NCBI GenBank assembly: GCA_965219415.1
Contig: CBDCNP010000002.1
Span: 1,376,001 to 1,440,000 of the forward strand
Source: Candidatus Marinacidobacterales bacterium
Lineage (GTDB): Bacteria; Acidobacteriota; Vicinamibacteria; Marinacidobacterales; DATDRI01
Length of the DNA: 64,000 nucleotides
Direction of reading: 5' to 3'
In this document: positions 1 to 64,000 of the stretch, one piece after another
Position numbering within the stretch: the stretch's first letter is position 1
How the letters are laid out: every line of letters starts with the position of its first letter
The notes under the pieces: model-generated
Databases searched by the model: none
The model's input: the letters and a program-made list of their open reading frames with translations, nothing else
What the model was told of the DNA's origin: nothing
Position numbers and translations under genes: made by a program

Positions 1-1047
1 GGCGATGCGACGAGTGAAGACGAGGTTGAGGGGTGTCTGGAAGAATTGAGCGTTCTCGATGAAGAACGGTCGCCGCTCGGGGAAGAAGACTTCGAAGCGT
101 TCATTCACCGTGACTTGCGGCTCGTCGGATTCGACTTGACTGAAATCTGGATTCGCAGTGGCATCGAGTGTGAGGCTGTCCTGGATCACGAACTTCGCAT
201 CCAGCCCCACGCTTATGTCCCGGAAGTCCTCGATAAAGTCCGGACCGTCCGGGAGCTCGGGGTCGAGAGCGCGGAACGAACGCGACGCCGCGTAAGGAAT
301 GAGCTGAATGTTGCGCCCCGGGGAGATATTCTCCAACTTCATGAAGGCGGTTTGATTGAAGAAGCCTTCGATGCGACTCGAGGCTTGAGGCCAAAAGGAC
401 CAATCGTTATTGCGCGGAATCCAGCGCTCGAGGAGGAGCCCCCACGTTTGCTGATCTTCGTTAGAGAAGCGAAGACTCCTGAAGGGTAGGGCGACCCAAA
501 CGACGTACCCTTGAGCGGTACGCTCACCCCTTGAGTACCATAGCGTATCCCAAGACTCGTCCTCTCCCACGCCAGAAACAAAGAGCGAGTCGCGCTGGAT
601 GCCATATGGGTTGCACTGGAAGACCATGCCGCGCCGCTCGTCGTTGAACGTATCCAGGTTGATCCATACGAGGTCATCGTCACGATCGATGCTTTCCCGC
701 CGGCCCATGCGAGCTCGAACTCTCTCCGGCTCGTTATCGAACGCGACGAAGATGACGTAAAGATTATCGTCATCGTAGCCCCAGTAGACATCGGTGAGCT
801 CCTTGGAGGGCTCGCCGTCGTTCGGCTCACGCTGGATGAATCCAGAGACCTTGGTCAGCTCGTCTACCAGATCCGAGCTGGGCTTCATGTCCAGGAAATC
901 CTCGAGCGTGGGCTCCCTCGACACTCTATTGATGGTGACCGTCGGACGCCAGGGGACGAAGGCTTCCTGCGAGGAAAGTACGGAAGGAACAGCGAGTAAC
1001 CCTGCAGTGATGCAGAGAACGACTTTATGAGTGGTGCTCAGTTTCAT
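1..1047 (-). CDS. Secreted CBM9-like/DUF5916 family protein (partial, runs off the left edge)
   Basis: Absent from the ORF track. My translation from ATG 1047 gives a signal peptide MKLSTTHKVVLCITAG..., then GFIQREP, YDDDNLYV, LDTFNDERRG, NPYGIQRD and the family motif ANPDFSQVESD...RFEVFFPERRPFF. No stop within the window. Confidence 0.8.
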   Translation of the reverse strand, partial: MKLSTTHKVVLCITAGLLAVPSVLSSQEAFVPWRPTVTINRVSREPTLEDFLDMKPSSDLVDELTKVSGFIQREPNDGEPSKELTDVYWGYDDDNLYVIFVAFDNEPERVRARMGRRESIDRDDDLVWINLDTFNDERRGMVFQCNPYGIQRDSLFVSGVGEDESWDTLWYSRGERTAQGYVVWVALPFRSLRFSNEDQQTWGLLLERWIPRNNDWSFWPQASSRIEGFFNQTAFMKLENISPGRNIQLIPYAASRSFRALDPELPDGPDFIEDFRDISVGLDAKFVIQDSLTLDATANPDFSQVESDEPQVTVNERFEVFFPERRPFFIENAQFFQTPLNLVFTRRIA

Positions 1048-1166
1048 CCAGCGGCTTAGAAAGGGGGGGACTCAGACGATTGCTCTATCTCCCATTACCA
1101 CGCATACCCTCCTAAGGTCGCTGACGGAGTGATCCTATTGCGAAGAGAGGCGAGGCGCAAGTATTC

Positions 1167-1553
1167 CTATTTGACGGGAACAGCCAAGGTGTCGTGGTGC
1201 TCGGCCATCAGGCTACGGAGATACGCGCCGATCCGATCCGCGCCCTCGAAACCGGCGGCCTTCGCCGCCGCCTCTTGGTCCTCCGCTGACAAATCTGCAC
1301 TCTCGGCATAGTAGAACTTGGTAAAGCTTTCGACGGGATACACGAGGAGCAGATCCCATTGATCGCCCTGGCTGTGCCGCATCCAAAACGGACGCTCGTC
1401 GGGGGGGATGGCCGGCATCGTCTCCTTGAAGAGATCGATGAGCTCGGTTAGCCCACCCGGAGCCGCGCGGACCATCATGATCCGATAAAGGTAGGCCGCC
1501 TCCGCCAAAGAGGCGATGAAAACCAAGACAAGAGTCAGAACTACACTACGCAT
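1167..1553 (-). CDS. Secreted hypothetical protein, NIPSNAP-like fold, possibly internally deleted
   Basis: ATG 1553 with GGAGG upstream, signal peptide (..SLAEA), motifs RAAPG and MRHSQGDQWDL. Confidence 0.55.
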   Translation of the reverse strand: MRSVVLTLVLVFIASLAEAAYLYRIMMVRAAPGGLTELIDLFKETMPAIPPDERPFWMRHSQGDQWDLLLVYPVESFTKFYYAESADLSAEDQEAAAKAAGFEGADRIGAYLRSLMAEHHDTLAVPVK

Positions 1554-1647
1554 ACTCGATCCTCCGCGGCGGACTATATCAGGTGACCCACAGCAAGGGA
1601 ACAATTGTCCGAGGAATTACGTATTATTAAATGAGGAGGTAAAACTG

Positions 1648-1848
1648 TTGAAGTTTCTGCTTTGGCTCATTCTCTTCGTGCTTTGCTGGCCACTGGCTCT
1701 GCTGGCTCTTATTGCCTATCCCTTCGTTTGGCTGCTGCTACTGCCGTTCCGACTAGTCGGCATCACGGTGGACGCGGTTTTCGATCTTCTGAAGGCTCTT
1801 CTTCACTTGCCCGCTCGTCTACTCGGAGGACCCCCCGTACGCGCGTAA
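1648..1848 (+). CDS. Small hydrophobic membrane protein
   Basis: GAGGAGG RBS at about 1633-1639, TTG start, strongly hydrophobic KFLLWLILFVLCWPLALLAL...PFRLVG. Confidence 0.7.
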   Translation: MKFLLWLILFVLCWPLALLALIAYPFVWLLLLPFRLVGITVDAVFDLLKALLHLPARLLGGPPVRA

Positions 1849-1865
1849 GGTAAAATGCCGATTCG

Positions 1866-3224
1866 ATGGATCGGCGAAGCACGCTCCTAACTCTCGCTTT
1901 TCTTGTCGCCGCGGTCGGCTGTACGGATCGGCCTCGGCTTCCCAACGTCATCCTCATCTCTCTGGACACGGTGCGAGCCGACCACCTCAGCGTTTACGGC
2001 TACCACCGCCCCACCACTCTCAATTTGGCTCGACTCGCCCAAGAGGGTGTGGTCTTCGAGCAGGCCTTTACGCCGACTCCGTGGACGGTACCCGCCCACA
2101 TGAGCCTCTTCACCTCTCTTTATCCGTCGGTCCATTTGATCACCCACCTCACACCGCAAAGCGACATGAGCAAGATGCTCTCCGAGATGCTCAAGGACGC
2201 CGGTTATCAGACGGCGGCGTTCGTGGCTCCGGTCCTCAGCGAAGACTACGGGTTCTCCAAGGGCTTCGACCATTACTTCCGAGCTGAACGTGTGCGGCCA
2301 GCTGACATCATGGTGGATCGTGCGCTCGAATGGCTGGCTCAGAATCCGAGTAAGCCGGTCATTCGCACACAGCCTTTTTTCTTGTTCCTACATTTGTTCG
2401 ACGCTCATCATCCCTACCAACCCCCCTGGCCCTTCGACACCGCCTACGCTCCCGCCTATCGATCGAATATCCGAGAGATCAGCCGCTCCCATCCCTACGA
2501 ACAGGATAAAGACCTATCCGCGGAAGAGCTCACCGAGGTGGTCGCTCTCTACGACGGCGAGATCGCCTATGCCGATTTCGCCATTGGCCGGTTCCTCGAT
2601 GAGCTCGAGGTGTTGGGCCTCTACCACTCGTCGCTCATTGTCGTGTTGGGCGACCACGGAGAAGGATTCTTGGAACATGGACTGATGAACCATGGGAACT
2701 CTGTCTACGACGAGTTGATTCGCATCCCCCTCATGGTCCGATTCCCGGGAGCGCGCCATGCGGGCGAGAGAATCGGAGAGCCGGTTCAGCTCATCGACGT
2801 GACCCCAACGATCCTCGAGGAAGTCGGAATGATGCCGCAGCCCTCAATGCAAGGCGCGTTGTTACTGGACCCGCTTCCGGCGACCGGCTCTCGGCACTTC
2901 GCCTATGCCTCGGAAGCGTTTGCGGCTTGCCTGCGTACGAGCTCTTGGAAACTCATCGAGAACCCTCCTAGCCGGTTCGAGAAGATTCCCAGGGCAAAGC
3001 GGGTGAAGTACGAGCTCTATGATTTGGAAGAAGATCCGACGGAGCAGAACAACCTGGCGGCGGCGCTTCCCGATCGCGTCGGGTCGATGGCTCGCAAGCT
3101 ACACGCTCTCGATCAAGAGAATCGAGAACTACGGAAACGCATCCGAGAAACCCTCGACGTGAAGGAGCTCGAGCTTACGGAACAACAAGAAAGAGAGCTT
3201 CGGTCGCTCGGTTACATCCAATAG
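1866..3224 (+). CDS. Sulfatase-fold (alkaline phosphatase superfamily) lipoprotein with T-x-P-x-H motif
   Basis: Lipobox AVGC, PNVILISLDTVRADH, WTVPAHMSLFT, DHGE, C-terminal LRSLGYIQ. Confidence 0.85.
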   Translation: MDRRSTLLTLAFLVAAVGCTDRPRLPNVILISLDTVRADHLSVYGYHRPTTLNLARLAQEGVVFEQAFTPTPWTVPAHMSLFTSLYPSVHLITHLTPQSDMSKMLSEMLKDAGYQTAAFVAPVLSEDYGFSKGFDHYFRAERVRPADIMVDRALEWLAQNPSKPVIRTQPFFLFLHLFDAHHPYQPPWPFDTAYAPAYRSNIREISRSHPYEQDKDLSAEELTEVVALYDGEIAYADFAIGRFLDELEVLGLYHSSLIVVLGDHGEGFLEHGLMNHGNSVYDELIRIPLMVRFPGARHAGERIGEPVQLIDVTPTILEEVGMMPQPSMQGALLLDPLPATGSRHFAYASEAFAACLRTSSWKLIENPPSRFEKIPRAKRVKYELYDLEEDPTEQNNLAAALPDRVGSMARKLHALDQENRELRKRIRETLDVKELELTEQQERELRSLGYIQ

Positions 3225-3232
3225 CCGATCGA

Positions 3233-3790
3233 TCACATCCCCGGCTCGATCTCGGTCACGATCCACTCGGCGGGTGGCCGAGTCCCGGTTTGCGGATTCT
3301 CGAGAGAATATTTCTTCATCGTCAAGGAGAACGTTCTTTCGTCACTTTGCTTCGATTGGACATTCACCTCGACCTCTACCACTTCAACCCTTCCTTCGAG
3401 CGCATCGATCGGCGACCACGTGCGAAGCGACTTGCGGGCCGCTTCTCGTTGCTCCTCGAGCTCACGTCGAAGCCGGTCGATGCGAAACTGGATACGTAGC
3501 CGTTCTGCTTCGTTGTTCTCGGCCAACGCGGCATTTCTGGCCGCTCGAGCCTGATTTAACTTTCGTTGAATCTCCTCGCGGTCGAAGGGCTCCTCGCGTG
3601 GCGTCGTCGTGCGAGTGATACGCCACGAGGCAACCTCGAACGGAAGAGGGACGATCGATATCTTGGCAAGGGTCACCAAGTCTCGATTCTTGGTGGCGCT
3701 GACAAACTCGTTGGCTACGTCCTGCTGCGATCTGCCACATGCCAAAACCATCAACACAATGCCCGCGACGACCGGCCAGGGTCCGCGCAT
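3233..3790 (-). CDS. Hypothetical lipoprotein with a coiled-coil insert
   Basis: ATG 3790 MRGPWPVVAGIVLMVLAC (lipobox) and a charged heptad segment; lies directly downstream of the ABC permease. Confidence 0.6.
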   Translation of the reverse strand: MRGPWPVVAGIVLMVLACGRSQQDVANEFVSATKNRDLVTLAKISIVPLPFEVASWRITRTTTPREEPFDREEIQRKLNQARAARNAALAENNEAERLRIQFRIDRLRRELEEQREAARKSLRTWSPIDALEGRVEVVEVEVNVQSKQSDERTFSLTMKKYSLENPQTGTRPPAEWIVTEIEPGM

Positions 3791-3810
3791 CGGTTGCAAC
3801 ACTCGCAACT

Positions 3811-6360
3811 CTACCCGGCGCGAAGAACCGCGAGAGGCTTCTTCCGGAGGATGTCCATCGTGGTGACGATCCCGACGAGGCTGACTCCCAGCGCGGTGAG
3901 CGGTATTCCGGCAAGGCTCAGCCAGAAATTGGGTTGCCAAGGGATTTCAAACAAGTAGCGACACAAGACCCACGTCAGTAAAGGTGCGCCTAGGCCGCCG
4001 ACCGCCCCGGCCAAGGCACCGAGCGTTCCGTACTCGAGGAGGACCATCGTCCTTATGGTTTTTCCACTCGCTCCGAGCGTCCGCAGTATCGATGACTCGT
4101 ACTGGCGTTGAAACTTCGTCATGGCCACCGATCCAACGAGGATCATGGCTCCGCTGAGGAGTGCGATCGCGCCTACCAGCGTGATGGCGAGCGCGAGTTT
4201 CTCGACGAGACCATGGAGAATCAGCAAGATGTCTCGGAGATCGACGACCGATACATTTTGGAACTCAGAAATCACGTCACGCTGCATCCGTGCACGCGCC
4301 ATCGTATCGAGTGGGGCCTTCACGAACCCGAGGAACGTGTGAGGCGCATTGGCAAGTGCGCCCGGTCTAAAAACGAACATGAAGCCGCCGTTGCGCGCAT
4401 CGTTCCAATCGACTTCACGAATGCTGGTCACGCGGGCACTCACCGCCCGACCCAGTATGTCGAAACGCATCGTGTCGCCGACCTGAATTCCGAAATCTTC
4501 CTGTAGGCCCGGCTCGACCGACACTTCGGCTTCGGTGGAAGGCGTGGCATCCCAAAAGCGGCCTTCCACTACCTGTTCGTTGGGATCCAAGTGATCCCGA
4601 TAGGTGACGGTAAACTCACGCCCCAACCAACGGTGCTCGCGAACCTCCTCGTACCCCTCCAGGTTGAGCTCGGCACCCTGGACTGCGGTCACTCGAGCCC
4701 GCAGAACCGGCACCATCCGGACCTCGCGTGCACCGAGAGACATCAGCAGTTTCTCCGCCGGCTCGGCCTGATCCGGTTGAACGTCTATCAGGAACATGTC
4801 CGGCGCATCGTCTCGAAGCTCCAACGTGAATTGTTCGAGGAGATTCGTTTCCGTACCCCGCGTGCCGAGGATGAAGAACGTACCGAGCCCGACCGCGAGC
4901 AATACCATGCGCGTTTGGTTCCCCGGTCGACTCAGACTTAGGACCGCATGACGTAAAGGAAACCAGCCCCTCCGCCCCAGGGGCCTCACCAGCCCGACAA
5001 GCAGGCTGCCAGTGAGATGGAGAACGAGGGCCACCGCGGCGAACCCGATGGTCACGAAAAGCCCCACCCGAAGCGATCCAGCCTGCCAGCTAGCGAGCGC
5101 AAGGAGAGCGAGCAGCACGATTGCGGCAGCCCCTAGCTCCCAGCGATCGACCGCCTGCCATCGGCTCTTCCCCTGGATAACCGAGCGGTCCACTTCTTGC
5201 CGAAGAAGGAGAAGCGGCTTGATGTGTCTCGACTCCATCAGCGGAATCAGCGAGAACAGGACCGAGACAAGAATACCGATGCCGATCCCCTGGAGCATGG
5301 CCGAGCCGGTGAGGCCATAGTCGTCCATCCTGAGCCCCGCCACCACGCCAGGCGGAACCGCCTCCACCCCAAAGTGAGCAATGACCAGCCCGAGAACGCT
5401 GCCGCCTAACCCGAGGAACAATACCTGGAGTAGATAGATGCCGAAGATCTGTTTGGTGCTTGCCCCAACGCACTTGAGGATGGCGATGCTTCTGAGCCTC
5501 CTCCGCATGAAGACGCCCACCACGCTCCAGATCCCGATCCCTCCGAGGATTACGATCACGAAACCCACCAGGCTCAGATAGTTCTCCGCTCGTTCCAAGC
5601 GGCGTCCTATCCGATCACCGTTCTCTCGATAGGAACGCACCCACGCGTACTCACTTGCTATCGCCTGCTCCAGGGTCTCGACCAAGGGCTCGATGCTCGC
5701 CTCGTAAGTACGAAGGAGAATCTGGTAACGCACTCGCCCTCCGACACCGAAGAGCTCCGACTTCGTGAAGTCGTCGTAGTCGACAAGCACCCGCGGCCCG
5801 AATCTGAAAACGCCCAATCGCTGCCCCGGCTCCTTGGCGATCACGTCACGAACGGTGTACCTCTGGCCACCGATGGTCATCCCGTCGCCCACATCTATAC
5901 CGAGCCGCGTCAATAGCTCGGGGCGCACCACCGCGCCCCGCTCTCTAAACAGCTCGTGAGAGTAAGGCCGACCGCTTTCGAGCAGAAGCTCACCGTAAAG
6001 TGGGAACTCAGACTGAAGAGCCCGCAGCTCGATCATGGTGGCCACGGCATTTTCATCGTTTACCGGGCGGGCCATCGTCGCCGTCTCGATGGCTTCGGTC
6101 CGCCCAAGGATGGTGTAGTCCGAAAGCCGTTCGTCAATGAGCGCCCGAGTGTCGTTCGCCCAAGGTTGGCTGCTTTGAACGATGACGGCGGCGGCGGTGA
6201 GCGTTTTCGCCTCTTTCACCAGCGTGGCGCGGATGTTTTGGATGACAGACCGAAGGGCGACGATGGCGGCCACACCGATAGCCACGCAGATGAAGAAGAA
6301 GAGCAAACGCCTCCAGGAGGCACGCATCTCACGAGCCGCCATGCGAAGTACGAACTTCAC
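3811..6360 (-). CDS. ybbP: YbbP-like ABC transporter permease (FtsX/MacB-type, two repeats)
   Basis: 849 aa; REMRASWRR...IAIGVAAIVAL, AILKCVGAS, PDMFLIDVQPDQ and ILRTLGAS motifs; follows the ATPase gene. Confidence 0.85.
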   Translation of the reverse strand: MKFVLRMAAREMRASWRRLLFFFICVAIGVAAIVALRSVIQNIRATLVKEAKTLTAAAVIVQSSQPWANDTRALIDERLSDYTILGRTEAIETATMARPVNDENAVATMIELRALQSEFPLYGELLLESGRPYSHELFRERGAVVRPELLTRLGIDVGDGMTIGGQRYTVRDVIAKEPGQRLGVFRFGPRVLVDYDDFTKSELFGVGGRVRYQILLRTYEASIEPLVETLEQAIASEYAWVRSYRENGDRIGRRLERAENYLSLVGFVIVILGGIGIWSVVGVFMRRRLRSIAILKCVGASTKQIFGIYLLQVLFLGLGGSVLGLVIAHFGVEAVPPGVVAGLRMDDYGLTGSAMLQGIGIGILVSVLFSLIPLMESRHIKPLLLLRQEVDRSVIQGKSRWQAVDRWELGAAAIVLLALLALASWQAGSLRVGLFVTIGFAAVALVLHLTGSLLVGLVRPLGRRGWFPLRHAVLSLSRPGNQTRMVLLAVGLGTFFILGTRGTETNLLEQFTLELRDDAPDMFLIDVQPDQAEPAEKLLMSLGAREVRMVPVLRARVTAVQGAELNLEGYEEVREHRWLGREFTVTYRDHLDPNEQVVEGRFWDATPSTEAEVSVEPGLQEDFGIQVGDTMRFDILGRAVSARVTSIREVDWNDARNGGFMFVFRPGALANAPHTFLGFVKAPLDTMARARMQRDVISEFQNVSVVDLRDILLILHGLVEKLALAITLVGAIALLSGAMILVGSVAMTKFQRQYESSILRTLGASGKTIRTMVLLEYGTLGALAGAVGGLGAPLLTWVLCRYLFEIPWQPNFWLSLAGIPLTALGVSLVGIVTTMDILRKKPLAVLRAG

Positions 6361-7058
6361 GGCGAGTTGCTCGTGGTAACGCTTTTCGAAAGCTCCCGAC
6401 GGTTTTCCGCTCGGCCGCCCCGCAGCGTCAAGATCACGTCGCCTTGATCGGCGAGCTCGGCGTCATGTGTGGCGAGGACAATAGTAGTCTTACGTGACCG
6501 GTGCACTCCCACCAGTAGATCGATGATGTGGCGCCCGTTGGCACTGTCCAAGTTCCCGGTCGGCTCATCGGCCAGGAGTATGGGTGGATCGTTCGCCAGT
6601 GCGCGGGCGATCGCCACCCGCTGCTGCTCACCACCAGACAACTGGGCGGGGTAATGATGCCCGCGGTCGGAGAGGCCCACCTCATCCAAAAGCTGGTGGG
6701 CTTTCTCCGCCGGGCTCGCAGCTTCGGCCAACTCCATGGGCACCAGCACGTTCTCGTAAGCAGTCAGCGATGGAATGAGATGAAAGAACTGAAAAACGAA
6801 TCCGATTTTGTCGCCGCGAAGACGGGCCAAACGATCTTCGTCCAACGCGGTGATGTCCTCTCCATCGATGAGGACATCGCCCGCAGTTGGGGAATCCAAT
6901 CCGGCGATGAGCCCCAACAGCGTCGATTTTCCGCTGCCCGAGGGGCCAACCACCGACAGAAATTGCCCTGAAGGCACATGAAGATCGAGCGTGTGAAGTA
7001 TGGTGAGCTGTTCGGAGCCGCTGGCGACGGTCTTGGAAACGCTTTTGAGCTCGATCAT
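6357..7058 (-). CDS. ybbA: YbbA/LolD-like ABC transporter ATP-binding protein
   Basis: Walker [24 protein letters not shown], Walker [12 protein letters not shown]. The likely start ATG 7058 overlaps the tesA stop. Confidence 0.9.
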
Positions 7059-7756
7059 GGATGGGCAAGGGTCGCCAACATCGGCTCGAGGATCGTCCAA
7101 ACGTTATCGGCAATCACGCGCGCGCCTTTCGAATTGGGATGGATACCGTCGGGCTGGTTCAAGGTGCGGTGGCCGGCGATATCCTGCAGTAGGAACGAAA
7201 GGACAGCAACGTCGTACTCCTCTTCCAACTCACTAAACACTTGCCGAAATTCAGCGGTATAAGACGTACCCAAGTTAGGAGGGGCTTCCATACCCGCCAG
7301 AAGCACCGCAACCCCGCGCGACTGGGCGCGCTCGATCATGGTGGCTAAATTTCGCTTCATCTCCGCCACCGGTAGGCCTCGAAGTCCATCGTTACCACCC
7401 AAAGCGATTATCAAAACGCGGACGTCTCCTTCTAGGACCCAATCGAGTCGTCGAAGACCACCCGCCGTTGTATCCCCGGAGACGCCAGCGTTGACGACTT
7501 CGAACGGGTAACCCCGTTCGTCCAGTCGCTCTTGCAGAACTGCTGGATAGGCCTCGTCTAGGTGCAAACCGAAACCAGCGGTCAGGCTGTCGCCCAAGGC
7601 GACGATTTTCGGCCCACTCGGGACCACGGTGACTTCTGATGGCAGGGTTTCTGTTTGCCCCGGCTTTGGCTTGCCAGTTTTACATCCTGGACCCGTCGTC
7701 GACCAGAGGCCGATAGAGAGGATAGCAACGACCAACCGCAGAGACGCCGGCAACAT
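7055..7756 (-). CDS. tesA: Arylesterase/acyl-CoA thioesterase I (SGNH/GDSL hydrolase), exported
   Basis: GDSLTAG, NAGVSGDT, GGNDG and DGIHPN catalytic blocks; N-terminal signal. Confidence 0.9.
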   Translation of the reverse strand: MLPASLRLVVAILSIGLWSTTGPGCKTGKPKPGQTETLPSEVTVVPSGPKIVALGDSLTAGFGLHLDEAYPAVLQERLDERGYPFEVVNAGVSGDTTAGGLRRLDWVLEGDVRVLIIALGGNDGLRGLPVAEMKRNLATMIERAQSRGVAVLLAGMEAPPNLGTSYTAEFRQVFSELEEEYDVAVLSFLLQDIAGHRTLNQPDGIHPNSKGARVIADNVWTILEPMLATLAHP

Positions 7757-7877
7757 GCGCCCAGCTTAGCACAGCGGTATGCTACACTGAGGTCAATCGG
7801 GATCTCTGTAAAGACTAACCCGCAAAGACTTCAAGGCAGGAGTCCATTCTTTCAAAAACTGACAAAGGAGGTACACC

Positions 7878-8192
7878 GTGATCTTGAGTAACACGGAAAC
7901 CATCCCCGGCAAGACGATCCGCGAGTTCTACGGAGTCGTAACCGGAAGCACGGTTCGAGCGAAGCACGTGGGGCGGGACATCATGGCCGGCCTCAAGAAT
8001 ATCGTCGGTGGAGAGCTCACCGGCTACACCGAGCTCCTCAACGAGGCTCGCACGGAAGCGTTGGAGCGAATGAAACAGCAGGCGCAGTCAGTGGGCGCCA
8101 ACGCCGTCGTGAACGTACGCTTTTCCACAAGCTCCGTTGCCCAGGGGGCCGCTGAGCTCTTCGCCTATGGAACCGCCGTCAAGGTGGAGTAA
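7878..8192 (+). CDS. ybjQ: YbjQ (UPF0145) family protein
   Basis: AAGGAGG RBS; GRDIMAGLKNIVGGELTGYTELL...GANAVVNVRF...AYGTAV. Confidence 0.9.
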   Translation: MILSNTETIPGKTIREFYGVVTGSTVRAKHVGRDIMAGLKNIVGGELTGYTELLNEARTEALERMKQQAQSVGANAVVNVRFSTSSVAQGAAELFAYGTAVKVE

Positions 8193-8194
8193 CC

Positions 8195-8668
8195 ATGGAA
8201 GCCTGGATCCAGATCATCTTTAATCTGGGGCTCCCTCTCCTTGTGTTCGTGGGGGCGTACTTCACGGGAACGGCTATCGAGCGTCGTCACTTTCGGAATC
8301 TCAGAGTTCGAGAGAACGCCTTCCGACGTTTCCTCACCGTCACATTCCCGTACGTTCCCGAGGACCGCGAGGTCGTAGCGTCCGAGCTCGTAACTGGAAG
8401 CGTCGTTGTCTCCATCGACCACTTCAAGCGGTTTCTCGCCGGACTACGTATGTTGTTCGGCGGACGCATCACGGCCTATGAAACGCTACTCGATCGAGGA
8501 CGGCGCGAAGCCATCATGCGTCTCAAAGAAAACAGCAGGCAGCGCGGTTTTCAGGCGGTGATCAATCTGAGGCTGGAGACGTCGCGGCTCGCAAGCTCCC
8601 GAGGGGATCGGGGCACCGCCGGAGTCGAAGTCCTCGCGTTCGGAACCGCATTGAGATTTGGTAAGTGA
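8195..8668 (+). CDS. YbjQ-like protein with an N-terminal membrane anchor
   Basis: N-terminal TM helix; FGGRITAYETLLDRGRREA, VINLRLET, LAFGTA. Confidence 0.8.
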   Translation: MEAWIQIIFNLGLPLLVFVGAYFTGTAIERRHFRNLRVRENAFRRFLTVTFPYVPEDREVVASELVTGSVVVSIDHFKRFLAGLRMLFGGRITAYETLLDRGRREAIMRLKENSRQRGFQAVINLRLETSRLASSRGDRGTAGVEVLAFGTALRFGK

Positions 8669-9497
8669 CACTTTGAACCACAAGCCTCGCCTGCCCCGAG
8701 AAGACGTCAACTACTCGCGCACGAGCGTGGGCCGCGAGACGGTCCTCCTCGTCGGTGGCTTGATCGGGGCGGCCGGCGTATTCGTCCTCCTTATCGCCCT
8801 CACCGTGGATCTCATCGTGCCGCTCATCCCGATTTCGTGGGAAGCGAGAGTCTTCCCCGGCTTCTCAACGCTTTTCGCACCCGAGGCAACGGACGAAGAC
8901 CGTGAGCGTCGTGAGAAACTACAAACGTTGGTGGACCGGATCGCATCCCATTGGCCCGACAACCCCTACGAGGTCCGTGCCGACGTGATGGAAGAGGGGC
9001 AGGACAATGCGTTCGCGTTTCCGGGCGGGCTGGTGCTCGTTACGTCCGGGATGCTGGACCATGTCCAAAGTGAGAACGAGCTCGCCTTTATCGTGGGCCA
9101 TGAGCTGGGACACTTCCGCAATCGCGACCACCTGCGCCATCTGGGCCGGGGCGTGGCCCTTGGTCTTTTGGTCGCAGTGATACGGGGAACAGGTGGAGGT
9201 GAGTCGGCCACCGCTCTTGTCGCTCTCGCGGGGAGCTTCACGACGCGGAGTTTCGGAAGGGCTCAGGAAGAAGCGGCCGATGCGTTTGGACTGGAGCTCG
9301 TCCATGAAGAGTACGGCACCGTCGCCGGCGCGTGGGACTTTTTCGAGCGGCTCCCCCAGTCGAAGCCGAGCGTCGGACGCCATGTCGCGAGCTATTTATC
9401 GACCCACCCTCTCAACAACGAGCGCATCGAGGCGATGGACCAACTTGCTTCCGAGCGCAGTTGGTCTACCGAGGGCGATGTGCAACCACTCAACTAA
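8658..9497 (+). CDS. M48 family zinc metallopeptidase
   Basis: TM anchor; NAFAFPGG, HELGH, EEAAD and STHP motifs. Confidence 0.9.
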   Translation: MVSDTLNHKPRLPREDVNYSRTSVGRETVLLVGGLIGAAGVFVLLIALTVDLIVPLIPISWEARVFPGFSTLFAPEATDEDRERREKLQTLVDRIASHWPDNPYEVRADVMEEGQDNAFAFPGGLVLVTSGMLDHVQSENELAFIVGHELGHFRNRDHLRHLGRGVALGLLVAVIRGTGGGESATALVALAGSFTTRSFGRAQEEAADAFGLELVHEEYGTVAGAWDFFERLPQSKPSVGRHVASYLSTHPLNNERIEAMDQLASERSWSTEGDVQPLN

Positions 9498-11250
9498 TGC
9501 TCAACCTCGAGCTTCGTCGCTTCCTCGAAGTGCTTTCGTGCCTCTTCGGTTCGCCCGGCGCGCTCGAGCAACACGGCAAGCCGGTGATGATATCGGCCGA
9601 CTTCCGGTTCTAGCTCGATCGCCCTACGGTAAGCGTCGATCGCCTCCTCGCGGCGACCGGCCTTGTCGAGTGTCGCTGCGTAGTCCGCGGTGATCTCCGC
9701 CTCGTAGGGATCGAGCGATTCAGCCTTGTTGAACATAGCGAGCGCCTGCTCGAGTCGCCCGCCGCCGGTGTAGGCCCTGGCCATCGAGGCGTAGATCTCG
9801 GCGTCCTCGGGAAGTCCGGCTCGAATACTCTCGAAAGCCTCAATCGCCTCTTCGTATCGTTCGAGTGCGACGAGCTCGGTCGCCAGCGGTAGCAAAAACC
9901 CGGAGCTCCCGGGAGCCAGCTCCAGAGCCCCACGAAACGCAATGACGGCTTCCTCGGCCGCGCCGGCCTCTGCGAGGACCGCACCGAGCTCCGCTAGCAA
10001 GACGGGCGAGCGAGGCTCGAGCGCAATGGCGTTTCGATAGGCTCGTGCCGCCTCGACGAGCTCTCCTCGCGCCGTCCTCACGAGCGCCAGGGCTCGACGC
10101 GCCGCGGCCGATCGCGGGGCCAACCCGAGCGCACGCTCGGCGGAGGCGAGGCCCGCATCGAGCTCTTTCCTCCATTCGCTCGCAAGCTCGGCGAGCATCA
10201 AATGAGCGGGCACGAAGTCGGGATTCAACGAAATCGCCCTTTGGAGCCCGTCGAAGGCCTTAGCGATCGGACTTCGTGTTTGGAGCACCAGCACGGCGTG
10301 GTGGTAGTGAGCCAGAAAGCTCTCCGAACCAAGCGCGATGGCTTTCTCCAGAGCAAGGAGCGCTTGCTGGAGCTCCTGTGAAGCGAGAAAGTAGTAGGCC
10401 TCGACTTCGTGACCGAGCGACAAGCTGGGCTCGACTTCTAGCGCGTGTTCGATGAGCGGCAGGGCCAACTCGCGCGAGCCTCCGCGATTGAGGAACGCTG
10501 CTTTATGCGCCAGAACCTCGGCGTGGCTGAGCGGGCGTGCCTCGAGCACATCATCAGAGACCGGCGCAGGCCGTCCTCGGCGGTAGCCGCTCAACTCGCC
10601 GCCCCGTAAGTAGTCCGCTAGGAGTTTCTCGAGCACCCCGACATTCGGGAAGGCCTCAGACCAAGCCGACTCGGGCTCTTGGTTTTCCCGAAGAAGAGCC
10701 AGATATCGCGAAAGCTTCTCGGGCCCAAGCGAATTGCCGAGCAACAAGTAGTGGATGACGGCCCAGGACTGGGCGTAGAAGATCGAAGCCTTGTCCGCAT
10801 CACCATAGTAGGGCGATTCGTGATCGACCGCGAAGAGCACCGGTAGGGGAAGCAATGATTCCCGTCTCAAGATGCCTAAGTAGTCCGCATCGACTCCACC
10901 GATGTGCACATCCTTGGCCCAGATCTCGGTTGTCGCCCAGAAGCTGGCGAGGCCTTCGTTCAACCAGAGCGGAATGTCTCCGAAATTCACCGTTACCAGA
11001 AGATGGAAGTACTCGTGATAGATCGTGGCGTAGGGTCGGGCCCCGCCGGTATCTAAGAGCAGCGCGACGTAGTTGCGATCTGTCCCCTGACGGAAGAGCC
11101 CTATCGGCTTGGCCCGTGTCTGGTCTTCCCAAATACGAGGAAGCAACTCGGCCATGCCTGTTTCTTCCTCGAGCGCGTAGATGAGATTGGTTCCGCCGGA
11201 TCGACCGGAGTATGGCCGAAGGCCTGCTGGAAGACGACGCACAATACGTC
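9494..11250 (-). pseudogene. DUF1570/peptidase MA-like HExxH domain plus TPR repeats; 5'-truncated and frameshifted
   Basis: HEYFH...PLWLNEGLA, FYAQSWA and many TPRs. Upstream of about 11185 another frame reads VFQQAFGHTPVDPAEPI, then meets the divergent ParB-like gene with no signal peptide or start. Confidence 0.7.
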
Positions 11251-12106
11251 GAGCGCTCTCCGAGCGCGTGCGCGCGGTTGGGGGGACTCCGGTCGGCGCC
11301 TACCGGGAGCCTTTTTCCGGCAAGCCTCTCCTGGTGGCGGTCGTGCCGTTCAAGGCCGTCGAGCCGACGCCGTTTCAGCGGGATCTCTCCCCGACGCACA
11401 CGAAACGCCTAGCGCAGAAAATTGAAGAGGCCGGCGTCTTCCTGGATCCTCTCATCGTCGTTCAGGCGCCGGATGGACGGCTGTGGACCCCGAACGGCCG
11501 TCATCGGCACGCAGCGGCCAAGGTGCTGGGCCTTCAGGCGGTCACCGCACTCGTCTCCCCGGACGAAGAGCTCGCTTTCAAAATCCTCGCTCTAAATACG
11601 GAGAAGGCTCACAATCTGAAAGATCGCAGCCTCGAAGTCATACGGATGGCGCGCGAGTTAGCGGCGAGGAAACCCCGCTCCAAGGAGAAGGACTTCTCTG
11701 CAGAGTTCGAGGAGCCCGCGCTTTTGACCCTCGGCATCATCTACGCAGACCAGCGACGTTTCGCAGGGAGTCCCTACTTCTCGTTTCTGCGCAAAGTCGA
11801 TCGTTTCGCCACCGGCACGCTTCCCAAGAGTCTCCAGCAACGAGAGGGCTGGGCGGCGCGCCTGGCGCAGATCGATGGGCGCGTCAAAGAGATCTGAAGG
11901 AGCGCGGTTTCAAGTCGCCCTACCTGCGGAACTACGTGGTGGCTCGAATCAACCCGGTACGATTTCACCGTGCGAAAAAAAACGCGGCCCAGCCGCCAAT
12001 GGCGTTAGGCGCGGCGCTCACGCGTATGGCGGCGTCGGCACGCAAGTTCGACGTCAGCACAGTACGACAACAGGAGCTCACGCTAGTGGCTTCCCCTCTC
12101 CAGTGA
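11212..12106 (+). pseudogene. Orphan ParB/Srx N-terminal domain protein; frameshift near 11895, 5' end uncertain
   Basis: PTPFQRDLS, FLDPLIVV, WTPNGRHR, LALNTEKAHNL. The C-terminus KERGFKSPYLRNYVVARINP is in a second frame. Confidence 0.7.
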
Positions 12107-12169
12107 CTAGGGGGGACGAGGTCCTAGGCTTGCCGGAGTTCGTTAATTTCTGCACCTCGGGAGGAGCGC

Positions 12170-12691
12170 ATGGCCAAAGAGGAACCGAGAACCCACCCTT
12201 TCGCAAAAGCCCGCTACCTCTCACTGATCGTCGTGGTCTTTTCTCTCATGGAAGCACTGATGATGTTTCTCATCGGTGCGTTGAAGTCGATCAAAGCATT
12301 CCAGGCTTTCTTTTTCGGGAGACCAGTGATCCGGGATGCCCCGGATCACCTCGACCTCACCGACCAAGCCATGGTCTCCGTCCTACAGTCGATGGACGCG
12401 TTCCTCATTGGGCTCGTCCTGCTTATCTTTGCGTTCGGCGTCTACAATCTATTCATCGCTGAAATCAAGAAACCGCTCACCCTGGTCGGTGCGCAGTGAG
12501 CCCAAATCGGTAGCCTGGAGAGGCTCAAACAGGTGTTGGTGGAAGTCATTATTGTGATCTTGGCGGTTTTGTTCTTGTGGGAACTGCTCTTACTAGAAGA
12601 AGCAGCGACGTGGAACGTTTTGGTGGTTCCCATAGGAATCGTGCTTCTTGCTGCTGCGGTCAGGCTGGTGGACTGGCGCCGCTCGGATTAA
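12170..12691 (+). pseudogene. YqhA/UPF0114 family membrane protein with an in-frame TGA at 12497
   Basis: DAFLIGLVLLIFAFGVYNLFI. Reading through TGA 12497 continues AQIGSLERLKQVLVEVIIVIL... to TAA 12689-12691. Confidence 0.7.
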
Positions 12692-12698
12692 TGAACCC

Positions 12699-14522
12699 TC
12701 AAGGCTGTCGCACCGCATCGACTCGAAGCTCTGCAATCGACCAAGGTTTGGTTCGCCGGCCGGTTTGAAAGAGTCGAAGCCCGCGCACCACCGTGGGCTC
12801 GAGAACGAGGACTTGACTCGGCCCCTCATCGTCGAGCACCTGCCGTTTGAGTCCCGGCCTCCCCATCACATAAGGGATCTCTCTCCACACCTTATCCTCC
12901 GTCAGGCCTTCGAGGCGGAGCCGTCGTGCGCTACGAAGTGGACGATCTCCGGAACTGAGCTCAATGCGCCCGACAGTCATCGGGGTCGGGAACCGGACCT
13001 GGATCCAGTTTCCAGGCCGTTGGTCACTCTCGGTCTCCCAATACGAAGAAAGACGTCCATCGATAAGTTTCGGTATTCGTTCCCGACCCTCCGAAGCGGA
13101 GGCCCAGGAAAGCTCGAGCGGAATTCTCTGGTATTGAGAACGAAATCGGTCGGGGATTGCGTAGAGTCGCAGAGGCGGGCCGGAATAAATACTCTCCGGC
13201 TCGATCGCGGCGGTGAGCGGAAGCTCGACGGCGTACCGTTCCTCATCGGCGGGTCGCAGCAGCAAGAGATCGGTGTTGGTTGACTGCAGCCGGAACCGCG
13301 CTGGCGAGCTGCTCGCTTTGAGAATCTCGAACTGGATCCGCTGACCTCCCACGTCAGTAAGCGGGCTCAACACACGAGCCCCCGGTGCGAGATTAGCCTC
13401 CATCCAGTCGAGCGCCTGATCCCGCGTACTAGGGCGTGAAATATCACGGACATAGGAGAGCGATGAGTAAAAAGGAAACGCCAACGCCAAAAGGGTCAGC
13501 GCGATCGTGGCCGGGGCCTGCCTTTGGTAAAGGTGTGCCGCGGCTCGACCGACGAGCAAGGTCAGGACACCAAGCGTCGGCACCAGAAAACGATCGTGGT
13601 GAACCTCGGCGGTCGAGAAAGCAACCACGACCACAACCGGGAAAAGCAGAAGTGGGATCCACTTCCGCCATTCTCTCGACGCGGGAAACACCCCCACCAG
13701 CATGAGCAGCATGCCAAGGCTCCCCAATGCCTTGCGAAGAGTACCTTCGGGATGCCCCAAGTAGATCCAAAGCATCCCTAGGTAATCCGTGCCGGCTTCG
13801 GAGCGGTCGACGTAGTGGTAATCGAATTGAGTGAAGACGCCATCCATGAACCCTCGGACGTTGAGCAGGGTATATGGGGACAACACCAGAAACGTCAGCA
13901 GAGAGAGTCCTCCGGCCAAAAACATGCGACCAAGACGAGGTCCGGGAGCGAGAAGGCGATAGACGATGTAAGAAGGGACCAAGAGAATTCCAGAAAACTT
14001 CACCGCGGTCGCGGCGCCCAAGGCCATTCCCGAGAAGACATCCTGCCGCCTCGTTTCACCCACACTGCGGAATACGAGAAAGGCGAGAAGGACGAAGGTT
14101 TCGAGCACTACGTCGGGCCGTACGCTGTGGGCGGTGTGGACTTCAACTGGCGACACCGCTAGGAATAACGCGGCCACCAGCCCCGTTGTCGGACCGGCGA
14201 GCCGCATGCCGAGAAGGTAGACGAGGGCCACGCTCGCCACACCGAACGCGGCCACCACGCCGCGGGCCGCCAAGTAGGCCCCCGGACCAGCGGGAATATC
14301 CGAGTCCACGACGGCAAGAACCGGATATAGAAGGTAGAAGAACAGTCCGGGATATTCGTAGAAACGGTAGTCGAGGTCCCCTTCCGACAACATCACCGCG
14401 ACATTGTCGACGAAATAGCGTTCGTCTACATGGGGAGTGTGTTGAAGACCCCAGGATAAGCCGGTGAATCGAAGGGCGGCGGCCAAAAAAAGAACCGTCC
14501 CCAAAGCGAGGCGGAGACGCAT
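12699..14522 (-). CDS. GT-C fold glycosyltransferase (ArnT/PMT/GT39-like) with a C-terminal discoidin (F5/8 type C) domain
   Basis: First-loop HVDE acidic motif, YPGLFFY, AVKFSG, about 11 TM helices. C-terminus LIDGRLSSYWET...WIQVRF...WSIAELRV. Confidence 0.8.
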   Translation of the reverse strand: MRLRLALGTVLFLAAALRFTGLSWGLQHTPHVDERYFVDNVAVMLSEGDLDYRFYEYPGLFFYLLYPVLAVVDSDIPAGPGAYLAARGVVAAFGVASVALVYLLGMRLAGPTTGLVAALFLAVSPVEVHTAHSVRPDVVLETFVLLAFLVFRSVGETRRQDVFSGMALGAATAVKFSGILLVPSYIVYRLLAPGPRLGRMFLAGGLSLLTFLVLSPYTLLNVRGFMDGVFTQFDYHYVDRSEAGTDYLGMLWIYLGHPEGTLRKALGSLGMLLMLVGVFPASREWRKWIPLLLFPVVVVVAFSTAEVHHDRFLVPTLGVLTLLVGRAAAHLYQRQAPATIALTLLALAFPFYSSLSYVRDISRPSTRDQALDWMEANLAPGARVLSPLTDVGGQRIQFEILKASSSPARFRLQSTNTDLLLLRPADEERYAVELPLTAAIEPESIYSGPPLRLYAIPDRFRSQYQRIPLELSWASASEGRERIPKLIDGRLSSYWETESDQRPGNWIQVRFPTPMTVGRIELSSGDRPLRSARRLRLEGLTEDKVWREIPYVMGRPGLKRQVLDDEGPSQVLVLEPTVVRGLRLFQTGRRTKPWSIAELRVDAVRQP

Positions 14523-14556
14523 TCGAGGAGATTCTAGGGTGAGCCGTGTGATGGTG

Positions 14557-15774
14557 TCAAAGACCGAGGATGTTCTTGTACTCCTCAGCCAACCGTTCCG
14601 CTTCTCGCTTATCTCTGATCTGTTCACCGGCTACCACGTCGCGGCCCGATCCCCGCACCAGACGGATTTGGTAGTAAGCGGTCCCGTTTCGTCCACCCGA
14701 CTGCATGCTGATCTTCTTTTTGACGTCGGCGAACTCGGAAGGCAGGTATCGGCGTGTATTGCCCAATCCGAGAACGGCGTTTCTGATGCGAACCTCGTCC
14801 GCGTTCATGACCACACGGGTGGTACCGAACCAGAGATCGAGGACAAGCCAAAATATCAGTAAACCGCAAGCACCGGACACGATGGGAAATAACATCGGCG
14901 CGCCTAGATAGAGTTGAAACCAGATAGCGCCCACCCAGATCAACAGAAAGACGCTTAGCGATGCCGCGGCAGATGGATTCCGGCCGGCTGGAAAGTAAAA
15001 CTCCTTGCCTCCTACCGACGTGGTTCGGACTCGAATCTTGGATTGGGCGACATGATTTCCGAGCTCGCGAGATGGGAGGCTCCGTCGCGGCGGTGACGGG
15101 CCCGGTTCGGGCGAGCTTTCTTCGGTCCGGAAAACGGGAAGCTCAAATTCCGCTTGGTAGTCCACGCCGGGAACGCTTGCGGTGAGCGTAAGAATCCAAA
15201 GAATCCGATCGTCCGAGTCTTCATCGCTTGTTTCTAGACACTCGAAGGGTACGTGAAACGAAAAGGGCACGGCGGCACCCATCTTGCCAACAGAAAGCTG
15301 CTCCTTTGAGATTCCTCAGTGCTCTTCCCAGACGATCTTCTCATTCACGTCCCGCTTGCGACGCCTTCTCCTAACGTTGCGGTTGATCGATCGGAGGCTC
15401 ACCCGCACGCCACCGACTGTCTCCCTCTGCAAGCTGGTATGGATGATGCCAGCCACCGATCCTCCGATCAATCCGGGCACGCGCGAGAGCTCTAGAACCG
15501 ACTTACCAAACCGCAACCACCGGATGGTGAGTCGAATCGCCTGAGTCAGAAGACCGATTCCGAGGATTGGGAACACGAGTCCAACCAGGACAATGTAATT
15601 TTCCTTTTCGAGGATCTCTTCACGGAGACTCGAGACCAGTGGCGAGGACATCAGAAGAACCACCAGCGCCATCACCCAAACGGCGATCATACTTCCCTTG
15701 CTGGAGTATTCGATTCTTCCCGCCGCCCAGTCCGGACGCCGGACCCATGGTTGCTGTCGGTTCTGCACCGTCAT
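14557..15774 (-). pseudogene. Membrane protein (DUF3592-like), split by a frameshift near 15310
   Basis: Two consecutive ORFs (15316-15774 and 14557-15282) that read as one protein: PWVRRPDW, TM pair, FGKSVLEL..PG, PGVDYQAEFELPVF, second TM pair. Confidence 0.6.
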
Positions 15775-15902
15775 CTTCCTATCTAGATTGTTAGGTTTAG
15801 TTCGGCCGAAGCCGTTCTTTCAATAGTAGCATGGGATTGCAAAGCGGCCGTTGCAGAGTTATCATGCGCCCCCGACTCAGCACACAGAAAGGAGATGAGC
15901 GC

Positions 15903-16313
15903 GTGGCTACTGAACTCAAAGAGGCGGAAGACCTACGAACCCAGCACCAAGTGAGGCTGGTGACCGAGGAAGAAGACGGGACCGGAATCGACCGGCTTCC
16001 CACGGGCGTTTACGGATTCACCTACTCCCCTGCCGCCGACAACTTTCCGCTGTTCAACAAAAACAACCTGAATTGCTACGAGGCGCACAAGCTACCCAAC
16101 GGGAGCGCGTTGTTGGTCGGGTACTTGAACAAAGAAGAGGCGAGTCAGCTCGCGTCTAATGACAAAACAAGACTCCTTCACTTGTTTCCCAATCCGAACG
16201 ACAATGCGACCGAGCTGGCGATTCTACCAATGGCTCGGGTGGTCGGACATGAAGAGAACTCCCACCGCAAGGGTAAGGGGTTCGAGATCCAGGTGGCACC
16301 ATTTGGATCGTGA
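15903..16313 (+). CDS. Hypothetical protein
   Basis: AAAGGAG RBS before GTG 15903; protein-like composition (LPTGVYGFTYSP, YEAHKLPNG); no recognised domain. Confidence 0.6.
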   Translation: MATELKEAEDLRTQHQVRLVTEEEDGTGIDRLPTGVYGFTYSPAADNFPLFNKNNLNCYEAHKLPNGSALLVGYLNKEEASQLASNDKTRLLHLFPNPNDNATELAILPMARVVGHEENSHRKGKGFEIQVAPFGS

Positions 16314-16382
16314 CGGGCGCCACAGCAGGGAGTTGCTGCTATCGGAATAGCCAGGCGCCAGGGAAATAGCAGAGTCAAGCCG

Positions 16383-17199
16383 TCAAGTTGCCAGGGCCGA
16401 CTTGAGGCGTTCGAGGGAGCTCTCCATCGCCGGCTCGATCTCGTCGAGCCGGTCCTTAGCTCCCCAAGTCGATACGTCGACACCCAACACCTTCTGTGGC
16501 CCCAGGGAAAACGCCTTCATGGCCACCGCTCCCTCGATCGCGGGCCAACTCAACTGTACCTCGGTCCCAGTATCGGCTAGGACCTCTCCCGCCATCTTGT
16601 CTCCATTCTCGAGCGTGAGCTCGTAGTCGGTTCCGGGATCACCGATCCCACCAGCTTGCGTGAGCCACCTCGCCAGATTCCGCTCCTCCCGGTAGAAGGG
16701 GCGTAGCTGCGAAGACGTGTACTCGGCGGGAAGCATGGCCATCGCGTGGTGTCGGGAGCGTCCGAAGTAGTTTTCCAAATAGTGATTCAAGACCGCGAGC
16801 GCCATCGTCCATCCGGAGTTCACTCCCTGATACTCGTCGTCCCACTCCGCACCCTCGCCGAATCCGGATTGGACCAACTTCAAAACGGTGCGTCCGCCCG
16901 CCTGCTCAATGTCGATCTCAAATAGGACCGGTGACCGGCCGGGCAGCGTTGCGGTCAAGACTAGTCTTTCTTCGGGCCGCGCCTCCAAGACCTCGTAGGT
17001 GAAGCGGTAGTCGAACTTGTCGAAAATCCACGTCATACTGCCACCGGCCTTGGCCTCGCCTTCGGCGCCGTCGGTGAACCACTGCGGCACCTTCTTGGGA
17101 TCCGCCCAGGCCTCCCAGACCTGTTGAGGAGTGGCGCGGGTGATCATCTCCTTGGATAATGCGGCCCTTACGCTCCAGCGTTTGCTTCTTCTCAACCAT
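16383..17199 (-). CDS. SRPBCC/AHSA1 (START-like) domain protein; probable frameshift near 17155
   Basis: ATPQQVWEAWADP..VPQWF, LKLVQSGF, GWTMAL. ATG 17199 (MVEKKQTLERKGRII) after AAGGAGG is in a different frame from the body. Confidence 0.8.
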
Positions 17200-17824
17200 C
17201 GTCGTCCTCCTTCGGCATCGGATAACTCCCCATCACTAACCGGTACGGCCGTCCGGGACCGGCACGCCCATCGGAAAGTAGTGCAGGTGAACTGTGCTCC
17301 GCGATGACCTTCACTACGGCTTTCCGAAGGGCATCGCTAAATGACTCTCGTTGCTCCGCACTCTCGAACCGAAGCTCGGAAGCCATCGACAAGGTCGGCA
17401 GCCTCTTGCCCTGCTGCTGCGCGGCGCGGCTCACTTGCGAGAGCTCCCGTTGCACCAAAGAACCCAGGGCGATCAAGTACTGGGCGCTCATGGTGTCCTC
17501 GATTTGTCGCCAATCCGCCGCGAGCGGACCAAGAACTTCCGGAGCCAAGACGTAGGACCGCGCGCTGGCCTGGTAGCACCGTTCGATCAGGTTGCGCTTG
17601 CGGCGCTGCCCGGCCCGACGCAGAAAGCGAGCTCGCGCCAGCTCTCGCACGTGGTAGTTCACTTTCTGCCGCGGGAGCCGAAGCTGGCCCGCCAGTTCGG
17701 TGGACGACGCCGGACTCTTCGCCAGGTTCAGGATTCTGAGCCGCAGTGGATGCATCAACACCGTGGCCCGTTGAGGATCGTGGATGCTCTCAAGCTCGGT
17801 GGGTGTGGTCCGTCCTTGCTTCAT
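17192..17824 (-). CDS. ArsR-like winged-helix transcriptional regulator
   Basis: LMHPLRLRIL...SSTELA...PRQKVNYHVREL; coupled to the SRPBCC gene, a common pairing. Confidence 0.85.
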   Translation of the reverse strand: MKQGRTTPTELESIHDPQRATVLMHPLRLRILNLAKSPASSTELAGQLRLPRQKVNYHVRELARARFLRRAGQRRKRNLIERCYQASARSYVLAPEVLGPLAADWRQIEDTMSAQYLIALGSLVQRELSQVSRAAQQQGKRLPTLSMASELRFESAEQRESFSDALRKAVVKVIAEHSSPALLSDGRAGPGRPYRLVMGSYPMPKEDDDG

Positions 17825-17859
17825 GACAATTATTATTGTCGTACAATAATAATTGTCAA
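17824..17859 (-). promoter_or_regulatory. Perfect 16-bp inverted repeat (operator) overlapping a sigma70 promoter of the regulator
   Basis: TGACAATTATTATTGT-cgt-ACAATAATAATTGTCA (17824-17858). Minus strand: TTGACA (17859-17854), 16 nt, AATAAT (17837-17832), 7 nt, ATG. Confidence 0.75.
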
Positions 17860-17907
17860 AAAAAATGTAAAAATATTCTTACCCTATCTAAATCAACGTC
17901 TTGCAGG

Positions 17908-19269
17908 TCAGTCGACCCGAATTTCCAATGGGAGATCCTGCCGGCGGAAGAGGCAGACACCGTTCACATCCTCGCAGACATAGTAGAGGACATAGGGCGT
18001 CACCATGGTGACACTCGATGCGCTAGCCGGGCTCTTGAGCTCGAACTCGACCCTTCGTACTTCCTGGCTTACCGGCTCGGGTGGGATGGACACCGTCAAG
18101 TAGCGTTGGTCGACCTCCCACCCCTCCGGCACATTTACCCAAAAGACCAGATCGCCGGCTTCGTTGTTCCAGTGCGCCTTGATGTCTGGGTTGGGACGGA
18201 AGACGATGTGAACCCGAACCGACTCTCCCGGCACCATGGCCGTGGGCACCACGGTTGTCTCCGCCCGAATCAATCCTTCCTCGTCTCGGCGTATGCGGCC
18301 CCCAGGATCTGGCTCCTCGCCCAACGAATCGGTTGTCGGAAAGCTCTCCGCCGGGTAGGCAAACTCGGCCCCGCCGGGCTCAGCGCCTAACGGCAAAGGT
18401 GCCTCGCCTCTAGCTTCGATCTCCTGCCGCGCTTCCGAAACCCAATCGTAGAACGAGTAAGGCTTGGTGAGCCGCGGTCCATACTGCTGAATGCGGCGCC
18501 GCCAGATATATTGATTGGGGTCGATATCGAGTGCCCGGCCCCAATGCTCTACCGCTCTCGCGAAATCGTCGTCCCGTCGATAAGCCGAGTCGTAGCGCCG
18601 ACGGTAAGCTACTCCTAGTCGAAAGTGGATGAGGCCCGCACCTTTGGTGGCTAGGGCCCGGTGGTAAGAGTCGATTGCCTCGTCCACTCGTGAGACGTCT
18701 TCCCACAGAAATATCGCGTCTCCCGGCAGTTCGATGATCGCTTGCTGGCGCGCCTCCCTCTTAGGGTGCGAGCGCTCTAGGAACTCCCGAAAATCTTCTT
18801 CGCCCGGCTGAACCGCACGGATGATACCGTGCTCGTCGACGAGGAGAGTGATCGGCACCGCCGAGACCCCCAGACGGTTCAAGGAGTCGATCATGATCGG
18901 CCAGTCCATTCTTTTCCACTGCATGAAGAGACGGGCTCGATCCGGATGCTGCTCTTGGATGATCCCTGCCACTGCTATGTCGCCGCGATCGGCAGCCTCT
19001 ATTGTTCTCGCGTGCCACCCGGGCACGTGCTTCCGGCAACCCGCTCACCAGGAGGCCCAGATGTGGAGTACGAGCTTCTTTCCTCGAAAGCTCGTCACCG
19101 AGAGGCGGCTTCCATCTTCGAGGGACGGCAGAACTAAATGCGGGAAGGGTTCGCCGACCCGCGGCTCGTATTCGTCAGAATTAGCGGGCTCAACAGGTCC
19201 CGCGATTGTCGCCACAAGCAGAAGCAGGGCCGGGACGAAGACGTTTGGTCGTGCCATGGCTCGCCCCAT
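17908..19269 (-). CDS. Exported selenoprotein: TlpA/AhpC-TSA thioredoxin-fold domain (UxxC) plus TPR plus DsbD-alpha-like domain
   Basis: ORFs 19045-19269 and 17908-19026 are in frame and joined by TGA 19047-19045, reading HIWASW-U-AGCR. Signal peptide, cis-Pro motif SAVPITLLVDEHG, TPR, C-terminal YYVCEDVNGVC. Start is 19269 or 19257. Confidence 0.85.
19009..19047 (-). promoter_or_regulatory. Candidate bacterial SECIS element
   Basis: Downstream of the UGA: stem CGTGCC/GGCACG (19027-19022 with 19016-19011) and loop CGGGT; 23 nt separate the UGA from the loop. Confidence 0.65.
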
Positions 19270-19389
19270 TTTTTACTGCTTATTAACGATCGGGGCAAGT
19301 GCGACGGACGGCGCTATTCGTAGCGTAGAGCCGCGCTCGGGTCGATCCGAGAGGCACGGCGTGCGGGAACGTAAGCCGCAGTCCGTCGC

Positions 19390-19800
19390 TCAGAACTACA
19401 ACTCATGGTGCCCGCGTTGTCTTGGCTTCTTTTCGAGCCCGGATAGGAGACGTTCACGGGCCACGACCCCCATGAAGATCCCGCCGATCAGAAGCGGGGT
19501 AAAAGCGATGTGATACCACGGGAGCTTCGCGTCCCAGAATTGGACAGTCACAAAGATGGCTTCCAAAAATGTTACGACCTTATTTCATGCGCCACCGGGA
19601 GCTTCTAGCGGAGCTCGCTCGACTCGCATACCAAACCATCAAGGAGCTGATGCTCGAGGCCACCGGCGACGACAAAACCCGCCCCGGTATCGTGGCCGTA
19701 CCGCAGACCTCTGGAAGTCTCACCTGATAATCCTTGGTAGACAATTTCGATTGCGTTGTTAAGCAACTAACTTGGATTGACATTTTCGAGCCATAGGTTA
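19390..19800 (-). pseudogene. Degraded small membrane-protein gene remnant
   Basis: Hydrophobic fragment FLEAIFVTVQFWDAKLPWYHIAFTPLLIGG on the minus strand, with stops and frameshifts upstream. Confidence 0.3.
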
Positions 19801-19860
19801 CATTCTGGTGCCGCCGAGTATTGCAGAAGCGATGTGCGAATTCGCACAGGAGAATCGATT

Positions 19861-22281
19861 ATGAATACGGTATGCCGAAGCATGTTGTTCCTTCTTGTCT
19901 TGCTCGGAGCTCTTGTCAATAGGTGTGTAAAAAAGTTCAGGCAGCAACAACCTTCGACGACTCCGTTACCCTGTCTCCATCTTCAAATCGAACGCCCAGG
20001 TGAACCTCTCGCATCAGCTCCGGTGCGTTGAGCCGGCGAAAATTCTTCTCCGCAACCAGAAGCAGTTTGAAGATTGTCGCAGTGGCGGACTCGACTTTCT
20101 TGAACCTTTTGGCCGCATCCGTTCTCAATCTCAGTGCAGCGAACGGTGACTCCACGACGTTGCTCGTGCGAAGGTGTTGCCAGTGAGGCTTGGGAAAGGA
20201 ATAGAAGCTGACCATCCGCTCCCAGTCCTCGTCAAGCACGTGCGCGGCCCCCGGAAGACCCTTGCGCAAGCACCAATCCTGGAACTTGGCCTTCTTCGTC
20301 TCGCACTCCTGCAGGCTGGTGGGGTAGGGGATCGCCGTCAACAGCGGCTTGGCCTGCGCCTGGTCCCTTTTCGGAATCCGGTCCAGTACGTTGAGGATTC
20401 GGTGGTTCCAGCACCGCTGCTCCTCAGCTTCTGGAAATACGTTTCGGGTCGCGGCCCAGATGCCGAGATGACCGTCACCGATCACCAAACGGGGACATCT
20501 CAGACCGCGCTTCTTCCGTCTCCGTAGCAGCGACGACCATGACGCTTCGGATTCTCGATGCCCGGCCTCCAGCGTCAGGACGATTTTCGTCCCGTCGGAC
20601 AGGCCACCAACCGCAACTAGCACCGCCGCCTTGTCCTTCTCAAGGCCGGCCTTCACGTACACGCCATCTACCCACAGGGACACGAGCTCGAGTTCGTCCA
20701 GTGGGCGAGCTAGCCACTGCTCGTACTCTCCCTGCCATTTCTGTTTCAGCCGCGACACCGTGCTGGGAGAAAGTGGAGCGTCCTCCCCTAGAAGCCCGCG
20801 GAGCGCCAAATCGAAATCTCCGTGAGCTAGTCCATGCAGGTACAGCTCCGGAATCAACTCGCTCACCGTTTCGCTCCGACGCTTGAACAGCGGAAGCACT
20901 CGACTTTCGAACCTCTCCTCCACGTCCCGTACTCTCGGCCGGCGAACCGTCACTGTGCCCACGCTCATCGTCAGCTTCCGAGGCTTACCGTATCCATTTC
21001 GATAGCCCGCCGTTGTGTCCACGGGCTTCCGTCTCTCCGATTTCTCACGCCCGAGAAGCTCCGTGACTTCGGCTACCATCAGCTCCTGCACCCAATCCTG
21101 GATCTCGAGCCTCGCCGCGAAGATGATTTCCGTTCTCGAACACCAGCAGCTTGGGAAAATATGATCCGCAGAGACAGGTTCGATTTCGTACTTCCCCAAG
21201 CCATGCGAAACAACAACATTGACCTCTGGATTCAAGTGATTCAAAGCTGGGACCCCGTGGACCTAGGGGCGACCTCCGGATATGGCGTTTTTGCAGACCA
21301 AGGCGGCGATCGCATTGAACGCGCTTTGTTTTCCTATAGCGATGATGTTCAAGACGCTGGTGCCTACGATATGGTCAAGGTAGTCGAAAAATCTGATCGT
21401 CGATTTGCAGACCTAAAGGAATTCGTGGCCAAGTATGATCCCAAGCGCATCGGCGTGAACTTCTCCGAAAGACTAGCCTTTGCTGATGGGATCACGCATG
21501 AAGACTACACGCACCTGAGCGATGCGATTGGCCCACAATTCGAGAAAAGAATTCTGTCAGCTGACATTCTGATCGTGGATTTCTTGTCGGGAAAGGTCAC
21601 CAGTGAATTGGTTCGTTTCGGCCAATCCGGTGAGGAAAGGTCCGAGTACCCGGAAAGGACATTTGGAAAAATCGTGCCTGGTGTCACCACCTTGAATGAG
21701 GTGCCAGGGAATGTATTTATGCGAAATCGGGACGGACGTGAAAGCCTCCAAGGTGATTACATCATTCAGCGGGGCGACCTCGTGAATACCCCCCTCGCGA
21801 GCGCCTACGTGCTGCGAGAAGGAGAGACTGAGCTACCGCCAGAGCACCAGAGAATCTGGGACCATGCGATGGTGGTCCGTGACATTCTACGGAGAAATAT
21901 CTTCCCAGGTCGCACTGGGGGAGAAACGCTGGCTATCCTAGCGGAAAAATTGGAAGAGGCGGGGTATCTCTATACCGATGAGGACCGTTACAACAGGAAC
22001 GGGGATCCCGAGAAAACCCAGGTTCATCTTGACCTCCATACGGAGGGCGTTGCCGATGAATTGATTGGCCCGAGGATTTCACCGCTGGATCCCGATTGGG
22101 TTCGGGAATTAAGGATTCCGCTCAATCATACTTTTACCCTGGAGTACATGGTCCACATGCCGGTGCCGGAGTGGGGTCGAGGAAAGCATATCTATCTCCC
22201 CTTCCACGATTCTGGGGTTGTCACAGAACGTGCGTCGAATTCCCTTATCCCCCTATTGACGGAATCTATCTCGTTCACTGA
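19861..22281 (+). pseudogene. Exported M24 (Xaa-Pro aminopeptidase-like) peptidase interrupted by IS256
   Basis: CAGGAG RBS plus signal-peptide start MNTVCRSMLFLLVLLG at 19861-19906. The body resumes at about 21120 (IRRDRFDFVLPQAMR..IDLWI, YDPKRIGVN, IIQRGDL, HTFTLEY). Another frameshift near 22230; stop at 22281. Confidence 0.7.
19907..21115 (-). mobile_element. IS256-family element (Mutator-type DDE transposase), 5' end missing
   Basis: GYRNGY, VRRPRVRD, LWVDGVY, VIGDG, QRCWNH, RTSNVVES. Terminal-repeat-like GAGCTCTTGTCAATAGGTGTGTAAA at 19907. No matching other end and no start codon. Confidence 0.9.
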
Positions 22282-22391
22282 CACCCGGTCATGCCTTTCC
22301 CGAGACAGATAGGCATTTCTATCCGGAGGAGCAGTCCGTGGAACGGCTAGATTGAAGCAAATTCTTCGCACGCGGAGCGTTTCGAATTTGG

Positions 22392-22735
22392 TCAAACACA
22401 TTGTGAGGCAAAAAAGCATCGCCGCCGGGGCAGCATCGAGGCGTCGATGACCGCAGAGTCGCTGACACGCGGTGTTGACGAACGAACGCGGTTGGCATAG
22501 GCGCCATGGAAATGAACCAGATGCTTGTTGGGCTCTGGGATGTGGATGAGCACTCGGGCGAGAATCGTCCGCATTCGGGCTCCTTCGAAGGAATCAGATG
22601 TTGCGGGGCTTCTTCGAAGGGCTGCCCACCGCAAAAACTCGAGCGTGTCGATAGGCTCGCTGTCGTCGACATCGTGGCCGGCTTTCGGCTCATAAATGAG
22701 GAGACCCGATTGCGGATGACGGGACAGGTTGACTG
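22392..22735 (-). mobile_element. IS91-like (Y2) transposase C-terminal fragment
   Basis: DTLEFL...LARVLIHIPEPNKHLVHFHGAYANR resembles the DPLEFLARV..HIP....VRYYG.YSN block. Confidence 0.6.
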
Positions 22736-22975
22736 GCGCGCGGTGCCGGTGCGAACAAAGGTCTGAAACAGCAAGCACACCGCTTGTTGCACCTCGAGGT
22801 CTGGATCGAGCACGACTTTAGCATCGACATCATAAACGAGGCCGACAGGGAGGTGAGTGCGAAGCTCTCCCCGCCGCGCTTTGTTCAAAAGGCCACCTCG
22901 CAGTCGGGCCCGCATGACGTGCAGCTCGGCTTCACTCATGGTGCCCTTCAAACCGAGAAGCAGGCGATCGTTGAT
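22735..22975 (-). mobile_element. Large serine recombinase internal fragment
   Basis: NDRLLLGLKGTMSEAELHVMRARLRGGLLNKARRGEL...PVGLVYD...DPD; catalytic N-terminus and C-terminus absent. Confidence 0.75.
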
Positions 22976-23109
22976 TGGAGTAACTCGGCGAAAATCGCCG
23001 CTCGCTTCGCGCCACAAGAAGGACAAAGTCCCCTATGGCAGGGCTCGTCGTGGATTGCCGCCGCCGACGCCTTCATCAAGCCCTGAGTGCTTTCGTTTAG
23101 AATACGGCC

Positions 23110-23532
23110 ATGGGGGAATCGCGGGCGGGTGTTCTCTTTCTATGTGTGGCCAATTCCGCGCGAAGCCCGATGGCGGAGGGACTGGCTCGGGCGGTTGCGC
23201 CCGAGGAGCGTGAGATCTATAGCGCCGGCTCGGCACCCACCCAGCTCAATCCATTTGCCCGCGAAGTGATGCAGGAACTGGGCGTCGATATTTCCTCCCA
23301 CCGATCGAAAGCCATCGACGAGATCCCTTCGCATCGAATCGGGACGGTGATCACGCTCTGTGCCGAGGAAGTGTGCCCGGTATTCCCCGGGAACGTGGAA
23401 AGGTTTCACTGGCCCTTCGAAGATCCTGCCGCGGCGAAGGGCAGAGACGAAGAGGTACGGGAGGAGTTCCGGCGCATCCGCGATCAGATCCGGACCCAGA
23501 TCGAGGATTTCTTCAAGGCCGATTCCGCTTAG
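23110..23532 (+). CDS. arsC: Arsenate reductase ArsC (LMW-PTP family)
   Basis: P-loop LFLCVANSARS, ITLCAEEVCP, HWPFEDP, FRRIRDQI. Confidence 0.85.
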   Translation: MGESRAGVLFLCVANSARSPMAEGLARAVAPEEREIYSAGSAPTQLNPFAREVMQELGVDISSHRSKAIDEIPSHRIGTVITLCAEEVCPVFPGNVERFHWPFEDPAAAKGRDEEVREEFRRIRDQIRTQIEDFFKADSA

Positions 23533-23537
23533 CCGGC

Positions 23538-24245
23538 CTACTCGGATTCGCTTTCGATGAGGTCCTCGGGACGGCCTTCTTCTTGGCTTCCACCCAGCCC
23601 GTAGCGAACCAAGTGATCCCCCATCTCGATCGCCTCGCGCGGGCTGTGGGTGACGAAGACCATCGGGATGCCACTGCTTTCTTGCACCTCACGGACGACG
23701 CGGCGCATCTCGCGTCGGGTTGCGAGATCGAGACTGGCAAAGGGCTCATCGAGTAGTAGTAAGCGCGGCTCTGGTGCTAGCGCCCGGGCGAGCGACGCGC
23801 GTTGCGACTCCCCTCCCGACAGACGACGCGGCATGCGATCCGCCAAATGCTCCACCCCGAGACGCTTCAGCCACTCCTCGGCGAGTCGTCGGGAACCGTT
23901 TCCGTTCCCACGGGCTCGCAGGCCGAAAGCCACGTTGTCACGAACATTGAGATGTGGGAAGAGCGCCACGTGCTGGGGCACATAACCAACGCGGCGATGT
24001 TCCGGGGCAAGGTTTCGTTGCGCTTCGCTGTCGAGAAGTGTCTCGCCGCCCACGCGAATCGTGCCGGTCGCGGGTCGTAGGCCTGCCACCGCGCGAACGG
24101 TCAAGGTCTTGCCGGTCGCGGAAGGGCCGAAGATGACGAGGATTCCCTTCGCCAGAGCGAAGCGCGCTACGACCGTGGTGCGTTCGCGCCCCGAGCCCAG
24201 AGGGATGGTAACGTCTACCTCCAGAGCCTTCGCCGTTTCCGTCAC
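23538..24245 (-). CDS. modC: Molybdate ABC transporter ATP-binding protein
   Basis: GPSATGKT, GYVPQ..ALFPHLNV, LSGGESQR, LLLDEPF. GTG 24245 overlaps the modB stop. Confidence 0.85.
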   Translation of the reverse strand: MTETAKALEVDVTIPLGSGRERTTVVARFALAKGILVIFGPSATGKTLTVRAVAGLRPATGTIRVGGETLLDSEAQRNLAPEHRRVGYVPQHVALFPHLNVRDNVAFGLRARGNGNGSRRLAEEWLKRLGVEHLADRMPRRLSGGESQRASLARALAPEPRLLLLDEPFASLDLATRREMRRVVREVQESSGIPMVFVTHSPREAIEMGDHLVRYGLGGSQEEGRPEDLIESESE

Positions 24246-24901
24246 CAGCGCCCTCTTTCTAAACGCGAGAACGCCAGTACCACCGCGACGGAAACAACGG
24301 TTAACGTCGCCACCAGCGCCACCGCCCGCGCGTCGTCTCCCGCCTGGTAGGAGCTCCAGATCTCGAGCGTCATGGTGTTGGTCTTCCCGGGGATGTTGCC
24401 GGCGAACATGAGCGTCGCGCCGAACTCGCCAAGGGCCCGCGCGAAGCAAAGTACCGCCCCTGCTACCAATCCGCGCCAGGCCACCGGAACCGTCACTCGA
24501 AAAAAGGTTGCGATCGGTCCCGCGCCAAGAGTTCTCGCCACCGCTTCCAACTCCGGATCCACTCCGAGGAATGCCGCTTGCGCAAACTTGATGAAGAGCG
24601 GCAACGCCACGACCACCGCAGCGATAACCGCAGCCCAGAACGTAAATATGATCGAGACGCCCAAGATCTCATAGAGCGGTCCACCGATGGTCCCGTTCCT
24701 GCCCAGAAGCAGGATCAAATAGTAGCCGGTCACCGACGGAGACAGAACGATGGGGAGCACGATCAAGACGTCCACCAGCGCACGACCTGGGTAATCACGA
24801 CGCGCCTGAAGGTATCCGAGCACGAGTCCGATGGGTACGATCACCGCGAGCGCGGCTAAAGCCACCCGCAGCGACAAAAGAAGGGGGAAGCCGACGCTCA
24901 T
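24242..24901 (-). CDS. modB: Molybdate ABC transporter permease
   Basis: LPIVLSPSVTGY, ARTLGA, FARALGEFGAT..FAGNIPGKT. Confidence 0.92.
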   Translation of the reverse strand: MSVGFPLLLSLRVALAALAVIVPIGLVLGYLQARRDYPGRALVDVLIVLPIVLSPSVTGYYLILLLGRNGTIGGPLYEILGVSIIFTFWAAVIAAVVVALPLFIKFAQAAFLGVDPELEAVARTLGAGPIATFFRVTVPVAWRGLVAGAVLCFARALGEFGATLMFAGNIPGKTNTMTLEIWSSYQAGDDARAVALVATLTVVSVAVVLAFSRLERGRW

Positions 24902-25662
24902 GGCGCGATGAAACCCGCCGACTCCAGCTCGCGAACGACGGTTTCGGAGCCAAGGAAATCGAAGAATTGTTGTGCCTGTGCCCGCCGGTCTTCCTCACGC
25001 GGCTCGCGGGCTACCATCGCTACTTCGTAGACGACTTCCGGTGCCGGTGGGCTCGCGGCGACCAAGATCGGCTCTAGGTCCAAGAGTTTGGCGTCCGTCG
25101 CGTAGACGATTCCCGCATCGACCTCTCCTCTCGCCACGTAACTCAAGACCTGACGCACATCGCCCGCGAGTACAGCTTTCGTTTGGACTTCGGCCCACAA
25201 GCCCGCCGCTTCGAGCCACTCGCGGGCATACTTCCCGGCGGGCACCGAGCGGGGATCTCCGATCCCCACGCGCTCAACCCGCCTCGAGCTCAAGTCGTCG
25301 AGAGTTCGGACCAGGTTTCGGTCTCCGATGAGGACGAGGCTGTTCCGTGCAAAGATCCGGCGCTTGTCTTTGTCCACCAGCCCAGCATCGGCGATCCGAT
25401 CGATGTGCTCGGTAGACGCGGAGATGAAAACCTGGACCGGTGCACCCATCTCGATCTGTTGGCGCAAAGCTCCCGAGCCCGCAAAATTGAGCTGCAATGT
25501 AATGTCGAGGTGCTCTCGCTCGAAAACGCTAGAGACTTCGGTGATCACTTCCCGCAGGCTGGCGGCCGTCGAGATTGTCAGCTCGACTCGATCGGGCGGC
25601 GATCCGCCGGCTCCGCACGCCAGAGCCGTCGACAAACAAAGCCATGGCCAGAACCGATGCAT
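24898..25662 (-). CDS. modA: Molybdate ABC transporter substrate-binding lipoprotein
   Basis: ATG 25662 MHRFWPWLCLSTALAC (lipobox); AASL, FAGSG.L..QIE.GAP, VPAGKYA, GIVYATD. Confidence 0.9.
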   Translation of the reverse strand: MHRFWPWLCLSTALACGAGGSPPDRVELTISTAASLREVITEVSSVFEREHLDITLQLNFAGSGALRQQIEMGAPVQVFISASTEHIDRIADAGLVDKDKRRIFARNSLVLIGDRNLVRTLDDLSSRRVERVGIGDPRSVPAGKYAREWLEAAGLWAEVQTKAVLAGDVRQVLSYVARGEVDAGIVYATDAKLLDLEPILVAASPPAPEVVYEVAMVAREPREEDRRAQAQQFFDFLGSETVVRELESAGFIAP

Positions 25663-25690
25663 CGTCGATATTATAGGCCTCAATGCGCGC

Positions 25691-27400
25691 TCACTCCTCG
25701 TTGGCGCGCCTGGCGCCTCGCTCCTCGCTCCTCGCTCCTCGCTCGCCGCACGTTTCGTCGGCCGACTCCGCCCAGGCTCGCTCCGCTCGCAGGGCCTCCA
25801 CTGCCTGCGCGAGGTCGACCGCCTCGAACCGCAATCGTTCACCAGGCATGAGCTGTGCGAGGCGGGGTATATCGGCGCCGATGACGGTCCCGATCTTGGG
25901 ATAGCCCCCCGCAGTGGCACGGTCGGCGAGCATGACGATCGGTTTTCCATCCGCCGGGATCTGCATCGCCCCCAGCACCATCCCGTCGGTCACGATCTCG
26001 CGCGCCTTCTTGTGGCGAATGCTCGGACCCTCCAAACGACAACCCATTCGATCCGAAGACGCGGCGATGGTGTATTCCGACGAGGTCAACGTTTCTTTCG
26101 CCTTCTTGGAGAAGTAATCCTCCTGCAATCCGAAAACCACACGCATCACCGTCTCGGAGCTAGCGGTCGTTGTGTCACCGCCCCAGCGGCGACCAGGACT
26201 CGCGTGGCTCTCAGAAGAAAGCGCCGTAAGAATGTCGCCGCGCTCGAGCGCACGACCCCGAAGACCTCCCAGGGCCGACGTCAGATAGGTCGACCGCGAA
26301 TCGAGCACTAGGGGTACTCCCCATCCCCCCGCTACTGACAAGTAGCAGCGGTACCCGGCTTGCCGGCCACTAAATCGCAAAACGTTTCCCGCACGAGCCA
26401 GGAACGATAGGTTGGGCGGAACTTCCCAGGGCCCGAGGTCACCGCGCTCTAGAACCGGACCGAGATTCGCACCACAGATTGCGACGAGGGTCGTTCGCAA
26501 GAATCGCAAAGAGGGTCCCATGGCCGTGCACTCGAGAGCCGCGGCGACCGGCTCATTCCCTACCAAGAAGTTGGCGGCCCGCAGCGATGCGGCGTCCGCG
26601 GCCCCGGCTACGGGTACTCCGTACCTTTGGTAGCCGACGCGTCCCAGGTCCTGAACCGTGGTGAGCAGTCCTCCATCCAACACTTCGATGGTAGGCTCGC
26701 CCCGATCTAGATTTTTCGTCGAAGCCTCCTGCAACTTGTCAGAACTGTCAGGCAATTCAGGAACGGATACGAACCGCACTCGATCGCCGGAAACGAAAAA
26801 AGTCGGAGGACTGGGCTCCGGATCGAACAAGGGGAGCGAGGCACGCCCGATGAGATTCCAACCTCCCGGAGTCGCGGAGGGATAGACACCCGTCTGCCTG
26901 CCGGCGATGGCAACGGAGCCGGCCGGCACACGAATGCGTGGTGTCGCCTTGCGTGGTCGCGCGATCGCTTCCGGGAGCAGGCCCATGTAGGCGAAACCCG
27001 GCGAAAACCCGAGCATGTAGACTCGGTACTCCGTTCCGGTGTGAAGAGCAACGACTTCAGAGCGGCTCAGTCCTGTGTCATGTGCAACCGCATCCAGGTC
27101 TTCACCATCGTAGACGGTGGGAACTTCTTTGATCGGTGCACGGCTTGGTTCGGCCCGGGCGGGCTTGCCGGCGAGCCGCGTGAGATAGGCAGCGACCTCG
27201 TCGAACTCCGCCCGCAACGGATCGAAATGGACGAGCAGGGAACGATAAGTCGGCACCGCCTCCACGAATCCTGGAAAAGGCTTTTCGAGGAGTGCTTCGT
27301 CGAGGGCTCTTACCTTCGCATTCAGCTCGAGATCGATCGCTTCGCCGAACTCCACCGATATCGCTGCTTCACCTGCGTTCAGAATTCGGGGAAAAGTCAT
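25691..27400 (-). CDS. pxpBC: 5-oxoprolinase subunit B/C fusion (PxpB-PxpC, KipI-KipA-like)
   Basis: N-half VPTYRSLLV, GFSPGFAY, VPAGSVAIAG, PGGWNLIG. C-half TTVQDLGR.G, SDRMG, TAGGYPKI. Confidence 0.9.
   Translation of the reverse strand: MTFPRILNAGEAAISVEFGEAIDLELNAKVRALDEALLEKPFPGFVEAVPTYRSLLVHFDPLRAEFDEVAAYLTRLAGKPARAEPSRAPIKEVPTVYDGEDLDAVAHDTGLSRSEVVALHTGTEYRVYMLGFSPGFAYMGLLPEAIARPRKATPRIRVPAGSVAIAGRQTGVYPSATPGGWNLIGRASLPLFDPEPSPPTFFVSGDRVRFVSVPELPDSSDKLQEASTKNLDRGEPTIEVLDGGLLTTVQDLGRVGYQRYGVPVAGAADAASLRAANFLVGNEPVAAALECTAMGPSLRFLRTTLVAICGANLGPVLERGDLGPWEVPPNLSFLARAGNVLRFSGRQAGYRCYLSVAGGWGVPLVLDSRSTYLTSALGGLRGRALERGDILTALSSESHASPGRRWGGDTTTASSETVMRVVFGLQEDYFSKKAKETLTSSEYTIAASSDRMGCRLEGPSIRHKKAREIVTDGMVLGAMQIPADGKPIVMLADRATAGGYPKIGTVIGADIPRLAQLMPGERLRFEAVDLAQAVEALRAERAWAESADETCGERGARSEERGARRANEE
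25716..25743. repeat. Tandem heptamer (CCTCGCT)x4
   Basis: Four perfect copies in the 3' end of pxpBC. Confidence 0.9.
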
Positions 27401-27433
27401 CTCGGTCTGAGACGAGCCTCGCGCGGTACCTCT

Positions 27434-28198
27434 TTAGCGGCTCGCCAGGGAACGCACTTCGACTCCCGCGTCTGCGAGAGCTTGGCGAATGGCTTGTACG
27501 TTCTGAACAGCACTGGGATTGTCTCCGTGGACACACAGAGTCTCTGCTTCAAGAGTCACTTCACCACCGTCGTGCGACGTGACCTTTCGGTCGCGGGCGA
27601 CGGCGAGCGCCTGGGCGGCAGCCTTGGTGGGGTCGGTGATGACCGATCCTTCGATGCGTCGCGATTGTAGCGTACCGTCTGCGTTGTAAACGCGATCGGC
27701 GAATGCCTCGCCGGCATAGCGCAGCCCCTCCCCTTCCGCCGCCTCGCGCATCGTTGCCGACGTCGCGAGCCCGACGAAGATAAGCTCCCGGCTGAAGCGG
27801 GCGACGCCGCGAGCGATTGCTCGGGAAAGCTCGCTGTCGTTGACGGCTTGATTGTAAAGCGCGCCGTGAGGCTTGACGTGGACGAGCTGGACACCGTGAG
27901 AACGCGCGAAGCCGGCCACCGCCCCGACCTGGTAAAGAACGTCGGCTTCGACTTCCTTCGGGCTAGCCTGGATGGGCCGACGTCCGAACCCCCGCAGATC
28001 GAGATATCCCGGGTGCGCCCCCACCGAGACCCCACTCTTGGAAGCGAGGGCGATGGTTCGGTCCAGAGTCTCGGGGTCGCCGGCGTGAAAGCCGCAGGCA
28101 ACGTTGGCCGAGCTGATGAGTGGCATGAGGGCCTCATCGGCTCCCATCTGGTAGATGCCAAAGCTCTCGCCAATATCGCAGTTCAGATCGATCTGCAT
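27434..28198 (-). CDS. pxpA: 5-oxoprolinase subunit A (LamB/YcsF family)
   Basis: DLNCDIGESFG, SANVACGFHAGDP, GAHPGY, HVKPHGALYN, LCVHGD. Confidence 0.95.
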   Translation of the reverse strand: MQIDLNCDIGESFGIYQMGADEALMPLISSANVACGFHAGDPETLDRTIALASKSGVSVGAHPGYLDLRGFGRRPIQASPKEVEADVLYQVGAVAGFARSHGVQLVHVKPHGALYNQAVNDSELSRAIARGVARFSRELIFVGLATSATMREAAEGEGLRYAGEAFADRVYNADGTLQSRRIEGSVITDPTKAAAQALAVARDRKVTSHDGGEVTLEAETLCVHGDNPSAVQNVQAIRQALADAGVEVRSLASR

Positions 28199-28265
28199 GG
28201 CTCTTTACATTCTATAACAGGCCGATTCTCTGCGTGGGCTTGATCCGGTTTCGTAGACGGTTTAG

Positions 28266-29168
28266 TTAAGCTGGCGAAGTCCTCATCCGTCGTTCAAACT
28301 CGGCCGGACTGACCTGGCCGAGGGTCGAGTGTCGTCGTCTCTGGTTGTAGAATACCTCGATGAAGTCGAAGAGGGCCATCTTGGCCTCGCCGCAACTGAG
28401 GAAATGCTCCCCAAGCTCGTGCTTGACCGTGGAGAACCAGCTCTCGATGACGGCGTTGTCGTAGCAGTTGCCCCGTCGGCTCATGCTCCCGGTCATGCCA
28501 TGCGTCTCAAGGAGACGTTGGTAGTCTTTGCTGGCATACGGACTGCCCTGATCGGAGTGATGCAAGAGCCCCGCGGCCGGTTGGCGACGTTTCAGTGCCA
28601 TCCGCAACGCCTTGATAACCAGGTGACGGTCGTTAATAGCACTTACGGCCCACCCAACGAGGAATCGCGAGTAGAGGTCGAGGAGCGCCGCGAGATAAAG
28701 CTTCCCGCCGCTGCCGATCACGAACTCGGTCGTGTCCCCGACCCACCGTTGGTTCGGCGCATCGGCGACGAAGTCTTGCCCGAGCACATTGGCCGCGACG
28801 GGCTGGCCATGACCGCTTACCGTCGTGCGCTTGAAGCGTTTGCGTACTCGAGCAATGAGGCCTTCTGCCTGTTTCAACCGAATCACCCGCTTCCGACTCA
28901 CTCGATACCCCTGCTCGTGCAGGTCGTGATAAATCCGCGGACTCCCATAGGTGCGGCGACTCGCCTCATGGGAGGCACGAATCAACACGCGCAACTGGCG
29001 GTCCCGGCGCGCGTGGGCCGACGGCGGCCGACGTACCCAGGCATAAAAGCCACTCCGAGAGACGTTGAGAATCTGACACAGGTGAACGACCGGTACGGTG
29101 GCCTTCTCCGCCTGGATGAACGCGAATCTTACTCGCTCTCCTTCGCGAAGAAGGCCGCGGCTTTTTTT
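28266..29168 (-). CDS. IS3 OrfB (DDE integrase core), expressed by programmed -1 frameshift
   Basis: The frame is open from the slippery AAAAAAAG (29168-29161): RFAFIQAEK..VSRSGFYAW, YGSPRI, WVGDTT, HHSDQGSPY, CYDNAVIES. Confidence 0.9.
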   Translation of the reverse strand, partial: KKSRGLLREGERVRFAFIQAEKATVPVVHLCQILNVSRSGFYAWVRRPPSAHARRDRQLRVLIRASHEASRRTYGSPRIYHDLHEQGYRVSRKRVIRLKQAEGLIARVRKRFKRTTVSGHGQPVAANVLGQDFVADAPNQRWVGDTTEFVIGSGGKLYLAALLDLYSRFLVGWAVSAINDRHLVIKALRMALKRRQPAAGLLHHSDQGSPYASKDYQRLLETHGMTGSMSRRGNCYDNAVIESWFSTVKHELGEHFLSCGEAKMALFDFIEVFYNQRRRHSTLGQVSPAEFERRMRTSPA

Positions 29169-29446
29169 AAAACGTCGCGCTCCACCCGCAACCGCCGATT
29201 CTCTTTGCGGAGCCGCCGAAGCTCCTCGCGTTCCACGCCCGTCAAGCCCGTCCGGCCCTTCGTCCGATCGGCCCGGGCCTGACGGACCCAGTTGCGAAAC
29301 GCCGATTCGGTGAGGTCAAGCTCCCGGGCCACCCGACCCACGCTCTGGCCCTCATCAAGCACCAGCCGGACCGCGCCTGCCTTAAACTCGTCATCAAACT
29401 CCCGGCGGGGTCGCCGGGGCTGCGTTGTCTTTGCCATTGTGGACAT
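29129..29446 (-). CDS. IS3 OrfA (HTH)
   Basis: RREFDDEFKAGAVRLV...VARELDL...LRNW-like segment, ERDVLKKAAAFFAKE. Confidence 0.9.
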   Translation of the reverse strand: MSTMAKTTQPRRPRREFDDEFKAGAVRLVLDEGQSVGRVARELDLTESAFRNWVRQARADRTKGRTGLTGVEREELRRLRKENRRLRVERDVLKKAAAFFAKESE

Positions 29447-29553
29447 CGTATCCGCCTTTCAGAAAGTGTCCACGAAACTGGATCAAGCCCATGCGAAGAA
29501 AAGCGACGCTTGCATCACCGCGGTGAAACCAATAACCTTCACGAAACTCTTCC

Positions 29554-29946
29554 ATGAAGGGCCCAGACGGTTTCGATTTGATCGCCCACCACATCGTGGC
29601 GGTCAAGAACCTCGGAGGGGCGGATCGCCTCTTCGGGGGCACGATGCTCGCCTGGCTGGACGACGCCGGAGCAAGCTACGCGATGATAAAGGCGCACGCC
29701 TCCGGTATGGTGACTCGACACATCGAGGCGATGGACTTCCTGGCGCCGGGTCGATTGGGCGACGTGCTAGGCATCTATGGACGAGTATCCAAAACCGGCA
29801 GGACTTCTATCTCGGTCGAAATGTGCGTACTCGCCGAGGATCCAGCAAGCGGGGCCTCTCGGGAGATCGTCCACACCACGTTCGTCTTCGTCGCCGTCGA
29901 CAAGTGGGGCAAGAAGACACCCATCAGGACTCAGCTGGAAACCTGA
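29554..29946 (+). CDS. Acyl-CoA thioesterase (hotdog fold)
   Basis: LFGGTMLAWLDDAG, GRTSISV, FVFVAVD. Confidence 0.85.
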   Translation: MKGPDGFDLIAHHIVAVKNLGGADRLFGGTMLAWLDDAGASYAMIKAHASGMVTRHIEAMDFLAPGRLGDVLGIYGRVSKTGRTSISVEMCVLAEDPASGASREIVHTTFVFVAVDKWGKKTPIRTQLET

Positions 29947-29977
29947 CTCTCTAGGCAAAAGTTTGAAGGAGGTAGTC

Positions 29978-30487
29978 ATGAAGTTAAGCAAGCTTGTTTT
30001 CCTTTCTTTGCTCGCCTTTTCCGTCTTTGCATGTGCACCCCCTCCGAGTCAGCAGGAAAGTGCGCCACCTGAAGTCGACCCGGCTCAAGTGCGGGCGGCA
30101 GTCGAGCAACGTAACGCGAAGTTCGAAGAGGCTGTCCAGAACCAGGATGCCGCGGCGCTCGGGGCTCTCTACACCTCGAACGCTGCTTTGCTTCCTCCCG
30201 GCGGTGAGATCGTTCGCGGCAAAGCGGGCGCCGAGGAGCTATGGGGCTCCGTGTTAAGCGGAATGGGACTCAAGACCGTGGACCTCTCGACGGTAGAGCT
30301 CGAAGTTTCCGGCGATACGGCGTTCGAGATCGGAGAGGCGACTCTGAACCTGGAGCCCGAGGGCGGAGAGGCAATGACTCAGTCCCTCAAATACATCGTT
30401 GTTTGGAAGAAAGAGGATGGCACCTGGAAGCTCCACTGGGACATCTGGAACGACAAGCCCGCTCCTAAGGAAGAAGGCACCGACTAG
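29978..30487 (+). CDS. NTF2-like/DUF4440 lipoprotein
   Basis: AAGGAGG RBS, lipobox [39 protein letters not shown]. Confidence 0.85.
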
Positions 30488-31644
30488 ACTTCGAGGCGGG
30501 AGGAAGTCCGTTTCTCGATGAGCTGATCGAGCTCTGCACGAAGACGAGGAAGGATCTCATCGTAGGAAAAAGCGCCAACTAGCTCGGTGCGACGCTTCAG
30601 GTTAACGAGTCGCGGACCGCACCACAGCCCCAGATCGGCGTCGTCGGTCTCGCCCGGTCCGTTCACCCGGCAACCCATCACCGCGATGGTGAGCGCATGC
30701 TCTTGGGCATAAACGGTGAGGTCCCGGACTTTTTCCGCAAGCTCGACGAATTGCTCATTCTCTACGCGTGAGCAAGACGGGCAAGAGATGATATTGAGGC
30801 GATCGTTGCCGAAGTCCGGCACCGATCGAAAGCGACCCGCCTCGATGTCCTCCAAGATTTGATGCCCGACTTCGACCTCCTCGGGCTTTCGCGGGTTGGG
30901 AAGCGTCAAGGAGACGCGAATGGTGTCTCCGATGCCACGACTCAGAAGCTTTTCGAAGGCAATGCGGGTCTTGATGATTCCGTCCGGCGGTAGCCCCGCC
31001 TCGGTTACCCCGAGGTGAAGCGGTATCTCGGGACGCTCCTCGGCAAACCGCGTGTTGGCGTCGACGACTTTGGCCGGATCCGAGTCCTTTAGGGACACGC
31101 AGTAACGCGTGAACCCGAGCTCCTCCAGCAGGTCCACGTGCTCGATGGCCGAGGCCACCATCGCGCCGACCGAATCCTCGCCGAACTTCTCGGCGATCGC
31201 GGGATCGACCGAGCCACAATTGACGCCGACCCGCATCGCGCAATCGTTCTCCGCCGCAACTTCCGCGAGGTAGTGGACTTTGTCTCGGACCGGCCTCGAT
31301 TTCTCGTGGTGGTAGAGATGACCCGGGTTGTAGCGGATCTTGTCGACGAAGGGGGCCACCTCCTCCGCCAAACGATAGCTCTCTTGAAGGTCGACAGAGA
31401 GATTGGCCTCGGTCCTTTCTCGGATGACCTTGAGAGCGTCGGCGTCCTTGGAGCTGTCCACCGCGACTCGAACGACCGCAGCACCGGCTTTCCGCAAGGC
31501 CTCTGCCTGGGCGGTGGTCGCCTCGACATCCTGGGTCTTGGTGGCGCACATGCTTTGGACGGCGATCGGCTCGCCACCACCGATGCTGATCGAACCGATG
31601 CGAACGCTACGAGTCGGTTTGCGCCTCTCTATCTTGCCCATCAC
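30484..31644 (-). CDS. ispG: (E)-4-hydroxy-3-methylbut-2-enyl-diphosphate synthase
   Basis: [34 protein letters not shown], 4Fe-4S ligands CPSCSR...[10 protein letters not shown]. Confidence 0.95.
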
Positions 31645-32563
31645 TCGGTATTCTAACTCCTCTTCGTGCCGCTTTCGACTTCCCCTCTCCTTCGACGAGG
31701 CGCACGAGGGTGTCGAGATCTTGATAGTTGAGAAGTAATTCTCCTATCGTTCCGTCCGATTTCACCCAGAACATCGCCGGGAAGATGTTGACGTTTCCGA
31801 AGGCGGCACGCGTTTTCGGGTCCAGAATAGCCACCGGGTACTCGATCCCTCGCTCGGCGATGAACTCCGCCCGATCCTGGTCAGACACCTCGAGGCCCAG
31901 CGCCACATCGACGTTCAAACCCAGGATCTCGAAGTCGCTCCGAGCATATCTCTCGTAAAGCTCGACCATGTTCGGCGTGATCCTTTGACAAACTGGGCAG
32001 CGCGTCAGCCAGAAGAAGATCAAAGTGTTCTTCCCCACCAGGTCTTTCTCGGTGATGCTCTCCCCTTCCAAGGTGGTCACTTCGAAGGCGGGCACCGGTT
32101 TCCCAATCCAGCCACTGATCTTGACCTCGGAGCCTCTCGTTTCGACGAACTTGTCGATTTCTTTCATATCCGTTGACGCGATCTCACCGGATGCTTCGTC
32201 GAGCGTGATGAGGGTCGGCATCCGTGAGTCCGAGGTCATGACGGTCAAGAGAAGTCGCACCGCCGATGGATGAATCCGGTAGTCGCGCGCGATGTCGGTG
32301 ACCTGCAGCGTTTTTCCAGCGGCTCGCGATTCGCTTTGAAAGTACGCGGGCAGCGCAAAGAAGACTTCATAGAGACGATCTAAGTAGTCCCGCTCCTCCG
32401 CGGAAAGCTCTTTGCTGTTGTGGAGGTCGGAAAAAACCACGCTACCGCCTTCCTCCTTCATCATGTCCTCTACCCGCCGATGGACACCCATCTCGAGATC
32501 GGATGGAGAGTGGCTGCAGGCGGCAAGCTCGACAACAAGAACGAGCAGGACCCAATTCTTCAT
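31607..32563 (-). CDS. TlpA-family thiol-disulfide oxidoreductase lipoprotein (CPVC)
   Basis: ATG 32563, lipobox LAAC; C-terminal redoxin FWLTRCPVC and NIFP cis-Pro; N-terminal domain unknown. Confidence 0.8.
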
Positions 32564-32740
32564 GAAACCCTCCCGGAACTTGGCCGATGGCTGGTCATCT
32601 AGTGCCGTTCCAACTGGTTCAGGACTTGATTGTGACTGCACTAGTGTCGCGCGTCCTTGGCCTAGCCGCAAATGGGCGTCGGCGCTTCAGATTATGGCTG
32701 TACAAACACGCTGTCTCCAGATAGCATATTAGGAAGGGTT

Positions 32741-33079
32741 ATGGAAAAGCGGTCGCAGGCACGGCTCGTCCCGGAAGGCTCGCTGAAGTGTACCGTCGAG
32801 TGGGAAAAGGGTCGGGAGGACGGCCGGGTCCACAACATCTCCCCCCAAGGTGCTCTGCTCGAATCCAAGACCGATTTTGGTATCAGTAAGGTCAAGCTCA
32901 TCTTGAACTTCGAGGGGAGCGGCGAATCCATCACCTTGGACGCCGCGATTCGTTGGCATGCGGTTTCCCCACAGGATCAAACCGACCACTACGGATTGGT
33001 TTTTCGAACCGTGGACGAGGTAACCCAGCGACGACTCGACGAAGCCATCAAAATCTTGATGGAGCAACAGCCACAGTAA
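32741..33079 (+). CDS. Stand-alone PilZ domain protein (c-di-GMP receptor)
   Basis: RxxxR (RSQAR) and N/DxSxxG (NISPQG) motifs, YGLVF. Confidence 0.8.
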   Translation: MEKRSQARLVPEGSLKCTVEWEKGREDGRVHNISPQGALLESKTDFGISKVKLILNFEGSGESITLDAAIRWHAVSPQDQTDHYGLVFRTVDEVTQRRLDEAIKILMEQQPQ

Positions 33080-33172
33080 ACGCCGCGTTCCTGCGGCAGC
33101 TTCCCTCCTTCCGTTTTCCCCCCAAGCCGACCTTAGCGCTGGTATAATGCCGCGCCTAACAGAGGTAAACCC

Positions 33173-34291
33173 ATGCGATTCGAAACCTTCGAGATGGAAA
33201 GGATGCAGTCCACCTGGGAGAACCGGGTGCGCTACAACCTTTCCGAAAGCGGTGTGAAACCGATCCACTTGGGCGAGCTCGTCGATCCCATGACCTTGAA
33301 AGACAGGGCGTTGGGCTATCCGCAGACCAACGGGTCGATCGAGCTTCGGGAGCTGATCAGCGATCTCTACCCTGGCTCCGACACCGACAACATCGTGGTA
33401 ACCAACGGGACGGCGGAGGCCAACTTCGTGAGCGTCTTGAACTTGGTCGAGCCGGGTGACCATGTGGTGGTCATGCTCCCCAACTACATGCAGATCTGGG
33501 GGCTGGCTCGCTCGTTGGGAGCCACCGTCGAGCCTTTGTGGCTTCGGGAAGAGACGAAGTGGGCGCCTGATCTGGATGAGCTGGCGCGTGTCGTCACCGA
33601 TAAAACCAAGCTCATCGCCATCTGCAACCCAAACAACCCCACCGGTGCAGTGCTCAGCGAAGGCGATATGAGGGAAATCTGCAAGATCGGCGGGAAGGTC
33701 GGCGCCTGGATACTCTCCGACGAGGTCTACCAAGGCGCGGATCATGGTGAAGAACCCTCACCCACGCTCTGGGGCTGGTACGACCGACTGTTGGTTACCT
33801 GCGGTCTGTCGAAAGCCTATGGCTTGCCCGGGCTTCGCATCGGATGGGTGGCCGGACCGCAGGATAAGGTGGGGGAGCTTTGGTCTTACAAAGACTACAC
33901 CTCCATCGGCCCGGGAGCACTCTCCGAAACGCTCGCGCGGGTCGCCTTGGAGCCGACTCGCCGCCACCAAATCCTGGAGCGGACAAGATCCATCATGAAA
34001 AAGCAGTTCCCCGTTCTGGAGAAGTGGGTTTCCGAGCAGAACGGGGTGTTCACGATGGTGCCCCCACAAGCCGCTGCCATCGCGTATTTGCGGTACGACT
34101 TGGACATTGGTTCGGGGGAGCTCATCACCCGTGCACGTGATGAGAAAAGCGTTCTTCTCGTACCCGGCGATCAGTTCAAGATGGATCGCTATATCCGCGT
34201 GGGTTTCGGCTATGACGCCGAGATACTGGAGAAGGGGCTCCAGCTTTTCTCAGAGCTCTTGCGGACGTTGCGCTCGGAAGTTCACTCGTGA
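33173..34291 (+). CDS. PLP-dependent aminotransferase class I/II
   Basis: CNPNNPTG, SDEVY, SKAYGLPGLRIGW; TATAAT at about 33143 and GAGG RBS upstream. Confidence 0.92.
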   Translation: MRFETFEMERMQSTWENRVRYNLSESGVKPIHLGELVDPMTLKDRALGYPQTNGSIELRELISDLYPGSDTDNIVVTNGTAEANFVSVLNLVEPGDHVVVMLPNYMQIWGLARSLGATVEPLWLREETKWAPDLDELARVVTDKTKLIAICNPNNPTGAVLSEGDMREICKIGGKVGAWILSDEVYQGADHGEEPSPTLWGWYDRLLVTCGLSKAYGLPGLRIGWVAGPQDKVGELWSYKDYTSIGPGALSETLARVALEPTRRHQILERTRSIMKKQFPVLEKWVSEQNGVFTMVPPQAAAIAYLRYDLDIGSGELITRARDEKSVLLVPGDQFKMDRYIRVGFGYDAEILEKGLQLFSELLRTLRSEVHS

Positions 34292-34348
34292 TCAGTCATC
34301 AGTAAACACCCATCAGTGATCAGTAATCGCAACTGATTACTGCTAACT
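34291..34348. repeat. Intergenic heptamer repeats (ATCAGTN) with inverted copies forming a hairpin
   Basis: ATCAGTC, ATCAGTA, ATCAGTG, ATCAGTA, then ACTGATT/ACTGCTA; CAGTAATC pairs with GATTACTG. Confidence 0.65.
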
Positions 34349-34355
34349 TGCCCGT

Positions 34356-35396
34356 ATGGAAGTCACGCTTGCGCTGGTTGGTTTTGGTAACGCGGGTCGG
34401 GCGTTCGTTCGGCTCCTCCTCCAAAAACGGAAGGAACTCCTCTCCACATACGCTCTCACCTTCCGGGTAACCGGCATTGCCACTCGGTCTCACGGATCGG
34501 CGATCGATCCGAAGGGCCTCGACTGTCGCAAGGCTCTACGACGCGTGGAATCCGGCAAATCCATCGAAGATCTCCACGTCGGAATTCCAGTTCGTGGCGC
34601 GATGGACTTCATACGCCGACGACCATCGCAGTTCCTCTTCGAAATCACGACCCTCAATCCATGGAGCGGTCTGCCCGCCACCGATCATGTCCGGACCGCC
34701 TTGCGGAAGGGCATGCACGTCGTCACGGCAAACAAGGGACCGGTCGCTCTAGCCTACCGAGAGCTCGGGAAGCTGGCTCGAGAAAAGAAGCTCGCCTTTC
34801 GTTTCGAGGGAACCGTGCTCGACGGGGCTCCCGTCTTCAACCTCGTAGAGAAGACTCTCCCCGGCACACGGATTCTTGGGTTTCGCGGAATTCTCAACAG
34901 TACCTGCAACCTCATTCTATCCGAGATGGAAAAAGGCAATAGCCGAGACACTGCGCTCGAAAAAGCGCGCGCGATGGGGGTAGCGGAGGCTGATACCAGC
35001 CACGACATCGAAGGATGGGATACCGCGACCAAAACGGCGGTCCTGGCCAACGTTCTATTAGGGGCCAACATCAGACCGGTGGAGGTGAGTCGGATGGGCA
35101 TCGATGCGGTTCGACCCCTGGACGTTCAGCGAGCCCTCCGCCAGGGGAAGGCACTTCGGCTTATCGGACGGAGTCGCCGCAAGGGTCGGAAGGTGACGGC
35201 CAGAGTCGCGCCGGAGCTGCTCGAGCAGAGCGATCCGATGTCCACCGCGTTCGGAACCACCAACATACTCGCACTCGAGACGGACACCATGAAGGAGTTG
35301 ATCTTGGTGGAGAAGGAACCCGGCGTCGAACAAACGGCTTATGCGCTGCTTTCCGATTTGCTCGTCGTTGCGACCGACCCAACCCGCCTTGGGTGA
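34356..35396 (+). CDS. hom: Homoserine dehydrogenase (no ACT domain)
   Basis: GFGNAG, VVTANKGP, FEGTVLDGAP, GILNSTCN, GVAEAD..HDIEGWD. Confidence 0.9.
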   Translation: MEVTLALVGFGNAGRAFVRLLLQKRKELLSTYALTFRVTGIATRSHGSAIDPKGLDCRKALRRVESGKSIEDLHVGIPVRGAMDFIRRRPSQFLFEITTLNPWSGLPATDHVRTALRKGMHVVTANKGPVALAYRELGKLAREKKLAFRFEGTVLDGAPVFNLVEKTLPGTRILGFRGILNSTCNLILSEMEKGNSRDTALEKARAMGVAEADTSHDIEGWDTATKTAVLANVLLGANIRPVEVSRMGIDAVRPLDVQRALRQGKALRLIGRSRRKGRKVTARVAPELLEQSDPMSTAFGTTNILALETDTMKELILVEKEPGVEQTAYALLSDLLVVATDPTRLG

Positions 35397-35635
35397 TTTC
35401 GACGACTCGCCTCTCAAAGGGGCCCAGCTGGTATTCGAGACCAACCCCTATATTCCCGGAGAGCTTCGTCTGGGCTACAAGCTGCTCAAGGATGCGGGCT
35501 ATCTCCCACCGGAGATGGAGCTTCGCAAACAGATCTGCACGCTCGAGGAAGGGAGAGGAATCAAAGGAAGAAGAGACCCTCGTTAACGAGGCCATGTTCG
35601 CAACGCGCAGGCTCGATGTGATATCCTCTTATTAA
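35389..35635 (+). pseudogene. DUF1992 (DnaJ-associated) fragment, N-terminus missing
   Basis: GDFDDSPLKG...PGELRLGYKLLKDAGYLPPEMELRK with no start codon; begins at the hom stop. Confidence 0.6.
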
Positions 35636-35672
35636 TTCCGCTTCACACACATAGCCCCGAAAGGAGGTCCCC

Positions 35673-36785
35673 GTGGCTCTCAAGGACTTCATGAAGTCGC
35701 AATTCATCGAGGTCATCGAATGGCTCGACGATTCGAGCGACACGATGGTCCACCGTTTCCCGGTCCAAGGTCAGGAGATCAAGATCGGGGCCCAGCTCAC
35801 GGTGCGGGAAGGACAATCCGCGATCTTCGTCAACGAGGGAAAGACCGCCGACATCTTCGCGCCGGGGCGTCACAAACTATCCACTCGCAACTTGCCCATT
35901 CTCACCAAGCTCATGGCGTGGAAGCACGGCTTCAATTCCCCGTTCAAAGCCGAAGTCTACTTCGTGTCGACACGACAATTCACTGATCAAAAGTGGGGTA
36001 CTTCGAATCCGGTCATGCTTCGTGACCCCGAGCTCGGTGCCATTCGGTTGCGCGCCTTCGGGATCTTTTCCTTCAAGGTGAACGATCCCGCGCTGTTCAT
36101 GAGGGAAATCGTGGGAACCGACGGGCACTTCACGACCGAGGAGATCAACGGTCAGCTGAAACGATTGACGATCTCCGGGTTCAGCGACCTTTTGGCGGAG
36201 TCCAAGATCCCTGCGTTCGACCTGGCTTCGAAGTATGACGAACTCTCGAGCGAGGCCAAGGCCAAGCTGAAACACGAGTTCAGGAGCCACGGGCTGGAGC
36301 TCGCCAAGTTCTACGTGGAAAACATTTCTTTCCCCGCCGAAGTCGAGGAGATGCTCGATAAGCGCGCCAGCATGGGCGTCGTCGGAGACATGAGCCGCTT
36401 CACTCGGTTTCAAACGGCCAAAGCGATCGAGTCGGCGGCCGATAACCCCGGAGGCGCTGCCGGAGCGGGCGTCGGGATCGGCGCCGGGGTCGCCATGGGG
36501 CAATCGATGATGGGCGCGATGGGCGGAGCGCAAACCTCGGCCACACCGACTGCGACGTCGACTTGCGTCAAGTGCTCGAAGGCGATCGCCGCAGGATCGG
36601 GTTTTTGCAGTCACTGCGGCGCCCCACAGGGTCAAACCTGCGGTAAGTGCGACAGCCCGGTCGCCGCAGACGCCAAGTTCTGCTCCAGCTGCGGGACGGC
36701 CCAAGGCACCAGTTGCAGCAAGTGCAAGGCCGCTCTCAACGCGGGCGCGAAGTTCTGCGCTTCTTGCGGAACTCCTGTCGGTTAA
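35673..36785 (+). CDS. SPFH (YdjI-like) domain protein with C-terminal zinc ribbons
   Basis: AAGGAGG RBS; IEVIEW, LTVREGQSAIFVNEG, SPFKAEVYF, KWGT.NP; three CxxC...FCxxCG units. Confidence 0.88.
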   Translation: MALKDFMKSQFIEVIEWLDDSSDTMVHRFPVQGQEIKIGAQLTVREGQSAIFVNEGKTADIFAPGRHKLSTRNLPILTKLMAWKHGFNSPFKAEVYFVSTRQFTDQKWGTSNPVMLRDPELGAIRLRAFGIFSFKVNDPALFMREIVGTDGHFTTEEINGQLKRLTISGFSDLLAESKIPAFDLASKYDELSSEAKAKLKHEFRSHGLELAKFYVENISFPAEVEEMLDKRASMGVVGDMSRFTRFQTAKAIESAADNPGGAAGAGVGIGAGVAMGQSMMGAMGGAQTSATPTATSTCVKCSKAIAAGSGFCSHCGAPQGQTCGKCDSPVAADAKFCSSCGTAQGTSCSKCKAALNAGAKFCASCGTPVG

Positions 36786-37198
36786 TCTGCTACCAGGAAA
36801 ACGAGCTCCACGCCCGGTGCGATCAGCACTAGCGATGCACCGGATCGCTGCCAGGTCTGAGCGTTCACAAGACCCTGCAAGTACTGGTTGGACAACGACC
36901 CCGGTGGACACGCGGCAAGAGTGCAGGCCAAGAGCGGGCCAATCGTGATGGCGTTTCCTTCGGTCGTGTAACTCCCCGAGCAACGGTTGCGGTCGACTTG
37001 GAAATTCACCGCGCCGTCGGGCTCGAACCGTGCCGTGTATCTCGCGGGAATGGGGACGTTGACCACGCCGCCGTCGCCGATTTGAAACCTCTGAAGCTGC
37101 CACTCGCCTTGGATCGCGGCAAGCTCTTCTACACTGGTGGCGGTGTTGCAGGAGACGTATAGCATCGGAATCAACAGGGAGAGCAGCAGTCGCTTCAT
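36782..37198 (-). CDS. META/HslJ domain lipoprotein
   Basis: Lipobox YVSC, WQLQRF, NRCSGSY, TLAACPP. Confidence 0.75.
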   Translation of the reverse strand: MKRLLLSLLIPMLYVSCNTATSVEELAAIQGEWQLQRFQIGDGGVVNVPIPARYTARFEPDGAVNFQVDRNRCSGSYTTEGNAITIGPLLACTLAACPPGSLSNQYLQGLVNAQTWQRSGASLVLIAPGVELVFLVAD

Positions 37199-37250
37199 AT
37201 CCAACCTCTCGTCCGTGTGAGTGTAAGTGCTTCGGCTCGTGGTGTCGGAC

Positions 37251-38540
37251 TTATCCCCGTTTTTCTATGGGGACGAAGCTTCGCTCCTTGGGACCAAGGT
37301 AGATCTGGCGCGGCCGCGCGATCCTCTGCTCGGGATCGGTAAGCATCTCCTCCCACTGTGCAAGCCAGCCGGAGGTGCGAGGAATCGCGAAGAGCACCGG
37401 GAACATGTCCAGCGGAAAACCCATCGCCTGATAGATGATTCCCGAGTAGAAGTCGACATTCGGGTACAGGCGTCGCTTGACGAAGTAGTCGTCCTGGAGA
37501 GCGATCCGCTCGAGCTCCATGGCAATGTCGAGTTGTGGATTGCGCCCGGTCACCTCGAGGACTTGATGGGCAACATCTTTAATGATTTTGGCTCGCGGAT
37601 CGTAGCTCTTATAGACCCGATGGCCGAAACCCGTCAAACGGACGTCACCATCCTTAACTTTCTTGACGTAGGCCGGGATTTTCTCGACGCTCCCAATTTC
37701 GCCCAGCATGCGTAGCACCGCCTCGTTGGCCCCGCCATGAAGCGGACCGTAAAGGGCCGCGGCGGCAGCTGCAGTGGCTGAATACGCATCGACCTGCGAG
37801 CTTCCTACGTTTCGCATGGCGCTAGTGCTGCAGTTTTGTTCATGGTCTACATGGAGGATAAACAACAGGTCCAACGCCCTTTCCAAAACTGGGTTCGGCT
37901 TGTACTTCGGCTCAGTCATGCGGAACATCATGTTCAATAGGTTTCCAGAATACGAAAGCTCGTTGTCGGGCGGCGTGTAGGGCATGCCCACGCTGTGCCG
38001 GTAGGCGTAAGCTGCGAGCGTCGGTGTCTTGGCGATAAGGCGGTAGGTTTGCTTGCGGCGGTTATCGGCGTCTAGAACCCGGCGGGCGTTAGGATAGAAG
38101 GTTGACAGCGCCGCCACCGTGCTCACCAGCATCCCCATCGGGTGGGCATCATGATGGAACCCGTCCAGCACCTTCTTCATGTTTTCATGAATGATGGTGT
38201 GGTGCGTGATGTTGAAGACCCACTCCTTGTACTGCTGTTTGGTGGGAAGCTCGCCGTTGATGATGAGATAGGCGACTTCCATGTAGTTCGATTTTTGCGC
38301 AAGCTGCTCGATGGGATATCCGCGGTAACGGAGAATGCCCTTGTCGCCGTCGATGAAGGTGATGCGGCTCTTGCAAGACGCGGTGTTCAGGAATGCCGGG
38401 TCATAGCTCATCATTCCAAAGTCGCCGTCCGCGACCTTGATATTTCGTAGGTCTATGGCCCGTATCGTGTCGTTCTCGATGGGAACCTCGTAGGTCTTGC
38501 CGGTCCGATTATCCGTAATCGTGAGAGAGTCACTGCCCAT
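37251..38540 (-). CDS. gltA: Citrate synthase
   Basis: ITFIDGDKGILRYRGY, DHEQNCST, GPLHGGANE, GFGHRVYK, YPNVDFYSG, RPRQIY. Confidence 0.97.
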   Translation of the reverse strand: MGSDSLTITDNRTGKTYEVPIENDTIRAIDLRNIKVADGDFGMMSYDPAFLNTASCKSRITFIDGDKGILRYRGYPIEQLAQKSNYMEVAYLIINGELPTKQQYKEWVFNITHHTIIHENMKKVLDGFHHDAHPMGMLVSTVAALSTFYPNARRVLDADNRRKQTYRLIAKTPTLAAYAYRHSVGMPYTPPDNELSYSGNLLNMMFRMTEPKYKPNPVLERALDLLFILHVDHEQNCSTSAMRNVGSSQVDAYSATAAAAAALYGPLHGGANEAVLRMLGEIGSVEKIPAYVKKVKDGDVRLTGFGHRVYKSYDPRAKIIKDVAHQVLEVTGRNPQLDIAMELERIALQDDYFVKRRLYPNVDFYSGIIYQAMGFPLDMFPVLFAIPRTSGWLAQWEEMLTDPEQRIARPRQIYLGPKERSFVPIEKRG

Positions 38541-38670
38541 CCGCCCATCTCCTCCACTTTTTCGTACCACTCTATTCTACCCCCTTTCCAACCGAAAGTA
38601 CTTCGACGATTTGGATAGTGCGCTTTGCGTGGCTTGGATCCTGGCGAAAACGGATCTAGCATCGCGGGAA

Positions 38671-39441
38671 ATGACTCCCAGCCCGATGGAGCTAATGGTT
38701 ACGGTCGCCGCCCGTGAGATACGCGATGAAGAGCTCGTCTTCGTGGGCATGCGGCTGCCCCTGCTGTCTTGCCTGCTGGCTCAAGCCACTCACGCGCCCA
38801 GAGCGGTGGGGCTCTACGAGAACGGGCTCATCCGGGCGAGGGCCGGCGCCGAGATGCTCTATACCATGAGCGACCCCGCCAACGTTTTGGGAGCAACCCG
38901 GGCGACGGACCTGCTAGAGGTCATGGGTCTACTCCAGTCGGGTCGAGTTGGAGTGGGGTTCGTGGGCGCCGCCCAGGTCGACCGCTTCGGGAATCTCAAC
39001 TCCACTCGGGCGCTCGACGCCGGCGGCAAGTGGACGCGCCTACCGGGAAGCGGTGGCGCCTCGGATATCGCGGCGCTAGCCGAGCGACTGGTCGTACTCG
39101 TGGCTCACCAGCGACGACGATTCCCCGAGCGGGTGGACCACCTTACGTCGCCGGGTTACGGCACGGGTGGACGGTGGAGGGAAAACGTCGGTCTCCCCCG
39201 GGGAGGGCCGGCGGCGATCATCACCGACCGCGCGGTCTTGAGATTCCACCCAGAAAGCAAGGAGGCGGAGCTACAGTCCTATCATCCCGGGTGCTCAACC
39301 GACGAGATCGCTTCGTTGACTGGTTGGCCGCTTCGACTCGCGGCGAACCTCCACGAGACGCTGCTCCCGAGCGCGGACGAGCTTGCGGTACTGAGAAGGC
39401 TCGACCCCGACGACTTTTGGTTACGGAAGAAAAAGGCGTGA
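38671..39441 (+). CDS. Family I CoA-transferase beta subunit (GctB-like)
   Basis: YENG catalytic Glu region, GAAQVDRFGNLNS, RLPGSGGA, HLTSPG. Confidence 0.85.
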   Translation: MTPSPMELMVTVAAREIRDEELVFVGMRLPLLSCLLAQATHAPRAVGLYENGLIRARAGAEMLYTMSDPANVLGATRATDLLEVMGLLQSGRVGVGFVGAAQVDRFGNLNSTRALDAGGKWTRLPGSGGASDIAALAERLVVLVAHQRRRFPERVDHLTSPGYGTGGRWRENVGLPRGGPAAIITDRAVLRFHPESKEAELQSYHPGCSTDEIASLTGWPLRLAANLHETLLPSADELAVLRRLDPDDFWLRKKKA

Positions 39442-40380
39442 GCCCGGTGCCGGTAAACGAATTCAACGAATCCAAGCTGGTCACGATGCGCGAGGCGGTG
39501 GAACGCTGGGTCCCGAATGGCTCCACCGTGCTCATGGGTGCAGCTCTCGAAGCGCAAATTCCCTTCTCAGCGGGTCACGAGATCATCCGGCAGAAGCGTC
39601 GTGAGCTCACCTTGGTGGCGCCGATTTCGGACGTGCTCTTCGACCAGCTGGTCGGCGCTAGTGTTGCGCGAAGGTTAATCGCTGCCTGGATCGGCAACGT
39701 TTCTTCTGGCTCCGGGTATAACCTTCGTCGCGCCGCGGAAGAATCGGTACCTGCTCCCATCGAAATGGTGGACCACTCGAATTTCACACTGGCTCTCCTT
39801 ACACGCCGCGGCGCTCGGCGCGCCGTTCCTGCCAACCTATTCGACATTGGGTACGGACATCATGAAAGCGAACGCCGGCTTGGAGCCCATCGTTTGCCCC
39901 TTCAGCGGAGACCGCATGGTGGCAGTCCAAGCGCTGGCGCTCGACGTCGCGATTCTTCCTGTGCAGCGGGCGGACCGGGACGGCAACGCGCATCTCTGGG
40001 GCAACCTCGGCGTCGTTCCGGATGCCGCACGCGCGGCAAAGGCGGTCGTTGTGGTCACCGAGGAAATCGTCTCTTCGGATGTTATCGCCAGTGACCCCAA
40101 CCGAACCGTCATCCCCGGATTTCTGGTTGCCGCGATCGTCCACGACCCTATGGGGTCACATCCCTCTCCTTGCCAAGGATATTACAGCCGAGACCACGCC
40201 TACTACACCGAGTACCACGAAGAGAGCAGGACAAGAGAGGGATTCCTTTCTCGGCTCGACAAGTGGGTGCTGTCGGTCAAAGACCGCAAGCGTTACCTGA
40301 ACGTGCTCGGAAGCGAACGAGCGGGTGGATTGCGCGTGAAACATCCCGCCCCCTCGGCTGCCGCCGACTACGGGATGTAG
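39438..40380 (+). pseudogene. Family I CoA-transferase alpha subunit (GctA-like), frameshift near 39800
   Basis: SKLVTMREAV, IPFSAGHEIIRQ, then in the next frame LGTDI, CPFSG, VQRADRDGN, GSHPSPCQGYY. Confidence 0.8.
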
Positions 40381-40385
40381 CGCGC

Positions 40386-40941
40386 CTAGTTCTCTTGGTT
40401 GGCAGACAGGGCCCGACGCACCGCGTCGAGCCTTCGTTCGAAGTCTTCGTCGGAAAGTGCTGGGACCGCCCCTTCGCTCGCGATCTCTACCGGCAATGAT
40501 AGAAAGCGGCCGCCGCCTTCGAACTTCTCCCGCTCCGAAATGTGGCGCGGACGAGCAAGGCGATAGGCGCGTAAGGCAATCGCCACCAACCCATTCGGGG
40601 CAGCCTCGAGCCTCTGTGCCATCTCGGGCTCGGTGAAGGCATGCTCCCGTGTAATCGCCTTGGCATCAGCCATGGAATAGATCTCGAAGGAGTCCATAAC
40701 CTCCGCGTAAGTTCTTATGTAGACGTGGCCCGCCAAGAACGCCCGGAAGCTCGTGCCGGTAGCTCATTCCAGCCCCGGGTTTCAGGGCGTCCTCCCTTTG
40801 CCCCTCGTAGGCGGGGAAGAGAAAAAGCTCCCGGTCGGCGGGGATGTACTCCTCGAGGAAGGTGATGATTCCGCTACCTTCGTAGAGATAGCGGCTCACG
40901 ATCGACCATTCCTTGAGCGCCAGTCGGTTGGTAGCCCTCAT
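40386..40941 (-). pseudogene. DUF1802-like protein, frameshift near 40740
   Basis: ALKEW, FLFPAYEGQ, LRAYRL, PALSDEDF split across two frames. Confidence 0.65.
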
Positions 40942-40997
40942 GTTGATTCTTTATTGTAGTTGAAAACGCTTCTTCTTTTGGTTAAGAAACTTTAGAT

Positions 40998-41723
40998 ATG
41001 AGCTCCGTCAAAGACAAGATTGCCGTCGTCACCGGCTCGAGCCGCGGCATTGGAAGAGCGATCGCCGAAACTCTGGCCCGGGAGAAGGTGCCCGGGTCGT
41101 TGTCTCGGCCCGGAACGCCGCTGACGTCGAGAGAGCGGTCGGAGAAATGACACGTGCCGATCTCGAAGCTCGGGGCCAGGCGTGCGACGTGCGGAATTAT
41201 CCGGAAGCGGAGTCGCTGATGCGTTTTGCCGTCGAGAGTTGGGGGGGGCTGGACATCCTGGTCAATAACGCCGGCGTCGGTATCTTTGCGCATGTGGCCG
41301 ACCTGCCGGCAGCTCAATGGGATCAGGTCATCGATACCAATCTGACCGGGGTCTTCTATTGCTGTCACGCTGCCATTCCCCATCTGCGCAAGCGGAGCGG
41401 CGGATACATCCTCAATATTAGTAGTCTCGCCGGCAAGAACGCTTTCAACAATGGCGCCGCCTACTAACGCTTCTAAGTTCGGGCTCGAGGGCTTCAGCAA
41501 AGCCTTGATGCTCGACCTACGATACGAGAACATCAAAGTAAGCTACATCATGCCGGGGAGCGTCGCCACTGAGTTCGCGGGGCGAGAGCCCTCCGAGCAA
41601 GACAGCTGGAAGCTCAGCTCCGAAGACGTAGCCCAGGTCGTCATGGATCTCCTCGCTCACGAGAAACGATCCCTTCCCAGCCGCGTGGAGCTCAGGCCTT
41701 TCCAGCCGCCCCGGAAGAAGTGA
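40998..41723 (+). pseudogene. Short-chain dehydrogenase/reductase, two frameshifts (about 41090 and 41465)
   Basis: VVTGSSRGIG, LDILVNNAG, NISSLAG, Y..SKFG and IMPGSVAT distributed over three frames. Confidence 0.85.
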
Positions 41724-43176
41724 GTCGCGAATAGGCGGACATCACCGCACTCCCAACCAGCAGCGCGAGAAGCGGCTCCACTTCCCAACGCATTCGATCG
41801 TTCTCTCCGATCTCGATGAGACTAGAAGTCAAAGTGACCCACAAGATCGTCGTCACGGCGTAAGCAAAAACTGGGCGTTGCGACATTTCGCCCCTGAAGA
41901 CACGATAGAGCCCGAATCCGACCAGCGCCGGAAACACGATCACCCAAAGATTGAGTGGAGGGTCGAGCATTCGGATGGGCCTCTGGATCGGCCCACCTAG
42001 GAATACCGTCCGCGTCAGAACATCTCGCAGAAGATGAACCCGGGAGAAATCGTAGTCGACCAGGAAATCCACGGCGTTCGGCCCGGGCTGGATATAAAGA
42101 AGGAACGCTGTGACGCAGCGCTGCAAATAGCGTCCGGGATAATGAAGAATGAGAAAAACGTCAGCGCGCTGCATCTCTCGGGAAATTGCGGCGTAGTCAC
42201 GATGATTGAAGTTGGGTTGGCCGTTCGTTTTGTAAGGCTCATCGAGCGAAGGGTGGACCGCGTTTTCGGGTGCGAAATAGCCAAGGTGTCGAAGCTCGTC
42301 CGGCTCTCGGAACGGACGCCGGTGCCAAACCGGTGGAAGGTTCCCCTGCCCTCTTAGTGTGGCCATCTCCGCCTGCGAGAGCGGCCACCGCTTCGCCAAG
42401 TTCATCCCCAACCAGGAGCTACCGCTATAGCTCTCGACTTGAATGTAGTTCTTGAGGTACACAAGATTCACAACCAACAGCGGAGCGATCGCCGAAACTA
42501 GGATCGCTTTCCGTTTCTCGCCTTGCAGCAAAAGGGAAACTCCGACCACGATCGCGACGAACCACAACGGGTGGTAGAGCGCGCGGGTGAGCATGAGCAA
42601 GGCCGCGGTCCAGGAAAAAAGATGAACCAGCCACCGTCTCCCAGAGTCGATGTACGCCATCAACCAGGCCGCCATCCCGAGGACGAGCAGGGAGACCGGG
42701 AGGGTGTAGAAAACCCAGTGGCCATAGACCATGAAGTTCGGTGTCCATGCGAACAAGGGGATCATGGCCGCGATTACTAGGTCTGAGATGCCCAAGCGTC
42801 TCATCAGCCAGACCATGGTGACGAGCAGACCAAGCGACATCGCCATGTAGATGACGGCGAACGCCTCGGTCGTCGCTTCGGGAAACAACTTGATAACGAC
42901 GCCGAGAAAAAGATTGAAGAGCGGCGGCTGCGCGTGGAGGTAGTACAACCCACGCAAGAGATCCTCACGGAGGATCTGCGGATCGAGATATTGGTACAAG
43001 AATTCGATCCCGTTGGCGGCAAAACGGATCCCCAGCAGTCTGGCGATGAACAGGCTAACGAAGAAAGCGGCGCCGGCCCACCAATAGGGCCAGGACTTTT
43101 GTTTCGGCGCAGCGTCTAGCATCGAGGCGGCATACGAGGATAACATAGCCAGTGCGCCGCAGCCTTCCGCGCGCAC
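41692..43176 (-). CDS. Polytopic membrane protein, probable GT-C-like glycosyltransferase
   Basis: About 11 TM segments; QYLDP, YYLHAQPPLFN, GENDRMR motifs; start codon uncertain. Confidence 0.6.
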   Translation of the reverse strand: MRAEGCGALAMLSSYAASMLDAAPKQKSWPYWWAGAAFFVSLFIARLLGIRFAANGIEFLYQYLDPQILREDLLRGLYYLHAQPPLFNLFLGVVIKLFPEATTEAFAVIYMAMSLGLLVTMVWLMRRLGISDLVIAAMIPLFAWTPNFMVYGHWVFYTLPVSLLVLGMAAWLMAYIDSGRRWLVHLFSWTAALLMLTRALYHPLWFVAIVVGVSLLLQGEKRKAILVSAIAPLLVVNLVYLKNYIQVESYSGSSWLGMNLAKRWPLSQAEMATLRGQGNLPPVWHRRPFREPDELRHLGYFAPENAVHPSLDEPYKTNGQPNFNHRDYAAISREMQRADVFLILHYPGRYLQRCVTAFLLYIQPGPNAVDFLVDYDFSRVHLLRDVLTRTVFLGGPIQRPIRMLDPPLNLWVIVFPALVGFGLYRVFRGEMSQRPVFAYAVTTILWVTLTSSLIEIGENDRMRWEVEPLLALLVGSAVMSAYSRLTSSGAAGKA

Positions 43177-43199
43177 TGACTAGCCCTTCACGACCGCCC

Positions 43200-43445
43200 C
43201 GGCCCGGAGGAATTGGGTAAGCGTAATAAGCGCCCAAGGGAACCGGGCCGTGGTTTTAGGGCCGGGCTCAGCCTTGAGCCGGTGCGCAGTCGCGAAGTCG
43301 ACGGAGCATCAAGTGTTGGGGGTGGGGCCCCAACGCAGTTATGGAAGACCGAGGGAACGCGTGGGAGTCGCCTGTCGGCCGCCAAATTACGTGGTTGCTA
43401 TGACCGAAGCTAGCCAGGCGGCGGTGGGGCCCCGCGCGCACTAAG
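43200..43445. repeat. Intergenic cluster of hairpins/REP-like palindromes
   Basis: CGGCCCGG...CCGGGCCG stem (43200-43250), GGCTCA/TGAGCC stem, two copies of GGTGGGGCCCC (about 43321 and 43423). Confidence 0.6.
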
Positions 43446-43447
43446 TT

Positions 43448-44482
43448 ATGACGATAAGAGCTATACGCTTCCACAAACACGGCGGTCCCGAGGTCTTACA
43501 ACTCGACGAGATCGATCCGCCCCAACCCGGTGCCGGAGAAGTCACGGTCGACGTCAAGGCCTGCGCCTTGAACCGGCTCGATATTTGGAATCGGGGAGGG
43601 CTACGAGTGAAGGTGCCGCTCCCTCACATCTTGGGCTCGGACGTCTCCGGCATCGTCGCCGAAGCGGGAGACGGTGACTCCGAGGAGTGGATTGGTCGGG
43701 AAGTAGTGTTGCATCCCGGGCTCTCCTGCCGCGACCGTTGCCTACGGTGCCTCCAAGGCCGAGACAACGAGTGCAGAGAATACAACGTCCTAGGCTATCA
43801 GGTGGATGGAGGCTATACGGAGCGTCTCCGGATCCCGGCCGGGAACCTTCTCCCCAAACCGAAGAATCTCACCTTCGAAGAGGCGGCTTCCGTGCCTTTG
43901 GTCTTTTTGACGGCCTGGCACATGTTGGTAGCGCGTGCCCAACTACGTCCCGGGGAGAGTGTTCTCGTCTTGGCGGCGGGGAGCGGTGTGGGGATCGCCG
44001 CGGTGCAGGTCGCGAAGCTTTGGGGGGCACGCGTCATTGCTACCGCGTCCACCGACGCCAAGTTCGAAAAGGCGCGCGAGCTCGGCGCCGACGAGGTCGT
44101 CAACTATCAAGAAAAGGATTTCGCAGAGGAAGTTCGACGACTGACCGACAAACAGGGAGTGGATGTGGTCATCGAGCACGTGGGCCGGGACACGTTCGAG
44201 AAAAGCTTGCACAGCCTCGCGCGCGGTGGGCGACTCGTGACCTGCGGTGCCACAGCAGGCCCCAACGTAGAAATAGATCTCCGTTACATCTTCGCCCGCC
44301 ACCTCTCGATCATGGGGTCTTACATGGGCGGCAAGCCGGAGCTGGCGGAGCTACTTCCCTTCTTCGACGACGGGCGGCTGAGACCGGTGGTGGATCGGAT
44401 CTTTCCGCTCGAGGAAGCGGCCAACGCGCACAGGCACATGGAGAGCCGGGCCCAGTTCGGCAAGATTGTGCTTCGAATTTGA
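43448..44482 (+). CDS. Zinc-binding MDR dehydrogenase / quinone oxidoreductase
   Basis: PHILGSD, structural-Zn cysteines SCRDRCLRC...C, AAGSGVG, FGKIVL. Confidence 0.9.
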   Translation: MTIRAIRFHKHGGPEVLQLDEIDPPQPGAGEVTVDVKACALNRLDIWNRGGLRVKVPLPHILGSDVSGIVAEAGDGDSEEWIGREVVLHPGLSCRDRCLRCLQGRDNECREYNVLGYQVDGGYTERLRIPAGNLLPKPKNLTFEEAASVPLVFLTAWHMLVARAQLRPGESVLVLAAGSGVGIAAVQVAKLWGARVIATASTDAKFEKARELGADEVVNYQEKDFAEEVRRLTDKQGVDVVIEHVGRDTFEKSLHSLARGGRLVTCGATAGPNVEIDLRYIFARHLSIMGSYMGGKPELAELLPFFDDGRLRPVVDRIFPLEEAANAHRHMESRAQFGKIVLRI

Positions 44483-44497
44483 CAGGTTTAGTAGGGG

Positions 44498-45347
44498 ATG
44501 CCCATCGTTCACCTCTTCTCCGAGGGCATCGACGACACCCGCCGCGGTACTTTGATCTACCGCGGCGATTTCTTGATTTTCAAGAACCTGGGTTCGTTGC
44601 AACAACTCTGCGAACGGTCCCGGCAACTCGCTCGTGAATTTTTCAGGGAACTGGCTCCGGAATCAGCACAATTCGAGATGGATCCAGAGACTTATTCCAA
44701 GACCGTGGCCTCGCTCCAAGAGACGTGGAAAGGAGATGCCGGTGTCAAAGAGTTGTTGTTCGCGTCCCTTGCCGAAGCCGGCGTCGACCGGGAGAGGAAC
44801 TTTCGTGACTGGCTCTATCTTCGTGTTCTCCCCGAGGGCCCTCAGGGCCCTGATGGCCCTAACGGAAACGACCCGAAGAGGCGGCACCTCGAGAAGATTG
44901 CACCACACCGCGACACCTGGGCATCCAATCTCATGCAGCAAACCCAACTGGTGGACTCCCATCTATCCCGTGACCGATGAACGCACGATCGCATTCTTCC
45001 CGGAATATTGGTCGAGACCCATCGATAACACCAGTGCAAGCTGGGAGGCAGATGGCGACGCGCCACTACCCCTCGCCAGGACGGCCATCGACCCCAAGTC
45101 GGAGCTGAGGTTGGTCATCGATCCCGGCGACCTCTTGTGTTTTTCCGGTGCGCATCTTCATGCGAGCGTTCCCAATACATCAGGGGCGACACGGTTCAGC
45201 ACCGAGATTCGCACGGTTAACGTCGATGACGTCCGCGCGTCGCTAGGCGCACCGAACGTGGATGGGGCGAACGTACCGTCCAAGACCAACTGGTTCAAAC
45301 GTCTCTCCGATGGCAAATCCCTAACCGCGGCCCTCCAAGGAAACTAA
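44498..45347 (+). pseudogene. Putative Fe(II)/2OG-dioxygenase-like protein, frameshift near 44940
   Basis: PHRDTW (HxD), NWWTPIYP, PGDLLCFSGAHLHAS, TRFSTEIR across two frames. Confidence 0.55.
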
Positions 45348-46951
45348 TGGCGACTGAAAAGCTCCCAGAGCCCCCGGTCTCGTCGAGACTCGACGCCGGC
45401 AATCCCCTGCCGGTCCGCCAGCGGACGGCGGTCACCATCGGTATCATCATGGGGCTGTTTCTCGCCGCCATCGAGCAGACCGTGGTCGCCACCGCCATGC
45501 CCACCGTCGTTTCGAGTTTGGGTGGTTTGGACATCTATAGCTGGGTCTTCTCGATTTACCTTCTCACCTTCACGGTGACCGTGCCGATCTGGGGGAAACT
45601 CTCGGACGTGCATGGCCGACGAAACACCTATCTCTTCAGTATCGGATTGTTCATCTTGGGCTCCGCACTTTGCGGGCAAGCTCGCTCGATGACGTTTCTC
45701 ATCTTCGCCCGGGCAGTTCAGGGCTTGGGGGGCGGAGGGGTCTTCCCGATCGGATTCACCGTCATCGGCGAGATCTATTCGCTGCAACAGCGTGCGAAGA
45801 TGCAAGGGCTCTTCAGCGCCGTTTGGGGGGTGGCGAGTATCGCTGGCCCGCTGGCGGGTGGACTGATCACCGACCTAATGTCGTGGCGCTGGGTTTTTTA
45901 TCTGAACATACCGTTCGGAATCGCCGCGGCGGGGCTCATCAGCACCAACCTGACCGAGCCGCCTCACCTCCGTTCCAGCCATTCTATCGATTACCGAGGA
46001 GTGGGCCTGCTCTCCGCGTCTGTGACTGCACTACTGCTGGCGCTCATACAGGCGGGAAAGCGCGGCTCCATCTTCGAGACCGACCTGCTGGTACTCTTCG
46101 CGGCCTCGGTCGGATTGTTCTTTGTCTTCTTGAGGTGCGAGCGGCAAGCAAAAGAACCGGTGGTGCCGATTTCCTTGTTTCGGAACAAGGTATTTCGCGT
46201 CAGCTCCTGGGTCGGACTTCTCGCCGGCATGGGGATCTTCGGGTCCATCTCGTTCATTCCTCTGTTCGTGCAAGGAGTCATGTTCGGTTCGGCAACCCGC
46301 GCCGGCTCGGCTCTGTCCCCTCTCATGCTCGGCTGGGTCATCATGTCCACCATTGCCGGCCCCGCCATCCTTCGACTCGGCTACCGGCCCCTCATCATCG
46401 CCGGCATGGGTTCTTTCGCCGCCGGTTTTCTTTGGCTGACTCAGCTCGGAACCGACAGCGCCTACGCGGAGCTCTTGCCGTCGATGGCGGTGCTTGGAGT
46501 CGGCATGGGGCTCTCGATGGTAACGATGATGCTCGCCGTCCAGAACACCGTTCCACGAGGCCTTCTCGGGATCGCCACATCGGCCCAACTATTCTTCCGC
46601 ACCATCGGTGGTGCGATCGGTGTGGCCATCATGGGATCGATGATGAGTTATCGGATGAACGCCAACCTCGATGGGACGAGCGACCCCACATTGGTCGACC
46701 TCGCGGCTCATCCGGACTCCATCGTCAACGAAGCGACCCGGCAGGCGTTATCTCCGGAAGCGACTCTGTGGCTGCGTGGTGCGCTAAGCGACTCGTTGCA
46801 AGGAGTCTTCGTCATCGGCGTCGTGATTGCCTCCCTCGCGTTCTTCATCTCCCTCGCCTTTCCTCGTGGCTCACCGCAAGAGCTCGCCGATCGGCAGGAG
46901 AGCCTGGAGAGATATAATGAGGGCCCACCTGAGGAGCCGGGCAAGAACTGA
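45347..46951 (+). CDS. MFS drug:H+ antiporter (DHA2, 14 TM)
   Basis: EQTVVATAMP, WGKLSDVHGRR, RAVQGLGGG, WRWVFYLNIPFG. Confidence 0.92.
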   Translation: MATEKLPEPPVSSRLDAGNPLPVRQRTAVTIGIIMGLFLAAIEQTVVATAMPTVVSSLGGLDIYSWVFSIYLLTFTVTVPIWGKLSDVHGRRNTYLFSIGLFILGSALCGQARSMTFLIFARAVQGLGGGGVFPIGFTVIGEIYSLQQRAKMQGLFSAVWGVASIAGPLAGGLITDLMSWRWVFYLNIPFGIAAAGLISTNLTEPPHLRSSHSIDYRGVGLLSASVTALLLALIQAGKRGSIFETDLLVLFAASVGLFFVFLRCERQAKEPVVPISLFRNKVFRVSSWVGLLAGMGIFGSISFIPLFVQGVMFGSATRAGSALSPLMLGWVIMSTIAGPAILRLGYRPLIIAGMGSFAAGFLWLTQLGTDSAYAELLPSMAVLGVGMGLSMVTMMLAVQNTVPRGLLGIATSAQLFFRTIGGAIGVAIMGSMMSYRMNANLDGTSDPTLVDLAAHPDSIVNEATRQALSPEATLWLRGALSDSLQGVFVIGVVIASLAFFISLAFPRGSPQELADRQESLERYNEGPPEEPGKN

Positions 46952-46980
46952 CATACCTGACATAGAAGAGGAGCAGGGGC

Positions 46981-47850
46981 ATGATTGTCACCGTTGTGGG
47001 TACGGGAACGATGGGAAGCGGCATTGCCTACGCCTCCGCGGTTGCCGGCCTCGACACCGTCATCAATGACATCTCGACCGAATTCCTCGATCGGGCGCTA
47101 CGCACCATCGACCGCTTCTTGGACGCCGGTGTAGAGCGGGGCAAGATCCAAGCCGAAGACAAGAAGACCGTCATAGGGCGGCTCAGGTTGGAGCAAGACT
47201 TGACCGTGGCGGTAGAGGGCGCGGGGTTGGTGATCGAGGCGGTCCCGGAAGACATCGCACTCAAGTGCAAGATCTTCGGTCGACTCGACAAGAGCACCGC
47301 ATCCGAAACCGTCCTGGCGACTAATAGCTCCTCCCTCAGCATTACCGAGATCGCCGCCGCGACCAACGATCCCTCTCGCGTCGTGGGGATGCACTTCTTC
47401 AACCCGGTACCGAAAATGAAGCTCGTGGAAATCGTCCGAGGCCTCGAGACGGGAGAGAAGGCCTTCAAGGTCGTCGAGGACGTCGCCCACAAGATGGGCA
47501 AGGAAACGGTCGACATCCGTGAGTCACCGGGTTTTGTGACCAGCCGGGTCAACGCACTCATCGGCAACGAAGCGTTCTATATGTTGGAGGAGGGGGTGGC
47601 GAGTGCGGAGGACATCGACAAGGCACTCAAGCTCGGGCTCAATCATCCGATGGGCCCATTCGAGATGGTGGACCTGGTCGGCCTCGACGTCCGGCTGGGC
47701 GTGCTGAGCTACCTCCACGAACGACTGGGAGAGAAGTATCGCCCCGCCCCTCTTTTGGTTCAGTACGTCAAGGCCGGTCGGCTCGGCCGCAAGGTTGGGA
47801 AAGGCGTCTACGAGTACCGAGACGCCAAGCCTACCCAGCCACAGCGCTGA
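46981..47850 (+). CDS. 3-hydroxyacyl(butyryl)-CoA dehydrogenase
   Basis: GTGTMGSGIA, IEAVPE, TNSSSL, GMHFFNP, HPMGP, GRLGRK. Confidence 0.93.
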   Translation: MIVTVVGTGTMGSGIAYASAVAGLDTVINDISTEFLDRALRTIDRFLDAGVERGKIQAEDKKTVIGRLRLEQDLTVAVEGAGLVIEAVPEDIALKCKIFGRLDKSTASETVLATNSSSLSITEIAAATNDPSRVVGMHFFNPVPKMKLVEIVRGLETGEKAFKVVEDVAHKMGKETVDIRESPGFVTSRVNALIGNEAFYMLEEGVASAEDIDKALKLGLNHPMGPFEMVDLVGLDVRLGVLSYLHERLGEKYRPAPLLVQYVKAGRLGRKVGKGVYEYRDAKPTQPQR

Positions 47851-47858
47851 AGTGTCTC

Positions 47859-49715
47859 ATGCGTATCGTTCGGCTTGGCCCGTGGCTGGCAGGGACCTCG
47901 ATCCTAGTTATTCTTCACGGCGCGTGCGATCCTGATCACAGTACAAGCTCGCCCCGGTTCTTTGCCGCCGAGCTACCGAACCTAGATGTAACATTCACTC
48001 GGGCTCAACTCGGAGAGCTGAGGTCGGACCCCAACACAGCGGCCTCAGTAACGCTTGGAGATGAGACGCGACGCGCATTCGCGACGACGCTGCCTTCCCA
48101 GCTCGGCTTCGCGGTCAACGTTCCCGCCGAGCCCGACATGCAGGTGACCGTCGCAGTCGGAACTCTCGACAACGAGCACTGGTCTCCCGTTCAATTCCGG
48201 ATCCTCGCCGATACCGGCTCCGAACCCGAAGTCGTTTTTTCAGAGACCGTCAACCGGCCGGAGCGGAACCGTTGGCTGGATCGAGATGTCGACCTCAGCC
48301 GGTGGGTGGGGCAGAGCCTCAACCTCAAGTTCCAGACCCGGGTTCGCTCCGCGGGCTCCACAGAGGCAATGACCGACACCCTCGTTCCACTCTGGGGCAA
48401 CCCGATCTTGAGCGGCGTCGGTTGTTGCGAAAAAAGACCCAACGTCATCTTGATCTCCATCGATTGCCTTCGCGCCGATCATGTGGATGCCTACGGCTAC
48501 CATCGTGACACGACTCCTCGCATTGACGCTTTCGCCAAGGACGCGGTGTTGTTCGAGACCGCGGTGTCGACGGCTCCGATGACACTTCCCTCTCACTTAT
48601 CGATGTTCACCGGCCTGTTCCCCTCTCTTCATGACGGCAGCAAGTGGGCGAAGCTCGCACCGTCCATTCCTTACGCCCCACGGATGCTGTCGAAGGTCGG
48701 TTATCAAACCGACGCGGTGGTAACCGGTGCCTATCTTTCACAAACGTACGGTTTTGAGAGAGGATTCGATCGCTATCGATTGGATCACCGTGCTCCCGCC
48801 GAGAAGACCGCGGAACAGGCCATCGAGCTACTGCGTCGCGGTGCGGAACGGAACCAATTTCTCTTCGTGCACTTCATAGATGCCCACTGGCCTTATGAAC
48901 CGCCCGAGGAACTCATCGAACGCTTCGGCGACCGGCCGGCCGATCTCGCCGGCTTACTGCGCAAAGTCGTCGACAACCACCCACCGAGCGATGCGGAGGA
49001 AACGGAACGGGTTTCGGCTCTCTACGACGCCGAGATCGCGTTCGCCGACAAGGCCGTGGGGCGGCTATTGGATGAGTTGAAAGCAACGGGGGCCTACGAT
49101 CGTTCCCTCATCATCTTGACCGCGGATCACGATGAGGCTTTCTTCGACCACGGACATTGGCAACACAGCAAAACGCTTTACGAAGAACTGATCCGTATTC
49201 CTCTGATTGTGAAGTGGCCGGGACAATCACCCACGGGCCGAGTGAGGGCGCAAGTCAGCCAAGTCGACATCTTCCCCACTGTTTTGGCCGCAGCCGGGGT
49301 CGAGCCTCCTCCCACCGATGGTATCGACCTCATCGAGTTCGTCAACGAGACGAAAGCGTCCCGAGAAAGGCGACGGCTCGTCAGCGAGAACGCCTGGAGA
49401 GGCCCATCCGAGTGGTCGAGAAAAGTGTCGATCCGTACCGAGAAGTTGAAATATCTCGTCACCATAGCTGGCCCTCCGGGAAGAGAGCCAGCGGAAAGCG
49501 ACCTTCGAAGCGAGGAGCTCTACGACTTGGCCGAGGATCCGAGGGAGCGAACCAACCTCGCGCCGGGCTCGAGCTCGGACATCGAGGCCTTTCGCCGTGA
49601 GCTGGCTAACTACCTCGGCGAAGCCCGAAAAAGGCGCGCCAGTCGCCGGACCGAGGACATCGTTGAGGACCACACGACTCGGGAGCGGCTCAGAAGCCTG
49701 GGCTACATTAATTAG
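47859..49715 (+). CDS. Sulfatase-fold lipoprotein with N-terminal beta-sandwich, paralog 1
   Basis: Lipobox-like HGAC, WLDRDVDLSRW...WGNP, IDCLRADH, MTLPSH, DHDE, LRSLGYIN. Confidence 0.85.
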   Translation: MRIVRLGPWLAGTSILVILHGACDPDHSTSSPRFFAAELPNLDVTFTRAQLGELRSDPNTAASVTLGDETRRAFATTLPSQLGFAVNVPAEPDMQVTVAVGTLDNEHWSPVQFRILADTGSEPEVVFSETVNRPERNRWLDRDVDLSRWVGQSLNLKFQTRVRSAGSTEAMTDTLVPLWGNPILSGVGCCEKRPNVILISIDCLRADHVDAYGYHRDTTPRIDAFAKDAVLFETAVSTAPMTLPSHLSMFTGLFPSLHDGSKWAKLAPSIPYAPRMLSKVGYQTDAVVTGAYLSQTYGFERGFDRYRLDHRAPAEKTAEQAIELLRRGAERNQFLFVHFIDAHWPYEPPEELIERFGDRPADLAGLLRKVVDNHPPSDAEETERVSALYDAEIAFADKAVGRLLDELKATGAYDRSLIILTADHDEAFFDHGHWQHSKTLYEELIRIPLIVKWPGQSPTGRVRAQVSQVDIFPTVLAAAGVEPPPTDGIDLIEFVNETKASRERRRLVSENAWRGPSEWSRKVSIRTEKLKYLVTIAGPPGREPAESDLRSEELYDLAEDPRERTNLAPGSSSDIEAFRRELANYLGEARKRRASRRTEDIVEDHTTRERLRSLGYIN

Positions 49716-49752
49716 TTTAGCGACGGCCGGGTATAATGAACCCGGTGTAATT

Positions 49753-50598
49753 ATGACCCCCAAAATGAAGATTCCGGCAAGATCGAGAAACGGACGTGCG
49801 ACCTCCACGCCGGTGACGCGCTTCAGACGACAGGGACGAGAAGACTGCGAAGATCGAATCGCCGTCGAAGAACCTCTCGAGATTCGTCTCGGAGGTAAGA
49901 GCGTGGCGGTGGTGATGCGAAGCCCCGGGGAGGATCACGAGCTGGCGGCCGGCTTCTTGTTCACCGAAGGAATCCTGAAGGGTAAAGACGAAGTGTCTCG
50001 CGTCGGGCACCGCAAGGACCCTAAAAATCCAAAGCTCTGCAATGTCATCAACGTTACGCCCACCGCGGGAGTGGACCTATCGGGGAGGGGCTGGCAGCGG
50101 AACTTCGTCTCGTCATCGAGCTGCGGCCTTTGCGGGAAGCTCACCATCGAATCGGTCCACCTTCACGCGCCCGCGGTGGATGACGATTTCCGCGTCTCTA
50201 CTCAAGTTCTCCTGGGCCTGCCGGACCAGCTCCGTTCGGGCCAGGAAGGCTTCGATGAAACGGGGGGCCTCCACGCCGCCGGACTATTCGACAAGGAAGG
50301 CCGGCTCCTCCTGCTTCGCGAGGACATCGGTCGGCACAATGCGGTGGACAAAATTATCGGAGCGGCGCTCTTGAACGGATCGCTACCGCTTCGCGAGCGC
50401 GTTTTGATGGTGAGCGGCAGGACGAGTTTCGAGATCGTTCAAAAGGCACTCATGGCGCGCATTCCGCTGGTTGCCGCGGTTTCTGCAGCCTCGAGCCTCG
50501 CGGTGGAGCTGGCAGAAAGCTCGGATTTAGGCTTGGTTGGATTTCTGCGTGGAGAGTCCATGAACGTCTACGCCGGCTCCCACCGGATCGTGTCCTGA
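49753..50598 (+). CDS. fdhD: Formate dehydrogenase accessory sulfurtransferase
   Basis: EEPLEI, GFLFTEG, SSCGLCG, TGGLHAAG, REDIGRHNAVDK, SGRTSFE. Confidence 0.95.
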   Translation: MTPKMKIPARSRNGRATSTPVTRFRRQGREDCEDRIAVEEPLEIRLGGKSVAVVMRSPGEDHELAAGFLFTEGILKGKDEVSRVGHRKDPKNPKLCNVINVTPTAGVDLSGRGWQRNFVSSSSCGLCGKLTIESVHLHAPAVDDDFRVSTQVLLGLPDQLRSGQEGFDETGGLHAAGLFDKEGRLLLLREDIGRHNAVDKIIGAALLNGSLPLRERVLMVSGRTSFEIVQKALMARIPLVAAVSAASSLAVELAESSDLGLVGFLRGESMNVYAGSHRIVS

Positions 50599-50614
50599 TT
50601 CACCCGCGCCACGA

Positions 50615-52490
50615 TTGGCCAAAGTGACTCCAAGTAATGCCCTGCGAGCGGTCGCGCTCTTGCCTTGTTTGATCTCCGCGTTGGGGTGCAGCGGTTGCAA
50701 TGGTGCGGGCGACGGACCGTTCCCTCCTTTGTTTCTGGTCGAGCAGGTACCTTCCGATGTGAGCTATGGCGTCGTCCGGGCAGACCTACCGGCCCTGCGA
50801 GACCAAGGAGTCCCCTCCGCGCCCGTTACGCTTTACGATGACACCCGTCGCGCCCTCACTCCTCCCGTGCCCTCCCACTTGTCTTTCGTTGCCAAGCTCC
50901 CTCCTCGACCCGTCCTCCAGTTCGCCATCTCGGTGGCAACGCTTGGAAAGCCCACACGATGGTCTCCGGTGCGATTCAGGATCACGGTCAAGTCGGGCCA
51001 CGAGGAGGAAGTGATCTTCAGAGAGACCATCGAGCTGCCGCAACGAAATCAGTGGCTCGATCGAGGCGTTGACCTCGCGGCGTGGTCAGAGACCGAAGCC
51101 CAACTCCGTTTCGAGGTCCTCACCGACGACGACCCGGCGGCGCTTGTGGCAAACGACCCCGTCTTTCCGTTGTGGGGCAATCCGGTGGTATTCAGCAAGC
51201 ACAATCCCATCGAGCGCCCCCCCATCATTCTGATCTCGGTAGACTGTCTGAGACCGGATCACATGGGGCTCTACGGTTACCAACGCAACACCACTCCCCG
51301 ACTCGACGAGCTCGCGGAGGAAGCCTTTGTTTTCGAGAAAGCCACCGCCGCTTCCTCTTGGACGCTTCCCTCCCATATGTCCATGATGACCGGTCTCACG
51401 CCTTCTTTTCACGCGGTGAGCAGGGAACGAAAGCTCGGCCCGTCGATTGGATACCTACCCGAGCTCTTGTCGGAAGGCGGTTACGAAGCGATCGGTGTCG
51501 TCTCCGGTGCGTACCCCTCACCCAGCTTCGGCTTCGAGCGAGGCTTCCATAAATACCGGGTCCTCAAACGCTCCCGCGCCGCTCAGACCATCGACGTAGC
51601 CACCGCTTGGCTTGCAGAGGCACAGGGGCGGGACGTCTTTCTTTTCCTTCATCTATTCGATCCACACTGGCGCTATCTACCGCCGGACGGTTTCGTAGAG
51701 CTCTTTGGACCGCGGCCTGAAAACGTCGATGCTCTGCTGAGCACCGTAATCGACCGGGCACTACCCTCTGGACCAAAAGACATCGAACAGCTGGAGAATC
51801 TCTACGACGGCGAGATCGCCTATGTCGATCAGGAGCTGGGCCGTCTCCTCGACTGGCTCAAGCGACGGGGACTCTATGAGGCTTCCCTCATCATCATTAC
51901 CTCGGATCACGGCGAAGCCTTTTACGAACACGAGCACTGGCAGCACAGCGATACACTCTACGAGGAGATGATTCGCGTGCCGCTGTTGATCAAATGGCCC
52001 CGTGACGCGGCCGGCAATAGTGTGCCAACCCCCGTGAGTCATGTCGATCTCTTTTCGACGATTCTCGAAGCGGCCGGTCTGCCACCGGCTGGGTCTCGAG
52101 GAAGTAGCCTTGACCGCTACCGGAAAACGTCCTCACCCGCCGATAGCAGGCCGACGGTTAGTGAAGTGATCTGGTGGTTCGACGATCCAGTGGTGAAAAA
52201 GATCTCGCTTCGCTCCCGGGAGCTCAAGTACATCGCTACGTTCGAGGCGAGCGCGGACGATGACCTGACGATCGACAAGATTAGAAAAGAAGAGCTCTAT
52301 GATCTGGCGTAGGACCCAGGTGAAAAGAACGACTTGCAAACGCCCAGCCACATGCAGGCGTTTCGAAGACAGCTTCAGGCGCATCTCGAAAGCGCCCGGG
52401 AGTTTCGAGCCGATCGCGAGCGGGGCAACCGGGTCGTCATCGACGAAGACGTGCGGGAGCAACTGAGGGCGCTGGGGATACCTTCAATGA
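50615..52490 (+). pseudogene. Sulfatase-fold lipoprotein paralog 2; in-frame TAG at 52310 and a +1 indel near 52478
   Basis: Lipobox ALGC, VDCLRPDH, WTLPSH, DHGE. LYDLA*DPGEKNDL continues in frame, and removing one G restores LRALGYLQ-TGA (52488-52490). Confidence 0.8.
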
Positions 52491-54343
52491 CCAGGCTGGC
52501 GGCGCGACTCTTTCTGCTGTCAAGCATCGTTTCCAGTTGCGCGTCACCTCTCCCGTCACCTCCGGCACCGGTTCTCTTCGCTCGGCAAGTCGACGAGGCG
52601 GAAAAAAACTACGATCAGAATCTCTTTCTTTCCTATCGCAAGGACGGCCTCCTTTCTGCTCCGGTAACGCTCGGGAAAGAGACACGGCTCTCCCTGACAC
52701 CCCCGTTGCCCTCACGTCTCACCTTCACCGTCCAGGTTCCGACCGAGGCTCTCCTCGAGTTCTCGATCGGTGTCTCCACACTTGGGGAAGAGACTTTCAG
52801 CAACCCCGTCCAATTCGCAATCTACGTAGACGAGGAGGTTCGCTTCGAGCAGGCGGTTCGGCGCGGCCAACCGAACGCCTGGCTCCAGCAAACCGTAGAC
52901 CTGTCGGAATGGGCGGGAAAAACGATTCGACTCGGATTCGAAACCGTTGCACGCGGGATGAGTCCCGAGGGCGTAGGCAGAGCGTTTCTTCCCGCTTGGG
53001 GGAATCCCGTGCTGAGCGGCTCCCCGCCAGACATTTCAAACATGTCGGGCAAGGAGAGAGCGAATCTCGTCCTGATCTCAGTAGATTGCCTGAGGGCGGA
53101 CCACGTAAGTGCCTACGGATACGAGAGGACTACCACCCCCAACATCGATCGATTCGCCACCGACGGAGTCCTCTTTCGAAACGCGGCGAGCGTTTCCTCC
53201 TGGACGCTACCGACCCATATGTCCATGATGACCGGCCTGATGCCCTCCCTCCACGGAGCCAGTCGGGCGTATAAGCTCAGCTCGTCCGTTCCCTACCTTC
53301 CCGAGATACTCGCTGAGAACGGGTACCAGACGCTCGGCGTCGCTTCGGGAGGCTACGTATCGCCGGCTTGGGGTTTCGAGCGAGGCTTCGATGTCTACCG
53401 CATGCTGACCGATCGCCGCGCCCGCGAGGTCGTCGATGCCGCGCTCCAGCTGGGCACTGCTTCAAGGGCTTCACGAACGTCGAGACAATTCTTGTTCGTA
53501 CACCTATTCGATGCCCACTGGCCGTATCTTCCGCCGAGCGAGTTCTTGGATCGGTTCGCCCCGCGCCCCCCGGACATCTCCGATATCATGCCCAAAGTGA
53601 TCCACCGGAAGCCACCTACCGGACCCGAGGAGATCCAGCACTTCGTGAACCTCTATGACGGGGAGATCGCGTACCTCGATCAGGAGTTGGGAAGATTCTT
53701 CTCGGGCCTGAAAGAGGCAGGGCTCTACGACCGATCTCTGATCGTCCTCACCGCCGACCATGGAGAGTCATTCTACGAACACGACGTCTGGCAGCACAGC
53801 GAATCGCTGTTCGAGGAAGTGACCCACATCCCGTTGATCGTGAAATGGCCACGCAACTCTATCACTGGTGATGTGGAGAGCTTGGTGAGTCAGCTCAACA
53901 TCTTCCCGACGATTCTCGAACAATCGGAGCTCGTTCCTCCTTACGACTATCTACCGCTCGGTCGATTCCTGGGTGACAGTCCGGCCCCGCCCGTACACGC
54001 CTTGAGCGAGATCACGTGGGATGCCAAAGAGGGCCAGGGAGCCGCCATGAGGATTGCGGTAAAGAACGGCAGGCTCAAATACATGCTGACCCTCGCCGGG
54101 GAGATCGGAGACGAGCGGTTCGTCTCGGAAGTCGTGAAGGAGGAGCTCTACGATCTAACGAAAGACCGCGAAGAGCAGATGAACCTCCTCCCGGACGCCG
54201 CGTCTGACATCGGTGCGTTACGCCGCGACGCCCGGGAGCTGCTCGAAAGAGCGAGAGCCCTCCAAGCAAATCGAGGTGGCCAGGAAGTGATCCTGGACGA
54301 GGAGCTGACCGAGCATCTCAAGGCCCTGGGGTACATCAATTAG
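52487..54343 (+). CDS. Sulfatase-fold lipoprotein paralog 3
   Basis: True start ATG 52487 (MTRLAARLFLLSSIVSSC, ATGA overlap); VDCLRADH, WTLPTH, DHGE, LKALGYIN. Confidence 0.85.
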   Translation: MTRLAARLFLLSSIVSSCASPLPSPPAPVLFARQVDEAEKNYDQNLFLSYRKDGLLSAPVTLGKETRLSLTPPLPSRLTFTVQVPTEALLEFSIGVSTLGEETFSNPVQFAIYVDEEVRFEQAVRRGQPNAWLQQTVDLSEWAGKTIRLGFETVARGMSPEGVGRAFLPAWGNPVLSGSPPDISNMSGKERANLVLISVDCLRADHVSAYGYERTTTPNIDRFATDGVLFRNAASVSSWTLPTHMSMMTGLMPSLHGASRAYKLSSSVPYLPEILAENGYQTLGVASGGYVSPAWGFERGFDVYRMLTDRRAREVVDAALQLGTASRASRTSRQFLFVHLFDAHWPYLPPSEFLDRFAPRPPDISDIMPKVIHRKPPTGPEEIQHFVNLYDGEIAYLDQELGRFFSGLKEAGLYDRSLIVLTADHGESFYEHDVWQHSESLFEEVTHIPLIVKWPRNSITGDVESLVSQLNIFPTILEQSELVPPYDYLPLGRFLGDSPAPPVHALSEITWDAKEGQGAAMRIAVKNGRLKYMLTLAGEIGDERFVSEVVKEELYDLTKDREEQMNLLPDAASDIGALRRDARELLERARALQANRGGQEVILDEELTEHLKALGYIN

Positions 54344-54354
54344 GCCCATCCAGC

Positions 54355-55953
54355 ATGATCGTTTTGCGACGACTCTCTCGAATCCCCATCGTTTTGGTTT
54401 CCCTTCTCGCCCACGCCTGCTCACAACCCGCTTCCGAAAAAACGACTAGCTACCCTTTCGTCGACAATGTGGATCAGGCAGAAGCCACCTTCGATCGCGT
54501 TCAGTTCCGCTCGGCTCGCAAGGACGCTCGACTTTCGTCCCCGGTTACGCTGGGCGGCGAGACCCAGTCGTCCCTAACGCCGCCCCTTCCCTCCCGGCTG
54601 GCCTACGAGGTCGAGATACCCTCCGACCCGACCCTTCTCTTTTCCATTGGGGCTAGCCCCTTGGGCGAAGGTCCCCTCGCCGCGAAAGTCGACTTCCTCG
54701 TCTATGTAGACTCCGGGGCGGGCGAAGAGCTTGTTTTCTCGGAAACCCTCGAGCGTCACCAGCCGAACGAGTGGAGGGAGGCGGCAGCCGACTTGCACCC
54801 CTGGTCGGGAGAGACGGTGAAGCTCGTCTTCGAGACCAAGCCGCGCCTCGAGGAGCTTCCGTCGGTGCAAGTCCCGATCTTGGCGGCTTGGGGGAATCCA
54901 GTGCTCGCGAGCACCGCTGCCGAACCGGAGCGACCGAACCTCATCCTCATATCCATCGACTGCCTTCGCCCCGACCACATGGGCGCCTACGGCTACCAGC
55001 GTGACACCACGCCCAACATCGACCGTTTCGCCGAAGACGGTGTCGTGTTCGAGACCGCGGCGGCCACGTCGTCGCAGAGTCATTTCTTATTCATGCACTT
55101 GTTGGATCCGCATTGGCCGTATCTTCCGCCGCGCGAGTTCATCGAGCGGTTCGGCGCCCGCCCGAGGGACATCTCCGACCTACAGGACCTAATCGCTCAC
55201 TCCAAGCCTCCACCTAGCGACAGGGAAACCCAGGAGATCATTCAGCTCTACGATGGCGAAATTGCGTATACCGACCAAGAGCTGGGACGTTTCTTCGCGG
55301 AGCTCAAGATGCTCGGACTCTACGAGGATTCGATGATCATCGTCACCGCCGACCATGGGGAAGCTTTCTACGAGCATGGTCACTGGCAACACAGCCAAAC
55401 CCTATACGACGAAGTCGTTCGGATTCCCCTGATCGTCAAATGGCCGGGCGGTGGGGCCGGCTCGCGCGTCGCGAGCCTGGTGAGTCAGGTGGACATCTTC
55501 CCGTCCTTACTCGAAGCGGCCGGAATCGAACCGCCGCCGACCGAGGCGGTGGACCTTACACTGGTGATCGATGGAGACGCGGACCCGGAGGGCCGAACCG
55601 CGATCAGTGAGGTGACGTGGAGGTCACCTCGGGAAACATCTATGAAGATTGCGTTTCGGACGGCGAGCTCGAAGTTCGTCGTCACCCTCTCGGGCCCGTC
55701 TTCGTTGGACGGGGGCGATGACCTCGGTGTGTCCGAGGTCGAAGACGAGGAGCTTTATGATCTCTTGAAGGATCCCCGCGAACAGAACAACCTGCTCACC
55801 AAGACTTCGCGGGATCTTGGTGAGTTTCATAGTAGGATGCGCTCCTTTCTGGACACCGCGCGAGGGATCCGAACCACCCGCCAAGGGCAGCAAGTCGAGC
55901 TAGATGAGGAAGTACTGGAACGGTTGCGCTCACTTGGGTACGTCGACCACTAG
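54355..55953 (+). CDS. Sulfatase-fold lipoprotein paralog 4 with an in-frame deletion of the active-site segment
   Basis: Lipobox AHAC, IDCLRPDH. FETAAATSS joins directly to QSHFLFMHLLD, lacking about 90 aa including WTLPxH. Ends LRSLGYVDH. Confidence 0.8.
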   Translation: MIVLRRLSRIPIVLVSLLAHACSQPASEKTTSYPFVDNVDQAEATFDRVQFRSARKDARLSSPVTLGGETQSSLTPPLPSRLAYEVEIPSDPTLLFSIGASPLGEGPLAAKVDFLVYVDSGAGEELVFSETLERHQPNEWREAAADLHPWSGETVKLVFETKPRLEELPSVQVPILAAWGNPVLASTAAEPERPNLILISIDCLRPDHMGAYGYQRDTTPNIDRFAEDGVVFETAAATSSQSHFLFMHLLDPHWPYLPPREFIERFGARPRDISDLQDLIAHSKPPPSDRETQEIIQLYDGEIAYTDQELGRFFAELKMLGLYEDSMIIVTADHGEAFYEHGHWQHSQTLYDEVVRIPLIVKWPGGGAGSRVASLVSQVDIFPSLLEAAGIEPPPTEAVDLTLVIDGDADPEGRTAISEVTWRSPRETSMKIAFRTASSKFVVTLSGPSSLDGGDDLGVSEVEDEELYDLLKDPREQNNLLTKTSRDLGEFHSRMRSFLDTARGIRTTRQGQQVELDEEVLERLRSLGYVDH

Positions 55954-56168
55954 ACCACCAGATTTAGCCCATGGGGATTGCAAATTGATACGGGATTTCC
56001 CCTACAAGACTTTGGACCTAGCCTTCCAATTTTTGACTCGCATCAACGGACTCCGGGGTACACATCTACCCGTATATATCTGAACAGTGATGAGTTATGC
56101 TGCCGATCTCCGTTCCACCTTGCGGGACTTCCGGCGAGGTGATAACCTGTTGTCCTAGCCTTTTAAAA

Positions 56169-57138
56169 GGGGAATTATATACAGTAGTGACGAAAACCCC
56201 TTGATGTGGTCGGCTGGATCGCCTGACCTACAAAATTACTCGCGGCGTGTGGCACCGCCTGAAAGCAACGCTTCAGCCACCTCTAGCGGCGTAGCATTAA
56301 TGCTCATGTCGGCCTCAAGCTCAGCCTTGATGGCCTGGGGGTGCTCACGAATACCGATTCGGAGGTTGCAAGTTTCAAGATATCAAGTCTTTGTAGCGTA
56401 GCCTCTTCCCGCTCATGCCTCGCACCATGGCTTCCATCTGGTCGATGGTATCGGATTCTCGGATATTGTGGCGTCGCTCGAACTCGCTAACGTACCTGCC
56501 CAGGCGCTTCGGGCTAATCCGGCGGTACGTGCCATAGTAACCCCTTTTGAGCAAGGCCCAAAAGGACTCAATCCCGTTCGTGTGGGCCTGCCCGTTGACG
56601 TATTCCTTCACTGAGTGGCGGACGGTCTGGTGGTTCGGCAGCCCGAAGTATCCGCCGTGGTCGTCGGTGTAGACGCGAGCGCCGGGCTCGATTTCCTGGA
56701 AGATGAAGCCATGGAGGGTCGGCTGGTCGACGTTCTCAACGACAGCGGCACTCACGCGGTTCGTCTTGCGGTCCTTCGCTCCGATAACGGCGGTCTTACC
56801 TACGGTGCCGCGGCCCGCGTTCAGCTTCTTACGGGCGTGCTTGTTCTTCTCTTTGCCGCCGATGAAAGTCTCGTCCACTTCGACGGGGCCTGAGAATGGC
56901 GACTGCTTCCGCTTCATCGCCTCGCGGATGCGGTGAGATAGATGCCATGCTGACTTTTGCGTGATCTCCAGGTCGCGGTGGAGTTTCATGCTGGAGACGC
57001 CCTTGAGGTTTGTAGTCAGAAGGTATATTGCGATCGCCCACTTCTTGTAGCCTACGTTTGAAGCCTGCATGGGGGTTCCGGTGCGGACGCTGAATCTCTT
57101 TGCGCACTCCCGCTCTCGGCAGAGGTATGGCATGGTAA
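56169..57138 (-). mobile_element. IS1595-family element, transposase 5'-truncated
   Basis: C...C.KRFSVRTGT, KGVSSMKL, VEVDETFIGG, VYTD, HTNGIESFW, RLRYKDL (stop 56375). End-like GGGGAATTATATAC at 56169. First half of the Zn ribbon is missing. Confidence 0.88.
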
Positions 57139-60100
57139 GCGGAGCATCCACTTCTGTTTTTTCGCGATGATTCTTGTGGCTCAACACGTGAGCCTGGGGA
57201 GCTTGTTCGCACAGGAGCTTCCTCCCGGACTAATCCTCAACCCGACGGGCTCCCAAAAATCTTCCGGTGTTGCATGGAACTCGATACGTAAAGAGTACAT
57301 GCTGATTTTTCACGGCAACGATGTACGCGTGAGACGCATGGATACGGACGGAATCCTCCTCGGCAGCAACAACATCAGTATTTCGGGCAATGTTGGGTAT
57401 CAACTCCGTCGGGATCGAATACAACCCAGTAGAAGACGGCTACATCGCCGGGTACCGAGATAGCAACGATGATATCTACATTCGGCACTTATCGTGGGAC
57501 GGTCAACCCCTTAGCGGTCCCTTCTTCGTAGGAAGCGGTGGATCGTTCGGCGGCGGCGGCGGCGGTGCCCTAAGCGTGACCAGTCAAAGGGTTCTGATCG
57601 TCTGGAGAAAGGGCCCGGCGCCCGTCAAGGTCAAGTACGCGCTCATGGACGCCGATCCAACTACTGCCAATCCGCGACTTGCCACGGGCACCCTTGTAAC
57701 CGGAGACGGACCGGCGGTCGACTGGAACCCCAACCAACGACACATTCTTAGTTGCTTATGTGGTTGATGGAGGAGCCGCCAAAGAGGAGGTCAGCGGGAA
57801 GATTCTGAGCATCGTCAACGACAACGTTAGTGGTGGCGGAAATTTTGCTATTGCTCACGGCAATAAGTCCCAAACGAAACCCGAGGTCGCCTACTCGTCC
57901 TCCACTAATAGCTTCCTCGTCACCCTGGAAGACCGTCGCAACAACGCCTCCCAAAACGCCAACGTGACCGGCCAGCTGGTCAGCGCAACAGGAAGCAAGA
58001 TCGGAGGCCGATTCAACATCGTCGCCAATGGCTCCAATATATGGGATGTCCCGGGCCCCATCGATTACAGCTAAGTCACCGGGAAGTTCATCGTTACCGC
58101 CTTTTATGCCACCAAGGGTGTGGCGGTAGAGGTCGACCCTGAGACTGCAGCGGTCGGACCTGAAATCGTCTTTGGGTTCAAACCAACACAACCCGGTTGG
58201 CATCACGACGAATGACGACCCTGGTGACCCGCAGGCGGTCGTCATGTCAAAAGTCAACTTGGGAGGGGATGGCGTCCATGTCCACATCATCGATCTCCCC
58301 ACGGCGCCGCCGACCTTTACCACCAACAATACGGTGGACGGTTTCTTCGGCGTTCCTTACCTGGAGATGCTTCCGGTGGCGGGCGGGACACCGCCTCTCT
58401 TTTTCGAGAAGCTGAGCGGTAGCTACGCACCAGGAATCACCATTTTGAACAGCGCGACCGGTGAGGTCTCGGGCACGCCGACAACGCTCGGTTCTTTTGG
58501 TCCGATCCGATTCAAAGTGACGGACGACGAAGGCCGAACAGCGGAGGCCGACCTGTTTCACAACATCAAGCTGGGCGTGCCTCTTCTCTTGTCGCCCGTT
58601 GCTGGAGCCACTTCCGACACCACGCCGATAATCGACTGGGGCTCCGTGCCCGGCGCCACCAGCTACCGGTTGGTAGTGGAGAACATTACCAGCGGAGGCA
58701 CCCCAATCGACGTAGACATCAATAGCCCGACGACCTTCTTCATACCAGGGACAGCGTTACCGTCGGGTAGTCTGTACCAGTGGAAGGTTCAGGCCAAGGA
58801 CGGAGGCACCGTAGGCGCTTTTTCGAACTACGCGACGTTCGAGATCGACACACTGATCCCGCCCCCGGTGGCGCTCCAGGCAGCCGTTCCCTCGGGCATC
58901 TCGGTGATCCCGGGTCTCACCGTTATCAGCGCCTCCAGCGAATGGACCAGCAACGGAGGCGCCAAAGAGAACATCGTCGATGGTGACATCGACACCAAGT
59001 GGCAGAGTACTTCCAAGAACAGCGTCACCACCGAGTTCGTCACTATCGACCTCGGAGGCACGTTCCCGGTGGCCCAGTTCCGCCTCCATATGCCGAACAA
59101 TTCGAACGTGGCGATGTTCCCGAAGGGTTTTTCGCTCCAAGTCAGCGATCAACCCGACGCGAACTTCACGACGGTACACACGGAAGCGAACTTCGTCGCG
59201 CAACAGGGTATGTGGTACGACTTCGATGCAGCTCCGGTCGTGTCCGGCCGATATGTGAGGATCTGGATCACCGACACGAACTTCTACGTCAACAAGTTTC
59301 CGCACAATGCTCTGATCGCAGAAGTCGAGGTGCTGGCAGACAACCCGGTCTTTGGGACCATATCGTTTAGCTGGGAAGCTCCCACCGACGACGCCGGCGG
59401 CGGCACGGAGCCGGTGGCTGCCTACGACCTTCGTATCATGGAAGGCGGCCCCGGGGTGTACAACTACTTTTCGGCCCAAGCCTTGATCATCGAGACAAAT
59501 GAACCCATTCCGGTACTCAACGCGACCCAAACATTTCTTGTTGAGGGTTTGAACGACGAGACGCTCCACACCGCAGCACTCACGAGCGTCGATGATGCGG
59601 GTAACCGCTCGGCCCTGTCCAACTTCGTGACCATCGCGACGCGAGGGATTCCACCGGCCGCCATCACGAGTCTGCGCGCATTCGGTCCTACCAAGACGAG
59701 CATGGAGTTGGATTGGGACGCTCCGACCGAAGACGGTCCTGCCGGCGGGAAGGTCACGTCGTATGAGGTGCGCTATTCGGAATCTCCCATTACGACCTCA
59801 AACCTCGGCGAGTTGGTGACGGACGAGACGCCCCCCACCCCCGCAAACCCCGGGACGACTCAGTCGATGACGGTCAATAATCTCGACCCGACGACGCACT
59901 ACTACTTCTCAATCATCAGCCGGGACGATGCATTGCAGCCATCGCCCCTTTCCAACATCGCGGAATTGGCGACACTCGATGACACTCCGCCGGCAGCGAT
60001 CACCGACTTACTGGGTATTTCTGGAGGAGGAGTGTTCACCGAGATCACGTCCCTGACCGCGGTCAACTCCTCGGGATTCATACCCGGTTTCAATGAAAAA

Positions 60101-61879
60101 CAAGGCGGTAGACGACGATGGGAGCACCTATTGGTCTTCCCCGGGTGTCAAGCCAACGCGGATCGAGTACCATCACGGTCGACAACGGGTCGCCAGTCGA
60201 TGTGGGGCGCGTACGTCTTCTCTCGAGCACGCAAAGTTCGCTCCTTTTCGCGAAGTCTTTCGAGATTCTGGTGGGTAATGATCCGAACAACAACTTCACC
60301 ACCGGCCTAACGGTCTCGAATTTCGTGGCCGAATCCGCTACCTGGTACTCTTTTGACCTTCCGGTTCCCATCAATGGTCGCTACGTGAGAATACGCATCA
60401 CCGAGATGAATGCGTACACCAACTCCAAGTTCTATGCCCAATTCAGTGAAATCGAGGTCTTCAAGCTGGACGCGGTGGCCGATGGTGTCATGCTTCTATG
60501 GACGGCTCCCGGAAACAATGGGAACCAAGGGCAAGCCACCAAGTACCACGTCAAGTACGCGTCCACCGAGATCTTGAACGACAATGACTTCAATAACGCG
60601 ACGGCGGTTCCCGACGGAATGGTCCCTGCGCCTCAACCGGCCGGCTTTCCCGAGAGCTTGAACATCACCGGCTTGGGCCCGGAAGAAGTGATCTGGGCGG
60701 CCATCAAGGCTGAAGATGGCAACTCGAACGTTGGGCCTCTCTCCAATGTCGTCAAGGTGTCCACAGAGGGCATCAACCCGGGACCAGTAACCAACCTGCT
60801 GGTCTTGCCCGCCCAGGCCACCGGCAGCTCCATCAGGATCCAGTTCACGGAACCGCCCGATGATGCCGGCGACAATGGGTCCGGACCAGTCGATCATTAC
60901 CAAGTGGGATGCTCTACCGGCCCCATCAACGGCGTCGCTGATTTCCGACTACTCCCGTTCGCCGACCCCGGTCCTACACCTGTCGCTGCCGGCAATACCC
61001 TGCAGTTCGACATTCCCGGGCTGGCGAACCAAACCGCCTACAACTGCGCGGTTCGGGCGGTGGACGATGCCGACTTGTTTTCCGCTCTTGGCGCCGTGGT
61101 CTCGGGAAGCAACGATCGACGAATTGCCTCCCGCTCAAGTGTCGAATCTCAACGTGGACGTCGTCATCATGTCGCTGAACCTCAGTGTGGAGAACTCCTC
61201 TGGGGCTTTAACACCGGAGTCCAACGCGTTGGACGGCGACCCGGCAACTGCTTGGATCTCGCCCGGTGTCAAGCCCCACCGCGAGGAATGGCTCACGGTC
61301 GATCTGGGTTCGGTAGTCACGGTGGCCCAGGTGCGTTTGCAATCAAACAACCAGAGCCCCCTTCATTTCCCTAAGTCGTTCAAGATCCAAGTGGGCAACA
61401 ACCCGAACGGTCCGTTTACCGATGCGCTTATTGTCACCAACTTCGTGGCCACTCTCTCCACGTGGTACACCTTCAACGTGACTCCAACCTCGGGTCGTTA
61501 CGTCAGGATCCGTGCCACCGAGGTGAACGAGTATACGAACGGGAAGTTCTACGCATCGTTTGCCGAGGTAGAGGTGGCGGAGCAGGGAGGACCGGCTATC
61601 GAAGCCACGCTCACATGGACCGCTCCGGCCGACGATGGGTCGGTGGGCGGTCCCGCGACCTCTTACGAGATTCGCATGGCCACGTCGGTGATCAACGCAG
61701 GCAACTTCGGAGGAGCGAACTTGGTGGCCACCGGGCTGGTACCGCAGGCTCCCGGCTCACCGGAGGCCTTCGTCATCACCAGCGGCATCGTATCTGGACA
61801 AACCAACTGGTTCGCCATCGAGACCAAGGATGATGCCGGGCTCAGCTCGCTCAGCGTGATATCGGCCGCCGTACCCTAG
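57137..61879 (+). pseudogene. Large secreted surface protein (about 1,570 aa): propeller-like N-terminus, Ig-like domains, five Fn3 repeats, three discoidin/CBM32 domains; split into fragments
   Basis: Six consecutive plus-strand ORFs join via frameshifts (about 57395, 57745, 60095-60165, 61110) and TAA 58072. Signal-like KRSIHFCFFAMILV..LFA; repeated DGD..T.W.S, GRYVRI, AEVEV; repeated PPAAITxL, WxAP.DD. Confidence 0.8.
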
Positions 61880-61946
61880 GCGTCACAAGAACGCGCGGGC
61901 TCTTGCGGATTATCGTCCGCAAGAGCCTGCCCATTTCTTGGGCGAC

Positions 61947-63009
61947 TCACGATCCGATAGAACCTTCCATTTCGCCCACCAAACGACTCGCAAGGCGTTG
62001 GAGACTATGCTCTCGTCTCACCCTCTCAGAGAGTAGGTCCTGGTCCTCCTGGAGAACACTTCTCGCGCACTCCATCAACGACCTCAGCCGTGCGCGAACA
62101 CTCTCTACGCTGACGTCCTCGAGAAAAGTCCTCTCCAAGGTTCCCGCTAACAGATCTCTAAACGCCTCATTGCCGGTGAGAACCGTGCAGCCCACGGCCA
62201 GGGCTTCCAGGACCCCTTTATCCAGCGACCCAGTATCCGAAAGGTTGATGAACGCATCCGCTTGGCCGAGCAACCTCGGCATATCTCCGTGGGGTACCGC
62301 ACCATGCACTCGTACCCGGCCCCCAAAGGAGCGCGCCAGCTCGAGGACTCGGCCCTCGTAGGGCCGCTGCGAGTCAAGTGGAACGCCGCCGGCTAAATGC
62401 AGGGTCCAATCTCCTTCGAGGCCGGTGAGGGCTTCCAGAAGCACGTCGACCCCTCTTCACAGGCGACAGGCGCGACGCGGACAGCAACCGCAACGGCCCC
62501 TCTCGACCTTCAACCAGGTTCGGACGCCGAGAGAACCGCTCCATATCGATGCCGTGTCCCATTACTCTTTTCTTGAGGGAAGCCAAGCGGAACGAGGCGT
62601 CGCTGGCGGTGAAGCACAAGCGGGAGCACTTCTCCGCCAGTCTCAGCATCGCCGGGACGTGTCGGTGGGTGTACCAGGTGAATATGGGAACCCTTCCGAC
62701 GAACGCGAAGGGTGCGGAGATCACGGAGTACACCGGTGCCATGTGCGCTAGGACCGCATCGACTTTCCCACCGAGAATTTCTCGGCCTAAGTGACTCGCT
62801 AAGCGAAGCGTTTGCACCGGCTTCGAGGCCCGGTCCTCTTTGCCCAAGCTAATCACTCGAACGTTCTCGCCGATATCGAAAGACCGTGTTTCCAATGAGA
62901 CCACGACTAGCTCGTCCACCTCCCGGGAAAGCGCGCGTGCCCACTGGACGATGAACCCAAGGTTGGCATCATCTGGATCCAGCATTTGCACGAAAAAAAG
63001 CAATCGCAT
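61947..63009 (-). pseudogene. Glycosyltransferase family 4 (GT-B), frameshift near 62455
   Basis: GHGID, SRLSPVK, then INLSDTGSLDKGVLEALAVG in the next frame. Confidence 0.85.
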
Positions 63010-63018
63010 GGTTCGTGC

Positions 63019-64000
63019 CTATGCCGCGACGTCCTTCTTTGTTGGGCTCGAGGACTTTCTCGTCACGCGATCAGGGCTGCGGCGCACGCGTCTCAACCGG
63101 TAGCGTAGCTCTTGAAGAAGACTCTCATGATGGCATTCGATGACCTTGGGCTTCACATGTACGTTGTCCGGCACGAAGGGATTCCCCCTCCAGGTCTGAA
63201 CGATCTCGTAGCTCGGAAAGTACATCACTTCGTCCGGCCGCGACTGAACAAAGCGAGAGATGGCCACCCGGAGCATCGACTTGTTGAGGAGGGAACGCAC
63301 AACGACATTTTCATCATAGAAGGTAGCCACCGATGGCACCGGGGATAGAGTCAGAAGGAGGCGGATCCGGGGACTAAATTTCTTCAGGAGCCTATGAAAG
63401 TTCTCCAGATAGCTCACGTTGTCCTCGACCGACAACTGCACGAGACGCGCCTCACCCGAGTCCACCAGCGGTGACGGTGGTCGTCGAGCATAGAAATGCC
63501 CGCTCGATTTGCTTTGCCAAAGCTCGTTCTGACCTACCGTCAGGATGAACAACTCGCATTGCTCGATGGCGGCTCTTGAAGCGGAGATATGCGCTCGAAC
63601 GTCTGTTTCGGCCTCTTCCAAGCCGCGGTACACGATCTTGTTCCTCCAGAGGTCAAAGTATTGCCCCTTGTACGGGTAGATTCTTTCCGGATGGAGCTCA
63701 CTGGAATCCGTGTAATCCAGGATCTGACTCGCGTTGGCACTCGCGTAGACTCGCTCCCAGGCGCAGGATGCATGCTGGCTCCAAGCGTTGTTCTCGGTCT
63801 GGACGTAGTTGTAGCCCCTATCGACGAGGTGCAGCTTGATCTCACGGGCAAAACAAGATCCCATGGATCCGACCGGCGTTTGCTTCTTCAAGATGAAGTC
63901 TTGCCGAGTGGGCGTCGAGAGAAACTCGGGCGTTAGTTTCGACCCTTCTGGATAAATCTGGTGAGTTCGGAGCGGCAGTGCATCCAGCGCTCCGCGTCGG
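63019..64000 (-). CDS. GSCFA domain protein (partial, starts beyond the right edge)
   Basis: SMGSCFA, LTVGQNELW, LTLSPVP, NKSMLR, YFPSYE, DNVHV. The frame is open to the edge. A probable indel near 63135 would put the true stop at 63093. Confidence 0.85.
   Translation of the reverse strand, partial: RRGALDALPLRTHQIYPEGSKLTPEFLSTPTRQDFILKKQTPVGSMGSCFAREIKLHLVDRGYNYVQTENNAWSQHASCAWERVYASANASQILDYTDSSELHPERIYPYKGQYFDLWRNKIVYRGLEEAETDVRAHISASRAAIEQCELFILTVGQNELWQSKSSGHFYARRPPSPLVDSGEARLVQLSVEDNVSYLENFHRLLKKFSPRIRLLLTLSPVPSVATFYDENVVVRSLLNKSMLRVAISRFVQSRPDEVMYFPSYEIVQTWRGNPFVPDNVHVKPKVIECHHESLLQELRYRLRRVRRSPDRVTRKSSSPTKKDVAA

Follow-up and report, generated by a model that had tools for sequence, protein, structure and literature searches.

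On the reverse strand of the 64,000-nt stretch analysed here (the window), two open reading frames (ORFs) lie in a common frame, 243 nt (81 codons) apart. The first, of 74 codons (19269–19048), terminates in H-I-W-A-S-W and is followed by a TGA at 19047–19045, and the second, of 372 amino acids, is called from a GTG at 19026 to a stop at 17910–17908. An earlier note had proposed that the two are in frame across this TGA and together encode a selenoprotein of roughly 450 residues with a UxxC motif at the TGA. The frame is indeed continuous: the whole gene (17908–19269, minus strand) runs for 453 codons before its stop TGA (17910–17908), with one internal Sec codon, and its 453-residue product carries W-A-S-W-U-A-G-C-R-K-H-V-P-G-W-H at the junction, where the TGA supplies the first position of the motif. 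Alignments of orthologues span residues 2–453 of this read-through protein. It is well supported from sequence that both ORFs form one gene, for a Sec-containing thioredoxin-fold enzyme that has two further domains and is predicted from hydropathy to be secreted. We regard four things as established in this analysis: gene unity, the signals for decoding Sec, the conservation and the folds.

The in-frame TGA (19045–19047, minus strand; residue 75) occupies the same codon in 81/81 orthologues, comprising the window gene and the best 80 of 474 matching species genomes, which belong to several phyla and have 48–82% protein identity; it likewise stands at this codon in related genomes (15 loci). 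Paralogues (W-A-T-W-C-P-P-C) and the homologue P0264 have cysteine where the TGA aligns, and solved ResA/TlpA relatives have their redox cysteine at the equivalent position. Homologues thus show TGA or Cys here, as the selenoprotein proposal had required. Also raised earlier was the chance that sequencing reads would show TGC or TGT at 19047–19045; contigs from four public runs, each of a different study, contain no letters other than TGA there. Contig depth was 43–152 in the bin 19012–19057 and 5–12 outside it; the excess comes from other organisms, whose contigs match in this stretch alone. A strain variant with a 1-nt deletion within the gene is present in two public runs.

The locus could instead hold two separate genes, or one gene broken by a nonsense mutation, yielding a 74-residue peptide and a 372-residue TPR protein from the GTG at 19026. 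Database records agree with such a split, in that the annotated start of each of the best 120 database homologues falls just past the TGA, with only the part after it covered, and nearly all of the best 150 cluster representatives start at query residues 77–130. Truncated annotations are, however, the usual gene-caller output at any Sec codon, and the same 120 records, which lack the part before the TGA, bear out the earlier claim that standard annotation would miss this protein. Moreover, a split would cut the thioredoxin fold within its active-site motif, the putative GTG start falls inside a conserved hairpin, and retention of the TGA in every one of the 81 genomes, across several phyla and at such divergence, is unlike a decaying pseudogene. 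We give the split-gene explanation next to no credence.

The hairpin in question, a candidate apical hairpin of a bacterial SECIS (19011–19027, minus strand), was recognized by the model of PMC13188914 and by its conservation. Its 5′ arm CGUGCC (19027–19022) and 3′ arm GGCACG (19016–19011) form a 6-bp stem closed by the loop CGGGU (19021–19017). The bSECIS model given in the Fig. 2 legend of PMC13188914 comprises a loop of 3–9 nt on a stem of 4–16 bp, a G in the first two loop positions, a distance of 16–37 nt from the UGA and a minimum free energy of −7.5 kcal/mol or lower. The hairpin agrees with all four criteria of that legend, with a 5-nt loop on the 6-bp stem, a G at loop position 2 followed by another G, a spacing of 23 nt after the UGA and an energy of −10.2 kcal/mol. 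The stem, loop and spacing are as first described, but the G said to begin the loop is its second base, which the published model allows.

Conservation of the hairpin extends to synonymous sites. Third-position entropy was compared over 60 conserved four-fold-degenerate codon columns of 74 full-length orthologues. It is lowest at V82 (0.00 bit), G84 (0.23) and P83 (0.24), which are exactly the hairpin codons; the spacer codon G77 is fourth (0.79) and the remaining 56 columns range from 1.24 to 1.94. Pairing is retained in 97.9% of 480 stem cells, compared with 16.7–63.8% in slid controls, and the RNAalifold consensus recovers a 5-bp core of the hairpin. One orthologue (L025) has a stem mismatch. 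At stem pair 39/49, 76 rows have G-C, two have G-U and two others (L108 and L111) have A-U, a compensatory G-C to A-U change in two lineages. Covariation is thin, with double changes in 2/6 pairs (3 cells), and 9–21 of 500 column shuffles reached the observed measures. An extra 3-bp helix suggested by RNAalifold (columns 25–27/33–35) had 10 double changes but 16 broken cells and was not adopted. Folding energy, ordinary relative to shuffles of this G+C-rich sequence (z = +0.41 for 66 nt and −0.75 for 25 nt), was set aside as support, and an Rfam search returned no relevant family and a single chance match (E = 9.4). The 45-nt stretch comprising the UGA and hairpin is nearly invariant. It is the conserved TGA and the synonymous-site conservation, and not folding energy, that place the arrangement of TGA and hairpin beyond chance.

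Genome searches detected selA (476 bits), selB (376 bits) and selD (328 bits, with its own in-frame TGA), and the genome has a tRNA-SeC gene, so that selA, selB, selC and selD, for which the earlier note had suggested a search, are all there. Among 61 related genomes, selA occurs in 58, including all 16 that have an orthologue of the window gene. Elsewhere in the genome, the formate dehydrogenase alpha subunit (FdhA) gene contains one in-frame TGA, and two further thioredoxin-fold genes have TGA at the redox position and hairpin loops (GGC and CGUGA) 21 nt downstream. TGA is also the stop codon of the window gene and of others, so the codon is not reassigned. These observations bear on the idea that UGA-75 is decoded in another way, by near-cognate read-through or recoding (as Trp, Cys or Gly), in which case the hairpin would stimulate read-through or serve some other RNA role. 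Although the Sec identity of residue 75 is a prediction from sequence, and the hairpin has an ordinary energy and matches no Rfam family, UGA-75 lies exactly at the nucleophilic Cys position of the ResA/TlpA relatives, the classic Sec/Cys pattern. In addition, the same genome has the full Sec machinery and other canonical selenoprotein genes, and the hairpin not only agrees with the bSECIS model (loop, position of the G, spacing, energy) but also resembles the hairpins of two other selenoprotein genes there. Decoding of UGA-75 as anything other than Sec appears very unlikely, and every refutation test named earlier for the selenoprotein that was run came out in its favour.

AlphaFold2 (AF2) modelled the whole protein with a pLDDT of 93.1 and a pTM of 0.89. 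The earlier note had called the protein signal-peptide-bearing, and by hydropathy residues 1–30, approximately (19180–19269, minus strand; pLDDT 54–60), are signal-peptide-like, with basic residues followed by the hydrophobic run VFVPALLLLVATIAG. A 12-residue window with a mean Kyte–Doolittle hydropathy of at least 1.6 precedes the thioredoxin core in 73/74 full-length orthologues. From hydropathy, we infer that the enzyme is exported and would be either periplasmic or membrane-tethered.

Residues 38–159 (18793–19158, minus strand), which hold U-A-G-C, form a ResA/TlpA/CcmG-like thioredoxin-fold domain, as indicated by Pfam Redoxin and Foldseek. The Redoxin match (PF08534; 1.9e-11, 44.4 bits against a cut-off of 26.6) runs across the TGA. 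The top Foldseek matches are ResA, TlpA and CcmG structures (for example, 1st9_B, E = 6.5e-9, TM to target 0.78). The AF2 model has a strand at 65–71 followed by a helix at 76–94, with U75 at their junction, which puts the redox motif at the N terminus of helix 1. ResA, TlpA and CcmG (DsbE) are CxxC reductases that act outside the cytoplasm in the maturation of cytochrome c and of copper centres. The window protein is like them in fold (TM to target 0.68–0.78), in its W-x-x-W-C-x-x-C-type motif and in its predicted extracytoplasmic location, but it has only about 20–25% identity to them, Sec in place of the attacking Cys, about 290 extra residues and no cytochrome-maturation genes beside its locus.

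A match to Pfam AhpC-TSA is also above its cut-off (1.2e-9, 38.7 bits against 26), and peroxiredoxins appear lower in the Foldseek list. The gene could accordingly encode a genuine selenoprotein that is a Prx-like peroxidase, with C-terminal domains that are structural or localizing and a C-terminal Cys pair (C-x6-C) that is a structural disulfide. Its motif, however, is W-x-x-W-U-x-x-C, rather than the T/S-x-x-C(U) of peroxiredoxins, and its best matches are ResA, TlpA and CcmG; a true Prx-type gene, with F-T-G-G-U, lies elsewhere in the genome for contrast.

Sec-containing TlpA/Prx-like oxidoreductases are already known, and the three-domain architecture is a new variant. Like these families, the window protein has a thioredoxin fold, a UxxC motif with Sec first, an in-frame UGA followed by a hairpin in the coding region, and a predicted redox function, often with export. 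They are described, in the portions of the published accounts available, as single-domain proteins, whereas the window protein has a fixed combination of thioredoxin, TPR-like and Ig-like (C-x6-C) domains. For ‘Prx-like 3’, the only fusion named in the available part of PMC2398784 is to a CxxC-bearing ‘Unknown_3’ domain with three Cys. The family may be the same as the ‘Redoxin family protein’ entry of PMC13188914, HEU0032618.1. None of the curated NCBIfam models reached its cut-off for the window protein; ResA, StoA, TlpA and DsbE matched below threshold. The best NCBIfam match, NF041054 (WAxxUGC_long), describes a ResA-like selenoprotein whose motif likewise starts W-A-x-x-U but continues as U-G-C rather than U-A-G-C (UxxC). 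Membership of NF041054 was rejected at 62.6 bits against an equivalog cut-off of 300, with positions 85–243 alone matched (159 of 354), and in the genome search the window locus (56.3 bits) scored no better with this model than Cys-containing TlpA paralogues (68, 57.5 and 57.1 bits). The term ‘WAxxUGC’ is absent from the literature searched.

The thioredoxin domain is followed by a helical, TPR-like middle domain (approximately residues 182–300; 18370–18726, minus strand), recognized from AF2 helices and from Pfam matches below the cut-off (TPR_2, 25.2 bits against 27; TPR_1, 24.2 against 27.8). Most database homologues have precomputed TPR_11, TPR_1 or TPR_2 assignments, and the domain contains the near-invariant stretch N-Q-Y-I-W-R-R-R-I-Q-Q-Y-G-P-R-L-x-K-P-Y-x-F-Y-D-W. 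The C terminus (residues 334–453; 17911–18270, minus strand) is an Ig-like β-sandwich according to AF2 (pLDDT 93.6 for residues 322–453), VIA-align (best Z 10.9) and Foldseek (best E 4.9e-5), the matches all being generic Ig- or macroglobulin-type sandwiches. A comparison with PDB sequences gave no match at E ≤ 10 for this domain.

Its last β-hairpin (Y-Y-V-C-E-D-V-N-G-V-C) carries the pair C432-x6-C439 (17953–17976, minus strand), which is invariant in 74/74 aligned orthologues and present in 78/81 rows of the larger alignment. An extracytoplasmic Cys pair on a β-hairpin could be a stabilizing disulfide, as the Prx-like reading would have it, and the generic sandwiches retrieved by the fold searches suit that reading. 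On the other hand, each of the four full-length homologues that lack Sec is missing at least one of the four redox residues, and this loss of the full Cys set hints, at n = 4, that the two redox centres are coupled. A Prx-like peroxidase with a purely structural Cys pair is, in our judgement, improbable.

In the DsbD/ScsB type of relay, a thioredoxin-like domain passes electrons to an Ig-like N-terminal domain that has a Cys pair on a β-hairpin. The window protein similarly combines a thioredoxin-fold redox domain with an Ig-like domain whose Cys pair is near the C-terminal hairpin, and both have Y-x-x-C-x-D...C; it differs in having no membrane domain and C-x6-C instead of C-x4-C or C-x5-C. 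Homology of its Ig-like domain to DsbD_N is not supported. As DsbD_N (PF11412), the domain scored 14.9 bits against a cut-off of 25 (E = 0.028), only 4/74 family members match this profile at E ≤ 1, and hhalign against 16 DsbD_N domains of relatives gave a probability of 0.67% (E = 0.085). DsbD chains were not among the best 50 rows of Foldseek or VIA-align for the C-terminal domain. Another exported UxxC selenoprotein gene in the genome (Sec-Prx-like) is directly followed by a DsbD_N-type Ig-like Cys-pair gene, the start of which overlaps its stop; this gene pair is the same module pairing as in the window protein, unfused.

With a probability of about 0.88, we read the locus as one gene for an exported selenoenzyme, with Sec inserted at UGA-75 by means of the hairpin, that is a predicted thiol-disulfide oxidoreductase and has a probable second redox centre. 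SelB with Sec-tRNA(Sec) would be recruited by the hairpin 23 nt downstream of UGA-75 and would insert selenocysteine as the exposed attacking residue of U-x-x-C, at the start of helix 1 of the ResA/TlpA/CcmG-type fold. Cys78 would resolve the selenenylsulfide formed by Sec; with Sec attacking and Cys78 resolving, the enzyme is therefore predicted to act on thiols and disulfides outside the cytoplasm, most likely as a reductase. A protein or peptide is probably bound as substrate by the fused TPR-like domain, and the Ig-like C-x6-C hairpin is probably a second redox centre that would exchange electrons either with the Sec centre or with some partner. Within this scheme, we infer the direction of electron flow, the kind of substrate and a relay that links the two centres.

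More tentatively, and we would sooner bet against it than for it, the protein may form a complete selenol/thiol relay outside the cytoplasm within a single soluble chain, in which the Sec-containing ResA-like domain and the Ig-like C-x6-C domain exchange electrons, the TPR-like domain presents the substrate and Sec is obligatory. Such a relay would be analogous to the DsbD γ-to-α step, but would lack the membrane part. If true, it would constitute a widespread redox module of Acidobacteriota and Gemmatimonadota, with a chemistry irreplaceable by cysteine, that has been hidden by gene-caller truncation. The constant fusion with a second Cys-pair domain points to a compact electron relay, one that is biochemically testable. 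Among the orthologues and best representatives examined there is no CxxC counterpart, which makes the family well suited to studying the retention of Sec.

No conserved operon partner emerged from 81 loci, in which the commonest real neighbour family occurs in 6/81. We found no description of the family among work on selenoproteins of Acidobacteria/Acidobacteriota; the available part of Peng 2016 mentions neither redoxin nor TlpA, and the supplementary sequences of GOS 2008, whose long files may be incomplete, gave no match for three family markers. An ESM Atlas search with the part after the TGA retrieved only clusters from Planctomycetota and Verrucomicrobiota that are labelled TPR ‘hypothetical protein’. 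The family is present in at least 474 species-level genomes, mostly of Acidobacteriota and Gemmatimonadota, and its database entries, which omit the catalytic domain, bear only the labels ‘hypothetical’ or ‘TPR repeat’. For these abundant soil and marine bacteria, both redox capacity and the demand for selenium are therefore underestimated. The 45-nt UGA and hairpin stretch would be a strong seed for an annotation model. Neither this large family size nor the C-terminal two thirds of the protein, with its TPR-like domain and its Ig-like domain bearing a second conserved Cys pair, had been foreseen in the earlier note.

The two open reading frames at window positions 17908–19269 (minus strand) are one gene, not two. 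The upstream frame (74 codons, 19269–19048) ends in H-I-W-A-S-W directly before a TGA (19047–19045), and the downstream frame continues in the same register; gene-finding rules start the latter (372 aa) at a GTG at 19026, 81 codons from the first ATG and inside the 5′ arm of the SECIS hairpin. Reading the TGA as selenocysteine (Sec, U) yields a 453-residue protein containing W-A-S-W-U-A-G-C-R-K-H-V-P-G-W-H, much as the earlier note had proposed for a product of about 450 aa split by UGA. Pfam Redoxin matches residues 38–159 across the TGA (E 1.9e-11; 44.4 bits, cut-off 26.6), as does AhpC-TSA. We put the probability of a genuine selenoprotein gene here at about 0.9.

The host uses selenocysteine. 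The Sec machinery on which the proposal depends is all present in the source genome (G000; 8.05 Mb in three contigs, the window being C3:1376001–1440000): SelA (475.8 bits), SelB (375.8 bits), SelD (328.3 bits; its gene has an in-frame TGA as well) and a single tRNA-SeC with anticodon tca, detected by ARAGORN. The genome also encodes a formate dehydrogenase alpha subunit (1352 bits) with one in-frame TGA. Because SelA is present in most of the related genomes (58 of 61, among them all 16 with an orthologue of the gene), its co-occurrence is consistent with Sec use by the gene and not discriminating. Outside the window, two further thioredoxin-fold ORFs of the source genome carry TGA at the redox position, in S-W-U-P-F-C and F-T-G-G-U, each with a hairpin 21 nt downstream whose loop (GGC and CGUGA, respectively) resembles the CGGGU loop of our gene. 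The second, a peroxiredoxin-like ORF with F-T-G-G-U-T-A-E-C (C3:3431122–3431520, plus strand), is probably a TxxU-type Prx selenoprotein.

The TGA is conserved. Orthologue matches of 53–82% identity were found in 16 of 61 same-class genomes (source genome included), and each match spanning residue 75 has one TGA. G007, marked as unpublished, adds one row to the related-genome tallies, and no conclusion depends on it. In 15 of the 20 loci retrieved, TGA stands between W-A-S-W and A-G-C; four others are Cys paralogues (W-A-T-W-C-P-P-C and similar), and L030, which the motif pattern missed, has a TGA recorded in the N-terminal piece of its match. A scan that took one genome for each species returned 474 stretches encoding a relative, and in the window plus the best 80 of these the aligned codon is TGA in 81 of 81, so that the homologues, with Cys in the paralogues, bear out the UGA position. 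As deposited, the taxon labels of these 80, nearly all metagenome-assembled genomes, are Acidobacteriota (several classes; 49), Gemmatimonadota (14), Verrucomicrobia (3), Chloroflexota (2), four single other labels and ‘uncultured bacterium’ (8); the closest record of the scan (81% identity) is labelled Candidatus Marinacidobacterales. One related genome, G014, has two copies of the gene (C4:561453–562703 and C2:319907–320995), both with TGA. In two others the orthologue matched as separate pieces (G010:C10:158503–159683 and G060:C2:3611750–3613118), which suggests frameshifts or assembly errors.

The predicted hairpin lies where the earlier note had placed it, with a 5′ arm CGUGCC (19027–19022), a loop CGGGU (19021–19017) and a 3′ arm GGCACG (19016–19011), all on the minus strand as read from the sequence, and 23 nt between UGA and loop. 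It agrees with all four criteria of the bacterial SECIS model in section 5 and the Fig. 2 legend of a 2026 review (PMC13188914): an apical loop of 3–9 nt with G at one of its first two positions (here 5 nt, with G second), an upper stem of 4–16 bp (here 6), a UGA-to-loop spacing of 16–37 nt (here 23) and a minimum free energy of −7.5 kcal/mol or lower (here −10.2 kcal/mol). Folding energy alone is no proof of the hairpin, because shuffled sequences fold equally well (z +0.41 and z −0.75 in two tests). The decisive support for this putative element is evolutionary, not energetic. When 74 full-length orthologues were aligned by codon (leaving out L047, L056, L077, L099, L101, L108 and L111, in which no start codon could be placed 60–120 codons upstream), 60 columns had a conserved amino acid with four-fold degeneracy, and the lowest third-position entropies among these were those of V82, G84 and P83, the hairpin codons, with GTG in 74 of 74, GGG in 61 of 63 and CCC in 71 of 74, respectively. 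G77, in the spacer, ranks fourth (0.79 bit), and the other 56 columns span 1.24–1.94 bits; the hairpin Gly codon is GGG, whereas nearby Gly codons are usually GGC. Of the stem cells in 80 distinct sequences, 97.9% are paired, and the five inner pairs are never broken, whereas shifting the 3′ partner by 1–3 columns lowers pairing to 16.7–63.8%. Stem pair 39/49 is G–C in 76 rows, G–U in two and A–U in two, the last being the Chloroflexota-labelled loci L108 and L111, in which a synonymous GTG-to-GTA change accompanies His-to-Tyr. Covariation is thin (three double-changed cells, the observed values being reached in 9–21 of 500 shuffles), and one orthologue, L025, has a stem mismatch. Loop variants among the 81 loci include CGUGU (10 of 81), AGUCU, AGGCU and AGGUU. 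Taken together, these comparative patterns show that purifying selection acts on the RNA of the gene's predicted Sec-decoding signals.

Standard annotation misses the selenoprotein, as had been anticipated. In the database, 2,746 proteins match at E up to 0.001; the best 120 of these are 332–417 aa long, cover only 73–83% of the query and are named ‘hypothetical protein’, ‘TPR repeat protein’ or ‘thioredoxin family protein’, and their aligned members start right after the TGA, at V/M-P-G-W-H. Among the 150 best cluster representatives at 50% identity, nearly all show the same truncation. Eight longer representatives were retrieved: four are full-length non-Sec forms, and the other four have ends that are unrelated or extended. 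None of the eight has a CxxC form. The best NCBIfam model, NF041054 (ResA-like WAxxUGC), was rejected as a description of the family: it gives 62.6 bits, its cut-off being 300, and ordinary TlpA paralogues in the genome score at least as well. Table 1 of PMC13188914 includes several Sec-containing TlpA/Prx/redoxin-like families with UxxC, and UxxC Sec redoxins are therefore of an already-known kind. We found no description of the three-domain family in the accessible parts of PMC13188914, the GOS paper and its supplements, Peng 2016, the deep-Sep paper or in full-text searches of the literature; it may already be listed under a generic name, such as the ‘Redoxin family protein’ of PMC13188914, or in the Peng 2016 supplements.

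The read-through protein was modelled with AlphaFold2 from an alignment of 81 rows (mean pLDDT 93.1, pTM 0.89). The model places residue 75 at the junction between a strand (65–71) and a helix (76–94), which is the place of the attacking Cys in thioredoxin-fold enzymes. Foldseek matched it in the PDB to ResA, TlpA, CcmG and related thiol-disulfide oxidoreductases (for example, 2ls5, E 3.9e-9; ResA 1st9_B, E 6.5e-9, TM(target) 0.78; 4txv; 1kng). As modelled, the single gene thus encodes a ResA-type fold (residues 38–159) with Sec at the attacking position, joined to two further conserved domains. The first, at residues ~182–300, is helical and TPR-like, with a near-invariant segment N-Q-Y-I-W-R-R-R-I-Q-Q-Y-G-P-R-L-x-K-P-Y-x-F-Y-D-W. 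The second is an Ig-like β-sandwich (334–453; domain model pLDDT 93.6), whose last hairpin bears C432-x6-C439, invariant in 74 of 74 orthologues. Residues 1–30 are basic then hydrophobic, as in 73 of 74 orthologues; the protein is therefore probably exported or anchored, and the signal peptide proposed earlier has a matching segment from which export is predicted.

We propose that SelB would direct Sec insertion at UGA-75 and that the product would be exported. Sec-75 would then attack a substrate disulfide or another oxidized sulfur or selenium species, Cys-78 would resolve the resulting intermediate and the TPR-like domain may dock the substrate, possibly with electron exchange with the C432/C439 pair. 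The product is probably a thiol-disulfide reductase; an intramolecular relay between the Sec centre and C432/C439 is a tentative and rather doubtful extension. A first hint of a redox role for the Ig-like domain may come from the four full-length non-Sec homologues, none of which has all four redox residues (P0255, SxxS; P0237, SxxC; P0250, SxxC; P0264, CxxS). A second, by analogy, is the other UxxC gene of the source genome, an exported thioredoxin-fold selenoprotein gene with S-G-S-W-U-P-F-C (C1:52012–53011 with its neighbour, minus strand; redox ORF at ~52.5–53.0 kb). Its stop overlaps the start of the gene immediately after it, which encodes a DsbD_N-domain protein with a signal peptide and the motif Y-Q-V-C-T-D-V-A-C, and the pair looks like a two-gene module of Sec redoxin and Ig-like dithiol protein. 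Pfam DsbD_N matches our Ig-like domain end to end; we rejected that assignment because the score is below cut-off (14.9 bits against 25) and hhalign against 16 true DsbD_N domains of related genomes gave a probability of 0.67%. Its best structural matches are generic: a lacto-N-biosidase domain (VIA-align Z 10.9, Foldseek E 4.9e-5), then complement MG domains and others.

The gene stretch is present in public sequencing runs of 12 studies, none recorded as RNA. Contigs from four of the runs, each of a different study (X1, X3, X7 and X10 included), were compared with the window, and none has another letter at 19045–19047, which argues against a misread TGC or TGT. X1 and X3 contain the whole gene with zero differences, and one of them may be the assembly source; X7 covers 18925–19269 with a single difference, at 18999. 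At 19012–19057 the four metagenome runs have summed contig depths of 152, 43, 103 and 64, compared with 5–12 in most other bins; relative to the rest of the gene, depth here is 4- to 13-fold. Short contigs with non-matching flanks stack on just those 45 nt, UGA plus hairpin, so this stretch is common to other community members in nearly identical form. X7 and X10, from two studies, lack one G of a GGG at 18756 (codon ~172, in a variable linker), either a frameshifted strain copy or an assembly slip; their contigs also have G>A at 18378 and 18489, where X1 and X3 match the window.

The gene's neighbours in the window are unrelated ORFs, and no neighbouring gene is conserved beside the orthologues: with spurious overlapping frames excluded, the most frequent family is found next to 6 of the 81 loci. 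Directly upstream is a 435-aa ORF (19937–21244, minus strand) that we take to resemble a transposase and whose type is not conserved beside orthologues. Downstream, the A+T-rich spacer between the gene's stop and the ATG (17824) of a 210-aa ORF, presumably resembling a winged-helix regulator, contains a 16-nt inverted repeat without mismatches, its arms separated by 3 nt (TGACAATTATTATTGT-ACG-ACAATAATAATTGTCA, 17826–17860); it abuts the start of that ORF and looks like a putative operator site.
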